From Candidatus Woesearchaeota archaeon (GTDB lineage Archaea > Nanobdellota > Nanobdellia > Nanobdellales > CAZNIQ01), in contig CAZNIQ010000026.1 in assembly GCA_964573185.1 (NCBI GenBank), positions 1 through 8,522 on the forward strand: a DNA stretch of 8,522 nucleotides, given 5' to 3'. Each line of letters opens with the position of its first letter. Positions within the stretch are counted from its first letter, which is position 1. The position numbers and the translations under genes were made by a program. The notes under the pieces were generated by a model that worked only from the letters and a program-made list of their open reading frames with translations, was not told the origin of the DNA and ran no database searches. Below, one piece after another: positions 1 through 8,522 of the stretch.

Positions 1-1768
1 ATTCTGGCTCTTTTTTAGAGGGGTCTTTATAAATAGTAAAATCAGCATAGCCCAATTTGATTGTTATACCTCTCTTAATTTCTTCAGAGTACGTATCTAC
101 CCACTTTCCAGTTAGCGCCTGAGTTAATGTAGTATTATGTACTAAAATGCCGTTTGCAAAGAAATTATGTGTTTTAGGAACATGTAAATCAATTATTTTT
201 CCTTTATAATATATCTTTTCAATTTTAGTAACTCTGTCATACCAAATATAGCCTAAATACTTTCTTTTAAGGTATAAATACAATTCTTTCTGTTCTTTTG
301 TTTTAATATGCTTTTTAACAAATTTGAAATATTTAATTAGCATAGAATATGTTATTCTCTTTTTCTTTAGAGCATCTCTAAATCCTAAATACCATGGTTG
401 CTTTTTAATTCCAGCTCTTAATAATCTATTTAATCTTTTGAATTCTTCTGGATTAATTGGAATACTATATTTTGTATATTTTCCAAATTTCTTTAACATT
501 TCTCTCAATTTCCTTTCTTTCTCTTTGGAAGCCAATCCAATTTTCTTAGCAAATAAATAAACGTTGTATCCGCTAATTACTAATTCATAATATTCTTTAC
601 CGTTAACAACTTTCTTTCTGATTTGAGATAGAATACCAAAATATAAAAGTAAGTGTTGTAAAATGATGATGTTTCTATAGCTTTTTTGTGTTACAATGAT
701 TTCTCCAGCTGTTTTGTTTACATCTGCTTCAAATGAGAAGAAATATCTTAAGAAAACTCTCTTAAGATTCCTTGGTAACTTAAGAATCCAATGTGGCAAT
801 TCTTTTGAAAGATTAAACTTTGCTTTTAGATATTCAACAAAGAGCTTTGAGTTTATATGATAATCCTTATCATTATAGTTAACAGTTATGACTTTAGAAT
901 GTAGCCATTGCAAAATTTCATCTAAAAGTTCTATTTCTTTCTTCTGACTTAAGCTAATCCTTTTATCAAATAGCGAACCTTCAGCATAAAACAAAGCCAA
1001 GAATTTTATTAAATTCTCGTCAATCTTAATGTCTTCAATTATTAAAGAATCTTGGTAGTTTTTGTTGATGATTATTACTTTATCTTTTAGATCTTCTAAT
1101 CTTATTTTCTCCTTAGCGAGGATTTTAACAAAAATAGATAGATCTTTGTAATTGCTTTTCCAGACTTTAAATGTAGATTGTATATCAGCTAAAGAAACGT
1201 GCATAATTGCTGCAAGAATCTTTGCTTCCTCTTCAGTTATTTTATCTTTCTCTAAAATCTTCTTGATATCCCTCCAATCTAGAACGATATACCCTTTTCT
1301 CTCTAAAATATCTCTCCACCTTGTATTTATGATTATTTTTTTAGAACTTTCCTTTAATTTTCTTAGAACTGCTACATAATCTCCTTCTTTTAAATCTTTA
1401 GCTTTAATCCAGACTAGATTTCCATCTCTATTTACTAAAAACGGATGATTTGGTGTTACAATAATTTCCTTTCCACTTTGCGTTATAATTTTATACATCT
1501 CTCCTTCATAATCTTCTATATAAACTAAAGGCTTTACCCTTTTTATTTTCCCATCTCTATCTAATGTATAAATGTAATATGGATATTCTTTTACTATATA
1601 ATTTTCTCCTTTCTCAATTGTTTTGTATCTCTCTGTTTCTTGAATTATTTCGTTCCCAGTTTTTATAGAATCATTTAGCAAAACAAAGCTTTCTGGATGG
1701 ATGCATTTTCCATGGTCTACATGGCCAATCATTACAATTGACAAGTCAGGATAGATTTTCTTTTTCAT
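1..1768 (-). CDS. eif2g: translation initiation factor aIF2 gamma subunit, N-terminal part (ORF open at left window edge), interrupted by an intein
   Basis: Hand translation of the minus strand from ATG at 1768..1766 is open all the way to position 2. The N-extein is [21 protein letters not shown] (G1/P-loop). After the intein the C-extein reads [44 protein letters not shown], matching the aIF2-gamma signature GHVDHGKTTL..ALTG.W....[13 protein letters not shown]. It is absent from the ORF track only because no stop lies inside the window. Confidence 0.85.
134..1705 (-). mobile_element. intein (524 aa) with LAGLIDADG homing-endonuclease domain inserted in the aIF2-gamma P-loop
   Basis: Starts with Cys (TGC, 1705..1703) directly after GHVDHGK. 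Block A is [11 protein letters not shown] and block B is IIVTPNHPF (TxxH). The two LAGLIDADG-type motifs are [10 protein letters not shown] (~1003..974) and [13 protein letters not shown] (~757..719). Block F is [16 protein letters not shown] and block G is ILVHN (Asn codon 136..134), followed by the +1 Thr (133..131). There are no internal stops or frameshifts. Confidence 0.85.
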
Positions 1769-1790
1769 TTTATTTCTTATGATTTAAGTT

Positions 1791-2861
1791 TTAAAAGGTA
1801 GTTCTTACTATTCTCTTTTCTTCATCTTTCTCGTAAATCTTTCCAAAGAAATGTTCACATGTCCATATGTTTGTTACCAAATGTCCTGTAAATTCAGAGG
1901 TCTGCAAAGCACCACCCACTAATCCTAAATACGGAATAAGATTATCCGCTAAATGATTATCTATAACACCATCTTTTTCTTCTTTTATAAATTTCTCCGC
2001 AGCTTCTTTACCTACCTCTTCAGCAGGTTTTCCTTTTTCTCCCCTAGCATCAGAACCTAAAACAACCCCATTCTCCCTTAAACCTACGATTGTGATAACA
2101 GAACCGGGAGATAAGGTTCTATCATACATCGTTATTTCAGCAATTTTTACATTATATTCTTTTTCTAAAATTTCTCTTGCAGCTTCTATTTGCCTTTCAG
2201 CAACTTTCCTTTTCTCTAGAACATCAGAAGCAAAAGAATAAACATATATTTCCTTTAAGGGCTTCTTTTCAGTTAAGTTATATCTTGGAACATTTTTTCT
2301 CAAATCATTTAAGAACTCCTCAACAGAATCATAGTTATCTCTTTTAAATCTTGGTTTTATTCTTACATATACCAAACCCCCTCCTTTTGGATAAAATCCT
2401 CTTCTCTGAACTTCAAATCTTAGATCATACACAAATCTTCTTAAATAAGGTAATATAACAAACCTAAAGTAATCTGCAGATGGAGACCAGGCAACATCGG
2501 TTCCACCTCTTATATAAAGCTCTGTTACTCTATTTGCGAAAAGCAAAGGTAAGATTACAGCTTGTAACAATAGAGTTATAGAACCAGCGGTGCCTATATC
2601 TATATTGTATTTTCCTCCTTCAATATAATAAGGATGGAATTCTACTTCTAAAGAACCGATTTCGATTCCTTTAGTTTTCGCACCTGAAATTTGAGCTAAG
2701 AATTTTAAAGCTGTCATATGCTGTGCTTTTAATCCAGGAGGATTTCTCCCTTTTCTTATGTTTATAATTTTAATAGGTTTCTTAAACAAGACAGATAATG
2801 CTGTAGCAGTTCTTACTATCTGTCCGCCAGCTTCCCCGTATCCTCCATCAATTATTAACAT
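1791..2861 (-). CDS. rtcA: RNA 3'-terminal phosphate cyclase
   Basis: 356-aa ORF. The N-terminus IIDGGYGEAGGQIVRTATALSVL matches the RtcA motif (IDGS.GEGGGQILRT..ALS). The DNHLADNLIPYL region contains the conserved His that is adenylylated in RtcA. Length is typical for the family. Confidence 0.9.
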   Translation of the reverse strand: MLIIDGGYGEAGGQIVRTATALSVLFKKPIKIINIRKGRNPPGLKAQHMTALKFLAQISGAKTKGIEIGSLEVEFHPYYIEGGKYNIDIGTAGSITLLLQAVILPLLFANRVTELYIRGGTDVAWSPSADYFRFVILPYLRRFVYDLRFEVQRRGFYPKGGGLVYVRIKPRFKRDNYDSVEEFLNDLRKNVPRYNLTEKKPLKEIYVYSFASDVLEKRKVAERQIEAAREILEKEYNVKIAEITMYDRTLSPGSVITIVGLRENGVVLGSDARGEKGKPAEEVGKEAAEKFIKEEKDGVIDNHLADNLIPYLGLVGGALQTSEFTGHLVTNIWTCEHFFGKIYEKDEEKRIVRTTF

Positions 2862-2896
2862 TGATTAAAGATAAGTTCTATATTAAAATAAGTTTT

Positions 2897-2945
2897 GTGA
2901 TGAACAACCGGATCTACTGAAAATGATGAAGGAGAGGAAAGCTGA
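2897..2945 (+). ncRNA. C/D box sRNA (2'-O-methylation guide)
   Basis: C box GUGAUGA 2897..2903; 13-nt guide ACAACCGGAUCUA; D' box CUGA 2917..2920; spacer AAA; C' box UGAUGA 2924..2929; 12-nt guide AGGAGAGGAAAG; D box CUGA 2942..2945, followed by UUUU. This is the canonical archaeal ~50-nt architecture. The reverse complement has no boxes. Confidence 0.85.
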
Positions 2946-2951
2946 TTTTAA

Positions 2952-3035
2952 TGGGCCCGCCGGGATTCGAACCCGGGACGGCTCTACGCCATCGGGGCCT
3001 CAGCCCGACCCCTTTGGCCGCTCGGGCACGGGCCC
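2952..3035 (-). tRNA. tRNA-Leu (anticodon GAG), type II with long variable arm, no intron, no encoded CCA
   Basis: Minus-strand read: GGGCCCG UG CCCG-AGCGGCCAA-AGGG G UCGGG CUGAGGC CCCGA UGGCGUAGAGCCGUC CCGGG UUCGAAU CCCGG CGGGCCC A. It has a 7-bp acceptor, a 5-bp anticodon stem, the loop CU-GAG-GC with G37, a 15-nt variable arm and a canonical T arm. The C10-G25 pair is slightly unusual. Confidence 0.9.
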
Positions 3036-3057
3036 AATAAACTTATAAATCCATTAC

Positions 3058-3067
3058 AATTTTTTAA
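3058..3067 (-). promoter_or_regulatory. TATA-like box for tRNA-Leu (TTAAAAAATT on minus strand, -32..-23 from tRNA +1)
   Basis: AT-only decamer at the distance expected for an archaeal TATA box if transcription starts at tRNA nucleotide 1 (3035). The tRNA-Pro and tRNA-Met genes in this window show the same spacing. Confidence 0.4.
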
Positions 3068-3071
3068 CCTT

Positions 3072-3401
3072 ATGTACAATCATCCAGAAGAAAGACATTT
3101 AACCACAAAAATTGATGTTTTATTAAAAATAGCTGATATTTTATTTTTCTATAAAGAAGGAAAGGCTGATTTATCCAAAACAAAAAGAAGACTTGCCTTT
3201 TTAAAACCAATAGTTAAAAGAAAATGGCCCGAAGAGTTTGAAGAATTGTATAAGGAAATCGATAAGGCAAAGGAAATATTAGAAAAATATGATAAGGAAG
3301 CTTATGATAAATGGATCGAATATCTTAAAGAAAATCATCCAGAAGCCATTAAGAAATTAGAGGCAGAAACCAAAAGCTCATTATTAGCTTTCTTTAAATA
3401 A
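3072..3401 (+). CDS. hypothetical small K/E-rich helical protein with C-terminal PIP-box-like tail (KSSLLAFFK*)
   Basis: 109-aa ORF. TTATAAAT at 3043..3050 lies about -30..-22 from the ATG. The extreme C-terminus is SSLLAFFK, close to the FEN-1 tail QSNLLSFFK in the same window. I recognise no family. Confidence 0.6.
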   Translation: MYNHPEERHLTTKIDVLLKIADILFFYKEGKADLSKTKRRLAFLKPIVKRKWPEEFEELYKEIDKAKEILEKYDKEAYDKWIEYLKENHPEAIKKLEAETKSSLLAFFK

Positions 3402-3659
3402 TTTTTCAATTTCTTTTATCAATTGCTCTGGCTTAATTCCTCTTCTCATTAATTGCAAAGCTAATTTGCGAGCTTTCCGCATACATTTTTTATGAATTTT
3501 AAATTTAATTCCTTGAAATTCAAATTCCTCATACTCCTCTCCAGGTTTAATTTCCTCCCCACAAAACACACATTTGTTTTCAAATTGTTTTAAAGCTTCT
3601 TGCAATTTCTCCTTATTTTCTTTTTTAGAGAATAAATTTTTTATCCAACCAAATACCAT
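3384..3659 (-). CDS. hypothetical small protein with C-x2-C...H-x2-C zinc-ribbon-like motif
   Basis: 91-aa ORF. CVFCGEEI...KIHKKC suggests a C2HC metal site. It is divergent from fen across a 33-bp spacer, and its 3' end overlaps the 3072..3401 ORF by 18 nt. Confidence 0.55.
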   Translation of the reverse strand: MVFGWIKNLFSKKENKEKLQEALKQFENKCVFCGEEIKPGEEYEEFEFQGIKFKIHKKCMRKARKLALQLMRRGIKPEQLIKEIEKLFKES

Positions 3660-3692
3660 TAAAAATTAAAAGCGAAATTAAAATAAAGCTTT

Positions 3693-4742
3693 ATGGGGCT
3701 AGCCGAAATACGCAATTTAATAAAACCTGTAATTAAAGAAATAGAGTTAAGAAGCTTATCAGGGAAAATCATAGCTATTGATGCTTTTAACTATTTATAC
3801 CAATTCTTAGCAGCTATAAGGCAAGAAGATGGAACCCCTCTTAAAGATTCTAAAGGGAGGATTACGTCTCATCTTTACGGACTGTTTTATAGGACTATAC
3901 ATTTAATGGAAGAAGGATTAAGGCCTGTGTTTGTTTTTGATGGTAAACATCCTGAATTTAAAAAAGAAGAGCAAAAAAGGAGAGAAGAGATGAAAAAGAA
4001 ATTAGAGGAGAAATATAAGAAAGTTTTAGAATTAGGTATAAAGAAGGATTTGAGAAAATATGCTCAAGGTATTGTAAGATTAACTCCAGATATGGTTAAG
4101 GATGCTATGAGACTTTTAGATGCAATGGGTATTCCCTATGTTCAAGCACCTTCTGAGGGAGAAGCACAAGCGGCATATATGGCTAGGAAAGGAGATGTGT
4201 ACTCTACAGCTTCTCAAGATTACGATTCTTTGTTATTTGGAAGTCCAAGGGTAGTAAGAAATCTCGCAATTACAGGAAAAAGAAAAGTTCCAAGAAAAGA
4301 TATATATGTTGAAATAAAGCCGGAATTAATAGAATTGGAAGAAGTATTAAAATATCTTGGTTTAACTAGAGAACAGCTAATTGCTTTAGCATTGTTAATT
4401 GGAACAGATTATAATCCTGACGGTATTCCAGGTGTCGGGTTAAAAACCGCATATGAATTAGTTAAAAAATTTGGAAATAATTTTGAAAAGTTATTTGAAT
4501 ACGTAAACTGGAAAAAATACTATCCTGAATTAGATTGGAGGGAATTAATGGAATTCTTTTTAGATCCTCCCGTAACAGATAATTATAAGATAGAATTTAA
4601 AGAGCCAGATGAGGAAAAAATAATAAAGATTTTAGTTGAGGAGCATGATTTTAATGAACAAAGAGTTAGAAATGCTATTGAAAGGTTAAAGAGAGCTATA
4701 AGAGCGGGAGCACAAAGTAATCTCTTATCTTTCTTTAAATAA
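3693..4742 (+). CDS. fen: flap endonuclease 1 (FEN-1)
   Basis: 349 aa. The N domain reads GK.IAIDAFNYLYQFLAAIRQEDGTPLKDSKGRITSHLYGLFYRTIHLMEEGLRPVFVFDG. The I domain contains PYVQAPSEGEAQAAYM...STASQDYDSLLFG. The H3TH region is LIGTDYNPDGIPGVG. The C-terminus carries a canonical PIP box, QSNLLSFF. Confidence 0.95.
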   Translation: MGLAEIRNLIKPVIKEIELRSLSGKIIAIDAFNYLYQFLAAIRQEDGTPLKDSKGRITSHLYGLFYRTIHLMEEGLRPVFVFDGKHPEFKKEEQKRREEMKKKLEEKYKKVLELGIKKDLRKYAQGIVRLTPDMVKDAMRLLDAMGIPYVQAPSEGEAQAAYMARKGDVYSTASQDYDSLLFGSPRVVRNLAITGKRKVPRKDIYVEIKPELIELEEVLKYLGLTREQLIALALLIGTDYNPDGIPGVGLKTAYELVKKFGNNFEKLFEYVNWKKYYPELDWRELMEFFLDPPVTDNYKIEFKEPDEEKIIKILVEEHDFNEQRVRNAIERLKRAIRAGAQSNLLSFFK

Positions 4743-5066
4743 CATATTTTCGTTTTTAATTATTTTATATAACATTCTAATTCTTTCTTTTATTTTTGTT
4801 ATTAATTCTGTTTGAGCTTTCAATCTTCTTTCCTTTAATTTTTGAACAATATCAGAATACCCTAATTCTGAAGCTTCTAAGATTTTTTCATCAAGGTATT
4901 TAATATAATTTCTAAGCATATAAATATCTTTAACCTCAAAAATCATTGAAATCAAAAATTTCAAACTAGGGTCTTCAGTTCTCTGCGCAACAGCTTTGAA
5001 AACGTATTCATAATACTTTATTGCCCAATCTATCTGTTCCAGCATAAGATATCTTGTTGTCATCAA
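4725..5066 (-). CDS. hypothetical helical protein
   Basis: 113-aa ORF with normal-looking composition that starts MM at 5066. Its 3' end overlaps fen by 18 nt. No recognisable motifs. Confidence 0.5.
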   Translation of the reverse strand: MMTTRYLMLEQIDWAIKYYEYVFKAVAQRTEDPSLKFLISMIFEVKDIYMLRNYIKYLDEKILEASELGYSDIVQKLKERRLKAQTELITKIKERIRMLYKIIKNENMLFKER

Positions 5067-5149
5067 TGCTAAATGACATTAAATTTTTAAATGTCTTACT
5101 ATTCAGTGATTAACCATAAAATATAACTTTTAAGTTTAACAATGTATTA

Positions 5150-5200
5150 ATGATGAGGGGTGCTGGGATACCGAAAATGAGGTTTGAGCCCCCTGTCTGA
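5150..5200 (+). ncRNA. candidate C/D box sRNA with degenerate internal boxes
   Basis: Perfect C box AUGAUGA (5150..5156) and D box CUGA (5197..5200) lie 40 nt apart, giving a 51-nt unit like the two clear sRNAs. The internal boxes are degenerate: D' CCGA (5171..5174) and C' AUGAGGU (5177..5183). The guides GGGGUGCUGGGAUA and UUGAGCCCCCUGU are GC-rich in an AT-rich spacer. Confidence 0.55.
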
Positions 5201-5229
5201 TTTTTAACTTTTAAATCTTCTGATTTTAC

Positions 5230-7875
5230 GTGAAGGATTTCATAAAAGAAATATTAGAGAAAGACAAGGAAATAATAGTTAAATATGTTGAGTTTCCAGA
5301 GGAGCCACCAGTTTATTCTGATTTTAAGTTTAAAAATCAAGAGGTAAATGAATTATTGGATAAATTGGGATTTAAATTATATTTACATCAAGTACAAGCT
5401 TTGGAAGCTTTATATAATGGTAAAAATGTTATTTTAACTACACCAACCGCTTCTGGAAAATCAGAAGTCTTTAGATTATATATTTTAGATCTTTATTTAT
5501 CCGACAAAAGAAACACTTTCTTACTAATTTACCCCACAAGAGCTCTTCTCTACGACCAATATGAAAAATTAAAAGAGAGATATTCTTTGGTTAGAGACTC
5601 CCCAAAAATAGGAATTCTTTTAGGAGATCTAACTTCCTGGGAGAAACAAGAAATAATAAAACAAAAACCAAACGTTATCTTAACTACACCTGATACTCTA
5701 CATTTATTTATTTTAAAGAATCATCAAGATTTTTCATGGTTCTTCAAAAACTTAAGGTTAATAGTTATAGACGAGTTACATACATATAAAGGAGTTTTTG
5801 GAACAAATGCTGCTTATCTCTTTAGAAGACTCTTTAGATTATTGGATTATTACTATAAAAATAGAAATTATCAAATAATTTGTCTTTCTGCAACTTTAAA
5901 GAATCCTATTGCCTTTGCTGAAAAGCTTTTAGGAAAAGATAATTTTGTTTTAATTGATAAGAGCTTTCATAAAAAGCCTAAAAGATATTTATTGATTTTA
6001 GATCCATCTGAAAAATATAGCAATCCGTTTATTTATTTAAAGAATCTCACATTAGATTTGATAAAACATAATATAAAGTCTTTAATTTTTGTTGAAACAA
6101 AAAGACAGACAGAGAAACTTAAATTAATGTTCTTTGACACAAATCTTCTGAATTTAATTGAAGTATATAAAGGATCGCTAACTAGGAAAACCCGCAAAGA
6201 AATAGAGAGAAAATTCAAGGATAATGAACTTCTAATTTTATTTACAACTTCTGCTTTAGAGTTAGGTATTGATATTGGCGATGTACAATGTGTTGTTAAC
6301 TTTGGTGTTCCTCCAGATGGTTTATTTTCTTTAATTCAAAGATTCGGTAGAACCGCAAGAATAAAAGAAGGCCTTAATATTTTAGTTTTAAGAGAAGATG
6401 CTTTAGACGCTTATTATAAAGAAAATGTAGACGAGTTAATCGAAAGAATAAGAAAGAATTTAATAGAAGAAATACCCGTAAACCTTGAAAACCCCTTTGT
6501 TGTAAAAAAGCACCTATTATATTTAATTAATGAATTTAGAGCTTTGCCTCTAAATATTTTAACAGATTATGAAAAGAAGATTTTGGAGGAACTAAAGAAA
6601 GAAGGTTACGTTGGGATTAGAAAAAATTGGTTTACTAATGAAGAATACGCCTATTTAAAAAGGAATATAAGCTATTCCGGAATAAGGAACATTGGGGAAG
6701 AAACTTATTATATAATAAAATACTCTGAAAAAATTAAGAGAAGAATTTTAGAGAAAAATGAAAAAGATCTTTATAGATACATTCAATTCTTGAAAATAAA
6801 GGGCATCATTTTGGAAGAAACTGATAAAAAAATATTCTATGAGCAACTTTTACCGGGCATGATTTATTTTTCTTTAGGAAGGCTTTATAGAGTTAAGGAG
6901 CATTTACTCTTAGGAAAAGTTAACTTTGTTTTTGTAGAGGAGTTAAGAACTAAAGAACCTTTAGAAACTAAACCTTTGTACAAAGAAGATGTACACATTT
7001 TGGAGATTTATGATGAGAAAAAGGTATTTGGGATACCTGTTTATCTTGCTAAATTAAGAATTAGAAGAATTTATGAGGGTTATATTTTGAAGAAAATAAC
7101 TTCTGAAAAAGATGAATATAATTATATAGGAGAATTTCATATATATGATAATCCATATATTTATGAATTTGAAACAAAGGGTATTTTCTTAGTTTTGGAT
7201 GAAAATTTGAAGGAAATCGAAGAAGAAGAATATAATATGTTTATGAAAAAGTTAGATAAATATTTGAAGAAACATAAGTTGGAAAAATTAAAAGATTTGA
7301 TTTTAATGTTTGTAAATTCAATAGACAAAGAAGAATTATATAATAAATACAGGGGTGGCACCACTAAAAGAATAATCAGAATGATTGAAAATTTCCTATC
7401 TAGATTTGGATTGGACGTTAATAAACATAAGAAACTGATATTTTACATTAAAAAGTTAATAGATTCATATTATGGATTCCAGAGTGGTTTGCACGCAATA
7501 GAACATAATATAATTAAAATATCACCTGTTGTTACAAATGTTGATTCTAGAGAGTTGGGAGGATATTCTTATGAAAGATATAAGACACTATCAGAATCTT
7601 CAGAAGTATCTAAACAATTTTTAGATAAACCCGTTATATTTATTTACGAAGGATATGAAGGTGGTGTAGGATTGGCTGAAATTCTTTTTGAAAACATTGA
7701 AAAACTTTTAATTAAGAGTAGGGAAAGTTTATTTAAGTGTAAATGTCTTGATGGTTGTCCTAGATGCATTTTATCACCAAAATGTGGAAATGCTAACGAA
7801 TTTTTAGATAAATATGCTGGAAGATTGATTTATAAAAGGTTGTTTGGAAATATTAAAAACGGGGCCGTAGGCTAG
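5230..7875 (+). CDS. SF2 DEAD/DEAH-box helicase with C-terminal DUF1998 / MrfA-type zinc-binding domain (YprA/MrfA/Hel112-like)
   Basis: 881 aa. Motif I TTPTASGKS, Ia YPTRAL.YDQ, II DELH, III SAT, V TTSALELGIDIG, VI QRFGRTAR. The C-terminal region reads GLHAIEHNI...ELGGYSY...CKCLDGCPRCILSPKCGNANEFLDK (four-Cys cluster plus N..LDK). The start is GTG at 5230: an in-frame stop lies at 5221..5223 and the first in-frame ATG is about 300 codons downstream. Confidence 0.85.
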   Translation: MKDFIKEILEKDKEIIVKYVEFPEEPPVYSDFKFKNQEVNELLDKLGFKLYLHQVQALEALYNGKNVILTTPTASGKSEVFRLYILDLYLSDKRNTFLLIYPTRALLYDQYEKLKERYSLVRDSPKIGILLGDLTSWEKQEIIKQKPNVILTTPDTLHLFILKNHQDFSWFFKNLRLIVIDELHTYKGVFGTNAAYLFRRLFRLLDYYYKNRNYQIICLSATLKNPIAFAEKLLGKDNFVLIDKSFHKKPKRYLLILDPSEKYSNPFIYLKNLTLDLIKHNIKSLIFVETKRQTEKLKLMFFDTNLLNLIEVYKGSLTRKTRKEIERKFKDNELLILFTTSALELGIDIGDVQCVVNFGVPPDGLFSLIQRFGRTARIKEGLNILVLREDALDAYYKENVDELIERIRKNLIEEIPVNLENPFVVKKHLLYLINEFRALPLNILTDYEKKILEELKKEGYVGIRKNWFTNEEYAYLKRNISYSGIRNIGEETYYIIKYSEKIKRRILEKNEKDLYRYIQFLKIKGIILEETDKKIFYEQLLPGMIYFSLGRLYRVKEHLLLGKVNFVFVEELRTKEPLETKPLYKEDVHILEIYDEKKVFGIPVYLAKLRIRRIYEGYILKKITSEKDEYNYIGEFHIYDNPYIYEFETKGIFLVLDENLKEIEEEEYNMFMKKLDKYLKKHKLEKLKDLILMFVNSIDKEELYNKYRGGTTKRIIRMIENFLSRFGLDVNKHKKLIFYIKKLIDSYYGFQSGLHAIEHNIIKISPVVTNVDSRELGGYSYERYKTLSESSEVSKQFLDKPVIFIYEGYEGGVGLAEILFENIEKLLIKSRESLFKCKCLDGCPRCILSPKCGNANEFLDKYAGRLIYKRLFGNIKNGAVG
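7829..7837 (+). promoter_or_regulatory. TATA-like box TTTATAAAA for tRNA-Pro, embedded in the helicase coding sequence (-32..-24)
   Basis: Consensus-like archaeal TATA sequence at the distance expected if transcription starts at tRNA-Pro nucleotide 1 (7861). There is no non-coding DNA upstream of this tRNA. Confidence 0.45.
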
Positions 7876-7931
7876 CGGCAGGCTGCCGGGCTTGGGACCC
7901 GGTGACCCGGGTTCGAATCCCGGCGGCCCCA
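7861..7931 (+). tRNA. tRNA-Pro (anticodon UGG), no intron, no encoded CCA
   Basis: GGGGCCG UA GGCU AGCGGCA GGCU G CCGGG CUUGGGA CCCGG UGAC CCGGG UUCGAAU CCCGG CGGCCCC A. It has a perfect 7-bp acceptor, a 5-bp anticodon stem, the loop CU-UGG-GA with G37, a 4-nt variable loop and a canonical T arm. Nucleotides 1..15 overlap the helicase 3' end, including its TAG stop (7873..7875). Confidence 0.9.
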
Positions 7932-7935
7932 TTTT

Positions 7936-7984
7936 ATGATGATTCAACCGAATACTGAATATGATGAAGGAGCGGCGTCTCTGA
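7936..7984 (+). ncRNA. C/D box sRNA (2'-O-methylation guide), directly downstream of tRNA-Pro
   Basis: C box AUGAUGA 7936..7942; 12-nt guide UUCAACCGAAUA; D' CUGA 7955..7958; spacer AUA; C' UGAUGA 7962..7967; 13-nt guide AGGAGCGGCGUCU; D CUGA 7981..7984. It is 49 nt long, the same layout as the sRNA at 2897..2945. Confidence 0.85.
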
Positions 7985-7988
7985 AAGA

Positions 7989-8000
7989 TTTTTAAATTAA
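7989..8000 (+). promoter_or_regulatory. TATA-like box TTTTTAAATTAA for the tRNA(CAU) 5' exon (-32..-21)
   Basis: AT-only element at the distance expected if transcription starts at 8021, the first nucleotide of the tRNA. Confidence 0.4.
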
Positions 8001-8052
8001 AATTAGATCTTATTTTAAAAGCCGCCGTAGCTCAGCCTGGTCAGAGCGCCCG

Positions 8053-8442
8053 TGGCCGCCCCCGCTCCTTTCCTAAAACTTAAGAAATTAGCGGAAGAAA
8101 CAGGAATACACATAAGTAACGGTAGTATGAATATTTATTAAGCTAAAAGAATAAAAGCATAGTATTGTTTAAATATAAAGTATTAGAATTACCTTTGGGT
8201 AAAAAATTAAATATACGTATTCCAGAGATTTTACACAAGATGAAAAGCTAATGAAAAGAGAGGAAGAGCTATCTTTATCCAAGGATAGAATTTACAAATA
8301 CGTCAATTATAGGGAAAGATATAAGCTTAAAATAAGTGGCATGAGCAAGTAAAAGACGTTCTTCAAGAAAATAGGGGAGTTCTAATCCGAAATATTTAAG
8401 AAAGTATAAGCGGTTGTTTTAGTAGCGGGGGCGGCCGGCGAA
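8053..8442 (+). other. 390-nt interruption at tRNA position 30/31 (very long non-canonical intron, or trailer + spacer + leader of two adjacent tRNA half genes)
   Basis: Canonical BHB motif. The outer helix is 8054..8066 (GGCCGCCCCCGCU) paired with 8424..8436 (AGCGGGGGCGGCC), 13 perfect bp. The 3-nt bulges are CG|U (8051..8053) and AA|G (8441..8443). The 4-bp central helix pairs CGCC (8047..8050) with GGCG (8437..8440). The exon-side helix pairs GAG (8044..8046) with CUC (8444..8446). Cleavage after the second bulge nucleotide joins G30 (8052) to G31 (8443). Confidence 0.75.
8390..8400 (+). promoter_or_regulatory. candidate internal TATA-like box AAATATTTAAG upstream of the 3' piece of tRNA(CAU)
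   Basis: It lies about -34..-21 from 8421..8424 (AGUAGCGGGGG..., purine start of the GC-rich leader). This is the same spacing as the TATA-like boxes of the three tRNA 5' ends in this window. Confidence 0.35.
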
Positions 8443-8449
8443 GCTCATA

Positions 8450-8479
8450 ACCGTAGGACTTTCCCTAGGTTCGTGGGAA
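8450..8479 (+). other. 30-nt canonical tRNA intron at position 37/38
   Basis: The central helix pairs C32-U33-C34-A35 (8444..8447) with UGGG (8474..8477), including one G-U pair. The bulges are UA|A (8448..8450) and AA|A (8478..8480), followed by the anticodon-stem strand CCGGG (8481..8485). The intron-internal outer helix is weak (UAGG 8454..8457 with CCUA 8464..8467), so this is a relaxed BHB. Confidence 0.7.
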
Positions 8480-8522
8480 ACCGGGAGGTCCCGGGTTCAA
8501 ATCCCGGCGGCGGCATTAAATT

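Follow-up and report, generated by a model that had tools for sequence, protein, structure and literature searches.

The window, by which we mean the whole stretch of 8,522 nucleotides that was analysed, opens with a gene for aIF2-gamma whose P-loop is split by an insertion of 524 amino acids. This insertion is an intact-looking class-1 LAGLIDADG intein, and its sequence predicts splicing. It is very probably a canonical intein of this class at the aIF2-gamma GHVDHGK|T site and a predicted homing element. In the same reading, its relatives are the inteins of aIF2-gamma, Lhr, and MoxR, and not those of aIF5B.

The interrupted gene lies on the minus strand, in the order N-extein, intein, and C-extein, and its coordinates were exact on re-translation. 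The N-extein (1706..1768, 21 aa) opens with the ATG at 1766-1768 and ends at the G1/P-loop lysine (...GHVDHGK). The intein occupies 134..1705, from Cys1 to Asn524 (CIHPE...ILVHN). The translated C-extein follows at 1..133 with its first 44 codons, the threonine at 133 being the +1 residue, and runs off at window base 1, where the contig also ends. Coordinates and motifs thus bear out the earlier note, which had placed a LAGLIDADG intein in the aIF2-gamma G1/P-loop after Lys21. The frame has no stop in 589 codons, compared with 25-65 stops in the other five frames (P ~2e-26 at the local base composition). As that note had remarked, the gene is absent from the supplied list of ORFs, because the listing tool omits those that run off the source end. 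Its further suspicion that annotation might miss the gene does not hold, since the ENA gene caller found the 589-aa partial ORF. RtcA (RNA 3'-phosphate cyclase; Pfam RTC 4e-74) is encoded directly upstream on the same strand (1791..2861), with 22 nt between it and the start of aIF2-gamma. The Rfam and default ARAGORN scans gave nothing associated with the intein region.

The splicing domain is recognized by Pfam as Intein_splicing (PF14890, 3e-27, 95.7 bits, cutoff 35.8) and by NCBIfam at both ends (intein_Nterm TIGR01445, 1e-11; intein_Cterm TIGR01443, 5e-8). The N-terminal lobe of the Hint domain (residues 1-118, 1352..1705, minus strand) corresponds to the TIGR01445 match and to a lobe of beta-strands in the model. 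It holds block A (1676-1705), with the class-1 nucleophile Cys1 right after GHVDHGK, and block B (residues 83-91, VTPNHPFLV, 1433-1459), with the Thr-x-x-His pattern and His87. The C-terminal Hint strands (residues 487-524, 134..247, minus strand), where TIGR01443 matches, contain block F (...HNFFANG, 149-196) and block G (ILVHN, 134-148). Block G ends in the His-Asn pair of class-1 inteins and is followed by the +1 threonine. In alignment A1, the invariant residues are C1, H87, P88, Y500, D506, P510, N514, F515, H523, and N524. Removing the intein restores a contiguous host protein: when the spliced sequence is aligned with P0001, an orthologue free of the intein, the two run flush through the junction, so a relative with an uninterrupted gene, named in the earlier note as a check, does exist.

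We modelled the intein with AF2 (pLDDT 88.5). The Hint part superimposes on mini-inteins with an rmsd of ~2 Å over ~120 residues. Foldseek finds the same Hint and LAGLIDADG fold in the TliVMA/PhoVMA inteins (7qss, 7qsu, 7qst), PI-PkoII (2cw7), and PI-PfuI (1dq3), with E values from 1e-22 (7qss) to 3e-20 and a TM of up to 0.77 on the target (7qss). The VMA inteins likewise reside in a P-loop NTPase. Nevertheless, these proteins share only 17-19% sequence identity with the 524-aa intein, their hosts differ, and two helical modules of this intein (residues 130-206 and 394-484) are extra.

The homing-endonuclease core (residues 209-390, 536..1081, minus strand) is delimited by the model and by the Pfam family LAGLIDADG_3 (PF14528, 7e-13, 49 bits, cutoff 22.5). 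Its two LAGLIDADG motifs, on the minus strand, cover residues 232-245 (971-1012), with Glu242 (...FYAEGS), and residues 317-330 (716-757), with Glu326 (...SFEADV). Both glutamates align with acidic residues of the aIF2-gamma inteins P0009 and P0010 and of Lhr inteins and, in the TliVMA intein, with the positions of the catalytic Asp. In the model, the core consists of two repeats in the order alpha-beta-beta-alpha-beta-beta-alpha, the arrangement of a pseudo-dimeric endonuclease, and it compares with I-DmoI at a TM of ~0.65-0.69. Between the Hint lobe and this core lies a helical insert (residues 130-206, 1088..1318, minus strand) with five helices in the model, helix-turn-helix-like, which is presumably a DNA-recognition module. 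An equivalent segment occurs in large aIF2-gamma and Lhr inteins. A second helical module past the core (residues 394-484, 254..526, minus strand) is also seen as helices in the model. It matches no Pfam family and may serve in DNA binding or as a linker.

The alternative that survives best is that the intein splices but its endonuclease is inactive. The element would then be a vertically inherited resident, kept only since its imprecise loss would wreck the P-loop of an essential gene. We regard this as possible, if somewhat doubtful. The GC3 of the intein is fully ameliorated to that of the host genes, and the lack of close relatives (no known intein exceeds ~34% identity) gives no sign of a recent spread. 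The same decay is seen elsewhere: the catalytic acidic residues are gone from the aIF2-gamma inteins P0014 and P0046, and Nitrososphaeria have aIF2-gamma mini-inteins of 150 aa. However, both catalytic glutamates, the two-repeat core, and the flanking helical modules are intact here and confidently modelled. The intein is also absent from all the closest relatives, and the tract around the junction suggests recombination since the split from the intein-free relative (locus L001).

This tract is a spike of divergence of 42 nt that straddles the junction in the comparison with the intein-free orthologue (110..1723, minus strand, with the intein between its flanks included). It is made of the last six N-extein codons (1706-1723) and the first eight C-extein codons (110-133), and holds 18 mismatches in these 14 extein codons. 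The eight C-extein codons account for 13 of them; in RtcA, no stretch of 24 nt has more than 7. The excess is significant by permutation (p 0.001-0.002). On this sequence comparison, the tract suggests homing-associated recombination. Its polarity is not given by the outgroups, as neither allele has the clade consensus TTLAKxxTG. Positions +4 to +6 of aIF2-gamma are naturally variable. As for composition, the equal GC3 of intein and host leads us to reject a recent foreign arrival on compositional grounds; with such amelioration, it is less likely that the intein came very recently from a donor of different composition.

In the mechanism we propose, the gene would be translated into a precursor of ~926 aa that, with its P-loop split, could not bind GTP. 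Cys1 would perform the N-S acyl shift, and Thr+1 would then attack the thioester. His523 and the Thr-x-x-His of block B would help Asn524 to cyclise, and an O-N shift would then leave a seamless aIF2-gamma of 402 aa. Two putative helical modules of DNA-binding type would flank an endonuclease that keeps both catalytic glutamates. In aIF2-gamma alleles that lack the intein, this enzyme would cut at the codons of the P-loop, and repair would copy the intein in, carrying flanking extein sequence along. The 42-nt tract could be the scar of such an event, which we consider likely.

The intein could also have been co-opted as a conditional post-translational switch, with redox- or temperature-gated splicing setting the amount of active aIF2 available for translation initiation. 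This seems improbable. The circumstantial points in its favor are that a precursor with a split nucleotide-binding loop must be inactive and that the catalytic Cys1 could serve to sense redox conditions. Moreover, Novikova et al. argue that the clustering of inteins in P-loops hints at a retained function (PMC4760082). Nevertheless, the sequence has no regulation-specific feature, the closest relatives manage without the intein, and plain selfish mobility would account for the preserved endonuclease and the junction scar.

The identity of the host gene follows from its exteins. The spliced 65-aa extein, a fragment too short for the whole-protein cutoff of the model, scores 94 bits with TIGR03680 (eif2g_arch), 54 with SelB, and at most 27 with EF-Tu/EF-1alpha. 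These HMM scores rule out SelB and EF-1alpha as the host. The N-extein is identical to the intein-free orthologue P0001 in 21 of 21 amino acids, and the 44 C-extein codons differ from it only at +3, +4, and +6. P0001 (402 aa) has the G domain, domain II, and eIF2_C (PF00009, PF03144, and PF09173) and matches the P. abyssi eIF2-gamma (1kk0) end to end with 483 bits. The order RtcA-aIF2-gamma is common to the intein-free relative L001, and RtcA is 93% identical in amino acids and 87% in nucleotides to its counterpart there.

The remainder of the protein is found on another contig of the same ENA assembly (L123), which encodes mature residues 78-402 (325 aa), 313 of the 325 being identical to P0001. 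Downstream of aIF2-gamma, this contig continues with PIN and then DRG genes, as in L001. Since the N- and C-terminal parts lie on two contigs with ~12 unassembled codons between them, their linkage and the intactness of that stretch are inferred; with this proviso, the host population has a full three-domain aIF2-gamma. In another dataset, a locus with 99.8% identity (L122) has this intein too. The host is an AT-rich, Nanoarchaeota-like, and probably thermophilic archaeon.

It is very improbable that the interrupted gene is a pseudogene or a dispensable duplicate and not a functional aIF2-gamma. The gene is split over two contigs, every assembly of the population breaks in or near it, and the 12-codon gap is unseen. 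However, there are no stops or frameshifts over 589 + 325 codons, all the splicing residues are intact, and the position of the gene, between RtcA and PIN-DRG, is the orthologous one. Purifying selection is indicated by the extein, which shares 96-100% of its amino acids with the orthologue while the DNA is ~85% identical. The earlier note had held that a truncated or frameshifted downstream extein would betray a pseudogene; the C-extein on L123 has no gap, stop, or frameshift, and an intact gene is favored.

With respect to its relationships, the intein scores 140-174 bits by phmmer against large aIF2-gamma inteins, 78-151 against Lhr inteins, and 64-85 against aIF5B inteins. Neighbor-joining bootstraps (n=200), with supports taken as explicit bipartition counts, group it with the aIF2-gamma, Lhr, and MoxR inteins in 87% of the replicates. 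Within this group it is basal, with only 27-29% identity: the others come together to its exclusion with 89.5% support. The aIF5B inteins are monophyletic in 85.5%, and no replicate (0/200) joins the 524-aa intein to them. Its identity to the aIF2-gamma inteins is ~27-34%. The best match in the exhaustive search is an Lhr-type intein (P0008, 7e-50), and aIF5B is absent among the best 150 matches in 1.8 billion representatives. In NCBIfam, the best match of the intein is PRK14845 (intein-containing aIF5B, 1.4e-32, starting at the P-loop); this is because NCBIfam has no model for intein-containing aIF2-gamma.

The inteins closest in position are those of the aIF2-gamma P-loop (P0009, P0010, P0014, and P0046), which share the host protein and the insertion point exactly, GHV(D/A/E)HGK|C...HN|T(T/S)L. 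Their loci (L004, L023, L029, L032, L082, and L120) belong to Nitrososphaerota, Iainarchaeum, and other MAGs. The large ones have the same architecture as the 524-aa intein, that is, Hint, helical insert, LAGLIDADG core, helical module, and Hint. They are longer, however, with ~636-641 aa, and the Nanoarchaeota-like host lineage is otherwise intein-free at aIF2-gamma. The Lhr-type (Ski2-like) helicase inteins (P0008, P0012, P0053, P0045, and P0021) are inserted after the Walker A lysine, PTGSGK|C...HN|T. They have the domain architecture and motif patterns (...SEG..., FLRWFFSLEAE) in common with the 524-aa intein. Nevertheless, their host protein is non-homologous, and the target DNA has only the GK|T codons in common, so any kinship would reflect an ancient host switch and not allelic homing. 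The aIF5B/IF2 inteins of Pyrococcus, Thermococcus, and Methanocaldococcus (PRK14845) are also of class 1 with LAGLIDADG, and sit in a paralogous GTPase at the homologous point, GHVDHGK|C...HN|TTL. They form the separate clade described above, and their C-extein reads TTLLDKIR. In contrast, the C-extein flank here, TTLTQALTG, is of the aIF2-gamma type (...LTG), and the N-extein does not have the R-x-P-I-V...LGHVDHGK context of aIF5B.

An origin by recent ectopic homing from an aIF5B P-loop intein, with its target coding for an identical peptide (GHVDHGK|TTL), is hardly credible: at least 63 genomes do have aIF5B inteins in the homologous position, PRK14845 is the best NCBIfam match, and interparalogue transfer from P-loop to P-loop has been proposed in eukaryotes (PMC10710043), but the direct scores, the bootstraps, the best 150 matches, and the co-inherited flank of aIF2-gamma type all stand against the origin from a paralogous GTPase P-loop that the earlier note had suggested.

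A wider movement between P-loops could be considered instead. The 524-aa intein is equidistant from the aIF2-gamma and Lhr P-loop inteins and basal to both, with the MoxR inteins nested alongside. This might be explained by an intein lineage that passes from the Walker-A/P-loop of one archaeal NTPase to that of another, non-homologous one, with an independent capture by aIF2-gamma from a helicase-resident ancestor, or the reverse. We put this forward tentatively, as a possibility that is rather unlikely. Transfers from P-loop to P-loop have been proposed, recently, only for the eukaryote Anaeramoeba. If true, the movement between P-loops would be their archaeal counterpart.

The insertion site is already occupied in many archaeal genomes, and the intein itself is a divergent new example. 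In the genome scan, at least 31 species-representative genomes have aIF2-gamma interrupted by an intein at GHVxHGK|C. Among the matches listed, these include Nitrososphaerota/Thaumarchaeota, Bathyarchaeia, Geothermarchaeota, Iainarchaeum, Aenigmatarchaeota, and others. At least nine metagenomic protein clusters (50% level) have an aIF2-gamma intein at the same junction, and IMG annotates them as 'translation initiation factor 2 subunit 3'. The idea of a new insertion allele, raised in the earlier note, is therefore abandoned. The note's belief that the aIF5B inteins lie at the homologous GHVDHGK|T proved right, with at least 63 loci (Thermococcus, Methanocaldococcus, Archaeoglobaceae, and others). 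Its impression that the aIF2-gamma site is uncatalogued stands in part: genomes with same-site inteins exist, but we found no explicit description of aIF2-gamma inteins in the literature and no curated NCBIfam model for the intein-containing protein. The only mention we came across is ambiguous: in a table of Novikova et al. (2015), COG0532 bears the label 'IF-2 subunit gamma', and the entry of '15 aIF2 inteins' is ambiguous as well (PMC4760082). The exhaustive HMMER search gave 2377 matches. A word-indexed protein search with the whole precursor, a low-complexity query rich in K/E/I, gave 7 matches and no same-site intein, and is misleading. All 120 of the 120 closest aIF2-gamma clusters are without an intein, which indicates that the intein is sporadic in the host lineage. 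The nearest named relatives are at 55-58% identity.

This example in aIF2-gamma leaves the general understanding of inteins unchanged. It is a well-preserved and very divergent intein endonuclease, at a P-loop site that is common in genome data and essentially undescribed in the literature found. Those looking for new thermostable LAGLIDADG enzymes and splicing domains also have a candidate source here. For comparison, the locus naturally offers an orthologue without the intein from a sister species (87% nt identity), a statistically distinct recombination tract at the junction, and one and the same allele from two independent metagenomes. With these, homing and co-conversion could be studied in a DPANN-like thermophile.

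The aIF2-gamma gene is open throughout the part contained in the window. Translating positions 1768..1 (minus strand) gives a single frame of 589 codons with no stop, against 25-65 stops in each of the other five frames. The chance of such a frame at the window's base composition is about 2e-26. The insertion of 524 aa lies at 134-1705, and translation reproduced these coordinates of the earlier note exactly. It matches Pfam Intein_splicing (3e-27) and LAGLIDADG_3 (7e-13), and NCBIfam recognises both the N- and C-terminal intein splicing regions. Cys1, block B, LAGLIDADG-1, LAGLIDADG-2, block F (…HNFFANG), block G (ILVHN) and Thr+1 are all present, and so is every motif that the first reading had named. 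That observation was correct, and the element is a canonical intein with Hint and LAGLIDADG parts. The gene is indeed absent from the mechanical ORF list, only because this list leaves out ORFs running off the source. The suggestion that automated annotation may miss it did not hold, as the ENA gene caller called it.

We modelled the intein with AlphaFold2 from a 12-sequence alignment, with confident scores (mean pLDDT 88.5, pTM 0.88). In the model, a Hint beta-lobe (intein residues 1-118) is followed by a five-helix insert (130-206) and by two alpha-beta-beta-alpha-beta-beta-alpha repeats (209-390); after a second helical module at 394-484, the last Hint strands close the fold at 487-524. The top Foldseek matches in the PDB were intein-encoded homing endonucleases: the TliVMA intein (7qss; E 1e-22, TM 0.77 on target), PI-PkoII (2cw7), PI-PfuI (1dq3) and then PI-SceI. 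The PDB sequence search agreed. The endonuclease core compares with I-DmoI at TM 0.65-0.69. Both LAGLIDADG motifs have Glu at the catalytic position (Glu242, Glu326), where aligned relatives have Asp or Glu. From these residues, this copy looks endonuclease-competent.

The insertion parts the P-loop Lys from the next Thr, so the precursor would be unable to form the G1 motif. Since aIF2-gamma is essential, splicing must be efficient. The class-1 splicing mechanism is established. Here it would start with an acyl shift at Cys1 and continue with Thr+1 transesterification. Asn524 cyclisation, aided by His523 and block B Thr85/His87, would follow, and an O-N shift would complete it. The endonuclease and the helical modules, of DNA-binding type, would recognise and cut intein-less P-loop codons, and repair would then copy the intein in.

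Without the insertion, 65 extein residues remain, and these score 94 bits with TIGR03680 (the aIF2-gamma equivalog), 54 with SelB and at most 27 with EF-Tu/EF-1alpha. An orthologue without intein (P0001, 402 aa) is identical at 62 of these 65 positions. It has the GTP_EFTU, GTP_EFTU_D2 and eIF2_C domains and aligns end to end with P. abyssi eIF2-gamma (483 bits); by its sequence, it is a full aIF2-gamma. Its gene lies on a 124-kb contig of GCA_054017035.1 (locus L001). RtcA is directly upstream of aIF2-gamma both there and in the window. The DNA is ~87% identical and the RtcA protein 93%, so the two are sister species, not strains. The search for an intein-free gene in relatives was thus positive.

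The parent contig (ENA ERZ27262635, k141_256262, 9125 nt) ends at window base 1. Contig L123 of the same ENA assembly (k141_187095) opens at mature aIF2-gamma residue 78 and reaches the natural terminus at 402. Its aIF2-gamma part has no gap, frameshift or stop, and 313 of 325 residues are identical to P0001. Genes for a PIN-domain protein and a DRG-GTPase come after it, as on L001. A JGI contig, L124, likewise carries the C-terminal part, from residue 89. From assembly, synteny and identity, we infer that the window contig and L123 are linked. Only ~12 codons, CYTTKPCENCEP in P0001, are unassembled between them, so the precursor would have ~926 aa and the mature protein ~402 aa. An independent JGI metagenome contig (L122) has the same intein-bearing allele, 99.8% identical over 2812 nt, and none of the five mismatches is inside the intein. 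A truncated or frameshifted C-extein had been considered as a sign of a pseudogene; given this inferred linkage, the C-extein is uninterrupted over residues 78-402. The gene is very probably functional. All assemblies of this population (ENA, JGI, NCBI, Logan) break inside or soon after the intein-bearing aIF2-gamma. The breaks (window 1, L123 1, L124 1, L122 2812 and P0179) fall at mature residues 65, 78, 89 and ~96 and at intein residue 258. These repeated breaks suggest that the locus has strain microdiversity or that its intein is polymorphic.

Searched exhaustively with HMMER, 1.84 billion cluster representatives yielded 2377 matches, the best only ~34% identical. Among the best 150 of the 2377, nine are aIF2-gamma whose intein sits precisely at GHV(D/A/E)HGK/C … HN/T(T/S)L (P0009, P0010, P0011, P0013, P0014, P0046, P0059, P0126 and P0140). 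Their name in IMG is 'translation initiation factor 2 subunit 3'. We also scanned one genome per GTDB species with a degenerate pattern for GHV[D/E/A]HGK-C and assigned the loci (at least 119) to hosts by N-extein context. Among the matches listed, at least 31 are aIF2-gamma, at least 63 are IF2/aIF5B and 25 are chance. The aIF2-gamma hosts among them are Nitrososphaerota/Thaumarchaeota, Bathyarchaeia, Geothermarchaeota, Iainarchaeum, Aenigmatarchaeota and unclassified archaea. The IF2/aIF5B hosts are Thermococcus, Methanocaldococcus, Archaeoglobaceae, Desulfurococcales, Caldarchaeum, Micrarchaeota, Woese-/Pace-/Nanoarchaeota and three Patescibacteria. The belief that aIF5B inteins lie in the homologous P-loop (GHVDHGK/T) is borne out by these 63 or more loci. 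The proposal of a new insertion allele in aIF2-gamma fails, the same site being occupied in the 31 or more. Inteins at this P-loop site are already widespread among archaeal aIF2-gamma, and the window intein is a new and very divergent one of this kind.

The listed aIF2-gamma inteins are of 150-206 aa (mini-inteins) or 635-641 aa (full) and thus cover every stage of the homing cycle. Together, P0014, P0046, L005, L012, L017, L046, L068, L092 and L118 illustrate a decay series, from full-length inteins with intact catalytic residues, through full-length ones with replaced acidic residues, to mini-inteins. In P0014 and P0046, Arg, Lys or Ala stand at the LAGLIDADG acidic positions, and their endonucleases, judged from these replacements, are evidently decayed. 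Nitrososphaeria aIF2-gamma have 150-aa mini-inteins without endonuclease. In CPR bacterial IF2 (L010, L070, L071; Patescibacteria, Uhrbacteria and Saccharibacteria MAGs), inteins of 529-546 aa occupy the same GHVDHGK/C P-loop position as in archaeal aIF5B and cluster with DPANN aIF5B inteins in the NJ tree.

In the literature searched, we found aIF2-gamma inteins nowhere described explicitly. COG0532 is InfB/aIF5B. A row in Novikova et al. reads 'aIF2, 15 inteins, COG0532, IF-2 subunit gamma' (PMC4760082, Table 2); its label and COG disagree, so it is ambiguous. As far as this row goes, the 15 inteins may belong to aIF5B, to aIF2-gamma or to both.

We compared the window intein with excised inteins by phmmer. 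Large aIF2-gamma inteins score 140-174 bits (P0009 and the MAG locus L023 best), Lhr-type helicase P-loop inteins (PTGSGK/C…HN/T) 78-151, and large aIF5B inteins 64-85 (Archaeoglobaceae, Thermococcus, Methanocaldococcus), with two others at 40-47. In NJ trees (200 bootstraps, 500 columns, MCM inteins as outgroup), it joins a clade of aIF2-gamma, Lhr and MoxR inteins in 87% of bootstraps. It is basal to the rest of this clade (89.5%), a deep order that needs caution with identities of only 27-29%. The non-homologous P-loops of aIF2-gamma and Lhr may have exchanged inteins further in the past, and such exchange has a published precedent in Anaeramoeba (PMC10710043). The ectopic homing from a paralogous GTPase proposed earlier is disfavoured as a recent jump from aIF5B. 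The phmmer scores are low for aIF5B, the window intein never groups with aIF5B inteins (0/200; these are monophyletic in 85.5%), and its C-extein flank is of aIF2-gamma type. The NCBIfam matches include the intein-containing aIF5B model PRK14845 and none for intein-containing aIF2-gamma; the lack of such a model explains the strong PRK14845 match. Intein GC3 (0.227) equals that of host genes (0.21-0.22), which speaks against a recent arrival from a donor of different composition.

The window has 30% G+C, with G+C-rich tRNAs. At 8021-8515 (+) lies an interrupted tRNA gene, whose 5' half GCCGCCGTAGCTCAGCCTGGTCAGAGCGCCCG… and 3' half …GGTCCCGGGTTCAAATCCCGGCGGCGGCA stand ~400 nt apart. The AT-rich stretch between them is closed by a 13-bp GC helix without mismatch (GGCCGCCCCCGCT / AGCGGGGGCGGCC). 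Default ARAGORN and Rfam missed it; with introns allowed, ARAGORN gives tRNA-Pro(GGG) with a 419-nt intron. However, the "3' leader" includes a CTCATAA loop, which suggests that the real anticodon and the ends of the intron may not be those called. The gene resembles Nanoarchaeum-type split or giant-intron tRNAs. C/D-box sRNA-like motifs (ATGATGA … CTGA) adjoin tRNA-Leu (2951-3036) at 2920-2950. A full C / D' / C' / D set (ATGATGA…CTGA…ATGATGA…CTGA) lies at 7935-7990, just past tRNA-Pro (7861-7931). Neither matches Rfam at the gathering threshold. Between tRNA-Leu, FEN-1 and the DEAD/MZB helicase, the ENA gene caller places three small ORFs of 109 aa (3072-3401, +), 91 aa (3384-3659, -) and 113 aa (4725-5066, -), all without Pfam match. 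The CxxC…HxxC spacing of the 91-aa ORF suggests a putative zinc ribbon.

The closest solved structures to the window FEN-1 are Pyrococcus enzymes. Among named organisms, those with the most similar aIF2-gamma (55-58% identity) are Nanoarchaeota, Ca. Nanopusillus and Nanopusillaceae, followed by Woesearchaeota and Pyrococcus; metagenomic relatives reach 63-67%. The best 120 aIF2-gamma clusters are all at most 484 aa, so none has an intein and the element is sporadic in the lineage. This distribution fits horizontal acquisition. A VirB11/T2SSE-type ATPase on L123 (7206-8513, -) carries a ~150-aa mini-intein (PF14890, 2e-28; junction …AHN/TSLLTAL), whose block-B region is 54% identical to the aIF2-gamma intein over 52 aa. 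In the sister species, this ATPase (L001 17432-19651, -; 739 aa) has no intein domain listed. This is the second gene at which the two relatives differ in having or lacking an intein.

The spliced window CDS is identical to L001 at 81% in the N-extein and 85% in most of the C-extein. The first 24 nt past the junction are only 46% identical, with all eight codons different and three amino acid changes. With the last six N-extein codons added, there are 18 mismatches in 14 codons, and this tract is centred on the insertion point. The RtcA alignment (1071 nt) has at most 7 mismatches in any 24-nt window. Codon-level permutation over 422 codons gives p ~0.002 (8 codons) and 0.001 (14 codons). Such a position would be expected from co-conversion during homing, or if the other lineage had this stretch replaced when it lost the intein precisely. 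The peptides after the junction are TTLTQALTG (window), TTVVQSLTG (L001) and TTLAKxxTG (nearest clade), and outgroups do not resolve the direction. The Val at +3 of L001 occurs in only 2 of 112 sequences; natural variability at +4 to +6 tempers the argument. The intein-free sister allele, the junction tract and the two datasets make a useful natural comparison set.

Follow-up and report, generated by a model that had tools for sequence, protein, structure and literature searches.

A three-piece tRNA(CAU) gene with a GC-clamped 390-nt interruption at position 30/31 in a Nanopusillaceae-like nanoarchaeote

The window analyzed here, a stretch of 8,522 nucleotides of contig CAZNIQ010000026.1 (assembly GCA_964573185.1), carries a tRNA gene of the elongator type with the anticodon CAU at positions 8021-8515 of the + strand, which is divided into three exons by two interruptions (Table 1). 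On balance, we favor the explanation that the locus is a functional gene for tRNA-Met, or for tRNA-Ile2 if C34 is agmatidinylated, and that the 390-nt interruption would correspond, by analogy with tRNA-Asp of A. pernix, to the gap between two adjacent and co-oriented half-genes. The locus is a real and well-formed case of a type of broken archaeal tRNA gene that has already been described, and it reveals no new mechanism. The original prediction of a three-piece gene for tRNA(CAU) was reproduced in every coordinate and sequence statement, and its core reading, which leaves the choice between a very long cis-intron and a split tRNA whose parts are linked in cis, is supported by the anatomy of the locus.

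Table 1. Features of the tRNA(CAU) locus and its candidate transcription signals (positions in the window).
Feature	Positions	Strand	Description
Box A TTTAAA, putative promoter of exon 1 / 5' half	7991..7996	+	begins 30 nt upstream of G8021
Exon 1	8021..8052	+	32 nt; tRNA positions 1-30 plus two extra D-loop bases; acceptor 5' strand, D arm, G26, C27-G30; pairs perfectly with exons 2 and 3
Interruption 1	8053..8442	+	390 nt, 34% GC, at tRNA position 30/31
BHB 1 5' bulge C29 G30 / U (CG|U)	8051..8053	+	predicted cut after 8052
5' clamp arm	8054..8069	+	13 nt perfect at 8054-8066 (GGCCGCCCCCGCT); 16 nt allowing one mismatch
Polypyrimidine tract CTCCTTTCCT	8065..8074	+	abuts 5' clamp arm; candidate weak terminator of 5' half
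Spacer interior	8075..8394	+	AT-rich, purine-rich; no recognisable function
Box-A-like TTTAAG, candidate 3' half promoter	8395..8400	+	29 nt upstream of A8424; predicted start ~8424/8425
3' clamp arm	8421..8436	+	13 nt perfect at 8424-8436 (AGCGGGGGCGGCC); counterpart of split-tRNA leader
GGCG, interruption strand of BHB 1 central helix H	8437..8440	+	four G-C pairs with exon bases C25 G26 C27 C28 (8047-8050)
BHB 1 3' bulge A A / G31 (AA|G)	8441..8443	+	predicted cut after 8442
Exon 2 (micro-exon GCUCAUA)	8443..8449	+	tRNA positions 31-37, anticodon CAU inside
Intron 2	8450..8479	+	30 nt, canonical 37/38 site
Exon 3	8480..8515	+	tRNA positions 38-73; anticodon stem 3' strand, variable loop, T arm, acceptor 3' strand, A73; CCA not encoded

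When the exons were joined at the predicted junctions, the resultant 75-nt sequence was labeled as tRNA-Met(cat) by ARAGORN, all of its stems being free of mismatches and the anticodon stem comprising 5 bp, as had been expected from the predicted cleavage. The gene had also been suspected to escape standard scanners, and this was indeed the case. Neither ARAGORN with default settings nor the Rfam tRNA model reported the tRNA(CAU) gene at the locus, and the long-intron mode of ARAGORN wrongly modeled a tRNA-Pro (ggg) there, containing a 419-nt intron. Being invisible to these tools, such a gene would leave the genomes of the lineage seemingly devoid of an essential tRNA, elongator tRNA-Met or tRNA-Ile2, and cause them to be rated as incomplete.

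The host is, as judged from its sequence, a Nanopusillaceae-like nanoarchaeote, and the best named matches of the helicase encoded next to the locus were those of Nanopusillaceae and Nanoarchaeota. A contig retrieved from ENA (L001) carried 24 SNPs and zero indels relative to the window, with an identical architecture; a single SNP fell inside the locus (position 8144), and it resides in the spacer. Thus, we regard an assembly artefact as excluded by the collinear second assembly. The three-exon locus itself is established by its anatomy, its foldability, and its recurrence in the two assemblies. The source being a short metagenome contig, one may still consider a chance resemblance, or a chimera assembled from two unrelated tRNA fragments, but we find this exceedingly improbable: the two assemblies are independent and collinear through the locus, the acceptor strands, the anticodon-stem strands, the clamp, and the bulge-helix-bulge (BHB) are all perfectly matched, and none of 300 shuffled versions of the region contained a perfect inverted repeat of 13 bp.

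In interruption 1, the single nucleotide T8053 separates exon 1 from GGCCGCCCCCGCT, of which the perfect reverse complement, AGCGGGGGCGGCC, lies 357 nt downstream and is followed by six nucleotides (GGCGAA, 8437-8442) and then by the micro-exon, precisely as predicted earlier. The predicted succession of a helix, a 3-nt bulge, a 4-bp helix, a second 3-nt bulge, and another helix was likewise recovered, as a strict hBHBh' motif can be drawn using standard pairs exclusively. The outer helix h is formed by G8044-A-G8046 and C8444-U-C8446, the central helix H by CGCC (8047-8050) and GGCG, and h' by the 13-bp clamp plus two additional pairs; the 5' clamp arm, as part of h', is the counterpart of a split-tRNA trailer. 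In a mini-substrate, whose MFE was -44.5 kcal/mol, the strict motif had an energy of -40.4 kcal/mol, and the clamp was present in the MFE fold of the complete 495-nt precursor. The strict motif requires the D stem to be melted, which we counted against the best explanation. A 9-nt complementarity between the guide of the neighboring C/D sRNA and the 5' trailer was rejected, being at chance level and in conflict with the methylation-position rule.

The GC clamp had been presented as a hallmark of split tRNAs, and in this respect the original prediction went too far. Searching the species genomes for the architecture (D arm + 5 N + nine G/C) retrieved at least 119 loci, which were mostly chance matches in GC-rich bacteria; we used them as a comparison set only, the automated analysis of arm distances being too noisy. 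None of the matches listed was nanoarchaeal, and GC-rich helices were found right after position 30 flanking ordinary short cis-introns in tRNA-Lys(UUU) of Bathyarchaeia, tRNA-Ile(GAU) of Nitrososphaerales, tRNA(CAU) of Pyrobaculum, and a multi-intron tRNA of Thermoprotei. Such helices being shared with ordinary short introns, the clamp by itself is not diagnostic of a split gene.

The position of the 30-nt intron predicted at 37/38 was confirmed, albeit its two splice sites differ in quality. At the 3' site, a proper h-B-H is composed of the anticodon stem, an AA|A bulge, and H (CUCA/UGGG with one G-U pair), while the 5' site is relaxed, with either 1 bp of h' beside the bulge or a 3x4 internal loop. 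The relaxed form of BHB is a substrate of the (alpha-beta)2 and epsilon2 endonucleases (PMC4033280). The outer helix of BHB 1 (bases 22-24 and 32-34) overlaps the central helix of BHB 2 (bases 32-35), so the two motifs are mutually exclusive and the interruptions would be removed sequentially with refolding in between. Multi-intron tRNAs reportedly occur in Thermoproteales and other archaea, and a tri-split tRNA-Gly in Caldivirga maquilingensis (Sugahara 2008; Fujishima 2009); these share with the gene studied here two interruptions and, between two BHB junctions, a short middle piece that bears the anticodon. Closely spaced BHB motifs need sequential removal (PMC8450103), which is another likeness to the multi-intron tRNAs, whose introns are tens of nucleotides long. 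The tri-split tRNA-Gly, in contrast, is encoded at three separate loci, whereas exons 2 and 3 here are just 30 nt apart. Intron 2, which is GC-rich, is too short to house a promoter between them, and we rejected a tri-split gene of the Caldivirga type because exons 2 and 3 cannot be separate genes.

The spacer resembles intergenic DNA in its composition. There was no Rfam match in the spacer, and neither a C/D hit nor a pair of C and D boxes was detected on either strand between 8053 and 8479, intron 2 included. With a fold z-score of -0.87 in addition, we rejected the spacer as a structured RNA or a host of a C/D sRNA. The spacer contains neither a GC island nor an ORF longer than 33 aa. The longest ORF (33 aa, 8251-8352) was rejected as a gene: an exact look-up matched this contig alone, and an exhaustive HMMER search over 1.84 billion representatives yielded no relatives, only the ORF itself and one match without an aligned stretch. 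A BHB intron with an ORF for a homing endonuclease of the LAGLIDADG or a similar family, as known in crenarchaeal rRNA genes, was also rejected, as the longest ORF is this short one without relatives.

Could the gene be a non-functional relic, a tRNA(CAU) gene broken by foreign or intergenic DNA and silent, with another copy serving the cell? tRNA genes are frequent sites of integration and rearrangement (PMC3218864, PMC4033280), and the two arms resemble terminal inverted repeats. We nevertheless consider a relic improbable. The three exons are intact with stems free of mismatches, and at the borders of the insertion lies a strict BHB in which GGCG is complementary to exon bases 25-28, an arrangement that a random insertion would not produce. 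The only SNP within the locus between the two population variants lies in the spacer. Neither a target-site duplication nor an att-like repeat of a tRNA fragment was found in the locus, a second copy of the clamp arm sequence was absent from the contig and related loci, and the spacer showed no similarity to the other nanoarchaeal loci examined, no second copy of it being found, nor to phages and plasmids in blastn searches. In nanoarchaeal genomes, tRNA genes are normally single-copy, which we also counted against a relic. A transposable element or MITE was rejected, as the inverted arms are accompanied by neither a flanking duplication (inspected by eye) nor extra copies in the contig and related loci.

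Published introns of archaeal tRNA genes range from 11 to 129 nt; those at the long end contain C/D sRNAs except for a single case, and this sole long intron without an sRNA proved to be a gap between adjacent halves (PMC3218864). This record is one of the grounds on which we favor two half-genes. The others are a box-A-like hexamer at the spacing of tRNA starts with a matrix score like those of the tRNA-Pro and tRNA-Leu promoters, a polypyrimidine tract abutting the 5' arm, and the intergenic-like spacer without structure or known RNA. The integrity of the gene rests on the perfect cloverleaf, the strict hBHBh' motif, the inverted repeat not reproduced by shuffling, and the second assembly with the same locus.

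On the contig, the box A elements of tRNA-Pro (TATAAA) and tRNA-Leu (TTAAAA) begin at -30 and -32, respectively. In N. equitans, the box A of genes for tRNAs and tRNA halves is TTTAAA, located some 26 nt ahead of the start (PMC3491384), and the hexamer upstream of exon 1 is consistent with this. TTTAAG in front of the 3' arm is one of just 8 box-A-like hexamers among 351 positions of the spacer, and its spacing (-29 from the 3' arm) matches that at all three tRNA starts on the contig (-30 to -33); the probability of such a hexamer landing at -32 to -28 by chance is about 0.09-0.10 in this AT-rich DNA. A BRE/TATA matrix was trained on this contig, with tRNA-Pro and tRNA-Leu scored in a leave-one-out manner. 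The site at 8385, which predicts a start around 8423, scored 4.5 bits, compared with 4.0 for tRNA-Pro and 4.2 for tRNA-Leu, and two spacer sites, at 8070 and 8197, outscored it. The 3' half would start 18-19 nt before the 3' end of interruption 1. A repeat of the tRNA-Pro promoter (13/15) at 8405-8419 was rejected, as it is no better than chance and lies at the wrong spacing for the leader. The promoter spacing of tRNA-Val in the relative L005 was set aside as well, as it deviates from the -30 rule and is thus uninformative for this organism.

As to termination, CTCCTTTCCT is the sole polypyrimidine tract of at least 9 nt on the + strand between 6876 and 8534, and the occurrence of 8 pyrimidines at this site has a p of 4.2e-4 in spacer shuffles and of about 2% against the contig background. 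The tract contains T3 at most and is poor as an archaeal terminator. Similar tracts follow tRNA-Leu (CTTTCCTCTCCTTC) and an orphan 5' half in the locus L095. The terminator of N. equitans is a polypyrimidine/T stretch, and the 3' ends of the halves are not always defined (PMC3491384). No run of five or more T was found on the + strand of the spacer, about 0.3 being expected from composition; the absence of such runs is also required of a transcribed intron. A T7 + T5 terminator is located 3' of exon 3, past the end of the window (8527-8539 of L001). The contig additionally possesses a T4 run between tRNA-Pro and a C/D sRNA; as the latter has no promoter, T4 must be read through, which implies that short T/Y tracts are leaky. 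A promoter signal that is weak alone, the two spacer sites with higher scores, and the T3-only tract were counted against the half-genes.

These signals also bear on a rival reading, in which 8021-8515 is one transcription unit with no internal promoter used, and the 390 nt are a single clamp-held BHB intron, approximately three times the length of the longest published archaeal tRNA intron, excised from a 495-nt precursor probably as a circle. We regard such a plain cis-intron as rather unlikely, albeit much can be said for it. The pieces are co-oriented and side by side, several lineages have ordinary cis-introns flanked by GC helices that follow position 30, and the clamp belongs to the MFE fold of the whole precursor. 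Archaeal BHB introns of several hundred nucleotides occur in rRNA genes. Runs of five or more T are absent from the + strand of the spacer, and the tract that abuts the 5' arm has T3 only. Transcription evidently passes the T4 run separating tRNA-Pro from the C/D sRNA, and the p for the internal box-A-like element is about 0.1. Moreover, a full-length precursor exists for the A. pernix tRNA-Asp (PMC4307357). On the other side are the published upper limit of 129 nt together with the spacer lacking the sRNA that long introns carry, the polypyrimidine tract right at the end of the 5' arm, a feature that one would not expect of an intron (p = 4e-4 to 0.02), and the spacing of the box-A-like element, which is that of real tRNA starts.

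Returning to the favored explanation of two half-genes, we infer the expression of the gene, both promoters, the cleavage sites, and the splicing order of the precursor as follows. The 5' half gene would comprise the box A at 7991, exon 1, a trailer of 13-16 nt, and the polypyrimidine tract, and the 3' half gene would comprise TTTAAG at 8395, a start near 8424, a GC-rich leader of ~19 nt, the micro-exon, intron 2, exon 3, and the T7 terminator. The sequence GGCCGCCCCCGCU after exon 1 would anneal with AGCGGGGGCGGCC before exon 2, and the resultant 13-bp GC helix would nucleate the strict BHB with its 4-bp central helix between exon bases 25-28 and GGCG. The archaeal splicing endonuclease would then cleave both 3-nt bulges, after 8052 and after 8442, and a ligase of the RtcB type would link G30 to G31, intron 2 being excised at 37/38 by the same route. 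Termination after the trailer is probably leaky, such that a 495-nt read-through precursor, spliced in cis, probably coexists with the separate halves; the cis and trans routes would yield the same tRNA. This dual route is suggested by the full-length precursor detected in A. pernix (PMC4307357) and by the T4 run that is read through on the contig.

Among the closest known systems is the tRNA-Asp gene of A. pernix, composed of adjacent co-oriented halves that had once been annotated as a gene with a 121-nt intron (Chan, Cozen and Lowe 2011, PMC3218864). Its promoter lies 20-25 nt upstream of the 3' end of the apparent intron (PMC3218864), and detection of the full-length precursor suggests that cis and trans routes may coexist (PMC4307357). 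The two genes have in common the parts lying side by side on one strand, a BHB at the junction, an apparent long intron without an embedded sRNA, and an internal promoter-like element predicting a start ~20 nt before the 3' end with a GC-rich leader. They differ in the host (a crenarchaeote against a nanoarchaeote), the junction (37/38 against 30/31), the gap (121 nt against 390 nt), and the tRNA species, and the 3' part of the tRNA(CAU) gene bears an extra canonical intron. The putative promoter is also less well supported here than in A. pernix.

Nanoarchaeum equitans reportedly possesses trans-split tRNAs (Randau et al. 2005). In total, six of its tRNAs are assembled from halves with GC-rich complementary ends (PMC3218864, PMC3491384). 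In both N. equitans and Staphylothermus, tRNA-Lys(CUU) is divided exactly at 30/31 with a canonical hBHBh', which in Staphylothermus is followed by a perfect 13-nt pairing (PMC3218864). The 30/31 junction, the hBHBh' motif, and the GC-rich pairing of trailer and leader are thus common to the tRNA(CAU) gene and to tRNA-Lys(CUU) of N. equitans and S. marinus/hellenicus, and N. equitans belongs to the same phylum as the present host. However, the tRNA-Lys(CUU) halves are distant from each other (separated in S. marinus by 4.5 kb that hold five genes) and certainly separate transcripts, the tRNA species is different, and no extra intron has been described in the halves. The pieces of tRNA(CAU) share a strand and are separated by 390 nt, unlike the distant loci of the N. 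equitans type, and being adjacent, they fit only the subtype represented by A. pernix.

The elongator tRNA-Met of N. equitans contains a 66-nt intron that gives rise to a stable C/D-box-like RNA (Randau 2012, PMC3491384), and a 6-bp GC hairpin in this intron was proposed as a possible source of split-tRNA clamps (PMC3491384). This tRNA is probably orthologous to the one studied here and of the same phylum, and its 66-nt intron is the positional counterpart of intron 2. It differs from the tRNA(CAU) gene, in which no C/D boxes occur in either interruption and an additional 390-nt interruption is present at 30/31. The tRNA(CAU) gene is thereby set apart from the genes with an intron carrying a C/D sRNA, represented by euryarchaeal tRNA-Trp and N. 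equitans tRNA-Met.

Split tRNAs in Nanoarchaeota have hitherto been seen as a peculiarity of N. equitans, and no split tRNAs were found in the Obsidian Pool nanoarchaeon Nst1 (PMC3655853). A clamp-bearing tRNA(CAU) gene interrupted at 30/31 in a Nanopusillaceae-like host would mean that the trait, or a tendency toward it, is wider in the phylum. It would also add a second natural case, following the A. pernix tRNA-Asp, in which the halves still lie side by side, the configuration central to the debate on whether introns became splits or halves are merging. An intermediate between intron-containing and split genes had been predicted for this locus; this stands as a reading, but not as something exceptional, given the precedents (PMC3218864). 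With some reserve, short of an even chance in our estimation, the locus may have been caught in splitting (or fusing), its adjacent halves being transcribed independently alongside a 495-nt read-through precursor in which the 390 nt form a BHB intron of record length. It would then represent the first case of a split or long-interrupted tRNA among nanoarchaeotes other than N. equitans, and the transition from intron to split would be directly testable within one gene, in the phylum where split tRNAs were discovered.

A comparison with related genomes had been proposed together with the original prediction, and among the relatives searched no carrier of the same tRNA(CAU) gene was found (species genomes, JGI metagenomes, viral contigs, and helicase neighborhoods). 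The exact exon 1 had no match in 185,579 species genomes. A degenerate version matched once in JGI metagenomes, in an unrelated, GC-rich crenarchaeal multi-intron tRNA. Viral contigs gave no match for exon 3 or for exon 1 plus the clamp. The three closest homologues of the helicase (65%, 52%, and 50% identity; L003-L005) have other downstream neighbors without a tRNA(CAU) gene. When the downstream cysteine-rich gene was used as a synteny anchor, the one homologue retrieved was a paralogue from the same sample with no tRNA alongside. The 9.1-kb contig carries RtcA, and RtcB is present on the contig of a distant relative.

When the three exons of the tRNA(CAU) gene (8021-8515, +) were joined, the resulting 75-nt sequence was called tRNA-Met(cat) by ARAGORN, with the acceptor, D, 5-bp anticodon and T stems all perfect. 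Because of G1-C72 and T54, the product is predicted to be of the elongator type, to be charged either with Met or, if agmatidine forms at C34, with Ile. Reading 7900-8522 bore out every coordinate of the original prediction, including the perfect 13-bp GC clamp lying 6 nt before the micro-exon. The gene had been expected to escape standard scanners, and neither ARAGORN with default settings nor the Rfam tRNA model reported it; the long-intron settings of ARAGORN, suggested as a check, returned a wrong model.

Features of the tRNA(CAU) locus, its first bulge-helix-bulge (BHB 1) and associated elements in the window
Feature	Position	Strand	Remarks
Exon 1	8021-8052	+	GCCGCCGTAGCTCAGCCTGGTCAGAGCGCCCG; tRNA positions 1-30 plus two additional D-loop bases
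5' arm	8054-8066	+	GGCCGCCCCCGCT, preceded by T8053; sequence reading
3' arm	8424-8436	+	perfect reverse complement of GGCCGCCCCCGCT; 357 nt separate the arms
GGCGAA	8437-8442	+	directly 5' of the micro-exon
Exon 2 (micro-exon)	8443-8449	+	GCTCATA, 7 nt
Intron 2	8450-8479	+	30 nt
Exon 3	8480-8515	+	3' end is discriminator A73; CCA not encoded
BHB 1, outer helix h	8044-8046 x 8444-8446	+	G22 A23 G24 x C32 U33 C34
BHB 1, central helix H	8047-8050 x 8437-8440	+	C25 G26 C27 C28 x GGCG; four G-C pairs
BHB 1, bulges		+	C29 G30 / U and A A / G31
BHB 1, inner helix h'		+	13-bp clamp plus two more pairs
Box A of tRNA genes	7831-7836; 7991-7996; 3062-3068	+; +; -	30-33 nt upstream of all three tRNA 5' ends
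C/D box sRNA behind tRNA-Pro	7932-7986	+	C ATGATGA 7936-7942; D' CTGA 7955-7958; C' ATGATGA 7961-7967; D CTGA 7981-7984; then T5
Second candidate C/D box sRNA	5146-5202	+	ATGATGA 5150-5156; CCGA; ATGAGG; CTGA 5197-5200; then T5

As had been claimed, a strict hBHBh' can be drawn for the 390-nt interruption (30/31) with standard pairs alone. This fold lies ~4 kcal/mol from the MFE of a mini-substrate, and the clamp is present in the MFE of the entire 495-nt precursor. The GGCG at the 3' bulge looks like a selected splice motif; a random insertion would not yield such complementarity to exon bases beside the bulge, making it improbable that the locus is a dead relic of a tRNA(CAU) gene. The length claimed for intron 2 (37/38; BHB 2) was correct. 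Its 3' site has a proper h-B-H (the anticodon stem, an AA/A bulge and CUCA/UGGG with one G-U), whereas its 5' site is relaxed. Bases 32-34 serve h of BHB 1 and H of BHB 2 alike, and BHB 1 requires the 3' strand of the D stem. Thus, the two motifs are mutually exclusive, implying that the interruptions would be removed one after the other with refolding of the RNA in between, a sequence of events known for archaeal introns that lie close together (PMC8450103).

None of 300 shuffles of the region produced a perfect 13-bp inverted repeat, and the arm sequence had no further copy elsewhere in the contig or among the related loci fetched. The window makes up the initial 8522 nt of a metagenome contig. 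An independent ENA assembly (L001; 9125 nt) spans the window and differs from it by 24 SNPs and no indels, a divergence too shallow for a covariation test; the single SNP within the locus (8144) falls in the spacer between the arms. As the two assemblies agree in architecture, the locus is no assembly chimera, and we regard an artefact of any sort as extremely unlikely. The SNPs were clustered: 124 nt of the helicase gene (6504-6627) hold nine of them and a 42-nt stretch near 1232-1273 holds four, a distribution suggestive of local recombination or of segments hypervariable between strains.

The window (GC 25-30%, with GC-rich RNA genes) encodes RtcA, FEN-1 and a DEAD/MZB helicase. Because the nearest named relatives of the helicase were found in Nanopusillaceae MAGs, Nanoarchaeota NZ13-N and Nanobdella aerobiophila (~50% identity), the host appears to be a nanoarchaeote, belonging to the phylum in which split tRNAs were first discovered.

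Box-A-like hexamers (TTTAAA with at most one mismatch) start at -30/-32, -32/-33 and -30/-31 from the mature 5' ends of tRNA-Pro, tRNA-Leu and exon 1, respectively. Fixed box A spacing in N. equitans yields leaderless tRNAs without RNase P. Since the spacing is fixed at all three tRNA genes here, the host may lack, or barely need, RNase P; such spacing is absent from tRNA-Val of a distant relative (L005, position 1828). Inside the spacer, TTTAAG at 8395 lies at -29 from A8424, where the 3' arm begins. Box-A-like hexamers occupy 8 of 351 spacer positions, and the chance of one at -32 to -28 is 9-10%. With a BRE/TATA matrix trained on nine gene starts of the contig, the TTTAAG site scored 4.5 bits (start predicted at ~8423), the leave-one-out scores being 4.0 for tRNA-Pro and 4.2 for tRNA-Leu; two other spacer sites outscored it. 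A 13/15 direct repeat links TATAAAAGGTTGTTT in the tRNA-Pro promoter (7831-7845) to TATAAGCGGTTGTTT just 5' of the 3' arm (8405-8419). The latter was rejected as a leader promoter, being at chance level for the region size and ~10 nt too close. GGTTGTT is found also upstream of rtcA.

The polypyrimidine tract CTCCTTTCCT (8065-8074), which abuts the 5' arm, is the sole tract of at least 9 nt on the + strand within 6876-8534. Eight pyrimidines at the 5'-arm end have p = 4.2e-4 by spacer shuffles and ~2% against the contig-wide background, and a similar tract, CTTTCCTCTCCTTC, follows tRNA-Leu. Both putative signals, box-A-like and polypyrimidine, seem to be placed where separate half-genes would need them. 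Their positions speak against a pure cis-intron comprising the whole 390 nt with no internal promoter used, a possible albeit rather doubtful reading to which ordinary cis-introns that begin after position 30 with GC helices lend some weight. Efficient termination is argued against by the tract itself (T3 at most), by the lack of any T run of at least 5 on the spacer + strand, and by a T4 run between tRNA-Pro and the promoter-less C/D box sRNA, which would have to be read through. Given the well-placed signals and the evidence against an efficient stop, we lean toward adjacent half-genes with an active internal promoter; termination would be leaky, and both cis and trans routes would be used (cf. 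A. pernix). The choice posed by the original prediction, a long cis-intron or a cis-linked split tRNA, was judged sound.

The clamp had been taken as the hallmark of split tRNAs, yet it is not diagnostic. An architecture scan of species genomes gave mostly chance matches and no orthologue among the matches listed, but those of archaeal origin include ordinary cis-introns that open with GC helices and short loops immediately after position 30: tRNA-Lys(UUU) of Bathyarchaeia (arms CGCGGGCGG/CCGCCCGCG, ~50 nt apart), tRNA-Ile(GAU) of Nitrososphaerales, tRNA(CAU) of Pyrobaculum and a multi-intron tRNA of Thermoprotei. At one Desulfurococcales locus (L095, ~5989-6026, -) and two Thermoproteaceae loci (L011 and L076), a 5' tRNA piece ends after position 30 and is followed by a GC-rich 13-nt trailer. 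As no complementary partner was found anywhere in each 8-kb locus, these pieces are likely trans-split 5' halves of the Staphylothermus/Caldivirga kind, and may be unannotated in their source genomes. A polypyrimidine run comes after the putative half at L095, resembling the tract next to the 5' arm here. With its arms 357 nt apart, the tRNA(CAU) locus appears to stand between the short cis-introns and the trans-split halves.

In N. equitans, tRNA-Ile, Met, Trp and Tyr are cis-spliced, while iMet, His, Lys, Gln and two Glu tRNAs are trans-joined; the terrestrial nanoarchaeon Nst1 has zero split tRNAs (Podar et al. 2013, PMC3655853). In nanoarchaeal genes for tRNAs and tRNA halves, box A (TTTAAA) precedes the start by 26 nt and polypyrimidine/T stretches act as terminators, the 3' ends of halves being not always defined, and C/D sRNAs behind tRNA genes form dicistronic units (Randau 2012, PMC3491384). 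The 66-nt intron in elongator tRNA-Met comprises a C/D-like RNA as well as a 6-bp GC hairpin, the latter proposed as a possible origin of split-tRNA clamps (Randau 2012, PMC3491384). For archaeal tRNA introns, a median length of 15 nt and a range of 11-129 nt have been reported (Chan, Cozen and Lowe 2011, PMC3218864). In A. pernix, tRNA-Asp with an annotated 121-nt intron was reinterpreted as two adjacent co-oriented half-genes, with a start predicted, from an internal BRE/TATA, to lie 20-25 nt ahead of the 3' junction (PMC3218864); a full-length precursor was also detected, and cis- and trans-splicing may coexist (Yamazaki et al., PMC4307357). That gene resembles ours in the adjacency of its pieces but differs in the gap. 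The tRNA-Lys(CUU) of N. equitans and Staphylothermus, split exactly at 30/31 with a canonical hBHBh', shares our junction and motif, and that of Staphylothermus, in which a perfect 13-nt trans-pairing follows hBHBh', also shares the clamp length (PMC3218864). Altogether, position, clamp length, adjacency and multiple interruptions each have precedent, and the locus fits an established type of archaeal tRNA gene, either split into adjacent parts or interrupted at length, with its BHB at 30/31 and a GC clamp. Without precedent are its occurrence in a nanoarchaeote besides N. equitans, the species of tRNA, the width of the gap (390 nt versus 121-129 nt) and the co-occurrence of a second, canonical intron, owing to which the anticodon sits on a 7-nt micro-exon. 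The value lies in annotation and in the debate on intron/split evolution; a specialist would not be surprised.

The spacer is without recognisable content. It lacks Rfam matches, C/D box pairs, GC islands, att-like repeats and ORFs of more than 33 aa; it resembles no phage, plasmid or other nanoarchaeal DNA compared and shows no excess structure (fold z = -0.87). For the 33-aa ORF, no relatives turned up among 1.84 billion representatives. No orthologous tRNA(CAU) gene was found at the loci of the three closest helicase homologues (L003-L005), where synteny is broken. Searches with exact exon 1 (species genomes), degenerate exon 1 (JGI metagenomes), and exon 3 and exon 1 plus clamp (viral contigs) gave nothing relevant. 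On a GC-rich crenarchaeal metagenome contig from JGI (L006, 3560-3715, -), a tRNA gene interrupted by several intervening sequences escaped ARAGORN; it has a 5' 32-nt pattern in common with exon 1.

Immediately 3' of tRNA-Pro lies a C/D box sRNA that ~ten Rfam archaeal C/D families match full-length, below threshold. Because it has no promoter of its own, the two probably form a dicistronic unit, as in N. equitans. Its D-guide (7967-7975) has 9-nt complementarity to 8062-8070 (5'-arm end and polypyrimidine start), which is probably meaningless, as chance alone should give roughly one match of this sort in the region and the base facing the fifth guide position is mismatched. The second candidate, upstream of the helicase gene, matches sR35, sR42 and sR28 of Rfam full-length, below threshold. 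The helicase ORF as listed overlaps tRNA-Pro by 15 nt (7861-7875), reflecting either a different true stop or C-terminus or a real overlap. A truncated GTPase gene (2-1768, -) encodes an EF-Tu-type GTP-binding N-terminus and an intein with a LAGLIDADG homing-endonuclease domain. The protein encoded by the gene 3' of tRNA(CAU) (L001 8555-9124, -) is rich in cysteine and tryptophan and lacks any Pfam domain; a paralogue from the same sample (L126, 304-756; 62% identity) is its sole detectable relative among 5.8 billion clusters.

Follow-up and report, generated by a model that had tools for sequence, protein, structure and literature searches.

A giant clamp-closed intron in a putative elongator-type tRNA(CAU) gene of a nanoarchaeon, and a promoter-like box near its 3' end

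We analysed a stretch of 8,522 nt (hereafter the window) in which an earlier note had proposed a possible independent promoter at positions 8380–8442, serving the 3' piece of a tRNA gene that would then consist of two adjacent halves instead of one intron-containing gene. We found that this region is the far end of a 390-nt intron in a methionine-type tRNA gene of a nanoarchaeon. Judged from its sequence, the gene is a putatively functional, elongator-type tRNA(CAU) gene with a giant BHB intron closed by a GC clamp. A TATA-like box is indeed present at promoter distance from the 3' piece, but its excess over chance was not borne out (4.7 bits versus 8.0–9.5 bits for the tRNA promoters of the contig; equal matches at 3–15% of positions). 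With modest confidence, we lean towards cis read-through as the main route to this tRNA, internal starts being incidental.

Anatomy of the interrupted gene

Excision of 8053–8442 and 8450–8479 in silico yields a clean 75-nt tRNA-Met(cat) cloverleaf (ARAGORN). The spliced tRNA carries G1:C72 and hence is not an initiator; it is an elongator-type tRNA(CAU), a class within which Met and Ile2 are not told apart here. All features lie on the + strand. Exon 1 (8021–8052) corresponds to tRNA positions 1–30, that is, the 5' strand of the acceptor stem, the D arm and anticodon-stem bases 27–30. It is followed by intron 1 (8053–8442, 390 nt), placed at position 30/31 by in-silico splicing and by comparison with orthologues. 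In-silico splicing also delimits exon 2 (8443–8449, positions 31–37, GCUCAUA), which holds the anticodon CAU. Intron 2 (8450–8479, 30 nt) occupies the canonical 37/38 site, with a central helix CUCA/UGGG, bulges UA|A and AA|A (vertical bars mark cuts) and a relaxed outer helix, and exon 3 (8480–8515) supplies positions 38–73. The box A/TATA of the gene, TTTTTAAATTAA at 7989–8000, has the top promoter score on the contig (9.5 bits); its TTTAAA lies at –30..–25 from G8021, a spacing which implies leaderless transcription. A terminator, T7AT5, follows the tRNA 3' end at 8527–8539, past the window end, in the longer contig record (ENA ERZ27262635), a metagenome contig of 9125 nt that begins with the window.

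The boundaries of intron 1 read as a complete hBHBh' motif. On its 5' side (8047–8053, by sequence reading) the central-helix strand CGCC (8047–8050) is followed by the bulge CG|U (8051–8053), with the cut after 8052; on its 3' side (8437–8443) the strand GGCG (8437–8440) precedes the bulge AA|G (8441–8443), with the cut after 8442. The outer helix is GAG/CUC, the central helix CGCC/GGCG, and a 13-bp helix lies beyond. This conformation is 1.5–1.7 kcal/mol off the MFE (37 and 80°C). In the 13-bp helix, 8054–8066 (GGCCGCCCCCGCU) pairs perfectly, 13/13 bp, with 8424–8436 (AGCGGGGGCGGCC). The latter strand, the 'leader' of the 3' piece, is the core of the extended GC leader AGUAGCGGGGGCGGCC at 8421–8436, found where the earlier note had put the start of a GC leader. 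The clamp is as long as the GC-rich complementary extensions of split tRNAs (∼12–14 nt).

The fold z-score of the whole precursor is –3.16, and the clamp persists in its predicted cis fold at 85°C. A complex of two RNAs (8021–8075 and 8424–8516) is also predicted to be stable, with a ddG of ∼–20 kcal/mol at 85°C; predicted folding does not discriminate between the cis precursor and the two-RNA complex. We propose that the 13-bp helix would hold the two splice sites close to each other at high temperature despite the large loop. Collinear exons, BHB motifs at their boundaries and a site common to orthologues are features of a cis-spliced BHB intron gene. The length of intron 1 is not: archaeal tRNA introns spanned 11–129 nt as of 2011 (PMC3218864), and 390 nt is three times that published maximum, no later length survey having been found. 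We count this length against a plain cis-intron reading.

The contig has a G+C content of 30%, versus 70–76% in its tRNAs. This is the pattern of an AT-rich hyperthermophile, and the host is apparently hyperthermophilic. The nearest homologues of the helicase and FEN1 encoded on the contig are metagenome proteins (65–72% identity); the nearest named ones come from Nanopusillaceae MAGs and Nanobdella aerobiophila (48–52% for the helicase, 61–64% for FEN1), and the host is therefore treated as a deep relative within Nanoarchaeota. The contigs that carry the closest helicase (65%, 52% and 50%) or FEN1 (72%, 68% and 68%) homologues have no conserved neighbourhood and no tRNA-Met, and the gene order around the locus is conserved in none of the relatives' loci retrieved.

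Orthologues and the insert

A search for the 3' exon, with an optional 37/38 intron, in 185,579 species genomes yielded 47 loci. One of these, in a 'Ca. Woesearchaeota' MAG, has the same exons and the same two intron sites, with junctions ...GAGCGCCCG|U...GGCGAA|GCUCAUA|; its intron 1 is 29 nt long, with a 7-bp GC hairpin, and its intron 2 is 17 nt long. A scan of JGI metagenomes for GGCGAA|GCUCAUA gave a third version (intron 1 of 20 nt, intron 2 of 23 nt), a partial copy of which is present on another contig; GGCGAA|GCUCAUA is identical there, in the JGI contig and in the 'Ca. Woesearchaeota' MAG. The genes of the window, the MAG and the JGI contig all splice to tRNA-Met(cat). Both orthologues are like the window in their exons, the 30/31 and 37/38 sites, the CGCC/GGCG helix, the AA|G bulge and the splice positions, and the 5' bulge has, as its third base, U in both the window and the MAG, and A in the JGI contig. 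The difference lies in the size of intron 1, which is 20–29 nt with a 3–7-bp hairpin in the orthologues, versus 390 nt with the 13-bp clamp in the window. Since the orthologues have short cis introns at the same site and with the same junctions, the interruption in the window is most simply read as an inherited cis-type intron. Intron 1 would thus be the orthologue of the 20–29-nt intron, whose loop probably gained ∼357 nt while its closing helix nearly doubled. Several Thermoproteota MAGs carry an uninterrupted tRNA that matches in sequence outside the D loop, and the tRNA-Met genes of Thermoproteales have an intron one position off, at 29/30. An exact scan of the genome collection for the 5' exon and two scans of viral contigs gave no match.

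The 357-nt insert within the clamp (8067–8423) is composed of 43% A, 27% T, 18% G and 11% C, and its + strand is purine-rich, as are the neighbouring + strand genes. No long ORF was found in it. Three of its short frames resemble pieces of ribbon-helix-helix proteins (for example KKLNIRIPEILHKMKS and LKKLAEETGIHISN) and are frameshifted relative to each other. Their profile matches are all sub-threshold (RHH_3, E = 0.011; HicB, E = 0.08; phrog_35940, E = 0.0018), and no match to the insert frames was found in NCBIfam. An RHH/antitoxin pseudogene, with sub-threshold Pfam and PHROG matches and zero in NCBIfam, was accordingly not accepted; we keep it as a hint that the insert may be a decayed gene fragment. 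The 33-aa ORF of the insert occurs on no other contig, a word-indexed search of 5.8 billion proteins returned the ORF itself alone, and blastn and tblastn of the insert against all retrieved loci revealed no homologue.

Other origins and functions of the insert fared no better. A mobile-element origin is unsupported, as the insert shows neither repeats nor further copies, nor any gene recognisable as that of a mobile element. A structured RNA was rejected on a fold z-score of –0.04, with no structure beyond that of shuffled sequences, and Rfam gave no match in intron 1 at E ≤ 1. An intron-encoded C/D box sRNA was likewise rejected, because both the C (RUGAUGA) and D (CUGA) boxes are absent from intron 1; neither CTGA nor TGATGA occurs anywhere in 8021–8545. 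We propose that the insert may be foreign or junk DNA placed in the hairpin loop of an ancestral intron.

Transcription of the two pieces

The candidate box, AAATATTTAAG at 8390–8400, is present where the earlier note had it, 24–34 nt upstream of A8424 by sequence reading. Its TTTAAG (8395–8400) lies at –29..–24 from A8424, and a start at 8424–8427, on the first bases of the clamp, is therefore predicted. The three contig tRNAs (Leu, Pro and CAU) start with G and have W-rich boxes at –32..–21 from their +1 positions (7829–7837 for tRNA-Pro), a range much like the –34..–24 of the candidate, as had been claimed. The spacing of these boxes fits the rule described for N. equitans (PMC3491384), where a box A TTTAAA lies ∼26 nt upstream of a leaderless purine start. 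Such leaderless tRNA promoters suggest that the host may lack RNase P RNA. A TTTAAG-type box serves a real tRNA-Met promoter in the 'Ca. Woesearchaeota' MAG. As an anecdotal observation on three examples, the boxes of the contig tRNA promoters are preceded by an AAGRTT element that the candidate lacks.

We compared the candidate with real promoters and with the surrounding DNA. A hexamer with at most one mismatch from TTTAAA at –30..–25 (±2) is found at 43% of 35 real starts versus 11–13% of contig or intron positions. A 14-nt PWM trained on 35 nanoarchaeal promoters gives the candidate 4.7 bits, versus 8.0 for tRNA-Leu, 8.1 for tRNA-Pro and 9.5 for tRNA-CAU; an equal score at the right offset is reached at 5–8% of contig and 10–15% of intron positions. 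A fixed-position tRNA-promoter matrix, built from 9 tRNA genes, gives matches equal to the candidate at 3% of positions across the contig and 9% within the intron, p-values which are rough given the poor leave-one-out power of this matrix (scores from –3.8 to 6.4). Scores of the candidate range over 4.7–5.2 bits, and in either matrix three or four intron sites outscore it, its rank being fourth or seventh depending on the matrix. The top intron site in both is 8201–8214 (8.0–8.6 bits, predicted start ∼8238); the others have predicted starts near 8358, 8159 (fixed-offset matrix) and 8111 (14-mer matrix). The DNA around the candidate is 70% AT, and box-like matches are common there. The box is real but not statistically distinctive, at chance level in AT-rich DNA, and it argues only weakly for a promoter.

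The 5' piece is followed by CCUUUCCU at 8067–8074, which the earlier note had rightly called a weak stop at best. We considered it as a specific terminator that also occurs in the tRNA-Leu trailer and rejected this, as its heptamer CTTTCCT occurs 7 times on the contig, too slight an enrichment to be meaningful. The insert contains no run of five or more T, only T4 at 8229 and 8417. The lack of such runs is not a sign of selection for read-through, since shuffled sequences are expected to contain 0.37 runs (P(0) = 0.68). With no stop signal in the sequence between the start at 8021 and the 3' piece, a cis precursor is the default. In N. equitans, 5' halves are often without defined 3' ends (PMC3491384), and a missing terminator is therefore compatible with the split reading as well. 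The earlier judgement that sequence alone cannot decide between cis read-through and two transcripts still holds after the promoter, terminator and folding tests.

In the cis read-through that we favour, RNA polymerase would start at G8021 from the box A at 7989–8000, cross intron 1 without meeting an oligo-T stop and terminate at T7AT5 just past the tRNA 3' end. The clamp and the tRNA body would then fold, and the splicing endonuclease would cleave within both 3-nt bulges of intron 1 (following 8052 and 8442) as well as at intron 2, the exons being joined by an RtcB-type ligase. The box at 8390–8400, together with equal or better boxes upstream in the insert, may fire occasionally, as a by-product and not as a requirement. 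Transcripts starting upstream of ∼8424–8427 would retain the clamp whole or nearly whole, and joining in trans would be feasible for them; since cleavage at the BHB discards all sequence 5' of 8443, they would be usable as a 3' half.

The main alternative is an adjacent split tRNA of the Aeropyrum type, in which 8021–∼8075 and ∼8424–8515 are transcribed separately, pair through clamp and acceptor stem, and undergo BHB cleavage and trans ligation, with read-through as a minor product. We regard it as possible but doubtful. The TATA-like box stands at a promoter-like distance from a purine, yet it scores below all three real tRNA promoters of the contig. The clamp has the length reported for split tRNA leaders (12–14 nt) and exceeds the helices of the orthologues, and the two-RNA complex is predicted to be stable; these same orthologues, however, show the site to be that of a cis intron. 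A start at A8424–G8427 would give a 3' half that begins at the clamp, as N. equitans 3' halves do (PMC3491384), but the 5' piece has merely CCUUUCCU behind it, and no run of five or more T lies ahead of the 3' piece. The layout is that of A. pernix tRNA-Asp, and tRNA-Lys(CUU) of N. equitans and Staphylothermus is also split at 30/31 (PMC3218864). Overall, the cis introns of the orthologues, the chance level of the box and the presence of T7AT5 only after the 3' end count towards one intron-containing gene.

Three other explanations bear on the same evidence. An expressed unit of the insert itself, a small ORF or RNA transcribed from the 8201–8214 box and running into the 3' piece, would be compatible with either the cis or the split model. 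That box scores on par with real tRNA promoters, it is followed by ATG codons at 8240 and 8251 (the 33-aa ORF predicted by gene callers begins at the second), and the purine-rich + strand and the weak RHH/HicB-like matches point the same way. We consider such a unit improbable, as the ORFs (28–33 aa) are spread over three frames and interrupted by stop codons, the 33-aa ORF finds only itself among 5.8 billion proteins and recurs on no other contig, the Pfam and PHROG E-values all exceed 0.001, and the fold z-score is that of random sequence. The gene could also have been disabled by the insertion and be decaying while another tRNA-Met(CAU) copy elsewhere in the genome serves; the interruption is very long, and with 9 kb of the genome at hand a second copy is possible. 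However, the stems of the spliced tRNA are all perfect, apart from the D loop the sequence agrees with its orthologues, the two BHB motifs are intact, and clamp strands 357 nt apart would not persist at 13/13 complementarity without selection, so we hold decay to be very unlikely. Least probable, to the point of being nearly negligible, is an assembly artefact that fused two separate loci. The source is a metagenome assembly, and both contig records may share the same reads, but the pieces have exactly the order, strand and complementarity of a functional gene, no long junction repeat could mislead a k = 141 assembler, and composition shifts gradually across the region with no sharp break.

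Relation to known split and interrupted tRNA genes

It has long been debated whether split tRNA genes descend from an ancestral tRNA in two pieces or arose late, by accident. The closest known system is tRNA-Asp(GUC) of A. pernix. Its annotation gave it a 121-nt intron, but the gene is transcribed as two neighbouring RNAs from the same strand, and read-through is seen only in traces. A BHB, a GC stem of 14 bp and a BRE/TATA promoter inside the locus go with this arrangement, which has been placed as an intermediate between tRNA genes with introns and split ones (Chan, Cozen & Lowe 2011, PMC3218864). Given this precedent, split tRNAs with halves that never dispersed already form a known category. 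The window resembles it in the close, ordered, same-strand pieces, the hBHBh' with a 13–14-bp GC stem, and a TATA-type box placed for a start ∼20–25 nt short of where the intervening sequence ends. The two differ in their spacers: that of A. pernix measures 121 nt and sits at 37/38, that of the window measures 390 nt and sits at 30/31, and the window has a second intron. The A. pernix promoter, in a GC-rich genome, is a strong one that surpasses 63% of tRNA promoters, and northern blots demonstrated the separate transcripts, whereas the window has a weak box in an AT-rich genome and is known from its sequence. Unlike in the A. pernix comparison, short-intron orthologues at the same site are available for the window.

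The split tRNAs of N. equitans and the tRNA-Lys(CUU) of Staphylothermus share with the window GC strands of 12–14 nt, the BHB and, in tRNA-Lys(CUU), the 30/31 junction. N. equitans also belongs to the same phylum and has the same leaderless promoter spacing, with its box A TTTAAA ∼26 nt upstream; tRNA–C/D sRNA dicistrons count as a further similarity. However, in N. equitans and Staphylothermus the halves lie kilobases to hundreds of kilobases apart, and each half therefore needs its own promoter. The pieces in the window are not at separate loci: they follow one another on the same strand at a distance of 390 nt, and no terminator intervenes. No split tRNAs were found in a terrestrial nanoarchaeon, Nst1 (Podar et al., PMC3655853). 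The elongator tRNA-Met of N. equitans has a 66-nt intron with a 6-bp GC hairpin, viewed as a possible forerunner of split-tRNA leaders (Randau 2012, PMC3491384). This is the same tRNA type in the same phylum, with an intron unusually long for its genome; the intron holds a C/D box sRNA, whereas intron 1 of the window has no C or D box. The 66-nt intron presumably corresponds to intron 2 of the window (37/38).

Insertion of mobile elements has been proposed to drive tRNA gene disruption (Sugahara 2012, PMC3293823). The tRNA-Thr of Caldiarchaeum subterraneum, with its 1.8-kb mobile element, is like the window, as we read it, in having foreign DNA in a tRNA gene, a proposed origin of introns and splits (PMC3293823). 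The Caldiarchaeum element is multicopy and encodes a recombinase, in contrast to the insert, for which repeats, other copies and recognisable mobile-element genes are all absent.

An independent promoter, if real, would make the locus one more case of the Aeropyrum type, with no new principle. The locus itself contributes a case from a nanoarchaeon, a spacer of far greater length, a second intron and, through its orthologues, a fixed direction of change. However the RNA is made, collinear pieces with hallmarks of split tRNAs (the 13-bp clamp and the 30/31 site), together with short-intron orthologues, support the view that split tRNA genes arose late, from introns. A bolder and distinctly tentative reading is that of a nanoarchaeal tRNA-Met caught mid-split, in which a 20–29-nt intron received an insertion of ∼357 nt and evolved a 13-bp clamp, the gene now being expressed for the most part as a pair of adjacent transcripts with joining in trans. 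If true, it would be a directly polarised intermediate, from intron through adjacent halves to dispersed halves, in the very phylum of split-tRNA discovery, and would argue that split tRNAs of the N. equitans type are derived and not primordial. Genes of this kind are missed by standard finders, which matters where 'missing' DPANN tRNAs are read as losses or splits. On the window, ARAGORN and Rfam reported tRNA-Leu and tRNA-Pro only and passed over the interrupted tRNA-CAU gene, for which Rfam gave a sub-threshold tRNA match at 8434–8515.

Promoter spacing of the tRNA genes

Each of the three tRNA genes has G as its first base, and in their promoter-to-start stretches (7829-7861, 7989-8021 and, on the reverse strand, 3035-3067) the AT box lies at –32 to –21 from the mature 5' end. 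This placement implies leaderless tRNA transcription, which also occurs in the RNase-P-free N. equitans. The tRNA-Pro promoter contains TATAAAAGGTTGTTT (7831-7845), which is identical at 13 of 15 positions to TATAAGCGGTTGTTT (8405-8419), located directly upstream of the 3' strand of the clamp, the GC helix within intron 1 of the tRNA-Met (tRNA-CAU) gene. If TATAAGCGGTTGTTT were used at tRNA-Pro spacing, transcription would be predicted to start near 8435, inside the clamp; the match is possibly due to chance. We also noted that an 881-aa helicase ORF (DEAD/Helicase_C/MrfA-Zn type) overlaps the tRNA-Pro gene by 15 nt (7861-7875).

Features of the tRNA-Met introns

The strongest promoter-like site in intron 1 is found at 8201-8214 (8.0-8.6 bits), and would place a start around 8238. 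The region 8240-8352 just after it has ATG codons at positions 8240 and 8251; the second of these begins a 33-aa ORF that is predicted by gene callers and was found on no other contig. Within the same intron, UAGGGAAAG (8310-8318) is complementary at 9/9 positions to the loop of intron 2 (8459-8467).

Candidate C/D box sRNAs

Directly 3' of tRNA-Pro, on the forward strand, lies a C/D box sRNA candidate (7932-7986; Rfam sR2, 19.5 bits) with boxes C (AUGAUGA, 7936-7942), D' (CUGA, 7955-7958), C' (AUGAUGA, 7961-7967) and D (CUGA, 7981-7984). Together with tRNA-Pro it forms an arrangement of the same kind as the tRNA-sRNA dicistrons described in N. equitans, and its T5 run (7989-7993) also serves as box A of the tRNA-CAU gene. 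Its D-guide region AAGGAGCGG (7967-7975) is fully complementary (9/9) to 8062-8070 in the tRNA-Met intron, a segment comprising the final bases of the 5' clamp strand and CCU. This pairing may be due to chance, because the predicted methylation position falls outside the match.

A second forward-strand candidate (2893-2947; Rfam sR2, 25.8 bits, E = 0.018) is convergent with the 3' end of tRNA-Leu and sits in the upstream region of RtcA. This RNA 3'-terminal phosphate cyclase is encoded on the tRNA-Met contig (1791-2861, reverse strand), and its relative in contig L004 has an RtcB ligase nearby. Just 5' of the helicase start codon, TGAGCCCCCTnnCTGA (5185-5200) is kept in three nanoarchaeal lineages (about 9980-9996 in L004 and about 80-95 in contig L005). 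It resembles the guide and D box that a conserved C/D sRNA would have, and a weak Rfam sR35 match (5146-5202) overlaps the site.

Uninterrupted tRNA genes in a relative

Contig L056 comes from a relative whose FEN1 is 68% identical. It carries uninterrupted genes for tRNA-Glu(CUC) (2783-2857, reverse strand) and tRNA-His (5923-5996, forward strand); both are split in N. equitans.
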